The position numbers were made by a program, and so were the translations under genes. DNA of 60,424 nt. Origin: Acinetobacter phage Acba_15. The notes beneath the pieces are model-generated. The model worked only from the letters and a program-made list of their open reading frames with translations, searched no databases and was not told where the DNA came from. The DNA lies in the sequence record OQ101257.1. One strand, written 5' to 3'. Of this stretch, positions 1 through 60,424 are shown in pieces; the first letter of the stretch is position 1, and every line of letters starts with the position of its first letter.

Positions 1-45
1 TAATTTATGATTAGGTTTAAATATGCTTTAATAGACAAAAGAAAA

Positions 46-70
46 CCCACCGTGGTGGTGGGTTCGAAGG
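46..70 (-). terminator. Intrinsic terminator immediately downstream of the restriction-modification gene. On the minus strand the hairpin cccaccaccacggtggg is followed by ttttctttt.
   Basis: Inverted repeat followed by a T-run on the minus strand, right after the stop codon at position 76. Confidence 0.45.
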
Positions 71-75
71 GGGGA

Positions 76-2358
76 TTAGTTGTAATTTTGAGGAAGTTCC
101 CATAATGCTTCTGTCTTTAGACGCAATTTTTTTTGATTTTCCTTGAGACTATTCTCAATTTCCTTTATTAGTTTATGTTGTTTTACTATTTGATCTTTAA
201 CCTCTTCAGGAGGATTCGGGATCTCAATATTCAAAAACATTTCATCAGGAATACTGCGTCGTCTCTCTACACTGCCTTGCATTTTACTTTTGTATATTTT
301 TCTTAGAGAATTAGATCTCAAAATCAAATCCAAATATTCTACATTAACTTCTCGTTTTAATCTAAAGATTTTGTATGCTGGGCTTACGGCAGCAGCATCG
401 TAATATTTTTGAAATCCTAGAACACCTTCATCTATAGGGAACCCCATTACAAGTTCATTTTTAAAAACCTTTTTATACCCAGAAATATCAGAACTTGCGA
501 CTCGTTTTTTAAATTTCTCATGCTGATCAATTAAGCCATGTTCCATAGTGATACTCATAATAGGTATATTTGTATCCTCTCCCACTTTGACTTTGCCAGA
601 CAAGGATAGGAGTTCTTTTAGTTTTATAGTTGGGAATTTTGATTTTATATGTGAATTACTATAGTGAGCATAATTATAAATATAATCATTGCTTCTGATT
701 AATTCTGGATTAACTTTTAAGAAACCTAATTCATTATAATATTTATCAAAGTCGCTCTTATTTAAATCAGCAAAATCTAAATTTTTTAAATCATTTTCGT
801 CAATTTTTCTACGGAAAGAATCTAAACTTAGGCCATCATTTGTCACATTGTAGTAAAAAACGTCAGAATTTGTTCTACCATTATGACAGTTGGTAAAGTA
901 GAGTATATTGGTTTTAACTTTTGCATATGGCAGAAAAACTTCTTTTGGAAGTGAAACTACTGCTTTTAGTTGGGCGTTTTCAAATAAATACTTCCTTACT
1001 GGAGCTAAAGCGGCTTTAAAAAGAAAGCCTTCAGGTACTACTAATGCCATTCGCCCTCCTTTTTTTGTTGCTTTAAAGCAATGTAGAACACATACTCCAT
1101 CACCATCGTTTTTAGCTAACTTATTCTCATATAAGTGAGAATAAGAAGTTTTTTGAGAAAATGGCATGTTGGTTATAACCACATCATATTCAGATTCAAT
1201 AGGGTTTTGAAGTGTGTCTATCTGGCAAATTCCACTATGCCCATCCCCATGCAGAATCATATTCATTTTTGCGAGTTTTGCATTTGAGGTAATTTCTCTT
1301 CCAAAAATAGTATTATGTTTAAGCTTGATTTCTTCACTACTATTGTTTGCAATTAAAGTGTTATCTTTTATATGATCAAATGCCTCTGTTAAAAAACCAC
1401 CTGTCCCACAAAAAGGGTCATAGATCTTTTCACCATATTTAGGGTTGACTAAGTTAACAATGGTTTTAGTTATGTGACGTGGAGTAAAATATTCTCCTAA
1501 GTCATTATTAGTTGCTGTAGCTTGCTGTAAGAAATACTCAAAAGCATCTCCTTTAATATCGGTATCTATTGATGAGAGTTTTAACTTATCCAACTCTTTG
1601 ATCATCTCTTTAACAGCAACAGGGTTGGTTAGCTGTAAATTTGTAAAAACAGAAGCACCATATTGTCTATCAATATCTTGTAGTATGTTATTAGTTGTAT
1701 TAATTAGCAAATCATTATCGAGACTTTTGAGAGAATTCCAAATACCTGTATTAGCATTCTCTGTATACAATTTTAAAAAAAGAATGTTTGCAAATTCTGA
1801 AAGCCTTTCTATACCAGCTCTTAAACCTTCACCTCTTAGTGAGTTATTTAACTTCTTGAAAACATTAATTAACTCTTTGCGAGAGACTAAAATTTCTTTA
1901 GGTGTAATATAAATACCATTTGTTTCCTGCAATATGAACTCTTTAGCTTCATTTACTCTTATTAATTCATTAACCTCATTTTCATCAATAAATAATGGTT
2001 TTTGGGTATACAAATGCCGTGTTTCGCAGAAACCATTATTCATTGCAAATATCAAAGGTGCATCAAGCATTTCAGCATATTCGGTTGCCTGATCCAGTGC
2101 TTTTGTTAAGCTTTTTCCACCTGATTTCGTTTCAATTACACCGATTGGCCGCTTATTTTGTGAATCGAAAAGAACATAATCGGGTCTTTTTTTACTTTTC
2201 TTGAGAAACTCATTATTAACAATTCTTAAGATATCTGATTCAAAAAAGACATTTTTGTTTGGATCTTGAATGTCCAAGATCCAGCCCTTGTTAATCAAAT
2301 TATTGTTAACAATAAAACGTGTATCTTGCTCAATATTAGACATATTGCATAATCCCAA
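76..2358 (-). CDS. Single-polypeptide (Type IIG-like) restriction-modification enzyme. It fuses an N-terminal PD-(D/E)xK nuclease, a gamma-class N6-adenine DNA methyltransferase and a C-terminal HsdS-like target-recognition domain.
   Basis: Uninterrupted 760-aa ORF. N-terminal PDYVLFD...IETK matches the PD-(D/E)xK nuclease motif. Central YFTPRHI ... DPFCGTGGFL matches methyltransferase motifs X and I, and TNMPFS is an NPPF-like motif IV. The C-terminal roughly 250 aa are HsdS-TRD-like. The gene is markedly more AT-rich than the surrounding phage genes. Confidence 0.65.
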   Translation of the reverse strand: MGLCNMSNIEQDTRFIVNNNLINKGWILDIQDPNKNVFFESDILRIVNNEFLKKSKKRPDYVLFDSQNKRPIGVIETKSGGKSLTKALDQATEYAEMLDAPLIFAMNNGFCETRHLYTQKPLFIDENEVNELIRVNEAKEFILQETNGIYITPKEILVSRKELINVFKKLNNSLRGEGLRAGIERLSEFANILFLKLYTENANTGIWNSLKSLDNDLLINTTNNILQDIDRQYGASVFTNLQLTNPVAVKEMIKELDKLKLSSIDTDIKGDAFEYFLQQATATNNDLGEYFTPRHITKTIVNLVNPKYGEKIYDPFCGTGGFLTEAFDHIKDNTLIANNSSEEIKLKHNTIFGREITSNAKLAKMNMILHGDGHSGICQIDTLQNPIESEYDVVITNMPFSQKTSYSHLYENKLAKNDGDGVCVLHCFKATKKGGRMALVVPEGFLFKAALAPVRKYLFENAQLKAVVSLPKEVFLPYAKVKTNILYFTNCHNGRTNSDVFYYNVTNDGLSLDSFRRKIDENDLKNLDFADLNKSDFDKYYNELGFLKVNPELIRSNDYIYNYAHYSNSHIKSKFPTIKLKELLSLSGKVKVGEDTNIPIMSITMEHGLIDQHEKFKKRVASSDISGYKKVFKNELVMGFPIDEGVLGFQKYYDAAAVSPAYKIFRLKREVNVEYLDLILRSNSLRKIYKSKMQGSVERRRSIPDEMFLNIEIPNPPEEVKDQIVKQHKLIKEIENSLKENQKKLRLKTEALWELPQNYN

Positions 2359-2363
2359 TATCT

Positions 2364-2692
2364 ACTATAAAAACTATTGGCAATCTACACATTACACACT
2401 AAAACATCAATAAATATTACTATCTAATAAGTGATATACCCCACATTTAAAAGACTGTACCGGGTTCACAGTTTATTAATCTTTTGTGTTATTAATTTTC
2501 TGGCCTAGCTTTCCTTCTTTTACCAACTGCACGACCTGCTCATTAGTAAGCACAGGAATAAAGACCTTATCGCCAATGTCTTTAGAAAGAATCTTTACCT
2601 CTTCAGCAGTCAGCACCAAAGCTTCACCATGTTTCGCAGCATCATTGATGCGAGCAATAATCTGGTTGATTGGTAGTTTTGAATTGTCCAAT
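2364..2692. repeat. Copy 1 of an about 325-bp direct repeat. Copy 2 is at 5560..5883 and is about 97% identical.
   Basis: Alignment by eye: ctataaaaactattggcaatctacacattacacactaaaacatcaataaat...gaattgtcca occurs at both places. Confidence 0.85.
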
Positions 2693-2697
2693 TCCAT
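2476..2697 (-). CDS. Small conserved protein of 73 aa, function unknown. It lies directly downstream of the cI-like repressor in the same orientation.
   Basis: ORF lying inside repeat copy 1. A near-identical paralog is at 5669..5884. No recognisable domain. Confidence 0.45.
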   Translation of the reverse strand: MELDNSKLPINQIIARINDAAKHGEALVLTAEEVKILSKDIGDKVFIPVLTNEQVVQLVKEGKLGQKINNTKD

Positions 2698-2706
2698 TCT
2701 CCTTTT

Positions 2707-3453
2707 TTAACCTGCACGCCAAAATTGGCGACCCATAACTTTAAAATTCAATCCATTTTGCTCCGTGACTTCACGATCTCTGTATTTAGGATTTAGGCTG
2801 TGCAGAATCAGTTTCCCGCCTTCTTCCTTGAAAATCTGCTTAATCATGCCTTCACCCTCAAAGTAAACAGCATAAATTTGACCATCAATAATGTCGGTTT
2901 GGGATATATCAATGCCAACCAAATCCCCATCCTCAATCTTGTCCGCCATACTGTCGCCTTTAGCCTTGATGATGCGCATGCAATCAGGATGAACATTTTT
3001 TTGTTTAAAAAAACTAGGTGGGAATGGCTGTTTTCCATTGATCACATCAAAGTGAAACTCTATAGATTCTCCTGTGCCACAAGAAAAACTTGCCTCTACC
3101 ACATCAATCCAGATAAATCCATCATCCCCACCATACTCAACTACTGACGGGCTTTGAATATCATTCACATCAAATGATGATTCATCTTTCTTGGATAGAC
3201 CGTGCTTATCCATAAATTCTTGCATGTTGAAGTTGGTTAAATTTTGTTTTTTCTTCCCGTTTAGAAGCCATCCGGCATCAACTTCTAAAAGTTCGGCCAA
3301 CTTATCCAAAGTCTCTTTGCCAATCTGTCCTTTTTTCCATTTAGAAGGCGCTTGAGGAGTCAGGCCAATCATTGTGGCAGCTTTAGACCATGATAATTTC
3401 TTTGCTTTCAGTGCTTCCTGAATGCGCTCAACCATTGTGCTCATAACTTTCAT
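2707..3453 (-). CDS. cI/LexA-like prophage repressor, with an XRE helix-turn-helix N-terminal domain and an S24 peptidase C-terminal domain.
   Basis: HTH segment MIGLTPQAPSKWKKGQ. C-terminal segment has AKGDSMADKIEDGDLV with the catalytic Ser, and a downstream Lys. Start chosen at MKVMSTMVER, which has an AAAGG Shine-Dalgarno-like sequence. Confidence 0.8.
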   Translation of the reverse strand: MKVMSTMVERIQEALKAKKLSWSKAATMIGLTPQAPSKWKKGQIGKETLDKLAELLEVDAGWLLNGKKKQNLTNFNMQEFMDKHGLSKKDESSFDVNDIQSPSVVEYGGDDGFIWIDVVEASFSCGTGESIEFHFDVINGKQPFPPSFFKQKNVHPDCMRIIKAKGDSMADKIEDGDLVGIDISQTDIIDGQIYAVYFEGEGMIKQIFKEEGGKLILHSLNPKYRDREVTEQNGLNFKVMGRQFWRAG

Positions 3454-3529
3454 CGCGTGAAACCTTTGGTTAAATTTTCGTATAAAAAATATAAAATTGT
3501 AAGCAACCATAGGTTGAAAATAATTTTAA

Positions 3530-3577
3530 CTCATGGTTTAATAAAAATATTAATTAGGTTTAAATAAGGTTTAAGAT
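3530..3577. promoter_or_regulatory. Divergent cI/cro promoter-operator region with repeated GGTTTAA motifs.
   Basis: Three copies of aGGTTTAA(a/g)(a/t)a lie in the 120-bp cI-cro intergenic region. The 14-mer ATTAGGTTTAAATA recurs at window positions 10..23. Confidence 0.35.
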
Positions 3578-3808
3578 ATGAATCCTATTCAACAAGCCAT
3601 TGATGCTGTTGGTGGGCGAACCAATGCAGCGTCATTACTTGGGATATCCTACGTTGCTGTAAGAAAGATGGCAGAGAAAGGTGTATTGCCACGTACTGAT
3701 TACACAGGTGAAACCAACTACGCACAGATTCTTGCTGAGCACAGTAACGGGAAAGTGACTCAAGAATGGCTACTCGATAAAGCAAATCCAAAACATTTAG
3801 CGGCATAA
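3578..3808 (+). CDS. Cro-like small helix-turn-helix DNA-binding protein.
   Basis: 76-aa ORF transcribed divergently from the repressor. Contains an HTH-like stretch ASLLGISYVAVRKM. Confidence 0.5.
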   Translation: MNPIQQAIDAVGGRTNAASLLGISYVAVRKMAEKGVLPRTDYTGETNYAQILAEHSNGKVTQEWLLDKANPKHLAA

Positions 3809-3818
3809 GGAAAGTTTT

Positions 3819-4085
3819 ATGAGCCTTGAAAAAAAATCTACGCATGTGCGTTTATCTCCCGAAATCCATGAACGAGCTAAAACACTCGCTTCTGTAAAAG
3901 AAAAAGACCTTGCCAGCTATTTGGCTTTCTTGCTTGAGAAAGAAATCGTAGGTGAGTGGCATGTCTTTAATTTACAAGCAAAAGCTTTTCAGCGCTTGGG
4001 ATTAGGCGCTTTAGTACGGGATATCTCTACTGAAATCAGCTTCGATGAGGAACCAGAAGGGATTAACGGGGATTTAGATAAATAA
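3819..4085 (+). CDS. Ribbon-helix-helix (Arc/CopG-like) protein in the position that cII occupies in lambda.
   Basis: N-terminal STHVRLSPEIHERAKTLA fits the beta-strand plus helix pattern of RHH proteins. A homolog is at 6982..7248. Confidence 0.4.
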   Translation: MSLEKKSTHVRLSPEIHERAKTLASVKEKDLASYLAFLLEKEIVGEWHVFNLQAKAFQRLGLGALVRDISTEISFDEEPEGINGDLDK

Positions 4086-4110
4086 AAAAGCCTGATGGAT
4101 GAGATCAGGC
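4083..4110 (-). terminator. Minus-strand intrinsic terminator overlapping the 3' end of the RHH gene. Candidate terminator of an OOP-like antisense RNA.
   Basis: Hairpin gcctgat...atcaggc. On the minus strand it is followed by a six-T run. The adjacent 55 nt are almost perfectly conserved at 7266..7322. Confidence 0.4.
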
Positions 4111-4180
4111 TTAGTGTTCAAACAAGGTGGATTAAATGAACTATTCAATATTAGCAGAAACAGTAGAGAAGGGGAACTAG

Positions 4181-4348
4181 ATGAGTAAAACCACTTTTAA
4201 ATTTATTCAGTGGTACGAATCTAAGTACCCTGAGTTTGTAAATCGATATGGAGCTTTAAAACGCTTATATGACTCTGATTTAGATAGTTTCTTCATTGAA
4301 GAAATTGATGAGCTGTATAAGGAATTTAAGCAAGGTGGTGTTGTATGA
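4181..4348 (+). CDS. Hypothetical small protein of 55 aa.
   Basis: ATG ORF MSKTTFKFIQWYESKYPEF...YGALKRLYDSDLDSFFIEEIDELYKEFKQ. A homologous ORF at 7443..7616 shares the YG.L.RLYD...FFIEEI..Y.EFK pattern. Confidence 0.35.
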   Translation: MSKTTFKFIQWYESKYPEFVNRYGALKRLYDSDLDSFFIEEIDELYKEFKQGGVV

Positions 4349-5238
4349 GCTTATACACCACAGGTCATCCGGTTGTAGACAAAATTGCCAGCCTCAATAT
4401 TGAAGGCAATGTCATTCCTGCTAATTGGTTTAATACTTTCAAATTGGAAAATGGGAAGCCTGATACAAATGCGGTCATTTTGCTTTCAGAAATTGTTTAT
4501 TGGCATCGTCCGACTATTGTCCGTGATGAAGATTCTGGGCATATCGTTTCGGTAAAGAAAAAATTCAAAGCTGATTTATTGCAACGCTCATATCAGAGTC
4601 TAGCAGATCAATTTGGGTTCTCAAGGAAGCAAGTTAAAGAAGCATTAGATCGTCTTGAAAAGTTCGGCGTGATCAAGCGTCATTTCCGCTCTGTAGATGT
4701 AAATGGTCAAAAACTTAGCAATGTTTTGTTCATTGAATTAGTTACCCATGTTCTCTTTGAAGCGACCACCCTCCTAACTTCTACGGTAGGACCCTCCTCA
4801 CTTGAAAGTCATGACCTCCCACCCTACAGGGAAGACCCTCCCCACCTGGAGGGTGACACATATACAGAGAATACTACAGAGATTACTACAGATAGTAAGT
4901 TAAGCACGGCTGAGCTTGAAAAAATCTTGAAAGGGAAGAAACCATGTGAAGCTCTTGTCGCTATCGGTTTAGATCTTGAGGTTGCTAAACGATTCAATGA
5001 ATACCGTAAGACCCTTAAAAAACCATTAACTCTTGATGCTGTGATCAAGCATTACCACGAAAGCTGCAATGCAGGGATTTCAACTAATGATGCAGCTCGT
5101 ATTGTTTTGAGTGAATCGTGGATTGGGTTTGCTAGTCGTTACAACTGGAAGCCAGCATTTGAAACTTTGAATGGTTCTGCACAACAACAAACACCAGCAG
5201 ATATGAAAAATGCTGATCTTAATTATGGAGATTGGTAA
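4345..5238 (+). CDS. Phage replication initiator, O-like replisome organiser, copy 1.
   Basis: 297 aa. Its position is directly upstream of a DnaB-type helicase. The C-terminal tail ...NYGDW is shared with the second initiator (...QYGDW). It contains internal iteron-like repeats. Confidence 0.55.
   Translation: MSLYTTGHPVVDKIASLNIEGNVIPANWFNTFKLENGKPDTNAVILLSEIVYWHRPTIVRDEDSGHIVSVKKKFKADLLQRSYQSLADQFGFSRKQVKEALDRLEKFGVIKRHFRSVDVNGQKLSNVLFIELVTHVLFEATTLLTSTVGPSSLESHDLPPYREDPPHLEGDTYTENTTEITTDSKLSTAELEKILKGKKPCEALVAIGLDLEVAKRFNEYRKTLKKPLTLDAVIKHYHESCNAGISTNDAARIVLSESWIGFASRYNWKPAFETLNGSAQQQTPADMKNADLNYGDW
4763..4858. repeat. Iteron-like direct repeats (GACCCTCC, four copies plus one inverted copy) inside initiator gene 1. 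Candidate replication origin.
   Basis: ccaccctcc, gaccctcct, gacctccca, gaccctccc and ggagggtga all fall within 95 bp. Confidence 0.4.
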
Positions 5239-5606
5239 TGAGTTCTGATATCCAAAATATTTCTATTGAGCAGAGTGTTCTTGTTGCACTCATGACAACA
5301 AGCAACTCACTTGAAGTAGTTGCAAACGATTTGACTGAGGAACATTTCTTCGCTGGACGACACAAAATCATTTATCGCGCCATTGTTGAGTTATCAAATG
5401 CTGATATGCCGTATGACGCAGTATTCGTTGGCAAGCATCTACAAGAAAGAAATCTGCTTAACGATATCGGCGGTGAAGAATATTTAATTCAACTTAATAG
5501 CGCTATTGGTAGTGTCCATCACCTTGAATACTTTGTCGCAGAATTAACTAAGTTAAACTATAAAAACTATTGGCAATCTACACATTACACACTAAAACAT
5601 CAATAA
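5232..5606 (+). pseudogene. Truncated DnaB-type helicase N-terminal fragment of 124 aa. It is cut at the boundary of repeat copy 2.
   Basis: Residues 1 to about 108 are roughly 85% identical to the N-terminus of the full helicase at 8356..9681. Homology ends at ...AELTKL and the frame runs into repeat sequence. Confidence 0.75.
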
Positions 5607-5883
5607 ATATTACTATCTAATAAGTGATATACCCCACATTTAAAAGACTGTGTCGGGTTCACAGTTTATTAATCTTTTGTGTTATTAATTTTCTGGCCTA
5701 GCTTTCCTTCTTTTACCAACTGCACGACCTGCTCATTAGTAAGCACAGGAATAAAGACTTTGTCGCCAATATCTTTAGAAAGAATCTTTACTTCTTCAGC
5801 GGTTAGCACCAAAGCTTCACCATGTTTCGCAGCATCATTGATGCGAGCAATAATCTGGTTGATTGGTCGTTTTGAATTGTCCA
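5560..5883. repeat. Copy 2 of the about 325-bp direct repeat.
   Basis: See 2364..2692. Confidence 0.85.
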
Positions 5884-5884
5884 T
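5669..5884 (-). CDS. Small conserved protein of 71 aa, paralog of 2476..2697.
   Basis: About 95% identical in amino-acid sequence to copy 1. It sits directly downstream of the second cI-like repressor. Confidence 0.45.
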   Translation of the reverse strand: MDNSKRPINQIIARINDAAKHGEALVLTAEEVKILSKDIGDKVFIPVLTNEQVVQLVKEGKLGQKINNTKD

Positions 5885-5898
5885 AAGTCTTCCTGTGA

Positions 5899-6681
5899 TT
5901 AATGCGAATAAGGATGTTCTTGTCTGTGCTGACTTGGTGGTACGATGTCAGTAATAGCTGTAATGCTTTCTACCTCATCCATTTCAAAGAAAAATCGCTC
6001 ACCACCATTCACAGAAAGCAAGCTTAAAACCCCGCCATTTATGCCAACAAATTCTTTAATTGTGCATCTTCCATCCTTCAAGCATACCTGAACAAACTCA
6101 TTCGGCACGAGTTCCGCATCTGGATCACAAACCACATACCATCCATTACGGATAGCTGGAAACATTGAGTCGCCAGTGCCTTTAATACCATAGGCTCTTG
6201 GTCCTGCTGAGTGAGTTGGAACATACCCATCTCCAGCATTTCCATCGTATCCCATATCTGTGAAATACCCATCCATACCCATCTTTGAATAAGCTTTGAC
6301 GGGAACGTATCTTTTTTGAATAGGGAATGGTTTATCTGATGTTTGAACAAACTTAACAGCATCTTCACTATCTGGAATGTTGTACTTCTGCTTAAAGGCT
6401 TCAATATCAAGAACATTTAATTGTGCACCACCACCATCCAGCTGTGTGGCAATCATTTTATTACCTTGTCCAGCTAGCCAATCTTTAGAAACTCCTAAAA
6501 ACTCAGCCGCTTTAACTAAATTTGACCCCTCCAACTCTTGGGTTGGGCCATTTACCCACAACCCAACATTAGCCCTGCTCACGCCTGCAAATCTAGCCAG
6601 CTCAGTATTTTTGAATCTTTTACCTGTCACAGATTCATAGTGCTTTATAGCTAAAGACATTCGCTCTTGAAGAGTACTCAT
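5899..6681 (-). CDS. Second cI/LexA-like repressor, with an XRE HTH and an S24 peptidase domain.
   Basis: HTH segment LARFAGVSRANVGLWVNG. C-terminal segment has IKGTGDSMFPAIRNG. Its sequence is divergent from repressor 1. Confidence 0.8.
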   Translation of the reverse strand: MSTLQERMSLAIKHYESVTGKRFKNTELARFAGVSRANVGLWVNGPTQELEGSNLVKAAEFLGVSKDWLAGQGNKMIATQLDGGGAQLNVLDIEAFKQKYNIPDSEDAVKFVQTSDKPFPIQKRYVPVKAYSKMGMDGYFTDMGYDGNAGDGYVPTHSAGPRAYGIKGTGDSMFPAIRNGWYVVCDPDAELVPNEFVQVCLKDGRCTIKEFVGINGGVLSLLSVNGGERFFFEMDEVESITAITDIVPPSQHRQEHPYSH

Positions 6682-6719
6682 AGTGTAAATCTCATGGCTA
6701 TTGCCATAAACAAAATGTA

Positions 6720-6790
6720 AAGGAATCTTAACTTTTCATTTGTAAAGCTTGCTAAACTTCTAACAGTAAAGTAGACTTGACAAAGTAAAG
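6720..6790. promoter_or_regulatory. Divergent promoter-operator region of immunity module 2, with repeated GTAAAG motifs.
   Basis: aatgtaaagga, ttgtaaagc, cagtaaagtagacttgacaaagtaaagttg. The motifs differ from the module 1 operator motifs. Confidence 0.35.
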
Positions 6791-6808
6791 TTGAAATTGG
6801 AATTAATT

Positions 6809-6985
6809 ATGCGAATTGAGATGAAAACATCTGATGTTTTGGCTCGGTTCAATGCGCCAAAAATCGCAAAACTTTTAAAAATTAGCCGTCAAGCAGTTTA
6901 CCAGTGGGGTGAATTTGTACCCGAAGCTGCTGCTTTTAAATTGCTTGAACAAGAACCAACACTACCAGTTAAGAGGGTTTCATGA
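6809..6985 (+). CDS. Cro-like small HTH protein of module 2.
   Basis: HTH-like segment IAKLLKISRQAVYQWGE. Start chosen at the first ATG, because the ORF-track start is a TTG. Confidence 0.5.
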   Translation: MRIEMKTSDVLARFNAPKIAKLLKISRQAVYQWGEFVPEAAAFKLLEQEPTLPVKRVS

Positions 6986-7248
6986 GCCTTGAAAAAAAAT
7001 CTACGCATGTGCGTTTATCTCCCGAAATCCATGAACGAGCAAAAATACTTGCTCATGTTAAAGAAAAGGATCTCGCGGCCTATCTAGGTTTTCTTATTGA
7101 AAAAGAGATAGTTGGCGAGTGGCATGTATTCAATATACAAGCAAAATCTTTCGCGCGTTTGGGAATGTCGGCTTTAGTACGGGAGTTAAGTACAGAAGTC
7201 AGCTTTTCAGAGGGATCGGAAGGGATTAACGGGAATTTAGACAAATAA
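6982..7248 (+). CDS. Ribbon-helix-helix protein, paralog of 3819..4085.
   Basis: About 75% identical in amino-acid sequence to 3819..4085. Confidence 0.4.
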   Translation: MSLEKKSTHVRLSPEIHERAKILAHVKEKDLAAYLGFLIEKEIVGEWHVFNIQAKSFARLGMSALVRELSTEVSFSEGSEGINGNLDK

Positions 7249-7273
7249 AAAGCCTGATCTCGTAAATCAGGCT
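7245..7273 (-). terminator. Minus-strand intrinsic terminator, module 2 copy of the OOP-like element.
   Basis: Hairpin agcctgat...atcaggct, followed on the minus strand by a T-run. Confidence 0.4.
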
Positions 7274-7288
7274 TAGTGTTCAAACAAG

Positions 7289-7480
7289 GTGGACCAAATG
7301 AACTATTCAATATTAGCAGACATTGAACTAAATCGGAAGATTAGTTTGTTTCAAAAAGCGGTTGAGGCTTATGCAATAGAACGCAGTTTAAAAAACTCGG
7401 TTGCTGTAGCTGAGGCTAAAAGTAACTTGGAGCGTCATTACTATGAATCCTACAGCTTTGCGGTTCATAAGGGAGTATGA
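7289..7480 (+). CDS. Hypothetical protein of 63 aa.
   Basis: ORF only. Confidence 0.3.
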   Translation: MDQMNYSILADIELNRKISLFQKAVEAYAIERSLKNSVAVAEAKSNLERHYYESYSFAVHKGV

Positions 7481-7616
7481 GCATGAAGTTTATGAAGGTG
7501 CGAAATATGCACGCCAGTATGGTGATCTTCAAAGGCTTTACGATGCTTCAAGTGATGAATTCTTCATTGAAGAAATCAACGATGCTTATGAAGAGTTTAA
7601 GAGGAGCTTGGTATGA
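7443..7616 (+). CDS. Hypothetical small protein of 57 aa, homolog of 4181..4348.
   Basis: MNPTALRFIREYEHEVYEGAKYARQYGDLQRLYDASSDEFFIEEINDAYEEFKRSLV. Its stop overlaps the initiator ATG. Confidence 0.3.
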   Translation: MNPTALRFIREYEHEVYEGAKYARQYGDLQRLYDASSDEFFIEEINDAYEEFKRSLV

Positions 7617-8356
7617 CTAGTTTTATTTCTAATGCATTCCAGATTCCTAATGACCTAATAGATAACGGACATATGGCTAAGATGAAGGGTGCAGCTTTGC
7701 CTTGTTATCTTCTCATTGTTCGTAAAACGCGTGGCTGGAATAAACAAGCAGATAGCATCAGCCTATCTCAGTTTGTAAAAGCAACTGGATACAACAAGGA
7801 TACTGTACAAAAAGGCCTATTAATTTTGGAAGAGATGGGTGTAATTATCCGCCTTGAAACTGACAAACAAATTAATGAATGGTCTCTAACTGACCAGATA
7901 ATTACCACTGAAAACCATACTAAAAATTCGCCTAGCGAAAATTTAGCTATGCTAAAAAATAGTACGGAACCATACGAAAATTTAGTATCAAACCATACTA
8001 AAAATTCGCCACACAATAACAATAATAAAAACAAAGAAAAACAAGGGGTGGGTTACTCAGAAAACTTTGAGAAGTTCTGGTCTGCATATCCAACTTGTAA
8101 ACGTAAATCAGACAAGTCTGGCACTTATAAAACTTTCACAAAGCATGAAGGAAGTTTTGCGATTGAAACACTTCTTTCAATTCTTGAAAAACAAAAATCT
8201 GATGTCTCTTGGACAAAGCAGGATGGTGAGTTCATTCCATCACCTAGCACTTGGTTAAACCAAAAACAATGGGAAAACGAGTATTGGTTTCAGGTCAACA
8301 GCTCTGTGGTAGCTCCTGATTTCTCTAATGCCCAATTGCAATATGGAGACTGGTAA
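7613..8356 (+). CDS. Phage replication initiator, O-like, copy 2.
   Basis: Position before the helicase, shared C-terminal YGDW tail, and internal iterons. Confidence 0.55.
   Translation: MTSFISNAFQIPNDLIDNGHMAKMKGAALPCYLLIVRKTRGWNKQADSISLSQFVKATGYNKDTVQKGLLILEEMGVIIRLETDKQINEWSLTDQIITTENHTKNSPSENLAMLKNSTEPYENLVSNHTKNSPHNNNNKNKEKQGVGYSENFEKFWSAYPTCKRKSDKSGTYKTFTKHEGSFAIETLLSILEKQKSDVSWTKQDGEFIPSPSTWLNQKQWENEYWFQVNSSVVAPDFSNAQLQYGDW
7910..8010. repeat. Iteron-like repeats inside initiator gene 2. Candidate origin.
   Basis: aaccatactaaaaattcgcc occurs twice, at 7913 and 7991. gaaaatttag occurs twice, at 7936 and 7975. Confidence 0.4.
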
Positions 8357-9681
8357 TGAGTACAAACATTCAAAATATGACAATTGAGCAGAGTGTGCTA
8401 GTCGCATTGATGACAGTGAGCCATTCCCTAGAGGTTGTCGCAAATGATCTTACCGAAGAACATTTTTACGCTGGTCGTCACAAGATTATTTACAAGGCAA
8501 TTGTTGAGCTTGCTAATGCTGATAAGCCATATGACTCAGTATTTGTCTGCAAGCATCTACAAGAAAGAAATCTGCTTAACGATATCGGCGGTGAAGAATA
8601 TTTAATTCAACTTAATAGCGCTATTGGTAGTGTCCATCACCTTGAATACTTTGTCGCAGAATTAACTAAGTTAAAAAACCATCGTGAAGTTGAAGGTATT
8701 GGTCTCTCGATTGCAGAGTGCGCTAAAGATTTGACCATTACTGATGTTTACTTAGCTGCTGAGAATTTATTTAGTTCGTCTAGTAATTCAATTGAGCAAA
8801 AGCAAACAGGCTTTGATTTTAACCAAGCTTTAGAAAAGACACTTGAGCGATTTGAGAAAAAGATTGCCCAGAAGGAACAAAAGGGCTTCATAGGTGTCCA
8901 GTTCAATATTCCTCATCTTGATAACCTTCTTGGCACAATCGAGAAAGGACATTTTTGCGTTATTGGTGGTCGTCCGGGTAGTGGCAAGTCAACACTCGCG
9001 CAAATGTGTGCAATGCAAACTGCTAAGCGCTACAACATGCCTGTTTTATTTATCTCTGCTGAGATGGACACACCAACCCTAACCAACCGCATGATCTCAG
9101 CATTAGGGCATATCCCATATAACAATCTGCACAATGGGGAAATTTATGACGGGATGTTTGAAAAGCTTACTGGCACGATAGCTCAGTTCCGCAACCTTCC
9201 AATTTTTATTGAAGAGAAGCAGAAGCCAACAATTTCTGAAATCCAAAGCTATGCGCGTAAAGCAAAACGCAAATATAAGGCTCTAGGCTGCATCATTGTG
9301 GACTACTTGGGCTTAATTCGTGACCCATCTAAAAAAGACCGTGTTCAGGAAGTTGCATCAATTAGCCGTGATTTAAAAGCCATGGCTAAAGAGTTTGATT
9401 GTCCAGTAATTGCATTGGCTCAACTTAACCGTGGAGCAGAAGGACACAAGCCAGTAGCAAGTGATCTTAAGGATTCTGGACAGATTGAACAGGATGCAGA
9501 CCAAATCATCATGGTTCATCCAATCCTCGAAAAAGAGACTAATGCGCCAACTGGTGTAACCGAGTTAATTATTGCCAAAAACCGTCATGGCAAGCGTGGA
9601 TCTGTGAATGTTCAAGACCGTTTAGATATTTGCCGTTTCGTTGGGATGTCATTCCCAGTGGAAGAGAGAGGTGCGGCGTGA
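8356..9681 (+). CDS. DnaB-family replicative DNA helicase.
   Basis: Walker A motif GGRPGSGKST, Walker B-like segment IIVDYLGLI, and a characteristic DnaB N-terminal domain. Confidence 0.85.
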   Translation: MSTNIQNMTIEQSVLVALMTVSHSLEVVANDLTEEHFYAGRHKIIYKAIVELANADKPYDSVFVCKHLQERNLLNDIGGEEYLIQLNSAIGSVHHLEYFVAELTKLKNHREVEGIGLSIAECAKDLTITDVYLAAENLFSSSSNSIEQKQTGFDFNQALEKTLERFEKKIAQKEQKGFIGVQFNIPHLDNLLGTIEKGHFCVIGGRPGSGKSTLAQMCAMQTAKRYNMPVLFISAEMDTPTLTNRMISALGHIPYNNLHNGEIYDGMFEKLTGTIAQFRNLPIFIEEKQKPTISEIQSYARKAKRKYKALGCIIVDYLGLIRDPSKKDRVQEVASISRDLKAMAKEFDCPVIALAQLNRGAEGHKPVASDLKDSGQIEQDADQIIMVHPILEKETNAPTGVTELIIAKNRHGKRGSVNVQDRLDICRFVGMSFPVEERGAA

Positions 9682-9929
9682 ATCCAAAACAAAGAGTAAT
9701 CGCGTTCCAAAACATTTTTGACATTTTGTTGTTCGCAACGCATGCGACTGAGCCTTTCACAATGAAGGATTTACGTGACTATGTGTTAGATGCACCTAAC
9801 AACACTATTCAATGCTATGTCCAAGAGCTAATCAAAAGTGGGTACCTAGAAAAAGATTCATATGCAACCTACAAGGCTACGCAATACGCAAAAGACATCC
9901 TGAATGTTAAAGGGGAGCTGAAAGCATGA
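9678..9929 (+). CDS. Hypothetical protein.
   Basis: GTG start overlapping the helicase stop codon. Confidence 0.35.
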   Translation: MNPKQRVIAFQNIFDILLFATHATEPFTMKDLRDYVLDAPNNTIQCYVQELIKSGYLEKDSYATYKATQYAKDILNVKGELKA

Positions 9930-10103
9930 ACGAATTTGTAGATTACACCTCAATGATGAAGCTGCGCAGAGCGTACAACCTCGGTACTCGCAATAAAGAA
10001 ACAAGAGCAGCAGCGAACCTCTATGAGAAATTAAGAAAGCTGAAAATGCTAGACCAGCTTAAGCAGGAAGCCATGACTAAACGTTACAAGGAGGCGGTAT
10101 GAA
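9927..10103 (+). CDS. Hypothetical basic protein of 58 aa.
   Basis: ATG ORF with translational coupling. Confidence 0.3.
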
Positions 10104-10407
10104 ACCAGAACAGTTTATTCGTGAGTTTGGGCCTAACACTTTCAGAATATCAATGTCATTTGTCAACACTGCTAAGTATTTGGTGGTTCATGAAGGTGAA
10201 ATTGATTTTACAGATGAAATCAAGCCTCACCATGGCGAACGTGTATTTGAGCGTGATGTGGTCAATCGCCTCATAGAGTCTTTGGATTTGGTCAAGAAGC
10301 TTGGTGGCTTACAAGGTGCAAAAGCATATGTTCCAGATGGTTACAAATCAGATCGTTTGAAGCAAGCAATCAAAGACCACGAATCAATATACGGAGGCGG
10401 GGAATGA
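10099..10407 (+). CDS. Hypothetical protein.
   Basis: ORF only. Confidence 0.35.
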   Translation: MKPEQFIREFGPNTFRISMSFVNTAKYLVVHEGEIDFTDEIKPHHGERVFERDVVNRLIESLDLVKKLGGLQGAKAYVPDGYKSDRLKQAIKDHESIYGGGE

Positions 10408-10577
10408 ATAGCATCTGGTTTACGTTGTTCTTCTGCTTATGCTGCTTTATTTGGGGCTTTGCGTATTCGTATGGCAGTTGGGTTGAGAAAGCAACTAATG
10501 GTCAGCCTTTTGAAGTGAAAGGCAAGGTTTACAAAATCATTGAATTGGATGTTGTGGAAAAAGGAGCCAGCCATGAG
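10404..10577 (+). CDS. Small hydrophobic protein of 57 aa.
   Basis: N-terminal predicted transmembrane segment IWFTLFFCLCCFIWGF. Confidence 0.3.
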
Positions 10578-10854
10578 TGAGTTTAAAGTCGGGGATTACA
10601 TTGTAATTGATCAAAAATATGACAAGACCTTCATGCCCGTTTTGCAAATTATTTCAGAAGGTAAGAACTATTTCTATTGCAATGATGGGCAAGTACATAA
10701 ATCGCAAATGGAACAATGGCGCAAAGCTGAGCCAGAAGAAATCGCAGCAGGCCACCGCATTGATAACCCCTCGGATTCGAGGGAATTGGAAACCCTAGAC
10801 AAACCAGAAAACCACATCAGCCCGCTGTGTAAAACGATAGGTGATCAATCATGA
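10572..10854 (+). CDS. Hypothetical protein.
   Basis: Start set at MSEFKV. Confidence 0.35.
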
Positions 10855-11177
10855 CATTTGATGAAGCAATACAGCAGCACAAAGACAACTTAACAAAGAA
10901 CCTTTCGGAGTTTGGTGAAGGGCATCGCCTTAATCGCTTGCACAAGGAAATTGATAGCAATGCGGCTGATTATGAATATTACTTCAATGCTGGTCAGCAG
11001 GCACAGCAAGCGAAAGTGGAGGAGCTGCAAACCCTATATACCCAACAAGGAATAAACATGTTGAAGATGCAAAAGCGGGTGGATGCAGTAATTATCGAAA
11101 TTGAAAATATGTATTTATCAGGTGCCATTGGTTTTGACACGGTTAAGAAGTTAGAGCAAGCGCTCAAGGGGGAATAA
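10851..11177 (+). CDS. Hypothetical protein.
   Basis: ORF with overlapping start and stop. Confidence 0.35.
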   Translation: MTFDEAIQQHKDNLTKNLSEFGEGHRLNRLHKEIDSNAADYEYYFNAGQQAQQAKVEELQTLYTQQGINMLKMQKRVDAVIIEIENMYLSGAIGFDTVKKLEQALKGE

Positions 11178-11179
11178 CA

Positions 11180-11482
11180 ATGAATTTTGATAATGAAATG
11201 ATTAAAGGTATTTCTCAAAGCGAGTTTGAAAAAGCTTTTGCAAAGCAGATGATGAAAGATCGAGTTTCTGATCAGATGCAAAAGGATATGGAAGCTCTGC
11301 AAAAACTTAATAGTGGCAATTATGTGATTGTGCCAAAAGAACCAACTCAAAGAATGCTAAACGCTGGTCATGTTGTAATGAATCCTGTCAAGGGTTCGGA
11401 TGTGCATTCAGGTACAAATCAGAAGCGTCGTGAGTGCTACAAAGCAATGTTAAGGGCTTATCAGGAGTATGGCGACCAATGA
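11180..11482 (+). CDS. Hypothetical protein with a C-terminal domain whose consensus across the three paralogs is YV(L/I)VPKEPTQ(R/K)ML(N/Q)A.
   Basis: The C-terminal 50 aa resemble 12157..12363 and 56700..57089. Confidence 0.4.
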   Translation: MNFDNEMIKGISQSEFEKAFAKQMMKDRVSDQMQKDMEALQKLNSGNYVIVPKEPTQRMLNAGHVVMNPVKGSDVHSGTNQKRRECYKAMLRAYQEYGDQ

Positions 11483-11931
11483 CCACATTCAAAGAGGCTC
11501 AAATCATCATTGGCATCGATCCTGACTTAGAAAAGTCGGGAGTTGCCATTCTAGGGAATGATCTTCAACTCAAAAATATGACTTTTCCTGAAACTGTAGA
11601 GCTATTTAGAAACGAGCAGGACAGCATTAAGAAAGTTGTGATTGAAGCAGGTTGGGAGAACAAGAAAGCCAATTTCCGAGTAGGTGGGAATCACTCAAGA
11701 CAAGTGAACGAGCAAATTGCTAGACGTGTTGGGATGAATCATGCGACTGGCATCTTATTAGCAGAAATAGCACAAGCATTGGGTCTAGCAGTTTTACTGG
11801 TGAAGCCAACTAAATCAAAGCTCAATGCAGAACAGTTTAACAAGATAACTGGCTGGCAAGGTCGCACAAATCAAGAACAGCGTGACGCAGGCATGCTTGT
11901 ATGGGGGATGAACGGGAAGAAGGTGGCGTGA
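11479..11931 (+). CDS. RuvC-like Holliday junction resolvase.
   Basis: N-terminal IIIGIDPDLEKSGVAIL matches the RuvC motif ILGIDPG...G.A. Confidence 0.55.
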   Translation: MTTFKEAQIIIGIDPDLEKSGVAILGNDLQLKNMTFPETVELFRNEQDSIKKVVIEAGWENKKANFRVGGNHSRQVNEQIARRVGMNHATGILLAEIAQALGLAVLLVKPTKSKLNAEQFNKITGWQGRTNQEQRDAGMLVWGMNGKKVA

Positions 11932-12167
11932 TGAATCAAGAATTTTTGAATTGGGCAAAAAAGAATTTGAATTACACAGGTGTAGATGCATTTGAAGCGG
12001 GCAAACAAAGTAGATGGGCTGAGATTGACGCAAATGAATTAAAGCTCATAAAGCTTAGTGAAGCCATCTATGCGTGTGGTGATCTACGTGAATATTCTGA
12101 TGATGAGCTATTGGGCTTCTACAAGGTCCTCAAAGGCATTTTAGAGGGTAAAGACCATGCGTGTTGA
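11931..12167 (+). CDS. Hypothetical protein.
   Basis: ORF only. Confidence 0.3.
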   Translation: MNQEFLNWAKKNLNYTGVDAFEAGKQSRWAEIDANELKLIKLSEAIYACGDLREYSDDELLGFYKVLKGILEGKDHAC

Positions 12168-12363
12168 TGAGCAAATCAAAATGCTTGAAAGCAGTGACTA
12201 TGTGCTAGTGCCAAAAGAGCCTACACAAAAAATGCTTAATGCTGCTCACTGCTACATGAACCCAGTTAAAGGAAGTGATGTGCATCCTGAAACAAATAGA
12301 AAGCGCAAAGAAATGTACAAAGCAATGATAAATGCGTGCTTGAAAGAAATGGCAAAAGGTTAA
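12157..12363 (+). CDS. Hypothetical protein of 68 aa, paralog of the 11180 C-terminal domain.
   Basis: DYVLVPKEPTQKMLNAAHCYMNPVKGSDVH aligns with NYVIVPKEPTQRMLNAGHVVMNPVKGSDVH. Confidence 0.4.
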   Translation: MRVDEQIKMLESSDYVLVPKEPTQKMLNAAHCYMNPVKGSDVHPETNRKRKEMYKAMINACLKEMAKG

Positions 12364-12372
12364 GGTGACGGT

Positions 12373-12813
12373 ATGAATGCGGCAGTAGTAACACCAGTAA
12401 TGGATTGGAACAAATACACAATTGATGGATGGCTAGAGCAGTTCGGCGCTTGGTGTGAAACTGTGCGCATGAAAGGAGGGGATTTACCAGATGGATTGCA
12501 TATCAATCAGATCTATTGGTTGATGCGTGAAGCTGGAAAAGAAGGGCCAAGAGGTAAGGCTTACATCCGTTGTGAGATTAATGATTTTGAAGCGGATCAA
12601 GTGCAGACACTATTGCGAAGCATTCTGCGGTCCGAGAAGGTTGATTATCAAGCTAAGTATGCAGTGATGTGTTTGATTAAGCATAAGGTCGAAAATCGAT
12701 CTTTAAGTGCGGTGGCAGGCATTACAAACCAGTCTAAAGCTCAGGTAAATATCATGGTTGGATGTGCAAGATTTTTTCTTCACGCACATGATAAAAGATT
12801 AAGAATATCATGA
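12373..12813 (+). CDS. Candidate Q-like late-gene antiterminator.
   Basis: Its position is last in the early-right region, directly before a strong promoter-like element. Homology to Q families is weak and assessed by eye only. Confidence 0.35.
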   Translation: MNAAVVTPVMDWNKYTIDGWLEQFGAWCETVRMKGGDLPDGLHINQIYWLMREAGKEGPRGKAYIRCEINDFEADQVQTLLRSILRSEKVDYQAKYAVMCLIKHKVENRSLSAVAGITNQSKAQVNIMVGCARFFLHAHDKRLRIS

Positions 12814-12819
12814 GTTTAA

Positions 12820-12838
12820 TTGTTTTTATGGTATAATA
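12820..12838 (+). promoter_or_regulatory. Extended -10 promoter TGgTATAAT. Candidate late promoter.
   Basis: A perfect extended -10 element lies directly downstream of the Q-like gene. Confidence 0.4.
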
Positions 12839-12907
12839 TTTAAGCAAGCCATACAGGTGCTACCAACACCTATATGGCTCTAATCAAATTGAAATTGAGG
12901 CTCCAAA

Positions 12908-13477
12908 ATGACTGTGCGCAATAATACTTGCGTAGCCACAGCTATGCAACGTCGTCACCAAAATTTTATGAAACTCTTAGAATTAACCTATGAGGACTTT
13001 GATTATGATTTCTCTAGAGTAGTCTTTGATAAGGATGTTGAATCAACAGGTGAGATCAAATGCCCGAAACATGGTTGGATAAGAACTAGGGCAAAGAAGC
13101 TATTAGCAGGTAGAGGATGTGTAGCCTGCAATGAAGAAAGCTTAATGGACCAAGGAGCAATGATTTATCTAATTCGCTGTTATGATGAGCAAGAAGAGTT
13201 CTATAAAATTGGAATTACTACCAAATCCCTAGAGGCCAGATTCCCTGATAATAGTAGGCTTCCATACCAGTTTGATGTATTAAGTTTGCAAAATGGAGAT
13301 AGAAAGAAGCTCTATAAATTTGAGACTTTGCTATTAAGACTTTTGGAAAAATACAGATATACACCTAAGAAAGACTTTTGTGGTCGAACTGAGTGTTTCA
13401 GCAATATTGATCTAATTAGGCAGAAATTTAATATTTTTGATGCATTTGGTGTTGACTCGTTTAAACGCGCGGTATAG
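12908..13477 (+). CDS. GIY-YIG / T5orf172-family nuclease-like protein with an N-terminal Cys4 zinc finger.
   Basis: Segment MIYLIRCYDEQEEFYKIGITT fits the GIY...YIG pattern. Cys pairs at CPKHGW...CVAC. Confidence 0.45.
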   Translation: MTVRNNTCVATAMQRRHQNFMKLLELTYEDFDYDFSRVVFDKDVESTGEIKCPKHGWIRTRAKKLLAGRGCVACNEESLMDQGAMIYLIRCYDEQEEFYKIGITTKSLEARFPDNSRLPYQFDVLSLQNGDRKKLYKFETLLLRLLEKYRYTPKKDFCGRTECFSNIDLIRQKFNIFDAFGVDSFKRAV

Positions 13478-13560
13478 CATTTCTGGTATAGTGCGCTTGA
13501 GTAGTCAGGTTCACTAGCGTTATTTAAAAGCTCACTTAATCGTGGGCTTTTTGCTTTTAT

Positions 13561-13641
13561 GCCCTACAAGCTTAGAACATTGGATTCCGATGTGCTGGAC
13601 TGGATTTCTAGTCGATGCTTAAACGTAGGGCTATTTTTTTG
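13561..13641 (+). terminator. Long imperfect hairpin plus a T-run, an intrinsic terminator.
   Basis: gccctac...gtagggc stem with about 57 nt between the arms, followed by tattttttt. Confidence 0.4.
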
Positions 13642-13767
13642 GAGGTTCACATGCTCCGAATAATTAAGCAGGTCTTTTGCATTCATGTTTGGGAATATGA
13701 ATCCGACATGTTCAATCAGAAAGAATGCAGAAAGTGTGGAAAGATTAAGTGTTTGTAGCCCTGTCGT

Positions 13768-13965
13768 TTGACGGGGTTTTCTTTTGGGGTGAACATGGAC
13801 ACAATCGAAGCGAAGAAGAATTTAAATGCTTTGTGCAATGAAATAGAAAAGCTTCAAAACCTGTCACGTAGTTTGATGACCGCGAAAGAGATGCTTGATA
13901 TTGACGCGAAGATTAAGCGCCACAAAGACCAAGTGAAGAATATTAGAAGTAACCTTCATGCGTGA
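13768..13965 (+). CDS. Hypothetical coiled-coil protein.
   Basis: ORF only. Confidence 0.3.
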   Translation: MTGFSFGVNMDTIEAKKNLNALCNEIEKLQNLSRSLMTAKEMLDIDAKIKRHKDQVKNIRSNLHA

Positions 13966-14239
13966 TGCAAAGCGCCTTGCTGCAATAAGAAAATTACCAT
14001 GCGTTAGATGCGGCTATCCTCACTCACAAGCGGCTCATTCAAATTCTAGTAAGCATGGCAAGGGTAAAGGAATAAAGGCCTCAGATGCATTTACAGTGCC
14101 GTTATGCCATAAGTGCCATTTCCTATTCGATACCTACCAATTGGGCACAAGACAAGAATCAGAAGCCCTATTTGATGGTTGGTTAGAAAAAACAGAGCGG
14201 ATGTTGAATATTGATGGAAAATCACAAGATTTATTTTGA
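13958..14239 (+). CDS. HNH-like zinc-binding nuclease-family protein.
   Basis: CVRCGYPHSQAAH...VPLCHKCHF has the Cys/His spacing typical of small phage HNH proteins. Confidence 0.4.
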   Translation: MRDAKRLAAIRKLPCVRCGYPHSQAAHSNSSKHGKGKGIKASDAFTVPLCHKCHFLFDTYQLGTRQESEALFDGWLEKTERMLNIDGKSQDLF

Positions 14240-14278
14240 TATAGTGAATACTTATTAAGCAATACAGGTAGTTAATCG

Positions 14279-14473
14279 ATGAAAGTATTCAAAGCTGATT
14301 TAGATGGTGGTCGCTTTAAGTTCCAAGAACTGGTTTCTATTCCAAGTGATATTCAATGGGATTATTCAAAAAAATGTTTTGATCCAGTTAATCAAATATA
14401 TATTTTTCATAGGCATAATCTTTCATTTAATGAGTTAGATGAATTGAAAAGACAGTTCTTTGATGAAAAATAG
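14279..14473 (+). CDS. Hypothetical protein.
   Basis: ORF only. Confidence 0.3.
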   Translation: MKVFKADLDGGRFKFQELVSIPSDIQWDYSKKCFDPVNQIYIFHRHNLSFNELDELKRQFFDEK

Positions 14474-14477
14474 AATA

Positions 14478-14503
14478 AAGCCACCCTCGGGTGGTTTTTT
14501 ATT
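14478..14503 (+). terminator. Intrinsic terminator.
   Basis: Hairpin ccaccctcgggtgg plus ttttttattgc. Confidence 0.5.
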
Positions 14504-14514
14504 GCGAGGTCAAA

Positions 14515-15006
14515 ATGGAATTCAGACAAGTTGTTAAGAACCATTGCGACATTGCGCCAGTCACTAACTTTCTTAATGTGAATCATGGTAAGGCAGCGAG
14601 TGAAGGGAAGCCGTTAGTTGTATTGATTGCACCTCAAGAGAAAGACCGGACGAAAGCTCAAAACCGTTTGTACTGGATGTGGCTAAATCAGTGGGCTAAG
14701 AAGCAGGGAACGGATAAAGACTATGAACATCTGTTCTTTAAGAAGAACTTCTTATCCAAAATCTATGATCGTGATGACGTTGGCCAATACAAGAAAACAT
14801 TCAAGGCTGTTAGAGAGTTGAAGGATTCTAAGCATCCTCTTTATCAAGATGTAGCAAACGGCCTATGCGAGCTAATGAGCACTACAGACGCAAGTACAGC
14901 TCAATTCACAGAATACCTAAACGACATTCACGCATTCTGCAATAAAAACGGGTGTTATTTGGAAACGCCTGATGATTTAAAATGGTGTTATAGTGATCCT
15001 TTATAA
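14515..15006 (+). CDS. NinB/Orf-family recombination mediator.
   Basis: PLVVLIAPQEKDRTKAQNRLYWMW resembles the lambda NinB segment PIVVTIQERNRSLDQNRKLWA. Start set at the ATG MEFRQVV, because the track start lies inside the terminator. Confidence 0.55.
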   Translation: MEFRQVVKNHCDIAPVTNFLNVNHGKAASEGKPLVVLIAPQEKDRTKAQNRLYWMWLNQWAKKQGTDKDYEHLFFKKNFLSKIYDRDDVGQYKKTFKAVRELKDSKHPLYQDVANGLCELMSTTDASTAQFTEYLNDIHAFCNKNGCYLETPDDLKWCYSDPL

Positions 15007-15023
15007 TAAATAAGGGTCTATAA

Positions 15024-15257
15024 ATGTCAGAAAAGCGTGAATTTTCGGTAAAAGCTAAAGCAGAAGATGGCACTACAAACGGTTATGTAGTTGAGTTTGA
15101 TATTTTTGATACACTAAACTTGGATGATGGGGAATTTAAAAGCAAATCCTTCATTCCAAATGTAGTCATAATTGATCAAAATCGGATCCCAGTTTATTCA
15201 AAGAAATTTAGAGATCCGAGAGACGATAAAGAATATACGATTCAAGGTAATTTTTAG
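15024..15257 (+). CDS. Hypothetical protein.
   Basis: ORF only. Confidence 0.3.
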   Translation: MSEKREFSVKAKAEDGTTNGYVVEFDIFDTLNLDDGEFKSKSFIPNVVIIDQNRIPVYSKKFRDPRDDKEYTIQGNF

Positions 15258-15259
15258 TA

Positions 15260-15284
15260 GAACCGCCCAAGTGGCGGTTTTTTA
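15260..15284 (+). terminator. Intrinsic terminator.
   Basis: Hairpin ccgcccaagtggcgg followed by tttttt. Confidence 0.5.
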
Positions 15285-15297
15285 ATGGGCGAGAATA

Positions 15298-15732
15298 ATG
15301 GATTCTACAGAATACTTTTGGCTTACTCGGAAAAAAGAACCTAAAACTAAACCTAAAAGCCGGCCACTGCCAAAGCCTACACAAAAATATCTCGAGGCTG
15401 AGGCAACACTTAAGGAAGAGCTTGAGGATTTGTCGATTGGATTTGAACAGAAGTTTCAGCCGATCCATACCAAACACTGGCGCTTTGATTTTCATATTGT
15501 GAAATTGCGTTTGCTCATTGAAATTGAGGGTGGGCCCTGGTCTGGTGGACGTGGTGGAAAGCTGGCAAATAAAGCATGGAGTCTTGATCAATATGATCAA
15601 GCTGAAGAGATGGGTTATAAAATAGAGCGCTTTCATCCAGATTCTATTTTGTCGGGATATGTCATCAACTGGATAAAAAGTGAATTAGCGAGAATTGAAG
15701 ATGGAGCAGATCAGACCATTTCCACCGACTGA
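15298..15732 (+). CDS. Vsr/DUF559-like PD-(D/E)xK endonuclease-fold protein.
   Basis: FDFHIVKLRLLIEIEGGPWSGGRGG...GYKIERF matches the DF...IE.DG..WH.....GW.VLRF pattern. Confidence 0.4.
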   Translation: MDSTEYFWLTRKKEPKTKPKSRPLPKPTQKYLEAEATLKEELEDLSIGFEQKFQPIHTKHWRFDFHIVKLRLLIEIEGGPWSGGRGGKLANKAWSLDQYDQAEEMGYKIERFHPDSILSGYVINWIKSELARIEDGADQTISTD

Positions 15733-16342
15733 TTTTATTGATCAAGCTGAAGAAGAGGAAGCAATTAGACTAACACCAGCACCGGACTTAAAAAAATGGG
15801 TTGTGGCTAATTACTTAACTATTGGGGGTCCTATTTATAATCCAGATCATGATCATATTGCTGAGCTGCTTCATGATAATGACGAGTTTTTAGCATTCGC
15901 GTGGGCCTCTTCTGCATATAAAAGCAAGCAAGCTATGGTGTTAGGCCAGTGCGAAAAAGTCATGTTCAATGTTGGTGGCTGGCGTAAAGCTCGACAAGAG
16001 CAACAGATGCGTGATTGGTTTGGTTTTGTACCTACTTATTTAATAACTGTCGACGCTTCTTTCTGTGAGCGTGCAAACGATACAGAGTTCTGTTACTTAC
16101 TTGAACATGAGCTTTACCACATTGGAGTGATGAGAGACGAGGACGGAGAAATTGTTTATAGCGATAGTTCTGGTCTTCCTAAGCACTATCTTGCTGGTCA
16201 TGACGTTGAAGAGTTTATTGGCGTAGTTAAACGTTATGGACCAAGCAAAAATGTTAAGCGACTTATTGAAGTCGCAAAAAATCCGCCGTTTGTTTCGAAT
16301 CTTGATATTTCAAAATGCTGCGGCAACTGTGTAATCAATTGA
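15695..16342 (+). CDS. Hypothetical protein carrying an HExxH motif (LEHELYH). Putative metallopeptidase-like.
   Basis: HELYH motif with a downstream Glu/Asp-rich segment. No firm family assignment. Confidence 0.3.
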   Translation: MKMEQIRPFPPTDFIDQAEEEEAIRLTPAPDLKKWVVANYLTIGGPIYNPDHDHIAELLHDNDEFLAFAWASSAYKSKQAMVLGQCEKVMFNVGGWRKARQEQQMRDWFGFVPTYLITVDASFCERANDTEFCYLLEHELYHIGVMRDEDGEIVYSDSSGLPKHYLAGHDVEEFIGVVKRYGPSKNVKRLIEVAKNPPFVSNLDISKCCGNCVIN

Positions 16343-16362
16343 GCCTAATGGCTCTTTTTTTT
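16341..16362 (+). terminator. Intrinsic terminator.
   Basis: Hairpin gagcctaatggctc plus a T8 run. Confidence 0.5.
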
Positions 16363-16400
16363 GCCCATTTTGTTATACGTAGTTATACGATGAGGAAGTT

Positions 16401-16871
16401 ATGGCGACACTAAAAGAGCCTGTGAAAATCTTTATAGTTCAGTCTCTTGCTTGTCGTGATACACCTCAAGAAGTGGCTGAACTCGTAAAACAAGAGTTTG
16501 GCGTTGATATAGATCGTGTTCAAGTTGCAACTTATGACCCTACAAAGGTTGCTGGTAAGAACTTAAGCAAAAAGTATGTCGAACTATTTGAAAAAACCAG
16601 AGATGAGTTTGATAAAGGCTTAATTGATATTCCAATTGCTAATAAGTACTACCGATTGAAGCAATACCAAAGACAACTTGAGAAGACTAGAAACGTCAAA
16701 ACAGCCTTAAAAATTCTTGAGCAAGCCGCTAAAGACATTGGTGGTCAATTTACTAATCGCCAAGAAATTACAGGCAAAGACGGCGGACCAGTCCAAACAG
16801 TTAATTCAGAAATTCCAGTTCCAATGGAAGATTACTTAAAAGCGCGGAGGGAAGTCTTAGATGAGTACTGA
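16401..16871 (+). CDS. Putative terminase small subunit.
   Basis: Lies immediately upstream of the large terminase and overlaps it. Size is 156 aa. The call rests on position. Confidence 0.4.
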   Translation: MATLKEPVKIFIVQSLACRDTPQEVAELVKQEFGVDIDRVQVATYDPTKVAGKNLSKKYVELFEKTRDEFDKGLIDIPIANKYYRLKQYQRQLEKTRNVKTALKILEQAAKDIGGQFTNRQEITGKDGGPVQTVNSEIPVPMEDYLKARREVLDEY

Positions 16872-18288
16872 TGCGGCTCGGGATAAAGCCATCCGGATCG
16901 AGGCGCAAGAAGATTTATATTTCTTCACAAGGTACATGTTTAAGGAGCGCCGTGGTTATAAATGGATGCAAAATTGGCACCACTTAGAAATCTGCGAAGC
17001 TTTAATGAAAGTTTATCGCGGAGAGATAAAGCGGTTAATTATTAACGTTCCACCACGATATTCTAAAACTGAAATTGCTGTAATTAATTTCATGGCTTGG
17101 TGTTTTGGTAAGAATCCAGACTGTGAGTTTATTCATATCAGTTACTCGGCAATGCTTGCCGCAAATAATGCCTTCCAAATACGAACTCTTGTACAAGAAG
17201 AGGCGTATAGAAAAGTCTTTCCTGAGCTTACATTGCGTGATGATAGTAAGGCTAAAGACTTCTGGAGAACTTCTCAAGGCGGTGTCTGCTATGCGACAGG
17301 TACAGGCGGTACGATTACTGGTTTTGGTGCAGGAAAACTTCGTAAAGGCTTTGGTGGCTGCATTATTATTGATGACCCACATAAAGCACATGAAGCTTCA
17401 TCAAAAACTATTCGAGAAGGGGTAATTGATTGGTTTCAGAACACACTCGAATCGCGTACTAACTCGCCAGATACGCCGATCATTGTGATTATGCAGCGAC
17501 TTCATGAAGATGATTTAGCTGGATGGTTGCTAGGTGATAGAAAAGACGGCGTTCCTGTAGCTGGTGGTAACGGTGAAGTGTGGGAGCATCTATGTCTTTC
17601 AGCTATTCAGGAAGACGGATCCGCACTGTGGCCAGCAAAACACAATATCCAAAAATTGAGGCTAATGGAGCAAGCAGCACCATATGTATTTGCCGGGCAG
17701 TACCGACAAATGCCATCACCGCCAGCAGGCGGTTTTTTTAAGCCCGACAATATTCAAATTGTTGATGCTTTGCCTGCGGATGTAGTGAAACAAGTTAGGG
17801 CTTGGGATTTTGGGGCTACCGAAAATGAGGGCGACTTTACAGTAGGTGTGCGAGAAGCTCTAGGCGCAGATGGTTTTACTTACATTGTCGATGTAACTAG
17901 AGGACAGCTTGGACCTGACAATGTGAATAAGCGCTTAGAACAAACAGCAAAAATAGATGGGAAAAAAGTTTCTGTGCGTCTACCACAAGATCCCGGTCAA
18001 GCTGGTAAATCACAAGCTAGTTCATTTGTGAAGCTTCTTGCGGGTTATAGCGTGATAGCTAAGCCAATTTCAGGTGACAAGCTTACACGTGCACAACCAT
18101 TTGCGGCCCAAGTTAACGTAGGAAATGTACGAATGCTCAAAGGTGAATGGAATAAGGATTTTATTGATGAGCTTCGTCATTTTCCTAATGGCACACATGA
18201 CGACCAAGTGGATGCAGCTTCAGATGCGTTTAATGAATTACATGAAGGTTTTGAAGCCTTCTTTGCTGATATGGGATTTGCTCGATGA
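16861..18288 (+). CDS. Terminase large subunit.
   Basis: N-terminal ATPase region has PPRYSKTE, a Walker A-like motif. C-terminal nuclease region has VIMQRLHEDDLAGWL and acidic residues. Confidence 0.75.
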   Translation: MSTDAARDKAIRIEAQEDLYFFTRYMFKERRGYKWMQNWHHLEICEALMKVYRGEIKRLIINVPPRYSKTEIAVINFMAWCFGKNPDCEFIHISYSAMLAANNAFQIRTLVQEEAYRKVFPELTLRDDSKAKDFWRTSQGGVCYATGTGGTITGFGAGKLRKGFGGCIIIDDPHKAHEASSKTIREGVIDWFQNTLESRTNSPDTPIIVIMQRLHEDDLAGWLLGDRKDGVPVAGGNGEVWEHLCLSAIQEDGSALWPAKHNIQKLRLMEQAAPYVFAGQYRQMPSPPAGGFFKPDNIQIVDALPADVVKQVRAWDFGATENEGDFTVGVREALGADGFTYIVDVTRGQLGPDNVNKRLEQTAKIDGKKVSVRLPQDPGQAGKSQASSFVKLLAGYSVIAKPISGDKLTRAQPFAAQVNVGNVRMLKGEWNKDFIDELRHFPNGTHDDQVDAASDAFNELHEGFEAFFADMGFAR

Positions 18289-19736
18289 GTGATGTAACTT
18301 TTCAACATGCTGAATATGTTAAGAACTTGCCATACTGGCAAAAACTTGATGATGTTTGTGAAGGTGAAGATGCAGTTAAGGCTAAAGGTGAAAAATATTT
18401 GCCGATGCCAAATGCACATGATAAATCACCTGCAAATAAAAGCGCTTATGAGGCTTATCTTACCCGTGCAGTCTTTTATGAAGTAACAGGGACTACATCA
18501 AATAGTTTAGTTGGTGCAGCTTTTGCAACCGATCCAAGTTTTAAATTTCCTCCGGAACTTGCTCATTTAGAACGTAATGCAAATGGTGCTGGTTTAAGTA
18601 CTTATCAATTGGCTCAAAATGGAATTCGCCATTTATTGAAGCATTATCGTTGTGCTTTATATGTAGATTATCCTGATGTGCCGCCAGCTCGTAATCTAGC
18701 GGAATTTAAAGCACAAAAAGCCTATCCGATGATTCATTTACTAAATGCCCTTGATGTAGTGAATTGGGATTCAGTAATGATCGATAACCAGAAAAAGCTT
18801 TGCTTAGTGGTTATACGTGAATTTAAGTCTGAGCGCGGTGCTGATGGATTTAGTAAAACCGAACAAGAGCAATATCGTGTACTTCGTTTAGAGCAAGAGG
18901 GAAATGGGGAATATATTTATTCCGTTCAGGTGTACACAAAGGGTGAAAAGGGTAACTGGGTTGGCGGAGAGAAGAAGTTTCCAACAGATTACAACGGGAA
19001 TTTCTGGACCTATATACCTTTTACATTTGTAGGTGCAATTGATAATTCAGAAGAGATTAAAAAGCCACCATTACTTCCTTTGGCTAATCTCAATTTAGCC
19101 CATTACAGAGACAGTGCGGACTTTCAAGAGTCCGTTTTTTATATGGGGCAACCTCAATATTATGCGAAGGGTGTTAATTGGGAGTGGTATGACCAAGCCA
19201 AGAAACGTGGCATCTACATTGGAGCGAAAGTACTTTTGCCTTTACCTGAAAATGGTGGTTTAGGAATTGTACAAGCCGACCCTAATACTCTTGCCCGGGA
19301 AGCGATGAAAGATAAGTGGGAAAAAATGAAGGAGATGGGGGCGCGTTTAATTGAGAAGGGCTCGGGAAGTAAAAAGACCGCTACCGAAGCGAATAGTGAT
19401 GACGCCGTTCAGCATTCAGTTCTTTCGCTCTGTGTCGTTAATATGAATGAAGCCTTGTCAGCAGCATTACGATGGGCTGCTAAGTTTGTAACGCCTAATG
19501 TGGATGTTCTAACTAAAGATGATTTGATGTTCGAAATCAGTCAAGAATTTAACAAACAGGGTTATTTAGCTGAGTTAGCTCGACAGTTATTTGAAGCAGC
19601 TCTACAAGGCCGATCTTCATTTAAATCATGGTGGGAATACAACCAAACAGGTATGTTCCCTAAACAAAAATATGAAGAAGAGCTTCAGAATGTTGAAGCA
19701 GAGCAAGATGGGACTTTAAATCAAAAGGTAGAGTGA
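18285..19736 (+). CDS. Portal protein (probable).
   Basis: 483 aa. Its position lies between the large terminase and the head morphogenesis gene. Confidence 0.55.
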   Translation: MSDVTFQHAEYVKNLPYWQKLDDVCEGEDAVKAKGEKYLPMPNAHDKSPANKSAYEAYLTRAVFYEVTGTTSNSLVGAAFATDPSFKFPPELAHLERNANGAGLSTYQLAQNGIRHLLKHYRCALYVDYPDVPPARNLAEFKAQKAYPMIHLLNALDVVNWDSVMIDNQKKLCLVVIREFKSERGADGFSKTEQEQYRVLRLEQEGNGEYIYSVQVYTKGEKGNWVGGEKKFPTDYNGNFWTYIPFTFVGAIDNSEEIKKPPLLPLANLNLAHYRDSADFQESVFYMGQPQYYAKGVNWEWYDQAKKRGIYIGAKVLLPLPENGGLGIVQADPNTLAREAMKDKWEKMKEMGARLIEKGSGSKKTATEANSDDAVQHSVLSLCVVNMNEALSAALRWAAKFVTPNVDVLTKDDLMFEISQEFNKQGYLAELARQLFEAALQGRSSFKSWWEYNQTGMFPKQKYEEELQNVEAEQDGTLNQKVE

Positions 19737-19737
19737 G

Positions 19738-20841
19738 ATGGCAACAGATATCAAAAAACTATTTGAAGTACTCACTCAGCACCAGGCCTATCTTTATCGT
19801 GCTTCATCAAAAACGGTAAATGAGTTATTGGCTTTATTCAATGATGATACGAGCAAGATGCTATCTAAGCTTCGGGATTTATTGGATGAGCTTAATGAGT
19901 CGGAGAAAGTTGCTTTAGCTGGTGGTAAATATACAACTTCAAATTTAAGGGAAATTAGGGATTTGATTGCCCAATGGTTTGCCAGTGTTAATTTAGCATT
20001 ACCTGAAGCTTTTGCCGTTTCTGCTACGGCGCTGGCTGTTTATGAGGCCAATTACGTAGCTAAGCTCTATGGAGCAAAAATTAATAAGCCTGATGGGGAA
20101 AAACTATTCTTATCCGCTAAAAAAGTTCCGTTGGCAGGTGGCGCTCTTGTCGATGATCTGCTTTCAAGAATTGCTGAAAGTGCCCGTCAAAAGGTTGAGT
20201 ATGCAATTCGAGATGGTATTAATTCAGGCAAAACTAACCAAGAAATTGTTCAGCGTATTCGTGGTACCAAACGGCTTAACTATGAAGATGGGATCTTAAA
20301 TGGTACCAAAACTGATATTGAGCGAACGGTAAGAACTGTGCGAAGTCATGTAGCTAATCAAGCCTATCTAAATAGCTTCAACCAAATTGGCTTTGAATAT
20401 GTCCGATTTGTTAGCGTTTTAGATGGACGAACTTCTAAGCTTTGCGCTTCATTAGATGGTTCAGTGTGGGAAATAAATGATCCGGCAAAGCGAGTGCCGC
20501 CGTTACATCCTAACTGTCGCAGTATCTTGGTTCCGGTCGAGAAGGACGGTCAACTTGTTGGCGAACGGCCATTTGTAATGGACGAACGTAGAGTTAAAGA
20601 CATCCCCAAAGAAGAGCGAAGCCAGTTAATAGGACAGTTAGATGCAAACACCACATTCAAAGAGTTCTTTAAGAAAACAGATGATTTCTTTCAAAGGGAG
20701 TGGCTAGGGCCAAAGCGCTTTAAGCTCTATAAAGATGGGAAATTTGATTTTGATAAGTTCTTTGATCCTGAAGGCCGTTTCTATAGCTTAGATGATTTGA
20801 GAAAGTTGGATGAAAAAGCTTTTAAAAAGTTGGGTCTGTAA
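19738..20841 (+). CDS. Head morphogenesis protein of the SPP1 gp7 / Mu F family.
   Basis: DGRTSKLCASLDGSVW...PLHPNCRS is the hallmark motif of this family. Confidence 0.75.
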   Translation: MATDIKKLFEVLTQHQAYLYRASSKTVNELLALFNDDTSKMLSKLRDLLDELNESEKVALAGGKYTTSNLREIRDLIAQWFASVNLALPEAFAVSATALAVYEANYVAKLYGAKINKPDGEKLFLSAKKVPLAGGALVDDLLSRIAESARQKVEYAIRDGINSGKTNQEIVQRIRGTKRLNYEDGILNGTKTDIERTVRTVRSHVANQAYLNSFNQIGFEYVRFVSVLDGRTSKLCASLDGSVWEINDPAKRVPPLHPNCRSILVPVEKDGQLVGERPFVMDERRVKDIPKEERSQLIGQLDANTTFKEFFKKTDDFFQREWLGPKRFKLYKDGKFDFDKFFDPEGRFYSLDDLRKLDEKAFKKLGL

Positions 20842-20885
20842 TTTTTCTTATGTTATATTTTTTAAAACATCAGAATTTATACAAT

Positions 20886-21278
20886 ATGAAAACAATAGCT
20901 TTTGTATGTCTAACCCTAATTTCCATCACTTGTTTAGCTGAACCAAGTCAAAAATATCTTAAAGAATATGATCGATTGTCTGAAGCTTTGGAGTCAGCAA
21001 TGGCAAATGCATATTCTTTTGATCCTGCAACTGGTCAAGTAAAACAGGCTACTCAAGGTTTAGAAGCTAAAAATAATTTATGTAGAGCTGCCCAGGCGAA
21101 ACTAAACCTCACCACGTTTTTAAAAGACAATTTAGAGGAATCTAAAGAGCTTTATAAATCTATTGATGGTGCAGAGACTCTAGATAAAAATTATCTTAGT
21201 GGACAACAGCAGGAACAACAAAATCTCGTTTCAAATTTGAAAAAAGACCTTGTTGGAACTGGATTTAACTGTGAGTAA
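20886..21278 (+). CDS. Secreted hypothetical protein with a signal peptide. Moron candidate.
   Basis: Signal-like N-terminus MKTIAFVCLTLISITCLA. The gene is AT-rich and sits between the morphogenesis and scaffold genes. Confidence 0.4.
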   Translation: MKTIAFVCLTLISITCLAEPSQKYLKEYDRLSEALESAMANAYSFDPATGQVKQATQGLEAKNNLCRAAQAKLNLTTFLKDNLEESKELYKSIDGAETLDKNYLSGQQQEQQNLVSNLKKDLVGTGFNCE

Positions 21279-21376
21279 TTATTGCCGATTACAGGTAATT
21301 CTAAACTCACTTAAGACACAATTTTCACCTATATAAGCGCCCAAATGGCGCTTTTGTCATTTATGGAGTTTGGCTT

Positions 21377-21619
21377 ATGAGTGAATCAAAAGTTAGACAT
21401 TTGGTACTTAAAAGAGTTTCAGATAAATCTTCTCATCTTGCTCTTTGTGACGAGGAAACAGGTATTCCATTAGCTGGATTAACCGCTGTAAAAATGAATT
21501 GTAGTGTTTTTGAGGGTCCAGCGACTATCACGGCAACATTTGATGTAGGTGGTCCTCAAGGCATCCGCTTAGTTGGTGATGAACCTAGACAAAAGGTTTG
21601 GAGTGCAAAGGAAACGTAG
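21377..21619 (+). CDS. Hypothetical protein.
   Basis: ORF only. Confidence 0.3.
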   Translation: MSESKVRHLVLKRVSDKSSHLALCDEETGIPLAGLTAVKMNCSVFEGPATITATFDVGGPQGIRLVGDEPRQKVWSAKET

Positions 21620-21802
21620 CGAAAGGCACTACAAATGCCTGAAAAGCAAATCAATATGTCAGATGCTCAATATATTCTGAGCACAAAATGAATTCTGGTG
21701 CCATTTCTTCAAATTAAGGTTTCAAGCCATGGCAATTTATGGTTTTACTTTTGAAAGATTAAAAGCAATTGCACTCATCAAATAGAACTTAATTTTTAAC
21801 CA

Positions 21803-21824
21803 TAGCACCTTCGGGTGCTTTTTT
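21803..21824 (+). terminator. Intrinsic terminator.
   Basis: Hairpin gcaccttcgggtgc followed by ttttttt. Confidence 0.5.
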
Positions 21825-21836
21825 TGCGAGAAGAAA

Positions 21837-22028
21837 ATGCCAAGCCCTATTATCCAATATTTCCAATATGAACATTTACCTGAACATTTGCAGCAAGTTA
21901 GTAAGCCAATTGGTGATTTAGCTCGGCAAATGGATGAGCAACTTCCTGACGGGCCTGAAAAATCCACAGGATTAAGAAAGCTACTTGAAGCAAAAGATGC
22001 ATTTGTACGCCAAGCTTTAAGTAAATAA
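21837..22028 (+). CDS. Hypothetical protein of 63 aa, flanked by terminators.
   Basis: An ORF sitting between two hairpin plus T-run terminators. Confidence 0.3.
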   Translation: MPSPIIQYFQYEHLPEHLQQVSKPIGDLARQMDEQLPDGPEKSTGLRKLLEAKDAFVRQALSK

Positions 22029-22043
22029 TCATTTATAGAAATG

Positions 22044-22066
22044 AAGCGTCCTAAAGGGCGCTTTTT
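22044..22066 (+). terminator. Intrinsic terminator.
   Basis: Hairpin agcgtcctaaagggcgct plus ttttttattgcc. Confidence 0.5.
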
Positions 22067-22141
22067 TATTGCCTGCCGAAAGCGGATGCTAACGGCGAAT
22101 CCGGGCGGATGCCCATTTTGTATATATAGGTTGGATGACCA

Positions 22142-22909
22142 ATGAAACTTAAAACAGTAACAATCGACGGTAAAGTTTATGCGGAAGTAGACGGTGATAA
22201 GCCGATCTATATTCATGATGACGGCAAAGAAATGCCACATGATGCACCACACTCGGTAGCAACAATTGCACGCTTAAACAATGAAGCTAAAACACATCGT
22301 GAAGCCAAAGAAGCAGCCGAAAAAGCATTAAAAGCTTTTGAAGGAATTGAAGACCCAGCGGCAGCTAAAAAGGCATTACAAACAATCCAAAATCTCGATG
22401 ATAAAAAGCTGGTGGATGCCGGTGAAGTTGAGAAAGTTAAAGCTGAAGCTATCAAAGCAGTTGAGGAAAAATATGCCCCGATTGTTGCGCAACGTGATGC
22501 TCTAGAAGCCTCTTTACATAAAGAACTTATCGGCGGTGGTTTTGCTCGTTCTAAGTACATTCAAGACAACATTGCAGTACCTGTGGACATGGTTCAGGCA
22601 ACCTTTGGTCATCACTTCAAAATCGAAGAAGGCAAGGTGGTTGCATATGATCCGAACGGCGAAAAGATTTATTCACGTGTCCGCCCGGGTGAACTTGCAA
22701 ATGTTGATGAAGCTTTAGAGTCATTGGTTGGTGGATACCAGCATAAAGACTTAATTCTTAAAGGTGGTAAAGGAACTGGTGGCGGTTTTCAAGGTGGGGG
22801 CAAAGGTGGAGCACCTACTGGAATGAAACGCAGTGAAATGTCTGTTTCTCAGAAAGCAGATTACATCAAAGAACATGGCAATGATGCCTTCCTAAAACTA
22901 CCGAACTAA
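22142..22909 (+). CDS. Putative scaffolding protein.
   Basis: Ala/Glu/Lys-rich helical protein directly upstream of the capsid gene, with a Gly-rich C-terminus. Confidence 0.4.
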   Translation: MKLKTVTIDGKVYAEVDGDKPIYIHDDGKEMPHDAPHSVATIARLNNEAKTHREAKEAAEKALKAFEGIEDPAAAKKALQTIQNLDDKKLVDAGEVEKVKAEAIKAVEEKYAPIVAQRDALEASLHKELIGGGFARSKYIQDNIAVPVDMVQATFGHHFKIEEGKVVAYDPNGEKIYSRVRPGELANVDEALESLVGGYQHKDLILKGGKGTGGGFQGGGKGGAPTGMKRSEMSVSQKADYIKEHGNDAFLKLPN

Positions 22910-22936
22910 TCATTAAATATTTGGAGATAAGTAGTT

Positions 22937-23893
22937 ATGACTACGACAGTTAATTCAGACATGATCATCTATAATCAATTGGCTCAAACTGCTTATTTAG
23001 AGCGTTTGCAAGATAATTTGAATGTATTTAACCAAGCCTCTAATGGTGCAATTGTTTATCGCAATGAGATCATTGAAGGTGATTTCAATAAAGAAGCATT
23101 CTACAAAGTGGGCGGTAGCATCAAACATCGTGATGTGAATTCAACCGCCAAAGTAGTTCCAGAGAAAATTGGTTCTGGTGAGTCTGTAGGCGTAAAAGTC
23201 CCATATAAATATGGTCCTTATGCATCAACTGAAGAGGCATTTAAGCGCCGTGCTCGTACACCAGAAGAATTTGCTATGGTTGTTGGTTACGATCTTGCAG
23301 ATGCATTGGTTGCAGGCCGATTAGAGTACAGTTTAGCTTCTTTAAAAGCTGCTATTTCTAGCAATCCAGACATGGTTGCAAAAGGTAGTATCGTTGTTGA
23401 TGGCCGCAAAGCATTGACTCGTGGTATGCGAAAGTTTGGTGATAAGTTTGGCCGCATTGGCTTATGGGTGATGAACTCAGATACATATTTCGATATTGTC
23501 GATGATGCAATCACTAAGCAAATTTATGGTGAATCTGAAATCGTTATCTACGGTGGTTTACCGGGAACCTTAGGAAAGCCGGTCTTGGTGACGGACGCTG
23601 TAGGTGATAACGATGCTTTTGGTTTGCAGTATGGCGCTGTCACTGTAACTGAATCACAAGTACCGGGCTTCCGAGCTTATGACATCAATGATGAAGAAAA
23701 CTTAGCAATCGGTATGCGTGCTGAAGGTGCATTTAACTTAGATATTCTTGGTTATAGTTGGGATACATCGAAAGGTGAAAATCCTGACCTTACATTACTT
23801 GGTTCAAGCGCTAACTGGATCAAATATGCAACCAGCAACAAAATGACAGCAGGTACCTTACTTGATTTATCGGGTACAGCGACAACTGGTTAA
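22937..23893 (+). CDS. Major capsid protein (probable).
   Basis: 318 aa, in the position after the scaffold gene, with a strong Shine-Dalgarno sequence and a terminator downstream. Confidence 0.5.
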   Translation: MTTTVNSDMIIYNQLAQTAYLERLQDNLNVFNQASNGAIVYRNEIIEGDFNKEAFYKVGGSIKHRDVNSTAKVVPEKIGSGESVGVKVPYKYGPYASTEEAFKRRARTPEEFAMVVGYDLADALVAGRLEYSLASLKAAISSNPDMVAKGSIVVDGRKALTRGMRKFGDKFGRIGLWVMNSDTYFDIVDDAITKQIYGESEIVIYGGLPGTLGKPVLVTDAVGDNDAFGLQYGAVTVTESQVPGFRAYDINDEENLAIGMRAEGAFNLDILGYSWDTSKGENPDLTLLGSSANWIKYATSNKMTAGTLLDLSGTATTG

Positions 23894-23912
23894 AACCTAA
23901 AAATTAAAACCT

Positions 23913-23940
23913 AAGGGGGCTAATAAGCCCTCTTTTTTAT
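23913..23940 (+). terminator. Intrinsic terminator.
   Basis: Hairpin gggggctaataagccctc followed by ttttttat. Confidence 0.4.
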
Positions 23941-23958
23941 TATTAAGAGAAAAGCGCC

Positions 23959-24624
23959 ATGAAGATTATCTATACACGCATTGCAGCAGCGGCTGCATTA
24001 GAGACAGGCATTATTGCTAACCCTGACTATTATGAAAACCCAAATTTGAAAGCAAAAGAGGTAATTATTTACGGTAATTATCCAAAGATTCAAAAGGATT
24101 ATGAATCTTTGGAAGTTCCAGTTGAAGTTCGTAAGTTGGAAGTGCCACAAAAAACGACTTTGGCCACAGTAAATGTCGCAGTGGGAATTACCCCTGAACT
24201 TCAAGCTGTGATGGATGATGCAAAAGCTGAATGTGAAAAGGTAGTTGAAGAAAACACTCAGCTTAAGCAGAAAATTGCCATCTTAGAGCAGGCCGGTGGT
24301 AACCAGTCAGAGTTGTTATCTGAAAATTCACGATTAAAAGATGCAGCAGTCTTAGCAGATAAAGCTCTCAAAGATGCTGAAGCTCAAGTGGTCGGTATAA
24401 AAACTGAATTTGAAGCTTTTAAAAATGATATTCCTGCAATGCAGGCACGTATTGCTGAATTGGAAGCTGGAAAAGCGGCAGAAAACCCAGCTACAGAAAC
24501 GGCAGCTAATGATTTTGAAAACTGGTCAAATGATCAATTAAAAGAGTATTTGGCTAGTAAAAACATTGGTTACAAGCCGTCTGCAACAAAAGCAGAACTT
24601 CTTAAATTAATCCCGAAGGAATAA
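23959..24624 (+). CDS. Hypothetical coiled-coil structural protein.
   Basis: Long helical region LKQKIAILEQ... Confidence 0.3.
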   Translation: MKIIYTRIAAAAALETGIIANPDYYENPNLKAKEVIIYGNYPKIQKDYESLEVPVEVRKLEVPQKTTLATVNVAVGITPELQAVMDDAKAECEKVVEENTQLKQKIAILEQAGGNQSELLSENSRLKDAAVLADKALKDAEAQVVGIKTEFEAFKNDIPAMQARIAELEAGKAAENPATETAANDFENWSNDQLKEYLASKNIGYKPSATKAELLKLIPKE

Positions 24625-24628
24625 TGCA

Positions 24629-25018
24629 ATGAGCTTTATTACTGTAGATGACGCAAATTCAATTTTGGGCAGCGATTTTGCACCAGACAGTGATAAGGCT
24701 CGTCTGGTGAAGCTGGCAAATGTGTGGATGAAAAACAGAATTGGTTTTGTACCAGATCCAATTGATCCACTTCTTAAGGACGCGGCTTGTGAAATTATCA
24801 AAGGAATTCTGGCCAAAGTAATTTATAACGGCAAAGAGCAGCAGTTGAAGCGTAAGAAAGTTAAGGCTGATTCTGTTGAGTCAGAAAAAGAATTTCAAGA
24901 CGGATCTGAAGCAATCTCTAGCTTTGAACAGATAGCAATTGATTTTATTGATTCACTTGATTTGAAAGATCCAAATGCAAGTTTTAATGGCTTTGGCATA
25001 CCACTTTACAGGGCATGA
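24629..25018 (+). CDS. Head-tail connector (gp6-like) protein (probable).
   Basis: N-terminus is ITVDDANSILGSDF...LI. Call based on position. Confidence 0.35.
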   Translation: MSFITVDDANSILGSDFAPDSDKARLVKLANVWMKNRIGFVPDPIDPLLKDAACEIIKGILAKVIYNGKEQQLKRKKVKADSVESEKEFQDGSEAISSFEQIAIDFIDSLDLKDPNASFNGFGIPLYRA

Positions 25019-25019
25019 T

Positions 25020-25388
25020 ATGGGCTTACGTGACGAAATTCAGGCAGACATTGCTGAAGCATTTAATGATGATTTAGCAGATGCCATTCATACCTTTACA
25101 TGTGAGCGGATCTCTAAAACGAATTGGGATCCTAAAACTGAAACTTATGTTGAAGTTAAAGAAAACTATTCTGGCCGTGGCGTTCTGTTTGGCTCATACA
25201 GTCAATATGAGATCCAAACACTTGGAGTACTGGCCACGGATAAAAAGGCAACCGTGCTTCAAAATGAAGTAACTATGACTCCAAAAATTGAAGATGAATG
25301 GTTAACTGCCTTAGGCTCATTCCGGGTAATTAATATTCAACAGGATCCAGCTAATACTATTTGGAAATGTCAGCTTCGAAAAGTGTAG
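25020..25388 (+). CDS. Head-tail joining protein (hypothetical).
   Basis: ORF with the start set at MGLRDEIQ, overlapping the previous stop. Confidence 0.3.
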   Translation: MGLRDEIQADIAEAFNDDLADAIHTFTCERISKTNWDPKTETYVEVKENYSGRGVLFGSYSQYEIQTLGVLATDKKATVLQNEVTMTPKIEDEWLTALGSFRVINIQQDPANTIWKCQLRKV

Positions 25389-25396
25389 GGGCTAAA

Positions 25397-25801
25397 ATGG
25401 TTAATCCTGATTATGTTCCTGAATGGTATATCTCGCCTTTTCAACATGTGCAGTACACGCTTGCTCGAAATCAACTACACATGGATTTGTTATTTGAAGA
25501 TATGGATAAGGCCGATCAATTTTTGGATATGGGAGCGGATGCGCAAGTTAGTACTTTTTCTGATGGTGCATATGCAATCGTCCAAATTGGTGATACGGCG
25601 GATAAAGACCGAATTCAAGTTTATGGATTGCTTTTACATGAAGCTGTTCATGTCTGGCAAAAGATTAAAAAGCTCATGGGTGAACGAGAACCGAGCTCTG
25701 AGTTTGAAGCTTATTCAATTCAGGCGATCGCTCAAGACCTTTTTAAAATGTATGAAGAAAGCGAGGTGAATGATGGGATGGAAGGGGAAAAAGCCAACTG
25801 A
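25397..25801 (+). CDS. Head-tail joining protein (hypothetical).
   Basis: ORF only. Contains a probably fortuitous HEAVH motif. Confidence 0.3.
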   Translation: MVNPDYVPEWYISPFQHVQYTLARNQLHMDLLFEDMDKADQFLDMGADAQVSTFSDGAYAIVQIGDTADKDRIQVYGLLLHEAVHVWQKIKKLMGEREPSSEFEAYSIQAIAQDLFKMYEESEVNDGMEGEKAN

Positions 25802-26141
25802 ATTTAGTTTTGATGTGTCTAAAGCAGCAGAAGACCAGGTGAAGCATATTGTTATGGATACTGTGCAATCCTTAGTTAATTTAAGTCCTGTTGATACTGG
25901 AGCATACCGTGCTTCACATATTGTTTCGGTTGGATCTGCTGATTTCGGCGTGCGTGAACCTGAAACAAACCCTATTAACGACGCAGCGATTCAGGCAATG
26001 AAGATTAAGTTAGGTAATTTGGTTTATATCCAGAACAATAAAGCTTATGGACCGCGCTTAGAAAACGGCTGGTCTGATCAAGCACCACAAGGTATTTATG
26101 GCCTCACGTTTAACTTTATTTCTCAAAAGTACGGTGGCTAA
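25770..26141 (+). CDS. Tail-completion or neck protein (hypothetical).
   Basis: ORF in the head-tail joining cluster. Confidence 0.3.
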   Translation: MMGWKGKKPTEFSFDVSKAAEDQVKHIVMDTVQSLVNLSPVDTGAYRASHIVSVGSADFGVREPETNPINDAAIQAMKIKLGNLVYIQNNKAYGPRLENGWSDQAPQGIYGLTFNFISQKYGG

Positions 26142-26142
26142 A

Positions 26143-26541
26143 ATGGCAATGACTTTAGAGCAGACAAGGCAAGCTATTATTGATCGCATGCAAAGCTTTA
26201 CGGGTATTGCTCAAGAACGGATTCAGTATCCAAATGCACCTGACTTTACTGTTCCAACAAAAGGTGTATGGTGCCGTTTAACGATTGCAGGTGGCCCGAG
26301 TTTTACCTCAGGCATTGCAGATAAGCCATGTACACGCCGTACCGGTAATATCATGATCCAATGCTTTGACCGATTACATACTGGAGAGAAGGCCGTAACG
26401 GTTCTAAGCGATGCATTGCTGGCTCATTTTGAATATTTCACAATCGAACACTTAGAATGTTTGAATGGCCAATCTATTTATGCGGGTAAAGATGCTGATT
26501 TCATTCAGTATAATGTGAGCATTGGGTACAAGGTGAATTGA
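26143..26541 (+). CDS. Hypothetical structural protein.
   Basis: Start set at the ATG after the previous stop. Confidence 0.3.
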   Translation: MAMTLEQTRQAIIDRMQSFTGIAQERIQYPNAPDFTVPTKGVWCRLTIAGGPSFTSGIADKPCTRRTGNIMIQCFDRLHTGEKAVTVLSDALLAHFEYFTIEHLECLNGQSIYAGKDADFIQYNVSIGYKVN

Positions 26542-26542
26542 T

Positions 26543-26761
26543 ATGTCATGTATGCTGACTTTAGAAGAAATCGAAATTAAACGGCAAGAACTGGAACGGC
26601 ATCTTGAAGATGTTATGTCTGTTGAGTTGAGCAAATGGCAATCTGAAAACAAGCTATGTGTTTCTGATGTGAATATACGCTTGGCTAATGTTGTTAGTCT
26701 CGGAGGGCCTAAACATAACGTTGTTACTGGAGTAAGTGTCGATTTAGATAATGAGCTTTGA
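26543..26761 (+). CDS. Hypothetical protein.
   Basis: ORF only. Confidence 0.3.
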   Translation: MSCMLTLEEIEIKRQELERHLEDVMSVELSKWQSENKLCVSDVNIRLANVVSLGGPKHNVVTGVSVDLDNEL

Positions 26762-26869
26762 GTTCAAGAAAAAGCTACTGCAAGGCGATTATTTTTAATG
26801 ACCTCAGCATATTATCATTTGTGATTACATTCTGTTACAGTAATGGAAATTTATAACAAATGGTAAAAC

Positions 26870-27391
26870 ATGAAAAAATCAACTTTAGGCTGGGGTGCCG
26901 CAGGATTAGTAGCTTTAGGGATTTTTGGTTCAGGCAATGATAACTCTCCAAAACAAACTTCAGACTCAGAAAATGCGCAGAGTGCAGTAGAGGAAGTTAT
27001 CGAATCAAAATATATCAACACTAATTCTTTAAATATTAGAGATAAACCAAACGGTCAAGTAGTAGGAAAGTTAGGACGTGGGGAAAAAGTTGATATTTAT
27101 GAGATGAAAGGAAACTGGGCACGTATTTCCTTAAATTCCTCATCACCTCAGTGGTTATCAACAAAGCTATTATGTGAAACGGATGGCTGTTTTAAACAAA
27201 AGTCTCGATCAACCACGTCAAATAATTATCAGGCCTTAAAATCTCATCCTCATCATTCTGAAAGAAAACAGAAAAAAACCTACTACGATAGTGATTGTTC
27301 ATGTGCTGTGGTGGATTATTGCGTGGGTCCTAGAGGTGGGCACTACTGTATTACGAGTGGAGGAAACAAGAGATATAAACCTAGATATTAA
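26870..27391 (+). CDS. Secreted SH3b-domain protein with a Cys-rich C-terminus. Moron.
   Basis: Signal peptide MKKSTLGWGAAGLVALGIFGSG. SH3b-like segment LNIRDKPNGQVVGKLGRGEKVDIYEMKGNWARI. Eight Cys in the last 60 aa. It has its own upstream gap and a downstream terminator. Confidence 0.5.
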   Translation: MKKSTLGWGAAGLVALGIFGSGNDNSPKQTSDSENAQSAVEEVIESKYINTNSLNIRDKPNGQVVGKLGRGEKVDIYEMKGNWARISLNSSSPQWLSTKLLCETDGCFKQKSRSTTSNNYQALKSHPHHSERKQKKTYYDSDCSCAVVDYCVGPRGGHYCITSGGNKRYKPRY

Positions 27392-27445
27392 TTAATTTGA
27401 ATTATGAGACCTCCATTTTGAGAGGTACTTTATGTCTTAATCACT

Positions 27446-27467
27446 ACCACCTCATCGGTGGTTTTTT
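27446..27467 (+). terminator. Intrinsic terminator.
   Basis: Hairpin ccacctcatcggtgg followed by ttttttt. Confidence 0.55.
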
Positions 27468-27487
27468 TATGTCTATAGGAATCACTT

Positions 27488-27841
27488 ATGAGCAATTTTG
27501 TATTTAAGCGTGGTGACACTTTCAACTTAAATCTTCAGCTAGTTGATATGGATGAAGCCCTGCAATATCCACCAGATGATGTGCGCCGTGCAATTGATCT
27601 TACAGGTTATACCTTCACTTCACAGGTTAAAGCTCTGGCTGATGGTGCTACTGTGGCCACATTAACTTGTACTGCATTAAGCCAAAGCACACAGAAAGGG
27701 TGGCTGAACATTAAATCTAGTGCAAGCACTGCAACTTGGCCTTTAGGGCTGTGTCAGATGGATATTAAAGCTGTAGTTAGTGGCACTACACAGCACACTG
27801 AAACTTTGACTTTCCAAGTGATTGACGGGGTAACAGCATAA
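27488..27841 (+). CDS. Hypothetical tail protein.
   Basis: Call based on position. Confidence 0.3.
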   Translation: MSNFVFKRGDTFNLNLQLVDMDEALQYPPDDVRRAIDLTGYTFTSQVKALADGATVATLTCTALSQSTQKGWLNIKSSASTATWPLGLCQMDIKAVVSGTTQHTETLTFQVIDGVTA

Positions 27842-29196
27842 TGGCAAATCTTGTTTTTAAATTTAGTTGGGATCACCGGCCATTCCCGTATAACTCGGCT
27901 CAGGGAAAACGGCAATTCATGCTGCCATTCGCTTCAGGCATTCCTAATCTGGCACCAAACTTTTCGCAGGTCCAAGGTACTGCTGCAGTCTCTCAAGGTG
28001 GTACTGGGGCGACAACTGCACTAGATGCTCGAAATAATCTCGGAGCAGCAGAAAAAGGGGTGAATAGTGACATTACAGAGCTAAAAGGATTAACCAAGGC
28101 TATTGCAATTTCTCAAGGTGGTACCGGTGCAACAACTCCATCCGATGCTCGAACTAACTTAGGGCTTGGTAGTGCCGCGACTAGAAATGTTGGTACTACA
28201 GCTGGTAATTTGATAGAAGTTGGCGGTTTTGGAATTGGTGGAGTAGGCCAAACTTTTGAAAGAAAAATGATTACGGGAGTAAACCTAGATTCTGTCGTTA
28301 GCTATGTATTGTTATTTCCTTATTCTGTCAGAAGCTCACCCAATCGAAACATGTTTGGTGAGCTAGTGTTTTCGAGGGGTGATTCAGGCTCAGCAAATCA
28401 ACATTCGAGAACTTTAGTATCAATTCAGCAAGCATATGATCGTGTTACAGCTCGGTTTATTAGTATTGGTGTAACAACTCATATTTCAGGTATGGCTGTA
28501 GTTAAATATCAAAATGTAGACTATGTTGCCATTCGAAGAACAGCAAGTTCTTCAACATCGGCATTTAGATATTTTTCCGGTATTTCCAATATTACATCTG
28601 ATAATTATTTAGTTACTGTTCATACAGATGACGTTGTTATTGTCAGTGAGATACCTGTTGTAATTGAGCAGCTAAGAACATCTGCGAATACTTCTGTGGA
28701 TTCCAACGGTTTCATAAAAGCAGCATCACCAGTAGTTAAGCTATTTAACGACCATATCGAGCTCAATAATGATGCAGAAAAGCAGCCTATTGAATTTAAG
28801 AAAGTCGATGTAGGCGACTATTTACTTAAAGGCTCTTTAGGCTTTGCTCAAGAAGGTTGGTATATCGAAGTACCTAAAGACGCAAACGGCAACACAATCG
28901 TTGCAGTAGTGTATGACACCCTAGAAAATGGTGACATCTCAATTAAAACTTACAAGTGTAAGTTTGATTTTGAACTTGCTGCTGTTGTGGCAGATCACGA
29001 GAACCCAATGGACATTCCAGAAGGCCGCTGGATTGATATCCGTCTGCATGAAGAACCTGAACCAGAACCTGAGGTTGAAGAAACTTTGAGTGAAACACCA
29101 GTGGATTTCCAGCCTACTAACTTATCTCAGGCAGTTGCTGCAGCCATGAATGGCGTGGAACCGCCAGAAATCTCAGACACAGACGAAACACTTTAA
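27841..29196 (+). CDS. Fibre-like structural protein with N-terminal SQGGTGATT..DAR.NLG repeats.
   Basis: Two copies of the tail-fibre-type motif, and an acidic PEPEPE C-terminus. Confidence 0.4.
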   Translation: MANLVFKFSWDHRPFPYNSAQGKRQFMLPFASGIPNLAPNFSQVQGTAAVSQGGTGATTALDARNNLGAAEKGVNSDITELKGLTKAIAISQGGTGATTPSDARTNLGLGSAATRNVGTTAGNLIEVGGFGIGGVGQTFERKMITGVNLDSVVSYVLLFPYSVRSSPNRNMFGELVFSRGDSGSANQHSRTLVSIQQAYDRVTARFISIGVTTHISGMAVVKYQNVDYVAIRRTASSSTSAFRYFSGISNITSDNYLVTVHTDDVVIVSEIPVVIEQLRTSANTSVDSNGFIKAASPVVKLFNDHIELNNDAEKQPIEFKKVDVGDYLLKGSLGFAQEGWYIEVPKDANGNTIVAVVYDTLENGDISIKTYKCKFDFELAAVVADHENPMDIPEGRWIDIRLHEEPEPEPEVEETLSETPVDFQPTNLSQAVAAAMNGVEPPEISDTDETL

Positions 29197-29199
29197 TAA

Positions 29200-29222
29200 C
29201 CCGCTTAAAAAGCGGGTTTTTT
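29200..29222 (+). terminator. Intrinsic terminator.
   Basis: Hairpin cccgcttaaaaagcggg followed by tttttt. Confidence 0.55.
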
Positions 29223-29248
29223 ATTGCCTAAATTTTGGAGAACCATAA

Positions 29249-30166
29249 ATGAGTTCAGGCGCAAAAATTCGATTATATGCTTGTGAAGAAGCAGTTTTAG
29301 GAACAACTCCAGCAAACCCGATCTGGTACACAGTTCGCCGTGTAAGTGATGGTTTATCTGAAAATGTTTCTACTGAAGAAAGCAGTGAAGTGGTTGATTC
29401 ACGTTTTCGCCAAGGTGGGGTAGTTACTGAAGCAGAAGTAGCAGGTCAGTTAGAGTTTGAATTATCACTTGGTACCTTTGATTTGTTCTTAAGTGCTTTA
29501 GCATTCAATAACTGGGCGACAAACAGCTTAACAATTGGCGGTGCTGTTCGAAAATCATTAACGTTAGTTAAAGTTTTTGAAGATATTGGGCAGGTGTTTA
29601 TTTACCGTGGAGTTCAGGTCAATTCTGGTGAAATTACTATCCAGACTACAGGAAAGATCACTGGTAACTTTGGTCTTGTAGGTAGCTCATTTACTAGACA
29701 GCAAGTCAACCCTGTTGTAAATCCGATTGCAGCTTCAACACGTCCACTGGTCAGTATGCCAAACGTGGAAAACTTGCTTGTAAACGGCCAGTCAATTCAA
29801 GGCAAAGCATGTCTACAGTCTTTGACCATTTCTATTAACAATAACCTTGAAGCAATCCGTTGTATCGGATCTGGTAAATACACTCCAGAGTTTTATTTAG
29901 AGAAGATGATGGATATCGAAGCGAATGCTTCATTCATGTTCTCGGCCACAGCTGCTGGTTGGATTGATGCAATCAAAACCCGTGATGTGTTTACACTGAC
30001 CTTCGACATCAGAGACAGCAAAGGAAGTAAATATTCGTTCAACTTCCCGCAATTGGAAGTCATGGAAGCCAATCACCCGGATGGTGGGGGTGATGACATC
30101 ATTACTGTAGACATCAACTTTGCTCAAGTTCGTACAGCTCCAACGATTGTACGTGCTCTTGTGTAA
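29249..30166 (+). CDS. Major tail (tube) protein (probable).
   Basis: 305 aa, located directly upstream of the chaperone pair and the tape measure, which is the lambda V position. Confidence 0.45.
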   Translation: MSSGAKIRLYACEEAVLGTTPANPIWYTVRRVSDGLSENVSTEESSEVVDSRFRQGGVVTEAEVAGQLEFELSLGTFDLFLSALAFNNWATNSLTIGGAVRKSLTLVKVFEDIGQVFIYRGVQVNSGEITIQTTGKITGNFGLVGSSFTRQQVNPVVNPIAASTRPLVSMPNVENLLVNGQSIQGKACLQSLTISINNNLEAIRCIGSGKYTPEFYLEKMMDIEANASFMFSATAAGWIDAIKTRDVFTLTFDIRDSKGSKYSFNFPQLEVMEANHPDGGGDDIITVDINFAQVRTAPTIVRALV

Positions 30167-30185
30167 TCAGCTTAATCAGTAACAA

Positions 30186-30213
30186 AGCCTATGAAATTCC
30201 ATGGGCTTTTTTA
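30186..30213 (+). terminator. Intrinsic terminator or attenuator.
   Basis: Hairpin agcctatgaaattccatgggct followed by ttttttatt. Confidence 0.45.
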
Positions 30214-30236
30214 TTCCTAAAATTTCAGAGGTTGTT

Positions 30237-30752
30237 ATGGCTTTAAAAGTCGGAATTATTAAAAGCTCAGACGTATCAAAATGGTGTGAATACAAAGGTG
30301 CTGATGGAGAGGTACAGGCAGAATTTAAAGTCCGTGGTATCGCTTATAAGCCTTTTCAGGTAGCGATTGAACGAGCAGGAAACCAGATCTCGTCTAAAGG
30401 CTACGATGTAATGGTCAAAAATGAAGATGCCAAGCTTTATCACGAGTTGTTAATGGATGCATGCGCCGCCCACTTAATCGAAGACTGGAAAGGTGTGGTA
30501 TTTGCCGAAATCGTAGACGGTAAAACGGTCGAGTCCGAAAAACCTTATACACCTGAGAATGCCTCAAAGCTTCTTAATCTTGGTGATATTGGTATTTCGA
30601 TCTGGCTATTTATTAAAGAACAGGCCCAGAAGATTCAGGAAGAAGCAGACAAGGACAAGGCTTTAATTCTGGGAAAGTCATCGATCTCTACAAATACCAA
30701 AAAACGTATGCGTCGAAAACGCCGCACGAAATCGAACAAATCAAGTTCTTAG
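30237..30752 (+). CDS. Tail assembly chaperone, lambda gpG-like.
   Basis: Its position is before the tape measure. It overlaps a start-less -1 frame ORF and contains a G GGA AAG slippery site. The track start at 30201 lies inside the terminator, so the real start is at MALKV. Confidence 0.55.
   Translation: MALKVGIIKSSDVSKWCEYKGADGEVQAEFKVRGIAYKPFQVAIERAGNQISSKGYDVMVKNEDAKLYHELLMDACAAHLIEDWKGVVFAEIVDGKTVESEKPYTPENASKLLNLGDIGISIWLFIKEQAQKIQEEADKDKALILGKSSISTNTKKRMRRKRRTKSNKSSS
30671..30677 (+). other. Programmed -1 ribosomal frameshift slippery heptamer G GGA AAG.
   Basis: It is in the zero frame of the chaperone gene. The -1 frame stays open with no ATG from 30617 to 30997. Confidence 0.6.
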
Positions 30753-30997
30753 GTGGTCGTATTCCTGATCCACCAGAATATTCTTATGCGGCTGATTCCA
30801 TTCTTGCGGCATTTAGCACTATTTGCAGATCCAGACGATATGAGCAGGGTATCCCATTATCTTTAGATCAACAGGCAATCAATGTCTATGCTGAGCATAA
30901 TGATTTACCAGTAGCTGCTCATATCTTTAATGACTGTATTTTTGCATTGGATAATTTGTTTTTGGATGAGGTGCATAAGAAAGCGAGTAAAAAATAG
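30671..30997 (+). CDS. -1 frame extension giving a gpGT-like fusion product. The frameshifted chaperone runs 30237..30677, then continues in the -1 frame to 30997.
   Basis: ORF of 108 codons without a start codon, overlapping the 3' end of the chaperone gene. Confidence 0.5.
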   Translation, partial: GKVIDLYKYQKTYASKTPHEIEQIKFLGGRIPDPPEYSYAADSILAAFSTICRSRRYEQGIPLSLDQQAINVYAEHNDLPVAAHIFNDCIFALDNLFLDEVHKKASKK

Positions 30998-31006
30998 AAA
31001 TCTATA

Positions 31007-31270
31007 TTGCATTTGGCAAAAATCAAAGATAAATTGATGTCTCATACTTCTCACTCTTTGAGTAAGGGCCGCCGGTCGAATGTCGGGCTTTTTTTGTTAA
31101 GTGGTAATTCACCTACAAAGGAAAGCATGATGAAGAACCTTACTCATGCAGAACCCTATTTCATCATGCGTGAAAAAAAGGAACTGCAAAAGAGACTTTT
31201 AGATAAGAACAATGAACTATTGGAATTGATGCAAAGAGTTGAAAAATACTTGATGAGGATAGAAAAATAG
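31007..31270 (+). CDS. Hypothetical small protein. The start is uncertain and may be at 31127.
   Basis: ORF only. Confidence 0.25.
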   Translation: MHLAKIKDKLMSHTSHSLSKGRRSNVGLFLLSGNSPTKESMMKNLTHAEPYFIMREKKELQKRLLDKNNELLELMQRVEKYLMRIEK

Positions 31271-31287
31271 AGAGTTGTCTTTCTACA

Positions 31288-31322
31288 AAAAAGCCCGCCT
31301 AATCAGCGGGTTTATTTGTTTC
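31288..31322. terminator. Bidirectional intrinsic terminator.
   Basis: A-run, then hairpin gcccgcctaatcagcgggt, then a T-run. It lies between convergent genes. Confidence 0.5.
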
Positions 31323-31589
31323 TAGCTCTTCAATTCGTGCCATTAGTTTTTCAATTAAAACAGTTGCGCGATCTAAATTCTTATTGCTCATATCTATAAG
31401 CTTCATAACTTCAGTTGGGATTTTCTCATTTATATCAAGGCTTTCTTCAAGTCTTGCAACTATTTCAGCAGTTAAAGATCTTTCATTGTCTTTAGCCTTC
31501 TCTTCTAATAATTCTTTGAGCTTGCTAGGCATTCTAAAATTCACTTGAGAATAATCTTTAGCCATGGACCATATACCGCAAATTGACAA
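31299..31589 (-). CDS. Ribbon-helix-helix repressor, Mnt/Arc-like.
   Basis: VNFRMPSKLKELLEEKAKDNERSLTAEIVARLEESL is the Arc/Mnt RHH pattern. It is transcribed divergently from the next RHH gene. Confidence 0.5.
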   Translation of the reverse strand: MSICGIWSMAKDYSQVNFRMPSKLKELLEEKAKDNERSLTAEIVARLEESLDINEKIPTEVMKLIDMSNKNLDRATVLIEKLMARIEELETNKPAD

Positions 31590-31687
31590 TTAACTAATCA
31601 TATATAGCAAAAGTGCTTTACACAATGAAGCAAGAGTGCTATAAAGTAAAAATGCTATATAGCAAAGGTGCTTTATTGGAGGTAAAA

Positions 31688-31849
31688 ATGACAAGGCATG
31701 ATAAGCAAATGAACGTTCGTATGGCACATGAAACAGTAAGTGAATTAAAGGAGGTAGCAAAGAAAAATCGTCGATCGGTAACGGCTCAGTTAAATCAAAT
31801 CATAGAAGACTGGCTAAAAGAACAGAAACAACAGGATGCGAAAGCATGA
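31688..31849 (+). CDS. Ribbon-helix-helix repressor, Arc-like.
   Basis: MNVRMAHETVSELKEVAKKNRRSVTAQLNQIIEDWL. Confidence 0.5.
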   Translation: MTRHDKQMNVRMAHETVSELKEVAKKNRRSVTAQLNQIIEDWLKEQKQQDAKA

Positions 31850-31928
31850 AATTAACAGACAACAAAAAAGCCCCTGAATCTTGGCGGATGCGGAGCTTGA
31901 TTGAAGTCATAACAGTGAGATATGAACT

Positions 31929-32315
31929 ATGTTAAATATACCATTCGAATTTGATAAAGACAAGGTTCTAGATATTACCGATCTACTGCCAACCATTCCT
32001 ATTGAGATTCTTGAGAAAGTAACAGATCAAAACGGTTCTGTTTCGGCAGATGAAGAAAATTTTCTAAAATCTGTAGGCCGTGCTGCGGAAAATGCAAACC
32101 TTCCAGTTTTAAAGGGATTAAGTGCTATTGGTGTGTTGCTTGCCAACGCAAATGAAGAAATACCGTTAGGAACATTTAATGATGTTGGCTGGTTAATACA
32201 ATCGCTTAGCGAACAAGTTTTAGCTATAAGCCATATGCAAGGGTTCGCTGACTTACTTCTTGATGCAAGTAATAAGAACAAAATCTCTAAGGGCAATGGA
32301 GGGCTAATGTCATGA
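31929..32315 (+). CDS. Hypothetical protein.
   Basis: ORF overlapping the ant start. Confidence 0.3.
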   Translation: MLNIPFEFDKDKVLDITDLLPTIPIEILEKVTDQNGSVSADEENFLKSVGRAAENANLPVLKGLSAIGVLLANANEEIPLGTFNDVGWLIQSLSEQVLAISHMQGFADLLLDASNKNKISKGNGGLMS

Positions 32316-32851
32316 ATATGCTTATTAACCAAGAAACTTTAATTCCAGTTGTTGATAGAGATATTGGCGGAGAGGTTCAGCCTTCTGTTGATGCACGTGA
32401 ATTGCATAAGTGGCTTAAATCTGGGGAAATGTTTGCCACATGGATAAAAAAACGGATTAAGACCTATAAATTTATTGAAAATGAAGACTATATTAGTTTT
32501 TTGGTAAACCCCAAAAAACCTAATGGTGGGCGTTCTTCAAGAGAATACATATTAACTATTGATATGGCTAAAGAGCTGTCAATGGTTGAAAACAATGAAC
32601 AAGGTCGGGTTGCAAGACGTTATTTTATTAACTGTGAAAAAGCATTGCGACAAACAGCATTTGGATTAATGAACCAATTCAACAGAGCTGTATTAGAGTT
32701 TGAGAAGTTTACTGAAATTGCTTCAAATGCTGGAAGAACATTATGTTTGGTTGGTAAGCAGTACAAACCTCAAGCATTAAGTAAGGTTGAGGAGCTGAAG
32801 CAAAAGATTACGCCTTTGCTCCCATTCGAAGAAGACGAGATGCAAGCTTAA
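32312..32851 (+). CDS. AntA/AntB-family antirepressor.
   Basis: IPVVDRDIGGEVQPSVDARELHKWL...FATWIKKRIKTYKFIENEDY...REYILTIDMAKELSMVENNEQGRVARRYFI matches the AntA domain pattern. Confidence 0.6.
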   Translation: MNMLINQETLIPVVDRDIGGEVQPSVDARELHKWLKSGEMFATWIKKRIKTYKFIENEDYISFLVNPKKPNGGRSSREYILTIDMAKELSMVENNEQGRVARRYFINCEKALRQTAFGLMNQFNRAVLEFEKFTEIASNAGRTLCLVGKQYKPQALSKVEELKQKITPLLPFEEDEMQA

Positions 32852-32860
32852 AAGAATTAA

Positions 32861-32885
32861 GAACCCGCCAAGTGCGGGTTTTCTT
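32861..32885 (+). terminator. Intrinsic terminator.
   Basis: Hairpin cccgccaagtgcggg followed by ttttcttc. Confidence 0.45.
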
Positions 32886-32947
32886 CATGTGACATTTAGT
32901 AACCAGTTTGTTAAAGTTAGTACACTTTATAACAAACGGTGAAATTC

Positions 32948-33454
32948 ATGAAAAAGATTATTTTTATTCTAGCTGCACTAGGAATTATTACAAGTCATGG
33001 GTGTATTACTATTCCTTCTCCAGAAGAAGTCCAAAGAAATGCTTATAAAGGATATTCTGAAGTGGTAGAACTGAATAGTATTCCTAAAGATCAAATATTT
33101 GAACTTTCAAAAATCTGGATTGCTAAATCTTTTAATTCTGCAAACAATGTCATTCAGTATGCGGATAAAAATACTGGAATAATCATAGGGAAAGGTAACT
33201 TTTCTCTTAAATGCCCTGACAATGTAAAAGGTATGAATTGCTTAGCTTATACATCAACTAAAGCAGAATTTACTTTGAAAATAGAGATAAAAGATGGCAA
33301 ATCCAGATTGACCTTTAGTGATGTACACCAAGCTGTAAATAACTACCCATTTTATGACAATATTTCTAAACCTATTATTGATTCCCAGATTAAAGGGATA
33401 GTTAAGAACTATGGTCTTGATATCATAAATCAAAAGAATGATTCAAATTGGTAG
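32948..33454 (+). CDS. Lipoprotein. Moron.
   Basis: Signal peptide MKKIIFILAALGIITSHGC with a lipobox-like ITSHGC, in an AT-rich gene. Confidence 0.45.
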   Translation: MKKIIFILAALGIITSHGCITIPSPEEVQRNAYKGYSEVVELNSIPKDQIFELSKIWIAKSFNSANNVIQYADKNTGIIIGKGNFSLKCPDNVKGMNCLAYTSTKAEFTLKIEIKDGKSRLTFSDVHQAVNNYPFYDNISKPIIDSQIKGIVKNYGLDIINQKNDSNW

Positions 33455-33513
33455 TAATTTGCTAATAAATAAAAGGTTAAATACTCATACTTAATAGTTT
33501 TTAAATACCAAAT

Positions 33514-33584
33514 AGCCCACTCATCGAGTGGGTTTTTTAATACCCAAAACAAAACCCCAGTAGCGCTAACTACTGGGGTTTTTC
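33514..33584 (+). terminator. Two tandem intrinsic terminators.
   Basis: Hairpin agcccactcatcgagtgggtttttt and hairpin aaaaccccagtagcgctaactactggggttttt. Confidence 0.5.
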
Positions 33585-33625
33585 ATTCCACCCACCGACG
33601 AAAGTAAGAGGAAAGTAAATCTATA

Positions 33626-33775
33626 TGGAGCATTTTAAACCAATAGTGGAGCTTATGAAAGTGTCTATTGAAAAGTATGGCTTATGGCAGACAATTATTG
33701 CCTTTTTAATTTTGTTTTCCATACCAATTCTAATCTGGAAATTACCTGAAATCATTGCAGCGATTAAAGCCTAAA
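33626..33775 (+). CDS. Small membrane protein of 49 aa (hypothetical).
   Basis: Hydrophobic core IIAFLILFSIPILIW, followed by a terminator. Confidence 0.25.
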
Positions 33776-33825
33776 ACCGACCTATCAATGGTCGGTTTTT
33801 TATTACCGAAATTTTGGAAGCAAAT

Positions 33826-34173
33826 ATGACGGATAAATCCAAATGGTTTGTTTTTAAGAAAAATGATCAAGTTTTTGGATGTTTCAGGATTAAGCCTTTT
33901 TCCGATCCTGAATTTGGTAAAGCCTATAAAATGCTTTGTACCAAAAAAAGTATTTTTAGAATGAGTGCCATGCGATCTGCCCAAGAGTTTGCAAAAATTA
34001 TCGCAACTCATCTTATACAGGATTGGGAAAATATTGAACTTTCAAAAACAGGAATAGCTGGAGAAAAGGAAACACGGTATTCGCCTCAATCGGCCTATCA
34101 GCTATTGATGTATGGAGATCTAGGGGCTGAGATAACTTCATGGATCTTGGAAAAGTCCAAAAGTATTGCCTAG
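33826..34173 (+). CDS. Second tail-assembly-chaperone-like protein, paralog of 30237..30752.
   Basis: THLIQDWENIEL...YSPQSAYQLLMYGDLGAEITSWILEKS aligns with AHLIEDWKGVVF...YTPENASKLLNLGDIGISIWLFIKEQ. Confidence 0.45.
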   Translation: MTDKSKWFVFKKNDQVFGCFRIKPFSDPEFGKAYKMLCTKKSIFRMSAMRSAQEFAKIIATHLIQDWENIELSKTGIAGEKETRYSPQSAYQLLMYGDLGAEITSWILEKSKSIA

Positions 34174-34233
34174 TTAAGACTCGATTTATTGCCGCCGCTT
34201 AAGGTGGTTTTTTATTGCCTGAAGGAAAGTCAA

Positions 34234-37200
34234 ATGGCTCAAGAAGCTCGCTTAGTAATTGTTATTGATTCGGAACGTGCGAAACGCACTGCACAAGACT
34301 TATCAGTTGAATTGGATAGCATCACCAAAAAAGGGGATTTCGCCTCGAAATCTATGGACCGGATGTCTGTAGCAACTCGTGCACTAGCAGGGTATATGGC
34401 TGGTTTATTAACAGTAGGTTCAGCCATTTCAAAGATGGATACATATACTGGACTACAAAACCGCCTTAAGTTGGTCACTAATAATCAAGTTGAACTAAAT
34501 AAAGCTACGGAAGACACTTTCCGAATTGCTCAAAAAACCTATTCAGCATGGGATTCTGTTCTACAGGTCTACCAGCGTTTTAGTGATAATGCCAAAACTT
34601 TAAACCTCACAATGGATGACACAGCACGTTTAACTGAAACAGTTTCTAAAGCTGTAGCAATTAGTGGTGCAAGTGCAGAAGCTGCTGATGCAGCTTTAGT
34701 TCAGTTCGGGCAGGCCTTGGCTAGTGGAACGTTGCGTGGAGAAGAACTTAATTCTGTAATGGAGCAAACCCCAGCACTAGCAAAGGCTATTGCTAAAGGT
34801 ATGGGTATTACTGTAGGTGAATTACGTTCAGTAGCAGCTGAAGGAAAAATTACTTCACAAGAAATTGTAAAAGCGCTTAGAAATGTAGAATCTGATGTTG
34901 ATGCTCTTTTTGCTAAAACAGATATCACAATCGAGCAGTCTCTCACACTCCTAAACAACGAGATCACAAAATTTGTTGGCGAAGCAGGTAAGGGAAGTGG
35001 TGCGGCACAGGTATTAGCTGGATCAGTTCAAACTCTTGCAAGTAATTTAGATTTAATTGCTGATGGGGCTTTAGTAGTTGGTATTGGATATATCACTCGT
35101 GCAATTTTGATGAAGAGCGCTGCTATTAAAGAGGGAATGGCTTCAACTTTAGCGAGCCGCCAAGCATCTGTATTAAATGCTCAAGCAGAATATGCAGAAG
35201 CTACCGCTGCTTTGAATGCAGCAAAAGCTCATCTCGCGAATGTGCGAGCAACAAATGCAGAAACCCAAGCTAAATTTGGCGCAACAGCGGCAGCAACTCG
35301 ATACGCACAAGCACAGGCAGCAGTAACTGCTGCTACAAATGCACAAACAGCAGCTCAAATTAAGCTAAATACTGCAACTTCAATTGCAGGGAGACTAGCT
35401 AAAGGGGCGTTTGGATTAATTGGTGGGTGGGCTGGAGTTGCAACATTAGGAGTAATGGGATTAGCGGCAGCCTATTCTTATTTTAATAATAAGGCAGAGG
35501 GGGCAAAGCAAAAGCTTGCTGAACAAGCTAAAGTTGCTGAGAAAGCTGATGAGGAGTTAAAAAAATTAACTGGCAATGATAAGGCTAAAGCAGTTAATGA
35601 TTTAACTACTGCTTTTAATGCACAAAATAAAGCATTAGAGAAATCATCGCGTGCTGTAGGGTCTGCATTAATTGATATCGAGAACTATGCACGAGGAAAT
35701 AGGGAGGTTGAAAAAATTTCCCAAGAAGCGAGAACTGGAACTATCAGCTATACAGAAGCCATTGAACGTCTAAATAAAATTAAGTTGCCTACAGATCTAT
35801 ATGAAAATCTGAAAAAACAGGCTGCGCAGTATGATGACAATGCATCTAAAGCAAGTTTATCAGCTGAGAAACTTAAATTATTAAGAGTTGAAGTGAAACT
35901 TGGAGGTAATGAAGCACAAAATGCGGCAATTCAGCATCAAAAACAAGCGGATGCTTTAGGAAATACTGCTACTGAAGCAGAAAAGGCAACTAAGGCTTTG
36001 CAAGATTATCAAGCCAAGCAAAAAGATAGCGTTATTGATTCAATCTATAAATCAGGTTGGCTTGATAAAGGTTACACTGTTGCTCAAGCTAATGCCATTT
36101 TAGAACTGCAAAAAGCTAAAGGAATGAGTGCAATTTTGTCTAAAGATGAAATTGATAGCGCACTTAGAAATCTCAAGATCATCGAAGAACAACAGGAGCG
36201 AGAAGATAAATTAACTGAAGCTAAAAGAAAGCAGACGCAGGAAATTGAAAAACAAGCAAAACTTACTAAACGCTTGGTCGGTATTTCCGGTCAATCCGGT
36301 ATTGGTACTGGTCCACATCTTGACGTCCGATATGGTGGCTCATTGTCAGGTCAGAAAGTTTCTAATGAACATCTGGCTCGATTACAGGCGGGAGGAAAAC
36401 CTTTAACTTCCTACAAGATCAGTTCTAATTATGGTCCACGAAAAGCCCCAACTAAAGGGGCTTCTTCATTTCATAAAGGTATTGATTTTTCAATGCCTGA
36501 AGGAACACCAATCACGACCAATGTTGCTGTGAAAGATATCAAGACATGGTATGACAGCAAGGGAGGTGGTTATGTCAGTGAAGTGATCTTTGAGGATGGA
36601 GTGTCTCTTAAGCTTCTACATCAATCTCCCAAGATGCAGAGCAAGGTGAAAGGTGGTGCAAGTAAAGGAAGTGATAAAGCAGCTGGTGATATTCAATCTC
36701 AACTTGAACGTCAACAGGATTTGCAACGGTCACTTGAAAATGAGGTGGCTAGTGAAGTCGGACGGATTAACAATAATAGAAAGGCAAGACTGGAGGATGT
36801 TGATAAAGCAAACTTTAGCCCGGAACGTACTGCAGAAATAAAGGCGGAAATAAATCGTCGTGCAGATAATGATATTGCTATAGCCAAACAAGCCCTTAGA
36901 ACGAAATTGGAAGACTATAAGGAGTTCCAGAAAACCGAGGAACAGTTACTAGAAGAGTCCTTTAACCGTAAAAAGTTCAATGCAGCTCATGACCTTGAAT
37001 TAAGTAAGTTTGAGCAGAAGCAAGCTGTTGAATTGCTGGAACAGCAAAAACAGCAAGAGTTAGGGTTATTAAAACTAGCTCAGGAACAGCGGTTGTTTCA
37101 AGCCCGTTTATCTCTGCTTTCTGAAACGCAAGCCATGCAGGAACGTTACAGACTCGAACGGGAGGAAATTCTTAAGAATACCAAGCTTTCTATAGAAGAG

Positions 37201-38208
37201 CGGCAAAAGCTAATCGCATTATCTAAAGCCAATCAGGATAAAGAGACACGCGATAAAGTGAATAATGCTGTTCAAAACTGGGGTGGTATTCAGGCGAGTA
37301 TCACTGGTAATAGTGGTCAATTCGCTTTAGAACAGGAGCGCTTTCGCCGTTATGATGCTTCTCAAAAAGTATTTGATAGCCAGCTTGCTGATATTGAAAC
37401 TCAGGAACAAGATCCAAATGCAAATATGGTAGCTCTAAATGCACAACGTGAACAAATCATGAAGGAGCACTTTGAGCGTTTGAAATTGATTGAATCTACT
37501 TATCAAAATGATTCAATGAATCTCCAGTTGGGTTATGGAGCTAGTGTCACAGGGGCATTGGCTGGCATGTTTAAAAATATGCTTGGTGAGTCATCAAGTG
37601 CTTATCACGTTCTTTATGAAAGTCAACGTGCATTCGCATTGGCGCAGGCTGGAATGAACATGTGGAAAGCTGCTTCAGATGCTTACGCAAATGAGCCAGG
37701 TACTTGGTACCAAAAAGCGGCAGCAGCAGCGATCGCGACAATTAAATCAGGTACATTTGTATCTCTCATCCAAGCTGCAACCCCGCAAGGATTTGCGGAT
37801 GGTGGTTATACAGGTAACGGCCTAAAACACACTCCAGCAGGGATTGTGCATAAAGGCGAAGTCGTATGGTCGCAAGAAGATATCAAACGCTGGGGTGGTG
37901 TTAGCGTTGTTGAAAGTATGCGTCAAAGCAATCCAAGTGGTTATGCGAACGGAGGTTACGTTTCTAATAATCAGTCTGATGCTATTGCAATACGTAGAGA
38001 GTCTAGACAGTTTGAGGCAATCAACTCTAATCAATCTCAATTGAATACGAACGAAAAGCCAATAAATGTGTATGTCACTGTTAATGCCGATGGCACAAGT
38101 AAAACAGAGACAGAAAACGACTCAAAACAATTGGGCCAAATGATTGGTAATGCAGTAAGAACTATTATTCGCCAGGAACAAAGACAAGGTGGTTTGTTAT
38201 CTAAGTAA
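34234..38208 (+). CDS. Tail tape measure protein with an internal M23/LytM-like segment.
   Basis: About 1325 aa, largely helical and Ala/Gln/Lys-rich. FHKGIDFSMPEGTPI matches the M23 H.GiDf..p.GtPi motif. GTGPHLDV lies upstream of it. Confidence 0.75.
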   Translation: MAQEARLVIVIDSERAKRTAQDLSVELDSITKKGDFASKSMDRMSVATRALAGYMAGLLTVGSAISKMDTYTGLQNRLKLVTNNQVELNKATEDTFRIAQKTYSAWDSVLQVYQRFSDNAKTLNLTMDDTARLTETVSKAVAISGASAEAADAALVQFGQALASGTLRGEELNSVMEQTPALAKAIAKGMGITVGELRSVAAEGKITSQEIVKALRNVESDVDALFAKTDITIEQSLTLLNNEITKFVGEAGKGSGAAQVLAGSVQTLASNLDLIADGALVVGIGYITRAILMKSAAIKEGMASTLASRQASVLNAQAEYAEATAALNAAKAHLANVRATNAETQAKFGATAAATRYAQAQAAVTAATNAQTAAQIKLNTATSIAGRLAKGAFGLIGGWAGVATLGVMGLAAAYSYFNNKAEGAKQKLAEQAKVAEKADEELKKLTGNDKAKAVNDLTTAFNAQNKALEKSSRAVGSALIDIENYARGNREVEKISQEARTGTISYTEAIERLNKIKLPTDLYENLKKQAAQYDDNASKASLSAEKLKLLRVEVKLGGNEAQNAAIQHQKQADALGNTATEAEKATKALQDYQAKQKDSVIDSIYKSGWLDKGYTVAQANAILELQKAKGMSAILSKDEIDSALRNLKIIEEQQEREDKLTEAKRKQTQEIEKQAKLTKRLVGISGQSGIGTGPHLDVRYGGSLSGQKVSNEHLARLQAGGKPLTSYKISSNYGPRKAPTKGASSFHKGIDFSMPEGTPITTNVAVKDIKTWYDSKGGGYVSEVIFEDGVSLKLLHQSPKMQSKVKGGASKGSDKAAGDIQSQLERQQDLQRSLENEVASEVGRINNNRKARLEDVDKANFSPERTAEIKAEINRRADNDIAIAKQALRTKLEDYKEFQKTEEQLLEESFNRKKFNAAHDLELSKFEQKQAVELLEQQKQQELGLLKLAQEQRLFQARLSLLSETQAMQERYRLEREEILKNTKLSIEERQKLIALSKANQDKETRDKVNNAVQNWGGIQASITGNSGQFALEQERFRRYDASQKVFDSQLADIETQEQDPNANMVALNAQREQIMKEHFERLKLIESTYQNDSMNLQLGYGASVTGALAGMFKNMLGESSSAYHVLYESQRAFALAQAGMNMWKAASDAYANEPGTWYQKAAAAAIATIKSGTFVSLIQAATPQGFADGGYTGNGLKHTPAGIVHKGEVVWSQEDIKRWGGVSVVESMRQSNPSGYANGGYVSNNQSDAIAIRRESRQFEAINSNQSQLNTNEKPINVYVTVNADGTSKTETENDSKQLGQMIGNAVRTIIRQEQRQGGLLSK

Positions 38209-38284
38209 CGCCTGAACTGTTTCCACTTTTCCGTTAATTGGGGTATAGTTTAATTAATATGGTCATACTTTAGTTATGGTCCTT

Positions 38285-38312
38285 AAAAGCTCGCTTATTG
38301 CGGGCTTTTTTT
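38285..38312 (+). terminator. Intrinsic terminator.
   Basis: Hairpin gctcgcttattgcgggc followed by ttttttt. Confidence 0.4.
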
Positions 38313-38325
38313 GTGAGAAATAATC

Positions 38326-38667
38326 ATGAGTGACTTAAAATTTACCTTTGAGTGTGATCTTGAAGGTAATAATCAAACCCAACGTTTTAATACGTTATCA
38401 ACAAAATTTGGTGACGGATATGAACAAAATACTTCAATTGGTATAAACAATCGATCTGGTGAATGGACCTATCAGCGCACAGCTAAGAAAGCTGAAATTT
38501 TGGAAATTAAAGCATTCTTTGATAAGCACAAGGGTGCTAATTCTTTTCTATGGGATTCGCCGTTAGATGGTGAAGTGCGCGTTAAAGCAGGGGATTATCA
38601 ACCTGTTTGCTTGGGTGGAGATACGTGGCGCATTACAACCACATTTACTCAAGTTTTCTATCCATAA
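38326..38667 (+). CDS. Minor tail protein, lambda gpM-like.
   Basis: 113 aa, in the first position after the tape measure. Confidence 0.45.
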   Translation: MSDLKFTFECDLEGNNQTQRFNTLSTKFGDGYEQNTSIGINNRSGEWTYQRTAKKAEILEIKAFFDKHKGANSFLWDSPLDGEVRVKAGDYQPVCLGGDTWRITTTFTQVFYP

Positions 38668-38721
38668 TTTTTTCTCAACGGCTCCTTAAGGAGCTTTTTT
38701 ATTGCTTATTGGAGCAGAAAC

Positions 38722-39072
38722 ATGGCTATTAAAACTTTAGATCTTGCTGAAGCATATATTGTCGGTGAATTACGCACTCAATTATTAGATGCACGTAGTT
38801 TCGGGAATAATTTGCCTGCTGGCAGAATTGAAACTTTAGCGATTAATTATGATCGACCTTCTGATTCAGTGAATATTGCTGTTACACCAGGTGGTGGTTT
38901 AAACGGAAGTATGACTTTACTTGATGCTGACATCACAAAGTGGGCAATTCAAACGATCTTAAACACAGCTTATCTCTATCAGGTAGATGTAAACACTTTA
39001 AGCCTTAAATATGACTTGGCTGCTAAAAAAATTACTATTGAATATACTCCAGTTGTTTCAGGTCAAGCTTAA
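38722..39072 (+). CDS. Hypothetical tail protein.
   Basis: ORF with the upstream hairpin element. Confidence 0.3.
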   Translation: MAIKTLDLAEAYIVGELRTQLLDARSFGNNLPAGRIETLAINYDRPSDSVNIAVTPGGGLNGSMTLLDADITKWAIQTILNTAYLYQVDVNTLSLKYDLAAKKITIEYTPVVSGQA

Positions 39073-39081
39073 GGAGGTCTC

Positions 39082-39780
39082 ATGACTTTACAAAGTGACT
39101 TCCAGAAACTTGAACCAGGTGGATTAATTCACCTGTATGAATTAGATGCCAGCTCGTATGGAGTTGGCATTCTTCGATTTCATGGCCATCAGCAAATGGA
39201 AAGTATTTTTTGGCAGGGTCAGGAGTTTGAAGCTATTAGTCTGGATGTCTCTGGTTTAGAAATGAGATCAGATGGTAAGGCTTCGGCTCCCACATTAACA
39301 ATCGCCAATAACCTGAACGGAATACAAGGTGCAATTTCAGCTTACTGTCTCCAATGTAAAGATTTCGTTGGAGCTAAACTCAAAGTTATAACCACACTCA
39401 CCAAGTATCTTGATGCCAAGAACTTTCCTGAAGGCAATCCAACAGCATCAAATGAATCAAAAGAGCAGATTTGGTATATCGAGCAGAAAACATCTGAAAA
39501 TGCTCAACAAGTAACTTTTGAGCTTTCAAACCCGATTGATTTTGAGGGGTTGAGAATACCAGTTCGTCAAATTACTTCATTGTGCCATTGGTGCACGATG
39601 GGGAAATATCGTGGTGAAGAATGTGGTTATACCGGCGCTGCTATGTTTACAGAAAAGGATGAGCCAACTGATAACCCTGCATTAGATCGATGTGGAGGAA
39701 GGTTGCGCTCTTGCCGATTACGCTTTGGAGAAAACAAGCCCCTTCCTTTTGGAGGATTCCCAGCATCAAGCTTAGTTTGA
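39082..39780 (+). CDS. Minor tail protein, lambda gpL-like, with a C-terminal Cys cluster.
   Basis: 232 aa. C-terminal CHWC...C...C...C, as in the gpL iron-sulfur cluster. Confidence 0.6.
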   Translation: MTLQSDFQKLEPGGLIHLYELDASSYGVGILRFHGHQQMESIFWQGQEFEAISLDVSGLEMRSDGKASAPTLTIANNLNGIQGAISAYCLQCKDFVGAKLKVITTLTKYLDAKNFPEGNPTASNESKEQIWYIEQKTSENAQQVTFELSNPIDFEGLRIPVRQITSLCHWCTMGKYRGEECGYTGAAMFTEKDEPTDNPALDRCGGRLRSCRLRFGENKPLPFGGFPASSLV

Positions 39781-39786
39781 GGTCCT

Positions 39787-40542
39787 ATGAAACTAACAGC
39801 AAAAATCAAAAAAGCGGTAATGGCCCATGCTGATGAATGCTATCCGCATGAATGCTGTGGGGTCATTGTAGACAAGGAATATATCCCTTGTCGAAATGTA
39901 GCAAACAAATCAGATCAGTTTGAAATACATCCTGAAGACTTAGCTTTTGCAGAAGACCAGGGCGAGATATTAGCGTATGTGCATTCCCACCCTGACGGAA
40001 CTACAAGAGCCTCAGAACTAGACTTAATTCAAATTGAGTTACATCAAAAGCCTTGGGTAATTTGTTCCTATCCGGATCTAGATTTTCAAATATATGAACC
40101 ATGTGGTTATCGCGCCCCTTTAGTGGGGCGTAATTATTTTCACGGTTGGCAGGATTGCTACGCTCTTATACGCGATTTTTATAGTCGTGAATTAGGAGTC
40201 GAACTTATGGATTTCGAGCGTAAAGATGCTTGGTGGGAAGATAAAGATCATCCATCACTTTATCTTGAGAATTATGAGAAAGCAGGCTTCTATGAAGTAG
40301 ATACGCCGCAATATGGCGATATGCTTGTTTGTCGTGTTGGGCGTACTGAACATCCCAATCATGCGGTTGTTTGGCTTGGGGATAATGGGCAGCTTAAATC
40401 GGAACAAACTGAGCAATGCATAGGTTCAAGTCTAATTCTTCATCATCCATATAATCGTAAATCTGTTCGTGAAATTTATGGCCAACAATGGCAAGAGCGA
40501 ACAGTAAAGATATTGAGGCATCGAGATGTTAAAAACCATTAA
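39787..40542 (+). CDS. Tail assembly protein, lambda gpK-like, with JAB/MPN and NlpC/P60 domains.
   Basis: ECCGVIV...YVHSHPDG is a JAMM-like motif. The C-terminal region has Cys and His residues. Confidence 0.65.
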   Translation: MKLTAKIKKAVMAHADECYPHECCGVIVDKEYIPCRNVANKSDQFEIHPEDLAFAEDQGEILAYVHSHPDGTTRASELDLIQIELHQKPWVICSYPDLDFQIYEPCGYRAPLVGRNYFHGWQDCYALIRDFYSRELGVELMDFERKDAWWEDKDHPSLYLENYEKAGFYEVDTPQYGDMLVCRVGRTEHPNHAVVWLGDNGQLKSEQTEQCIGSSLILHHPYNRKSVREIYGQQWQERTVKILRHRDVKNH

Positions 40543-41197
40543 ACTGTATGGAGTATTGGGACAAAAGTTTGGCCGTGAATTTAAACTTGATGTTTTAAAT
40601 ACACGTGAAGCTATGCGTGCATTAGCAGTACAAGTTGAAGGTTTCGAGCAGTTCATGTTGAAAGCACATGAGCAGGGACTCCAGTTTGCTGTATTTCTTA
40701 AGAGTAAAAATTCAAGCAAAAAGCGTGGAAAGAAAAGCCCATCAATTTATGACCATGAATCAAAACGACTGATTACTGGAGACAATATCAGTGAAGACCA
40801 GCTTGATATGACTACACAAGCTGAAGTTATTCATGTTGTGCCTAGAGTAGTTGGAGCGGGCGGGGGTGGTGGCCTTCAAACAATTATCGGGGCTGTTATG
40901 GTAGTTGTAGGGGTGGTTGTAGGGGTGTTTGCTGGATGGACTGGTGTTGGTGCAGTTGTGGCACAAGGGTTAATCGGGGCGGGTATCGGCATGATGCTTG
41001 GTGGTGTGGCAATGATGCTTATGCCAAAGGTCGATAATACTCAGGACCAAAACCAAGATGGTAATAGGGCAAACCAAGGATTCGGTGGAGCTGTAACTAC
41101 GGTTGCCCAAGGGAACCCTGTTCCAGTTTTATATGGCCAACGTGAAGTTGGTGGATTCATTGTGAGTGCTGGTCAGTATCCTGAAGACCAGATGTAG
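40526..41197 (+). CDS. Tail assembly protein, lambda gpI-like.
   Basis: 223 aa, N-terminus MLKTIKLYGVLGQKFG, with a Gly-rich hydrophobic C-terminus. Confidence 0.55.
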   Translation: MLKTIKLYGVLGQKFGREFKLDVLNTREAMRALAVQVEGFEQFMLKAHEQGLQFAVFLKSKNSSKKRGKKSPSIYDHESKRLITGDNISEDQLDMTTQAEVIHVVPRVVGAGGGGGLQTIIGAVMVVVGVVVGVFAGWTGVGAVVAQGLIGAGIGMMLGGVAMMLMPKVDNTQDQNQDGNRANQGFGGAVTTVAQGNPVPVLYGQREVGGFIVSAGQYPEDQM

Positions 41198-41263
41198 AAA
41201 ATTTGTTGTGATGTTTTTTTAAGGCGCTTTAAGCGCCTTTTTTATTGCGCGAGATTTAAACCT

Positions 41264-44200
41264 ATGGCGATTGTAAAAGGCGCGAAAAAGGGCAAAGGTG
41301 AGGCAAGAAAACCTGTAGTTGCTCCAGATTCCGCACAATCTAAAACCTATATAAAAATCTTATATGGTTTAGGTGAAGGCGAAATTGAAGGATTAGCCAA
41401 TGGCAATCAATCAATATTTCTTGAAGGAACTCCACTACAAGATGCCAATGGGAATCTGAATTATTCAAACGTAAAACTAGATTTCCGTAAAGGAACTAAT
41501 GATCAAGATTACATTGAAGGTTTTCCTTCAGTAGAAAGTGAAACTGCTGTCGATGTCGAATTGAAGTCAGGTGCTCCATGGGTACGAGCTTTTAATAATA
41601 TTGATCTTGATGCCGTTCGTATTCGCTTAAAGTGGGGACCACTTCGCCAGCAGGACTCAAGCACTGGTGATGTTAGTGGTATAACAATTGAATATGCTAT
41701 CGATATACAAACTGACGGTGGTGCCTGGACAGAAGTATTAAAAACAAAAATATCCGATAAGACTTCTGCAAATTATGAACGAGCTCACCGTATTGATTTA
41801 CCAAAGGCCGATAGTGGTTGGTTAATCCGGGTACGTCGCATTACACCTAATTCAACCTCTGAGTTTGTAAGCGACAAAATGTATGTTGAGGCATTTACTG
41901 AAGTTGTTGATGCAAAATTAAGATACCCAAATACGGCATTATTAGGTCTGCAATATGATGCCGAAACTTTTGGAAATGTGGCGAAATTAGCTGTAGATCT
42001 GAAAGGTCGATTGCTTTTAGTACCAACCAATTACAACCCGCAAACGCGACAATATACTGGAATTTGGGATGGTACTTTTAAAAGAGCTTACACAAATAAC
42101 CCGGCATGGATTTACTACGACCTTTGTACAAATGATCGTTATGGTTTAGGAAATCGCTTAACCCCATTCATGATTGATAAATGGTCTTTGTACCGTTTAG
42201 CTCAATACTGCGATCAAAGCGTTTCCGACGGACTTGGCGGCCAAGAACCTAGATTTACATGTAATGTGTACATTCAAAATGCTGAAGATGCTTTCAGTAT
42301 ATTAATGAAATTGGCTGGTGTCTTTCGAGCGATTGCCTTCTGGGATGGTACAAGCATTATATGTGATGCCGATATACCACAAGACACATATTTCACCTAT
42401 ACCCGTGCAAATGTGGTTGGTGGTGTTTTCGAATACTCAGGAACACGTGCACGTGATCGGCATAATGTAGTTAAGGTTGCGTGGGATAATCCTGCAAATC
42501 ACTATAAAACAGAATACGAATTTGTTCGCGATGAAAATGCTATTGCTGAGTCTGGCCAAGTACGCATTCTTGAATTAGATGCGTGGGGATGTACTTCTCG
42601 TGGCCAGGCTCAACGTGCAGGCCACTGGGCTTTAAAATCCGAGCAAAAGGAGACTCGTACAGTTTCGTTTAAAGTCGGTTTAGATGGGCATATTCCACTG
42701 CCAGGAAGAGTAATTGAAATTGCGGATGAACTGTTTGCAGGACGTGCTAATGGCGGACGTGTATCTAAAATTTCTGCTGATCTCAAAAGCATAACCATTG
42801 ATCGAGATGACGTTATTGCTAAAGCTGGTGATCGTCTGGTTATCAATGGCGAAAATGGCAAAGCACAAACGCGAATTGTTCAGTCGATCTCTGGTCGGGT
42901 TATCACAGTAACACTTCCATTCGATGAGAATTCAATTGCTGTACAAAACGTATGGGTTCTTGATGCTCAAGATTTAGCGACAATGAAGTTCCGCGTAATT
43001 TCAATCTCGCAAGAAGAAAAACACCAATTTAGCATTACAGCGCTTCAGTACAACCCGCAAAAATTTGATGAAATTGATAACGGGGCATTCTTTGAAGATG
43101 CACCTATTTCAATTATTAATCCTTCAATCCAGGAACCGGTTAAAGATGTTTTGATTACGACTGAAAGTCGTGTTGATCAGGGTATTAATATCACCACAAT
43201 GATTGTGTCTTGGATGCAAGCGAAAGGTGCCGTTAAGTATCTGGTTGAGTGGCGAAAAGATGATGGATCGTGGATCCGGTTACCGCAAACAGGAAATAAT
43301 TCAGTCGAGGTACCTGGTGTTTATTCAGGTCAATATCAAGCTCGTGTTACCGCAATTTCTGCTTTTGAAATCGCATCTTTACCGGTTACATCTTCCTTAA
43401 CTGAAATTACTGGAAAGCAGGGATTACCGCCGAAAATAGCTTTTATACGTGCCACAGGTATTTTGTTTGGAATGAAGCTTGATTGGGGATTCCCTCCAAC
43501 AGGTGCAAAAGATACAGCTTATACCGAAATTGAAGTTTCACCTGATGGCATCAACAATATTGCTCAATTAGGATTGTTTGCATATCCGACTACCACTACC
43601 ACAATCCAAGGTTTACAACCTAATCTTAGACAGTTTTATCGCGGTCGATTAATTGACCGGATTGGCAATGTTGGTCCTTGGTCTGAATGGGTCAATGGTA
43701 CGACCACAGCAGATCCGGAAGCGGTTCTTGATCTTATTTCTGGTCATATTAATGAGAGTGATCTTGCCCAAGAGCTTCAAGGTAAAATTGAAAATTCAGT
43801 CGATGTATCTGAAGCAGCCCAAGCTGCAGCAAATAATGCCCAAGCTGTTGCTAGTAGCGCCCAAACTGCAGCTAACAATGCCCAGGCTGTGGCCTCTGAA
43901 GCTAAGACGGCGGCCTCGAGTGCTCAATCGGCAGCAACCACTGCTCAAACACAAGCTTCTTCAGCCCAAAAAATAGCAAATGATGCGAGTGTTATAGCGA
44001 CCAATGCTAAAAATACTGCTGATCAGGCAGCTGAAGATGCGTCTTCAGCAATAACGGCAGCAGCAGAAGCAAAAACTACTGCTACTAATGCGAATACGAC
44101 CGCAACGAATGCACAAACAACCGCAAATAATGCTTCTTCGGCAGCATCAAAAGTTGCTTCAGATTTAACAACCTCAACAAATCAGTTGAATAAGAAAATC

Positions 44201-47200
44201 GCTGATGAAACTGATGCACGCACAGCGGCAATTTCTAAACTGAATGATGGTCTCACCACAGAAACGTCTCAGCGCAAGTCAGAAGATGCTGCACTGTTAA
44301 ACAATATTGAGACTTATAAGTCGAGCACCAATGGCACTTTGTCTAGTCTGCAAACGCAAATTAATACCAACGCGACAAATACAAGTGCAAATACATCAAA
44401 AATTTCTTCGCTTGACTCTCGTTTAACCACAAACGAAGGCAAAACCGCAGATGCGATTAATGCAGCGGCAACAGCTCAACAAACTGCCAATACCGCCGTT
44501 ACTAATGCGGCAGCAGCAGCTTCGGCAGTTACCTCACTAAAATCAGAGTTGAGTACAGGCAAAGGCATCAACAATATCATTGCGCCTTTTTCTGATCCGC
44601 AAGAACTATCACCTTACATTATCGGTGCGTCGAGAACCGTTGCCTTAGTAAAATCACCAATGCGTATTAAGGGTAATGCTTATGACGTTACATTTAATGC
44701 GGTGGCTGGCAGTATTTATTTTGGTTCCTCGTCACTAGCAACAGTCAATACTGCGGCGGCAGGTGTTGTCAGTGGCGGAAAGCGTTACATGCTAAGCGCT
44801 TATTTAAAGAACCTCGATGCCACTAAACAGGCAGATGTTTACTTTACATTGCATTGGTTTAAACGTGCAGCAAACGGCACTTTCACGGCTTCTCAAAGTG
44901 TTTTATTAAATCAGGCAACTAACAACACACGAGTAACACCTTCAAACGACGGCGGTACAATTAGCTGTAAAGCTGTAGCAGCACCACCAGATGCAGTTGC
45001 CTTTGCGGTTATCTGTTCTGGCAACGGCGTTTATAACGTCGCTGGTTCACGCATTCTCATTGACATGTTAATGCTTGAAGAGGTCGTTGGTGTCGATGTA
45101 CCTGCTTCAACATGGACAGCAGGACCAACTGATTTAAGTGCTATTAAATCCGCTCTTGATGCCAATGCTTCTGCTATTAGCAAAATCGATACCCGTGTAA
45201 CAAATGCCGAAGGCACCATTACAAGCCAAGGCAATTCAATTACTCAATTGAATAACAGCGTTACGTCAATCAATGGCGAACTTACGAAGAAAGCTGATGC
45301 TACGGCTTTAAATGCCTTAACCAACCGAGTATCGACAGCAGAAGGCACAATTACAAGTCAAGGCAATTCAATTACGTCTTTACGTAATGATTTAAACGCA
45401 ACCAATGACAAGGTTTCGTCAAAAGCGGACTCAAGTGCATTAAATTCCTTAGATTCTAAGGTTACAAGCATTGATGGAAGAGTAACTAGCAATACGAGTG
45501 CTGTGACCTCATTGCAAGGTCGTGTTTCAACCGTCGAGGGTGGACTTTCATCGAAAGCAGATGCCTCGGCATTAAACAATTACTACACCAAAACAGAGGC
45601 GGATTCTGCCGCTTCTGGCGCAATCGATAAGTTCAACAGTCAATTGACGATCGGCGGAGTAAACGCTGTTGCGAACTCAGAGGCTCCACGTACTTCAACG
45701 GCAGCGACTAACAAAGAATACTTGCTGTACGAACGCAGCGCCGAATTAAAAACGTTCTATGACGAGAACCTTGAGAAGCCAATCACGATTTCGTTTGAAA
45801 TGAGCGTTCCTGTGGCTGGACCAGTTCAAGTTTATTCGTCAAATGGTTCTGCTCACCAATTCGTTACTTCCGTTAACGCGGTTATCGTCAATCAGTTTGC
45901 CAAATACTCAGTAACAGTTAGTCCAAAATCGCACACCGCAAGTACAACTGTTTCAACAATTGAGTTCTATGGAACGTATGGAACTGGTCGTATCCCGACG
46001 ATTCGTAAATTACAAATTGAAGCGGGCACAAAGGCTACCGCTTGGAGTCCAAGCCCTCGTGATACAAAGGCTGCAATTGACGCCAATGCTTCTGCAATTC
46101 AAACGACCCAAACAAAAGTTGACAATATCGATGGTCGGCTAACCACTGCTACAGATTCGATTACGTCACTAAATTCGCGCATGTCTACAGCCGAAGGGAA
46201 TATCAACAGCACAAATACTGCGGTTGGTGGACTTTCGACACGCATGGCAACCGCTGAGGGCAAGATCACCAATCAAAGTGATTCAATTGCATCGCTACAA
46301 AATAGCGTCACCTCAATCAATGGAACACTGGCAAACAAAGCCGATTCAAGCGCGGTCAATAACTTAACTAGCCGAGTGGAAACAGCCGAGGGCAAGATTT
46401 CAAGTCAAAGCGGGCAGATTACTTCGCTTAGCAATAGCCTTGATCTAACAAACAGCAACTTGAACGACGTAAATGTTCTGGCGCGACTGTTATCGCTTGG
46501 TAAGCCTCTACGCGAGGATCCAACTTTTAAAACTACCTCTTCGGGCGGTTTGTCTGCATACAATTTCCCTGCGGGAACCTCATGGATTAAGCAAGCCAAG
46601 TCAACAGACAACCCAACTGGCTCAACCCATGAAATGCTTATTAAGGCAACTCAAGCGTTGGGTGGTGGTTGGTATCCAACTGCTCCAACGCTCGTGCTTA
46701 CTGCTAATAAGACATTCTTAATTAAACAAATTATTAAGATGCCAGTAGGCACGAGATTGCTACCTGTAGGTAACACCACTGGTACGGGTGGTTATATCAG
46801 AATCTTGGGTAACGATCTTGGGACTGGCAAATTTGAAACGTACTACTCGGTCGTTCAGGGTGGATCTGACTTAAGCAGCTCTATTCAGGGTCATTTCCGT
46901 GTAATTGCTGGGACCAACCCGCCAGTACCAACCGTTGATAGTCCAGTTTTTGTAATCCTCGCTTCATACGAAGTGTTTGATGTTACGGCTGTAAATGACA
47001 CCATTCCAAAAGCGTATAGCGATGCTATTGCAGCCAATGCGAATGCTATTAACACGATCTCAAACGCCGTCAGCCAGCAAGGCAATACAATTGCTTCTCA
47101 CAGCAATTCGATTACCCAACTCAACAACAGCATTACTAGCATTAATGGCGCACTTTCGAATAAAGCGGACGCGAGTGCATTACAGTCATTGGATTCAAAA

Positions 47201-50200
47201 GTAACGCTAATCGATGGCAAAGTTACTTCAAATTCATCGGCCTTAACGGCTTTACAAAGCAGCTTTGAGGGAATTCCAAATCAAGGCGTGAATCTGCTCG
47301 GCCCTGAAATTTCCAACCCAATCGAAAAGCCAAATTGGATTTCAGGCCTTCCATTTGAAGTTATTCAATCACCAGATACGGTGAATGTGCGTGCGTTCCA
47401 ATTCACGATGACTGCTAACACCACTAGCGGCACTTACTTCAATATTGGCGGTGGTCAAGTGCCTCGCCAATGGTTAACTGAAGGCAAATATATCTTTAGT
47501 TTTGTTGCTAAAACAGTTGATGGTGCGCCACCCCACCCGATTGACTGGGTAATGTACAACGTTAGCACTACTCGCCAACGTTTCAATATTACAGCGACAT
47601 TAACTCGTTACAGTGCGGTATTCACCGTTCCTGCCGGCGGCGCGGCAGCATGTATGTTGTTGTACGGAAATCCTGCTGGCAAACCTGCTGGCCAAGTTAT
47701 CAATATCGAAAGAATGATGCTTGAACGCCAAGTCGGCAACAACACCACGCCTTCGACTTGGATTGCAGGGTCAGATCCAACTGGAATGATCATTTCCACT
47801 CAAGCAAAAGCGACTGACCTGTTCAATACAGCCACGAATCAAAATAATGCAACTGCGGGACGTGTTACTAGCCTCGAAAGTCGCATGACAACCACAGAAG
47901 GCAATTTAAGCAAAAAGGCTGATGCTTCTGCGCTTCAAAACCTCGACACGAAAGTTACGAATGTCGATGGCAAGGTAACGTCAAATACCAACGCTATCAC
48001 CTCGCTCAATTCCGCGTTAAGCAATGCCACATCAAGTATTTCAATGAATGCGGGTAATGCACAGGGCGATTGGACATTCTTTAATACGTCAGGCGAATAC
48101 TCAATTGTTGCACAAGCGGACGGACAAGCTGGTCGAGTTATTCAACTGGGTAACAACGCGGGCAATGACATTGTTTGGATGCATCCAAACAACTTCATTC
48201 CGTTTGACGCAACCAAAACATATCGCTTACGAGTGCGTTATCGCCGTCGTGCAGGCAATGGCACCATTTATGTCGGTGTCTCGCAGAAAACCCCAGACAA
48301 GGCACTATACGTAACAACAGCCAACGCATTATCGGGCGACATGGGATCTTCTAACTATGTCGTTAATGCCCACGCGCCTGCGATCGATGAATGGCAAGAA
48401 ATCGTTGCGTATATCAAAGGTCGATCAGCAGGAGCGGCATCAGGTTCAGGCTCAAAAACAAGCCCACGTACTGTTTCACAACAAGCAGGCTTCATCACGC
48501 CGATGTTTATTGCAAACTATTCGGCGCAAACGGGCATTGTTGAGCTTGATTACCTAATTCTGGAAGATGCAGAGGCAATTGTTGCCAATGATGCAAATGC
48601 ATCAGCGATTAGCGCTCTTGATACCAAAGTATCAGAAGTTGATGGACGCTTAACGACAGCAACAAATTCAATCACTTCGCTTAACTCTCGTATGAGTGCA
48701 GCAGAAGGGAATATCTCAGCGGCAAACTCGGCTCTAAGCGGGCTTTCGACAAGAATGACGGCTGCTGAAAATGGTTTAACAAATCAAAGCAACGCGATTA
48801 CTAATTTAAGTAACAGCTTGACGGTTACAACCAATACAGCCAACGCTGCATTGCCAAAGATTCAGGGCGGCACTGGCGCAGCTAAGTTATTTAGAGGCGT
48901 GCTGGTGTGGCAACAAAACGGCGCAAATCTAACTGGCAATATCGTAATCCAAACGCCAATTACGTTCACAAATAAAATGTTCCGACTTTCACTTACTGGC
49001 TATAACTACTTGGCCGCTAAGAATGAAATTAATCTGAACATTGGGGGTTATGCATATTCGGGCACCTCTCTACTTCAACATGGTGTAGTGAATTCGGGCA
49101 CCATGCCAATTCGAGTTCGCATGGGCGTCCGTAATGGCACAGTAGTCATTATTTTGACGTCCCAAGCGCCCGGTGCTTATTGGCAGTATCCAAAATTCAA
49201 CATTGATGCCGAAATCGGCTATACAACTCCGCCAGACGAATGGATGAATGGTTGGTCTGCAAGCTTCATGGCAGAGGCAGACCTCGCATCTAATGGCATT
49301 TCGGCGATCATTGAGCCGTCTTTATTAGACATTTCAACAACGCTTAATGCCACTGCATCTGCAATTAGCAATCTGACAAATACTGTGTCTCAACAGGGTA
49401 ATACAATTACTTCACAAAGTAATTCTATTACCACCTTAACCAACAAGATTACTAACAACGATTTATCGAATCTTGTTCTTAATCCTGATTTCGTAGACCC
49501 GAAAAGCGATTGGACATCTGGCGTAATTGTTGATGCGACTGACGCAGCACCTAACCCGCCTTCTCCAAAAGCATTAAGACTGAATAACCGCGATAGTTAT
49601 TACGGTCCTTTTGTCAAATGTAATGTTGGCGACATGTTCTACGTTTCGGCTTGGTTTGCAACGCCAAATACATCAGTAATCGCTTCTGCTGTACTTGGTT
49701 TCAATACTCGAAACAGTGCAGGTACTTATACTTGGTATAGTGTTGCCGTCAAGTCTACAGATAAAAATGCTTGGGGTATGGTGGAAGGTTATTTCACTGT
49801 GCCAAATGGCATGGTTGAAATTCGACCTTGGCTTCAAGTAAGTATTGCTGCGTCAGAGGCAGCGGGGCAGCAATGGCATGTTACGAACATTCAAGTACGT
49901 AACATTACAGGTAATAAGAAATTAGCAACCGACTTGCAAGCAACCTCGTCTGCATTAAGTACGCTTGATTCCAAAGTTGCAAACATTGACGGCCGTGTAA
50001 CTTCCGCATCTAACAATATTGTTTCGCTCAACAATAGCGTCACAAACATCAATGCCGCACTTTCTCAGAAAGCGGATGCGGCGGCATTGAATTCCCTTTC
50101 TAACCGTGTAACCACTGCCGAAGGGAATATCACTAGTCAGGGTAATTCAATTACCTCATTGACCAACTCGTTAGCTGTGAGCGGAAAGGCGGGCACAAAC

Positions 50201-51733
50201 CTTCTCATCAAGTCAAATCAAGTCGGTACATATGATGGTGTCTCTTATCCGCATCACACCTACAAACTCGGTGAAGATTGGGAAATTGGGGCTACCTATA
50301 CTTTAATTTGGTGCGCTGAACATAAACGAGGGACTGGTGATACAAACTCATCACTTGCTGTATACGCAGGTGGTGGCTCACAACATCTACAAGCCGTAGT
50401 AAATACGAATGGTAAGGTTGTCAGCAAAGTTACCTTTGTTAAAAACAGCGCAGTTGCCTCTGGCCCAATTATCCACTTCTACATGCTCAACCGTCCGACA
50501 GCCGACAAGGGTAGCGTTGGTACGGTTTATTGGGCAGTTCTTGTTAAAGGCGATGTACTCACTACGGACGCGTGGATTCCGAGCCCATATGATTACATCC
50601 CTGATAGCAATGCAAACGCTTCTGCTATCGCAAATCTCACTAATACAGTAAGTCAGCAAGGCAATACTATTACCTCAAATAGCAGCAGCATTACCTCGCT
50701 AAACAATAGCATCACCAATATTAACAGCACATTAGCAACAAAAGCAGATAGTTCTGCGCTTACAAACCTCGCAAGCCGCGTAACCGCAACAGAAGGTGCA
50801 ATTACATCCCACGGCTCAAGCATTACTTCACTGAATGCATCTGTGAATGGTTTATTAAAGGATGTTTCAGTATCCGATACGCGGTCAACAAATCAGCCGC
50901 CGTCATGGTACTGGTCAAACTATCCATTACGTATCGTTCGCGAGTTCAAACAAGCATCTGTGCTAGGTTTAACTGGCATGGGCACTTATGTCTCTCTTGA
51001 AACATACGTTTATTGGACTGACGCATCTGGTGGCCCAATTATTCAAATTGCACGCGGCACAGATTCGAAACTTACTGCTGAACGTCGTAGTGCGAGTACA
51101 GCGGCATGGAGTACATGGACACAAGATATAAAAGCAATAAGTGATGGGCTTGCAAATAAGGCTGAAGCATCCGCACTTTCATCACTTGACTCGAAAGTGT
51201 CGGTTATTGATGGGAAAGTTTCTACTCAGGCCTCAAGTATTACTACACTGCAAACTACAGTTGGTGGTAATACAGCCTCTATTCAATCTCAACAACAATC
51301 AATTGATGGCCTGAAAGCAAGAGCAACATTGAAGCTGCAATCCGGCAATTTGGTTGGTGGCGTTGGCATTGAGAATGACAGCAAAACAGTCGATTTCATC
51401 ATCCAAGCTAATAAGTTTGCAATTGGTGCGCCTTCAACTGTTTCCGGCTCTGTGACGCCTAAATATGCATTCGTCTATCAATCAACAGCAACAACTCTGC
51501 CGAATGGGACAGTGATTCCTGCTGGCTTGTACTTAGACAGCGCGTCTATTAGCTATATCAACGCCAACAAAATTTATGCAGATAGTTTAAGTGCTATTAG
51601 TGCAAATCTTGGTACCTTTACCTCATTGGCAGATCAATCAAAACCAAATGGTGCTAGGACTGTAATTAGTGGTGAGAGGATCGAAGTTTACGACGAAAAC
51701 AATGTTATGCGTGTACGGATTGGGAGATGGTAA
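41264..51733 (+). CDS. Giant 3489-aa tip/host-specificity protein, gpJ-like at the N-terminus, followed by about nine repeated stalk-plus-domain modules.
   Basis: The N-terminal 800 aa resemble gpJ. There follow an Ala/Thr/Asn-rich region and then repeated blocks of DANASAI...TSQGNSITSL...KADASAL...RV...EG, each followed by a domain of about 200 aa. Confidence 0.7.
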   Translation: MAIVKGAKKGKGEARKPVVAPDSAQSKTYIKILYGLGEGEIEGLANGNQSIFLEGTPLQDANGNLNYSNVKLDFRKGTNDQDYIEGFPSVESETAVDVELKSGAPWVRAFNNIDLDAVRIRLKWGPLRQQDSSTGDVSGITIEYAIDIQTDGGAWTEVLKTKISDKTSANYERAHRIDLPKADSGWLIRVRRITPNSTSEFVSDKMYVEAFTEVVDAKLRYPNTALLGLQYDAETFGNVAKLAVDLKGRLLLVPTNYNPQTRQYTGIWDGTFKRAYTNNPAWIYYDLCTNDRYGLGNRLTPFMIDKWSLYRLAQYCDQSVSDGLGGQEPRFTCNVYIQNAEDAFSILMKLAGVFRAIAFWDGTSIICDADIPQDTYFTYTRANVVGGVFEYSGTRARDRHNVVKVAWDNPANHYKTEYEFVRDENAIAESGQVRILELDAWGCTSRGQAQRAGHWALKSEQKETRTVSFKVGLDGHIPLPGRVIEIADELFAGRANGGRVSKISADLKSITIDRDDVIAKAGDRLVINGENGKAQTRIVQSISGRVITVTLPFDENSIAVQNVWVLDAQDLATMKFRVISISQEEKHQFSITALQYNPQKFDEIDNGAFFEDAPISIINPSIQEPVKDVLITTESRVDQGINITTMIVSWMQAKGAVKYLVEWRKDDGSWIRLPQTGNNSVEVPGVYSGQYQARVTAISAFEIASLPVTSSLTEITGKQGLPPKIAFIRATGILFGMKLDWGFPPTGAKDTAYTEIEVSPDGINNIAQLGLFAYPTTTTTIQGLQPNLRQFYRGRLIDRIGNVGPWSEWVNGTTTADPEAVLDLISGHINESDLAQELQGKIENSVDVSEAAQAAANNAQAVASSAQTAANNAQAVASEAKTAASSAQSAATTAQTQASSAQKIANDASVIATNAKNTADQAAEDASSAITAAAEAKTTATNANTTATNAQTTANNASSAASKVASDLTTSTNQLNKKIADETDARTAAISKLNDGLTTETSQRKSEDAALLNNIETYKSSTNGTLSSLQTQINTNATNTSANTSKISSLDSRLTTNEGKTADAINAAATAQQTANTAVTNAAAAASAVTSLKSELSTGKGINNIIAPFSDPQELSPYIIGASRTVALVKSPMRIKGNAYDVTFNAVAGSIYFGSSSLATVNTAAAGVVSGGKRYMLSAYLKNLDATKQADVYFTLHWFKRAANGTFTASQSVLLNQATNNTRVTPSNDGGTISCKAVAAPPDAVAFAVICSGNGVYNVAGSRILIDMLMLEEVVGVDVPASTWTAGPTDLSAIKSALDANASAISKIDTRVTNAEGTITSQGNSITQLNNSVTSINGELTKKADATALNALTNRVSTAEGTITSQGNSITSLRNDLNATNDKVSSKADSSALNSLDSKVTSIDGRVTSNTSAVTSLQGRVSTVEGGLSSKADASALNNYYTKTEADSAASGAIDKFNSQLTIGGVNAVANSEAPRTSTAATNKEYLLYERSAELKTFYDENLEKPITISFEMSVPVAGPVQVYSSNGSAHQFVTSVNAVIVNQFAKYSVTVSPKSHTASTTVSTIEFYGTYGTGRIPTIRKLQIEAGTKATAWSPSPRDTKAAIDANASAIQTTQTKVDNIDGRLTTATDSITSLNSRMSTAEGNINSTNTAVGGLSTRMATAEGKITNQSDSIASLQNSVTSINGTLANKADSSAVNNLTSRVETAEGKISSQSGQITSLSNSLDLTNSNLNDVNVLARLLSLGKPLREDPTFKTTSSGGLSAYNFPAGTSWIKQAKSTDNPTGSTHEMLIKATQALGGGWYPTAPTLVLTANKTFLIKQIIKMPVGTRLLPVGNTTGTGGYIRILGNDLGTGKFETYYSVVQGGSDLSSSIQGHFRVIAGTNPPVPTVDSPVFVILASYEVFDVTAVNDTIPKAYSDAIAANANAINTISNAVSQQGNTIASHSNSITQLNNSITSINGALSNKADASALQSLDSKVTLIDGKVTSNSSALTALQSSFEGIPNQGVNLLGPEISNPIEKPNWISGLPFEVIQSPDTVNVRAFQFTMTANTTSGTYFNIGGGQVPRQWLTEGKYIFSFVAKTVDGAPPHPIDWVMYNVSTTRQRFNITATLTRYSAVFTVPAGGAAACMLLYGNPAGKPAGQVINIERMMLERQVGNNTTPSTWIAGSDPTGMIISTQAKATDLFNTATNQNNATAGRVTSLESRMTTTEGNLSKKADASALQNLDTKVTNVDGKVTSNTNAITSLNSALSNATSSISMNAGNAQGDWTFFNTSGEYSIVAQADGQAGRVIQLGNNAGNDIVWMHPNNFIPFDATKTYRLRVRYRRRAGNGTIYVGVSQKTPDKALYVTTANALSGDMGSSNYVVNAHAPAIDEWQEIVAYIKGRSAGAASGSGSKTSPRTVSQQAGFITPMFIANYSAQTGIVELDYLILEDAEAIVANDANASAISALDTKVSEVDGRLTTATNSITSLNSRMSAAEGNISAANSALSGLSTRMTAAENGLTNQSNAITNLSNSLTVTTNTANAALPKIQGGTGAAKLFRGVLVWQQNGANLTGNIVIQTPITFTNKMFRLSLTGYNYLAAKNEINLNIGGYAYSGTSLLQHGVVNSGTMPIRVRMGVRNGTVVIILTSQAPGAYWQYPKFNIDAEIGYTTPPDEWMNGWSASFMAEADLASNGISAIIEPSLLDISTTLNATASAISNLTNTVSQQGNTITSQSNSITTLTNKITNNDLSNLVLNPDFVDPKSDWTSGVIVDATDAAPNPPSPKALRLNNRDSYYGPFVKCNVGDMFYVSAWFATPNTSVIASAVLGFNTRNSAGTYTWYSVAVKSTDKNAWGMVEGYFTVPNGMVEIRPWLQVSIAASEAAGQQWHVTNIQVRNITGNKKLATDLQATSSALSTLDSKVANIDGRVTSASNNIVSLNNSVTNINAALSQKADAAALNSLSNRVTTAEGNITSQGNSITSLTNSLAVSGKAGTNLLIKSNQVGTYDGVSYPHHTYKLGEDWEIGATYTLIWCAEHKRGTGDTNSSLAVYAGGGSQHLQAVVNTNGKVVSKVTFVKNSAVASGPIIHFYMLNRPTADKGSVGTVYWAVLVKGDVLTTDAWIPSPYDYIPDSNANASAIANLTNTVSQQGNTITSNSSSITSLNNSITNINSTLATKADSSALTNLASRVTATEGAITSHGSSITSLNASVNGLLKDVSVSDTRSTNQPPSWYWSNYPLRIVREFKQASVLGLTGMGTYVSLETYVYWTDASGGPIIQIARGTDSKLTAERRSASTAAWSTWTQDIKAISDGLANKAEASALSSLDSKVSVIDGKVSTQASSITTLQTTVGGNTASIQSQQQSIDGLKARATLKLQSGNLVGGVGIENDSKTVDFIIQANKFAIGAPSTVSGSVTPKYAFVYQSTATTLPNGTVIPAGLYLDSASISYINANKIYADSLSAISANLGTFTSLADQSKPNGARTVISGERIEVYDENNVMRVRIGRW

Positions 51734-52057
51734 ATGCCCACAGGAATGATAATAAATTCTGAATCAGGGGAAGTTGTTTTTGATGGAACTGTGAAGATCC
51801 CTAAAATACTAGGGAAGGTTCTAATCGAGAATGGACAAACTTCAGCAGTATTAAACCTTAACAAGCCACTTGATGGCACGATGTTTTTTATTCCAAAAGG
51901 ATTAGCAACTACAGTCGATCCAATCTATGCCCCTTTGGGAATTAACTATGAAGTAAGTCTTAGTTCTAACAAGCAGGTTGTAACGGTTAAATACATCGCG
52001 ACCAGTGAGCAGCCAAAAGCAGGGACTGATTTTGAAGTTTATATTGGTGAATATTGA
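51734..52057 (+). CDS. Hypothetical protein downstream of J.
   Basis: ORF with translational coupling to J. Confidence 0.3.
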   Translation: MPTGMIINSESGEVVFDGTVKIPKILGKVLIENGQTSAVLNLNKPLDGTMFFIPKGLATTVDPIYAPLGINYEVSLSSNKQVVTVKYIATSEQPKAGTDFEVYIGEY

Positions 52058-52782
52058 TGGATAACTATTTCTTAGTAAAGAATGACTTCATAAATGCTAT
52101 TGATGATGACTATTTCAATCTTGCATTTATTAGAAAACAACGTTTTAACTTCACATCTGAACCTGGGATTACCTATTACTATCGTACTTTTGAAGTAGAT
52201 ATAACAGGGATAGATTTTCCTGTTATTGCAATTAGTTGTGTTTGTCCTTCTGCTTATTTAAGTATGAAAGCCAATACGCTTTCTATTGTTTGCTCAGCAA
52301 GTAATTATGATGGTGTGGCTAATTCAGTTAGCAATTTAAATAATTCATCTAAGTATTTAGATGTGTTTGTTTTTGGTCGATTGCCTAGAAGCAGTATTCC
52401 AGAACATGGTATTGGTGTAGTCTGTTTAGATGCATCAAGTAAAGTAGTTTATTACAGTGGTGCAGAGTATTTGAAACCCATAAAAATGTTTATTGATCCC
52501 AATACTTATCGACCAATGTTTAATTCAAACTACAATACTCAGGTCGAGTATTTGCCGATTGGCAAGTCTTATGCATGTATTCCCTTAAATAGAGTAAATA
52601 CTGTTTATTCGGAGTGGACGCCTGAAGGTCAAGATGTCATAGCAATGTCATCAGTTTGTGCTATTGAGGGCAATACTATTACTTATACCTCAAATCAGGT
52701 GCAAGTCGCACAAGATATTAGTGCTGTTTACAATGGATATTGTAGACATATGTACATGTTAATCGATGTATCGAACTATTAA
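52054..52782 (+). CDS. Hypothetical protein, candidate fibre accessory or assembly protein.
   Basis: ORF only. Confidence 0.3.
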   Translation: MMDNYFLVKNDFINAIDDDYFNLAFIRKQRFNFTSEPGITYYYRTFEVDITGIDFPVIAISCVCPSAYLSMKANTLSIVCSASNYDGVANSVSNLNNSSKYLDVFVFGRLPRSSIPEHGIGVVCLDASSKVVYYSGAEYLKPIKMFIDPNTYRPMFNSNYNTQVEYLPIGKSYACIPLNRVNTVYSEWTPEGQDVIAMSSVCAIEGNTITYTSNQVQVAQDISAVYNGYCRHMYMLIDVSNY

Positions 52783-52799
52783 TAAACCTTTAATTATCA

Positions 52800-52823
52800 G
52801 CACCCAATTCGGGTGCTTTTTTA
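52800..52823 (+). terminator. Intrinsic terminator.
   Basis: Hairpin agcacccaattcgggtgct followed by tttttt. Confidence 0.55.
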
Positions 52824-52849
52824 ATGCCTAAAAATATCTGGAGAAATTT

Positions 52850-53239
52850 ATGGAACCAGTTTCCACTAGCGGTTTTACAGCACTTTTAAAATTATATGGG
52901 ATTGCAATCATGGTGACTTTAGCAGTCGGTTTGGTTGCAGCAGTTGTATTAATGACTCGTATGCCACGCTCACCACAAGAGTGGGCAGTTGGTTTGATCT
53001 GTACGGTTGTATCAAGTTTGGCTGGCGGCTCATTCATTATTGTGAAGTGGGGACTTCATGAATGGGTTACTGATGTATGGGGGATGATTGCTCTAGGTGG
53101 GTTCTTCTTTGTTTGTGGTTTACCCGGTTGGGCTTTAGTCCGTTGGATTTTTAATTTTATAGATAAACAGGAAGGTAAAACGATCGTTGAAGTGATCAAA
53201 GAGTTTAAGAATGCCAGAAAAGACATTGAAAACAGTTAA
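52850..53239 (+). CDS. Holin (probable), with three predicted transmembrane segments.
   Basis: Hydrophobic helices and a charged C-terminus, located immediately upstream of the endolysin. Confidence 0.5.
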   Translation: MEPVSTSGFTALLKLYGIAIMVTLAVGLVAAVVLMTRMPRSPQEWAVGLICTVVSSLAGGSFIIVKWGLHEWVTDVWGMIALGGFFFVCGLPGWALVRWIFNFIDKQEGKTIVEVIKEFKNARKDIENS

Positions 53240-53240
53240 T

Positions 53241-53262
53241 ACCGCCTTCGGGCGGTTTTTTT
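53241..53262 (+). terminator. Intrinsic terminator or attenuator.
   Basis: Hairpin ccgccttcgggcgg followed by ttttttt. Confidence 0.5.
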
Positions 53263-53281
53263 ATATCTGAAGGAAACCGAA

Positions 53282-53824
53282 ATGAATATTGAAAAATATC
53301 TTGATGAATTAATTAAGCGTGAAGGCGGGTATGTAAATAACCCAGCTGATCGGGGCGGTGCAACTAAATATGGCATCACACAAGCTGTTGCGCGTGAAAA
53401 TGGCTGGAATGGCAATATGAAAGATTTGCCGCTTGATGTGGCCAAAGCTATTTACAAGAAGCAATACTGGACAGCTCCGCGATTTGACCAAGTAAATACA
53501 ATCAGCTCAGCAGTGGCCGAAGAGCTTCTAGACACTGGTGTGAATTGCGGTACCGGCTTTGCAAAACCTCTTTTACAACGAGCTTTGAACTTACTAAACA
53601 ACCAAGGTAAAGCTGGATATGCAGATTTAGAGGTTGATGGTGTTTATGGATCTGAAACTCTTAGAGCTCTAAAAACATACTTGTCAAAACGTGGGAAAGA
53701 AGGTGAGAAGGTTCTGGTGCGAGTGCTCAATATTATGCAAGGGCAACGCTACATTGAAATCTGTGAGCGTAATCCAAAGCAGGAACAGTTTTTCTATGGC
53801 TGGATTGCTAACCGGATCGGCTAG
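53282..53824 (+). CDS. Endolysin, a GH108 lysozyme-like domain with a PG_binding_3 domain.
   Basis: N-terminal EGGYVNNPADRGGATKYGIT is the GH108 hallmark. Confidence 0.8.
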   Translation: MNIEKYLDELIKREGGYVNNPADRGGATKYGITQAVARENGWNGNMKDLPLDVAKAIYKKQYWTAPRFDQVNTISSAVAEELLDTGVNCGTGFAKPLLQRALNLLNNQGKAGYADLEVDGVYGSETLRALKTYLSKRGKEGEKVLVRVLNIMQGQRYIEICERNPKQEQFFYGWIANRIG

Positions 53825-53825
53825 C

Positions 53826-60424: not shown

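What the first reader, a model, noticed from the sequence alone, without database searches (positions are those of the whole stretch)
41264..51733. Giant 3489-aa J-like fibre built from about nine repeated modules, each a conserved stalk repeat plus a variable domain of about 200 aa
After a gpJ-like N-terminal region and an Ala/Thr/Asn-rich low-complexity region (DNA 43790..44560), the protein repeats a module at least nine times. Module starts are at DNA positions about 45160, 46080, 47025, 47830, 48585, 49340, 49920, 50610 and 51150.

Each module begins with a recognisable linker, ...DANASAI..(L/I)...V....G..TS....I(T/S)SL.NS...IN..L..KAD.SAL..L..RV...EG.ITSQ. A divergent globular segment follows the linker.

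The DNA-level repeats could drive recombination that shuffles or deletes modules. That would be a route to host-range variation. The repeat number may also be prone to assembly collapse.
Basis: seen in the sequence. Interest (0 to 1): 0.7.

Follow-up and report, generated by a model that had tools for sequence, protein, structure and literature searches.

The report
Giant beaded central tail fibre
This is the tip-fibre gene of a known Acinetobacter baumannii temperate phage: a 3489-residue lambda-J-type protein with nine helical stalk pieces alternating with sugar-binding-like knobs, which related phages add, drop and reorder at the stalk pieces.

Summary
ORF 41264..51733 (+) encodes a 3489-aa TipJ/lambda-gpJ homologue in a canonical TMP-M-L-K-I-J tail-tip cluster. 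Its DNA is 100% identical to published A. baumannii temperate siphophages (Acba_14 and others).

Layout:
- a J hub, aa 1-849
- an Ala/Thr/Asn-rich coiled coil, aa 850-1115

The linkers resemble each other far beyond composition (z 5.6-29). They are homologous to the trimeric coiled coil of the P22 tail needle gp26. AF2 models of G3 and G2 (pLDDT 88-89) are helix / beta-sandwich / helix and match CBM4/16/22 folds. Profile comparison links G0, G1, G3, G6, G7 and, more weakly, G4. G5 and G8 remain unassigned. The C-terminus is a conserved J straight-fibre tip.

Related alleles (2990-4082 aa) gain, lose, duplicate and reorder modules. Every breakpoint I mapped lies in or within about 20 residues of a linker, and one junction is a hybrid S3/S6 linker.

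Within this allele the DNA repeats are weak (longest exact match 17 nt), and 16 independent contigs carry the identical protein. Assembly collapse is therefore not an issue.

The architecture is widespread (1651 clusters; phiKO2 Gp21, deposited in GenBank as AY374448) but I found no published dissection. Glycan binding is inferred, not shown.

The parts
41264..43810 (+). TipJ/gpJ hub and FNIII domains (aa 1-849)
   Evidence: Pfam FNIII-A_GpJ and Phage-tail_3. Lambda J 8iyk aligns to aa 9-849 at E 2e-140. The gene follows TMP, M, L, K and I.
43811..44608 (+). Ala/Thr/Asn-rich coiled-coil region (aa 850-1115). It is homologous to the coiled coil of the F-pyocin central fibre.
   Evidence: The F2-pyocin fibre 25vf aligns through aa 1074. 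A 21-nt tandem repeat lies at 43817-43889.
44609..45157 (+). G0 globular domain (aa 1116-1298), CBM_4_9-like superfamily
   Evidence: hhalign G0~G3 at 100% probability, E 1.5e-43. G0-type sequences were recruited by the G3 profile.
45158..45616 (+). S1 stalk linker (aa 1299-1451), gp26-like coiled coil with a 44-aa super-repeat
45617..46078 (+). G1 globular domain (aa 1452-1605), same superfamily; it ends in the motif ...LQIEAGTKATAWSPSPRD
   Evidence: hhalign G0~G1 at 96% and G1~G7 at 95.9%. It is the second most widespread G family, found in 92 of 150 diverse representatives; only the tip domain G9 (117) is commoner.
46079..46486 (+). S2 stalk linker (aa 1606-1741)
   Evidence: Best match to P22 gp26 (4lin, 3c9i, 2poh, 4zkp) across aa 1535-1682.
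46487..47029 (+). G2 globular domain (aa 1742-1922), a beta-sandwich with CBM22/4/16-like fold
   Evidence: AF2 model with pLDDT 89.2, helix / 10 strands / helix. Foldseek hit 4xuo at E 1.8e-5 and TMt 0.65.
47030..47269 (+). S3 stalk linker (aa 1923-2002). It is one partner of the recombinant junction seen in phage phi1_092021.
47270..47833 (+). G3 globular domain (aa 2003-2190), a CBM4/16/22-like beta-sandwich
   Evidence: AF2 model with pLDDT 88.4. Foldseek hits 3p6b (E 7.8e-7), 4xup and 2zex (TMt 0.67). 13 of 41 family members hit Pfam CBM_4_9.
47834..48016 (+). S4 stalk linker (aa 2191-2251)
   Evidence: Its start is helical in the G3 model.
48017..48589 (+). G4 globular domain (aa 2252-2442), possibly the same superfamily
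   Evidence: hhalign G0~G4 at 87.5%. A 46%-identical paralogue, G4b, is inserted in other alleles.
48590..48844 (+). S5 stalk linker (aa 2443-2527)
48845..49345 (+). G5 globular domain (aa 2528-2694), fold unassigned
   Evidence: No Pfam or PDB relative by profile search. No hhalign link to the other G families.
49346..49459 (+). S6 stalk linker (aa 2695-2732), the shortest. It is the other partner of the phi1_092021 junction.
49460..49933 (+). G6 globular domain (aa 2733-2890), CBM-like superfamily
   Evidence: hhalign G0~G6 at 96.2% and G3~G6 at 95.1%. Six G6 modules lie in succession in allele P0039; three copies at a 241-aa period were resolved.
49934..50176 (+). S7 stalk linker (aa 2891-2971)
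50177..50608 (+). G7 globular domain (aa 2972-3115), related to G1
   Evidence: hhalign G1~G7 at 95.9%.
50609..50869 (+). S8 stalk linker (aa 3116-3202). Other alleles carry an extra module here.
50870..51133 (+). G8 small domain (aa 3203-3290), fold unassigned. It usually precedes the tip in relatives.
51134..51316 (+). S9 last coiled-coil segment (aa 3291-3351)
51317..51733 (+). G9, the C-terminal J-type central straight-fibre tip (aa 3352-3489), plus the stop codon
   Evidence: 9ze4_N at E 1.7e-7. 7z4b_EA at E 6.8e-6, aligned to the last residue. Pfam Phage_Tail_Tip is below threshold, E 0.0027.

Best explanation
The gene encodes the central tail fibre (TipJ/gpJ) of a lambda-like temperate siphophage of Acinetobacter baumannii.

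Shown or strongly supported:
- The N-terminal 849 aa form the conserved tail-tip hub.
- An Ala-rich coiled coil follows.
- About 2240 aa of 'beads on a rod' come next. Nine alpha-helical stalk segments, homologous to the trimeric coiled coil of the P22 tail needle gp26, alternate with globular beta-sandwich domains.
- At least six of those domains belong to, or share the fold of, CBM_4_9/CBM16/CBM22 carbohydrate-binding modules.
- A conserved J-type straight-fibre tip ends the protein.

Inferred:
- As a trimer the fibre would be roughly 150-190 nm long. It would display about 27 CBM-like domains at nine levels along the rod.
- These would make weak, multivalent, reversible contacts with surface polysaccharide (capsule, LOS or PNAG) and guide the thin fibre through the capsule.
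- The conserved distal tip would then engage the final receptor and trigger opening of the J hub, as in lambda and the F-pyocins.

Evolution (shown): the helical linkers act as interchangeable joints. Alleles in other prophages and phages differ by insertion, deletion, duplication and reordering of whole [domain + linker] cassettes. Breakpoints lie in or at the edges of the linkers. Individual segments occur as discrete sequence types that are reassorted. The same cassette families occur in a very large, diverse protein family and in tail proteins of Acinetobacter myophages and N4-like podophages.
For: Gene context: TMP, M, L, K, I, J.

Homology to J and to the F2-pyocin fibre.

Linkers:
- Mutual similarity with z 5.6-29.
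- Conserved head.
- Motifs confined to the linkers.
- gp26 and reovirus sigma-1 coiled-coil hits.
- Sequence autocorrelation peaks at lags of 7, 21 and 44 residues, and the spacing of L/I/V/M has an 11/3-residue component.
- AF2 predicts helices on both sides of G3 and G2.

Domains:
- G3 and G2 models have pLDDT 88.4 and 89.2.
- Foldseek matches CBM4, CBM16 and CBM22 at E 1e-5 to 8e-7 and TMt up to 0.67.
- 13 of 41 G3/G0-family members hit Pfam CBM_4_9, best E 2.1e-6.
- hhalign links G0, G1, G3, G6 and G7 at 95-100% and G4 at 87.5%.
- In the library of predicted viral structures (BFVD) the best matches are phage tail proteins, including one named 'CBM-cenC domain-containing'.

Tip: 9ze4_N and 7z4b_EA.

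Shuffling:
- Allele architectures.
- Breakpoints in or next to linkers.
- Hybrid S3/S6 linker at nucleotide level.
- Per-segment mosaic identity, including a 40%-identical hub carrying a 99-100% identical G0-G4 array.

Spread:
- 1651 clusters at 50% identity, with combinatorial module orders.
- phiKO2 Gp21 has the same build.
- Modules occur in other phage morphotypes.

The published Acba siphophages gave small clear plaques without halo; only the podovirus Acba_6 gave a halo (PMC9866556).
Against: - No binding was tested. CBM-like folds in phage tails are not always lectins. Identity to characterised CBMs is 10-17%, and the window's own G domains do not reach any Pfam CBM threshold.
- G5 and G8 have no assigned fold.
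- The trimeric state, fibre length and lateral display of the domains are inferred from homology, not modelled. Only monomer AF2 was available and I could not inspect coordinates.
- The modules are fairly conserved (mostly 85-100%) among A. baumannii alleles. That fits a structural role as well as a specificity role.
- The direction of each rearrangement (gain or loss) is unknown.
Confidence: 0.6

Rival explanations
1. Spacer or ruler model. Only the conserved C-terminal tip (G8-S9-G9) binds a receptor. The [linker + domain] cassettes are structural, and the beta-sandwich beads stiffen or cap the coiled-coil segments. Their number sets the fibre length so that the tip can cross capsules of different thickness. 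Module gain and loss then tunes reach, not specificity.
For: The tip pair G8-G9, or G9 alone, ends nearly all relatives, while the internal order is free. Alleles differ mainly in module number, 2990-4082 aa. Internal modules are mostly 85-100% identical among A. baumannii alleles. No window G domain passes a Pfam CBM threshold.
Against: At least ten different domain families are maintained and exchanged across hundreds of diverged proteins and across phage morphotypes. That is hard to explain for inert spacers, because a plain coiled coil would do the job. The fold and a family-level Pfam link point to CBM_4_9. G9 itself occurs in two sequence types, 100% and 77%, so the tip is not invariant either.
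Confidence: 0.2
2. Retractile fold-switch fibre. As in the F7 pyocin central fibre, the coiled-coil parts (the Ala-rich region and perhaps S1-S9) convert to beta-prism after receptor binding. This shortens the fibre, pulls the tail tip through the capsule to the outer membrane and opens the hub.
For: aa 4-1074, including most of the Ala-rich coiled coil, align to the F2-pyocin fibre. He et al. 2026 (PMC12874032) showed a 163-aa coiled coil switching to a beta-prism in the F7 pyocin and predicted the same for many siphophage central fibres. A loose form of their SxSxxMxxLxS pattern is enriched in S1-S9: 37 observed against 14.6 +/- 3.7 in shuffles, with 0 of 1000 shuffles reaching the observed count. 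S9 is directly followed by the J-type tip, as in the pyocin.
Against: The pattern as I coded it overlaps any a/d-type coiled-coil spacing with small residues, so the enrichment is not specific. In the Ala-rich region it is not significant: 6 observed against 3.0 +/- 1.7, with 83 of 1000 shuffles reaching it. That region is followed by a CBM-like domain, not by the beta-prism seed the paper describes. The S segments resemble the P22 gp26 core, which is a very stable coiled coil (my own knowledge). AF2 gave helices. No alternative-conformation prediction could be run.
Confidence: 0.07
3. Assembly artefact. The module number is inflated or collapsed by mis-assembly of repeats.
For: The protein is repetitive at the amino-acid level. 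A review flagged possible assembly errors in the Acba_11 record (PMC11126041). Singleton alleles with tandem identical modules, such as P0039 with six G6, could be artefacts.
Against: The DNA copies are 61-76% identical and the longest exact repeat is 17 nt. The gene matches seven phage records at 100.0% displayed identity. The identical protein is on 16 contigs from NCBI and Logan assemblies. Same-length relatives are found in complete chromosomes.
Confidence: 0.01

Closest known systems
Lambda gpJ / TipJ central tail fibre (PDB 8iyk) and the F-type pyocin central fibre protein (PDB 25vf; He et al. 2026, PMC12874032)
   Same: Same gene position after M-L-K-I. Homologous hub and FNIII domains. 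Homologous Ala-rich coiled coil (pyocin). Homologous C-terminal straight-fibre tip.
   Different: Lambda J has 1132 aa and the F2 fibre 1204 aa. Here about 2240 aa of nine [coiled coil + globular domain] cassettes sit between the coiled coil and the tip, so the coiled coil is not followed by the beta-prism seed.
Klebsiella phage phiKO2 Gp21 (3433 aa, GenBank AY374448, 'similar to lambda J protein') and the roughly 4200-aa homologues in Klebsiella prophages (PMC7784688)
   Same: A giant J protein with G1- and G6-family domains alternating with KADxSALxxL / RVxxAEGxI stalk segments.
   Different: About 30-35% identity in the shared parts. A different set and order of modules. No D-A-N-A-S-A-I linker head. 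I found no dissection of its architecture in the literature I could search; the 2004 paper was not held.
P22 tail needle gp26 (PDB 3c9i, 2poh, 4lin) and the reovirus sigma-1 tail (6gaj)
   Same: The stalk linkers share the ...RVTTAEG.I.SLQ..VSALDGRV... coiled-coil repeats.
   Different: gp26 is a separate 233-aa plug protein of a podophage with no inserted CBM-like domains. Here the repeats are linkers within J. Several linkers show a 44-aa (4 x 11) periodicity.
Tal extensions and 'evolved' Dit/Tal proteins carrying carbohydrate-binding modules in siphophages of Gram-positive bacteria (Goulet et al. 2020, PMC7291167). The BppA CBM there resembles CBM4 1GUI.
   Same: The tail-tip protein is extended or decorated by CBM-fold domains thought or shown to bind host polysaccharide with low affinity. 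1gui is also among the G3 fold hits.
   Different: Those carry one or a few CBMs. They sit on a gp27-like Tal of Gram-positive phages, not on a lambda-J hub, and lack a long gp26-like coiled-coil rod.
CBM_4_9 (Pfam PF02018), CBM16 and CBM22 carbohydrate-binding modules of glycoside hydrolases
   Same: The beta-sandwich fold of G3 and G2. 13 of 41 G3/G0-family members hit PF02018.
   Different: 10-17% identity. The window's own domains are below Pfam thresholds. The ligand site was not examined. The context is a virion fibre, not an enzyme.

Membership tests
TipJ / lambda gpJ tip attachment protein | Encoded directly after the tape measure, M, L, K and I genes of a lambda-type tail-tip cluster | tested here: met
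   Pfam TMP_3, Phage_min_tail, Phage_tail_L, Prok-JAB + NLPC_P60 and Lambda_tail_I on the five upstream genes.
TipJ / lambda gpJ tip attachment protein | N-terminal hub domains homologous to J | tested here: met
   FNIII-A_GpJ at 151 bits and Phage-tail_3 at 65 bits. 8iyk_J at E 2.4e-140 over aa 9-849. PHROG 31 'central tail fiber J'.
TipJ / lambda gpJ tip attachment protein | C-terminal central straight-fibre / tip domain | tested here: met
   9ze4_N at E 1.7e-7. 7z4b_EA at E 6.8e-6, aligned to the last residue. Pfam Phage_Tail_Tip scores only 17.9 bits against a cut-off of 22.
TipJ / lambda gpJ tip attachment protein | Homotrimer at the tail tip of the virion | not testable with these tools
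   Only monomer structure prediction was available, and there are no virion data.
F-pyocin-type fold-switching central fibre (He et al. 2026) | Ala-rich coiled coil homologous to that of the pyocin fibre | tested here: met
   25vf_A aligns to aa 4-1074 in one stretch.
F-pyocin-type fold-switching central fibre (He et al. 2026) | SxSxxMxxLxS pattern in the switching segment | tested here: inconclusive
   Ala-rich region: 6 observed against 3.0 +/- 1.7, with 83 of 1000 shuffles reaching it. S1-S9: 37 against 14.6 +/- 3.7. My regular expression is loose and overlaps generic coiled-coil spacing.
F-pyocin-type fold-switching central fibre (He et al. 2026) | The coiled coil is followed directly by the beta-prism seed and tip | tested here: not met
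   The Ala-rich region is followed by G0, a CBM-like domain. Only the short S9 (61 aa) abuts the tip.
P22 gp26-type trimeric coiled coil | Sequence similarity to the gp26 helical core | tested here: met
   4lin_A at E 2.7e-9 and 3c9i at E 1.1e-5. 4lin_A at E 7e-8 for S1, with alignments.
P22 gp26-type trimeric coiled coil | Alpha-helical, with heptad or hendecad periodicity | tested here: met
   AF2 helices flank G3 and G2, with per-10-residue block pLDDT of 66-90 in the flanks. Autocorrelation peaks at lags 7, 21 and 44. 11/3 and 3.5 periodicity of L/I/V/M.
P22 gp26-type trimeric coiled coil | A separate tail-needle (plug) protein | tested here: not met
   Here the repeats are internal linkers of the J protein, so the protein is not filed as a tail needle.
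CBM_4_9 / CBM16 / CBM22 carbohydrate-binding modules | Beta-sandwich (jelly-roll) fold | tested here: met
   G3: 3p6b at E 7.8e-7 and 2zex_B at TMt 0.67. G2: 4xuo at E 1.8e-5 and TMt 0.65. By homology G0, G1, G6 and G7.
CBM_4_9 / CBM16 / CBM22 carbohydrate-binding modules | Match to the Pfam family model above its threshold | tested here: inconclusive
   No window G domain hits any CBM family. 13 of 41 relatives of G3/G0 hit PF02018, best E 2.1e-6.
CBM_4_9 / CBM16 / CBM22 carbohydrate-binding modules | Binds carbohydrate | not testable with these tools

The most novel reading that the evidence does not exclude
The fibre could be an active, retractile device rather than a passive rod. [quoted passage not shown] A fibre of about 150 nm would then shorten stepwise and reel the tail tip through the capsule of A. 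baumannii without any depolymerase. In that reading each cassette is one step of a ratchet, and the number of cassettes sets the stroke length.
Probability: 0.07. Interest if true: 0.85.

Novelty: new variant of a known kind. Interest (0 to 1): 0.45.

Why it matters
A. baumannii is a priority pathogen for phage therapy, and host range limits that therapy. This fibre type is very common in its prophages: one 90%-identity cluster alone was seen on 659 contigs.

It suggests how temperate siphophages without a recognisable depolymerase might reach the outer membrane through a thick capsule, using a very long, thin, multivalent lectin-like fibre.

The linkers are natural splice points where whole binding cassettes have been exchanged. 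These exchanges occur even between siphophages, myophages and N4-like podophages, and between two unrelated tail-tip hubs. That gives concrete junction coordinates for engineering chimeric fibres.

The placement of about 2240 aa between the pyocin-type coiled coil and the tip also poses a direct question for the newly described fold-switch trigger of non-contractile tails: how is a signal at the tip passed to the hub?

Tried and rejected
1. Self-BLAST of the whole protein returned only the identity hit. I replaced it with chunked BLAST.

2. I wanted AF2 on two 1200-aa stretches, with homologous fragments of each domain as the alignment. MAFFT stacked fragments of different families on top of each other. 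The stacking was reproduced locally. Adding anchor rows or using only two families per alignment did not fix it, except for G8+G9. I therefore modelled only two single domains with their flanks, G3 and G2. G4, G5, G8 and the trimeric tip were not modelled.

3. The search for related loci with the G3 alignment failed because no stretch was conserved enough. Taxonomic spread therefore rests on tblastn against phage records and on the source names.

4. Profile searches of the G5 and G8 families against PDB sequences and Pfam gave nothing.

5. The phiKO2 paper (Casjens et al. 2004) is not in the held library. I could not check whether the repeats of Gp21 were described there.

6. Considered and rejected:
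- Assembly duplication.
- A side tail fibre or tailspike with depolymerase: no enzymatic domain was found in any segment.
- Tandem DNA repeats as the driver: only one 21-nt array, in the Ala-rich region.

7. The fold-switch motif count is not specific enough to support the retractile reading.
Full report
**Observation**

The ORF 41264..51733 (+) is open for 3489 codons. Cutting the protein into 120-aa chunks and comparing them with the whole protein shows that internal similarity is confined to ten stretches. Between them lie stretches that match nothing else in the protein.

I refined the boundaries with motif positions:
- hub, aa 1-849
- Ala/Thr/Asn-rich region, aa 850-1115
- ten globular segments G0-G9, of 183, 154, 181, 188, 191, 167, 158, 144, 88 and 138 aa
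- nine linkers S1-S9, of 153, 136, 80, 61, 85, 38, 81, 87 and 61 aa, separating the globular segments

The similarity is not a composition effect. All 36 linker pairs exceed every one of 200 shuffles, with z from 5.6 to 29. Six linkers begin with a conserved head, consensus DANASAIS.L.T.VSQQG.TITS.SNSITSLNNSIT.ING.L..KAD, with nine invariant columns. The motifs KADxSALxxL, RVxxAEGxI and ITSLxN occur only inside the linkers. The globular segments are mutually unrelated by BLASTP apart from weak G0~G3 and G1~G7 matches.

**What the gene is**

The upstream genes are a tape measure protein, gpM, an unknown 116-aa ORF, gpL, gpK (JAB + NlpC/P60) and gpI. A GH108 endolysin and an integrase lie downstream. 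This is a lambda-type tail-tip cluster with the gene in the J position.

Pfam finds FNIII-A_GpJ and Phage-tail_3. PHROGs finds 'central tail fiber J' and two very long tail-protein families. Solved structures match strongly: lambda J over aa 9-849, and the F2-pyocin tail fibre over aa 4-1074.

The DNA shows 100.0% identity over its full length to seven published A. baumannii temperate siphophages (Acba_3, 4, 11, 13, 14, 16 and 18). It is 93.8% identical to AM106. The annotation there is 'putative main tail protein'. The paper describing the Acba phages does not discuss the protein. The start of the window is the early region of the same group of phages.

**The stalk**

The linkers hit the helical core of the P22 tail needle gp26 (4lin, 3c9i, 2poh, 4zkp) and the coiled-coil tail of reovirus sigma-1. 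The alignments run through the ...RVTTAEG.I.SLQ..VSALDGRV... repeats. Pfam gives only sub-threshold coiled-coil families (SlyX, DUF16).

Sequence autocorrelation peaks at lags of 7, 21 and 44 residues. In S1, S3, S4, S7 and S8 the L/I/V/M spacing has more power at 11/3 than at 3.5 residues, which fits a 44-residue (4 x 11) super-repeat. AF2 predicts long helices on both sides of the two domains I modelled.

I infer a trimeric alpha-helical rod. The 1048 residues of the Ala-rich region plus S1-S9 would span about 155 nm at 0.148 nm per residue, before adding the beads. The trimeric state and the length were not tested.

**The beads**

I collected relatives with a word-indexed search (5250 hits; the best 120 are all A. 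baumannii TipJ proteins of 2964-4082 aa). I also ran a full HMMER scan of representatives clustered at 50% identity. That scan gave 1651 clusters at E <= 1e-3 and 237 at E <= 1e-30, many of them 2000-7239 aa with up to 18 matched stretches.

Iterated searches on these 270 proteins found each G family in 22 to 117 of the 150 diverse representatives.

Profile-profile comparison joins several families:
- G0~G3 at 100%
- G0~G6 at 96%
- G0~G1 at 96%
- G1~G7 at 96%
- G1~G3 at 95.5%
- G3~G6 at 95%
- G0~G4, less surely, at 87.5%
- G2, G5, G8 and G9 stand apart

AF2 with family alignments gave confident models. S3end-G3-S4start has pLDDT 88.4 and S2end-G2-S3start has pLDDT 89.2. Each is a helix, a ten-strand beta-sandwich and a helix.

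Foldseek against the PDB puts both next to CBM4, CBM16 and CBM22 modules. G3 matches 3p6b at E 7.8e-7, with TMt up to 0.67. G2 matches 4xuo at E 1.8e-5 with TMt 0.65. Both also match phage baseplate proteins. Against predicted viral structures, G3 matches tail proteins of Acinetobacter phages ME3, XC38 and Presley, streptococcal PblB and a 'CBM-cenC' protein of a Bacillus phage.

At the sequence level the window's own domains hit no Pfam family. However, 13 of 41 members of the G3/G0 family hit CBM_4_9, best E 2.1e-6.

So G2 and G3 (by modelling) and G0, G1, G6 and G7 (by homology to G3/G0) are CBM-like beta-sandwiches, making six, with G4 a possible seventh. G5 and G8 have no relative in Pfam or the PDB.

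**The tip**

S9-G9 aligns with a solved 'J central straight fiber domain' protein (9ze4_N, E 1.7e-7). It also aligns, right to the C-terminal ...RIGRW, with a solved tail-tip fibre protein (7z4b_EA, E 6.8e-6). G9, usually preceded by G8, ends nearly all relatives.

**Module shuffling**

Among A. baumannii alleles the order G0..G9 seen here belongs to the shortest prophage class, 3475-3491 aa. Other classes differ as follows:
- The 3763-aa class has a 46%-identical paralogue of G4 inserted at S8.
- The 3702-aa class has an unrelated 160-aa domain inserted at S8.
- The 4081-aa class, on contigs of about 110 kb that are often labelled plasmid, has a G0/G3 paralogue after G0.
- The 3891-3970-aa class has a C-terminal extension.
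- Single alleles read G0-G1-G2-G3-G4-G2-G3-G4-G8-G9, G0-G1-G2-G6-G1-G2-G6-G7-X-G8-G9, and G0-G1-G2-(G6)x6-G8-G9.

The sewage phage phi1_092021 has a 2990-aa allele that lacks G3-G5 and carries the extra G4 paralogue.

When the alleles are threaded on this protein, every point where colinearity breaks lies inside a linker or within about 20 residues of its edge. At nucleotide level the phi1_092021 junction is a hybrid linker. It is S3-like upstream and S6-like downstream, with the switch in the stretch encoding SQQGNTI.

Segment-by-segment identities are mosaic. For example, one allele has a hub only 40% identical to this one but G0-G4 at 99-100%. G9 occurs as 100% and 77% types. G2 occurs as 100, 92, 86 and 66% types.

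In the diverse representatives the same domain families occur in almost any order and number. Klebsiella phage phiKO2 Gp21 (3433 aa, annotated only as 'similar to lambda J protein') has G1- and G6-type domains alternating with the same stalk motifs. Klebsiella prophages with a homologue of about 4200 aa have been noted in passing. tblastn finds cassettes in 103 phage records, mostly Klebsiella and Acinetobacter, including myophages and N4-like podophages.

**DNA repeats and assembly**

Within this gene the linker DNA copies are 61-76% identical over 31-131 nt. The longest exact repeat is 17 nt, against 12-16 nt in shuffled sequence. The only tandem array is a 21-nt repeat in the Ala-rich region.

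Such repeats neither confuse assemblers nor favour frequent RecA-type intragenic deletion. The identical protein is on 16 contigs from independent assemblies.

Exchange is therefore more likely to occur between different alleles or phages, or through relaxed-homology recombination. The phage carries an AAA_24 gene at 57086-57967, the Pfam family that I recall includes Sak4-type recombinases. I note this as a lead only.

**How it probably works**

Shown: the anatomy, the homologies, the folds of two domains, and the pattern of rearrangements.

Inferred: the protein forms a trimeric rod roughly 150-190 nm long, with nine levels of three CBM-like domains and a J-type tip. It would bind surface polysaccharide weakly and multivalently, thread through the capsule, and deliver the tip to the final receptor. 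The J hub would then open as in lambda and the F-pyocins. The absence of halos for the Acba siphophages fits a route that needs no depolymerase.

The main rival is that the beads are structural and only the length and the tip matter.

A more novel possibility follows He et al. 2026: the coiled coils switch to beta-prism and retract the fibre. Homology to the pyocin fibre through aa 1074 keeps this open. Against it, the Ala-rich region is followed by a CBM-like domain rather than a beta-prism seed, and my motif counts are not specific.

**Novelty**

The sequence is already public and named as a TipJ / central fibre. The parts are known: the J hub, the gp26-type coiled coil, the CBM_4_9-like domains and the J tip. 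CBM-bearing Tal extensions are known in Gram-positive siphophages.

In the literature I could search I did not find a description of any of the following:
- the repeated [coiled coil + CBM-like] cassette architecture of giant J proteins
- its combinatorial shuffling at the linkers
- its placement between the pyocin-type coiled coil and the tip

I rate it a new variant of a known kind, of moderate interest.

**Limits**

- There are no binding data and no multimer models.
- I could not see the model coordinates, so I cannot say whether the domains sit in line with the rod or beside it.
- G4, G5 and G8 were not modelled.
- The direction of each rearrangement is unknown.
- Some singleton alleles may be assembly errors.

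Noticed in passing
window 38722-39072 (+): A 116-aa ORF sits between the gpM and gpL homologues. It has no Pfam match and belongs to PHROG 16763 (function unknown). It interrupts the otherwise canonical M-L-K-I-J order. It is also present in phi1_092021 and Acba_14.
   Followed up: partly
window 51734-52057 and 52054-52782 (+): Two genes start directly at the J stop codon (107 and 242 aa). The second is called 'putative side tail fiber protein' in Acba_14 and 'membrane-associated protein' in phi1_092021. Neither has a Pfam match, and both hit only PHROGs of unknown function (2427, 6061). They could be fibre chaperones or accessory proteins.
   Followed up: partly
window 57086-57967 (-): A 293-aa protein with the Pfam AAA_24 domain, annotated 'RecA-like recombination and repair protein' in Acba_14. 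From memory this is the family of Sak4-type phage recombinases. It could help recombination between the diverged linker repeats.
   Followed up: partly
window 59615-60403 (-): A 262-aa pentapeptide-repeat protein (Pfam Pentapeptide, E 6e-36) in the early or lysogeny region of the phage. Its role is unknown.
   Followed up: no
window 43817-43889 (+): The only tandem DNA repeat in the gene has a period of 21 nt and 3.5 copies. It encodes AQAAANN-type heptads at the start of the Ala-rich coiled coil. The 3475-aa allele is 14 aa shorter than this one, and its Ala-rich region is only 96% identical.
   Followed up: partly
related proteins P0031, P0050-P0105 (about 4077-4082 aa): A large allele class lies on contigs of about 93-118 kb, several labelled plasmid. 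Its hub is only 40% identical to this one, but it carries the same module array plus two extra modules. This looks like a phage-plasmid lineage sharing the fibre cassettes.
   Followed up: partly
related protein P0041, aa 3170-3329 (3702-aa allele class): An extra 160-aa domain is inserted at linker S8 and has no similarity to any domain of this window. From memory it looks like an ILEI/FAM3-type domain, but I did not test that.
   Followed up: no
related protein P0039 (3741 aa): Six G6 modules lie in succession (three copies at a 241-aa period were resolved), in a protein from a 4.1-Mb contig. This is either a recent amplification or an assembly artefact.
   Followed up: no
phage records H15-H21 and H39-H44: Single cassettes (for example S1-G1-S2 at 50% identity and G4 at 35-37%) occur in tail fibre proteins of Acinetobacter myophages (phiAbaA1, Acba_22, Aci05, TAC1, Acibel004, ME3) and N4-like podophages (nACB1, XC38). 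The cassette pool is therefore shared across phage morphotypes.
   Followed up: partly
window 1-2000: G+C is 0.315, against about 0.39-0.46 in the rest of the window. This region matches the early or restriction-modification-related region of related phages.
   Followed up: no
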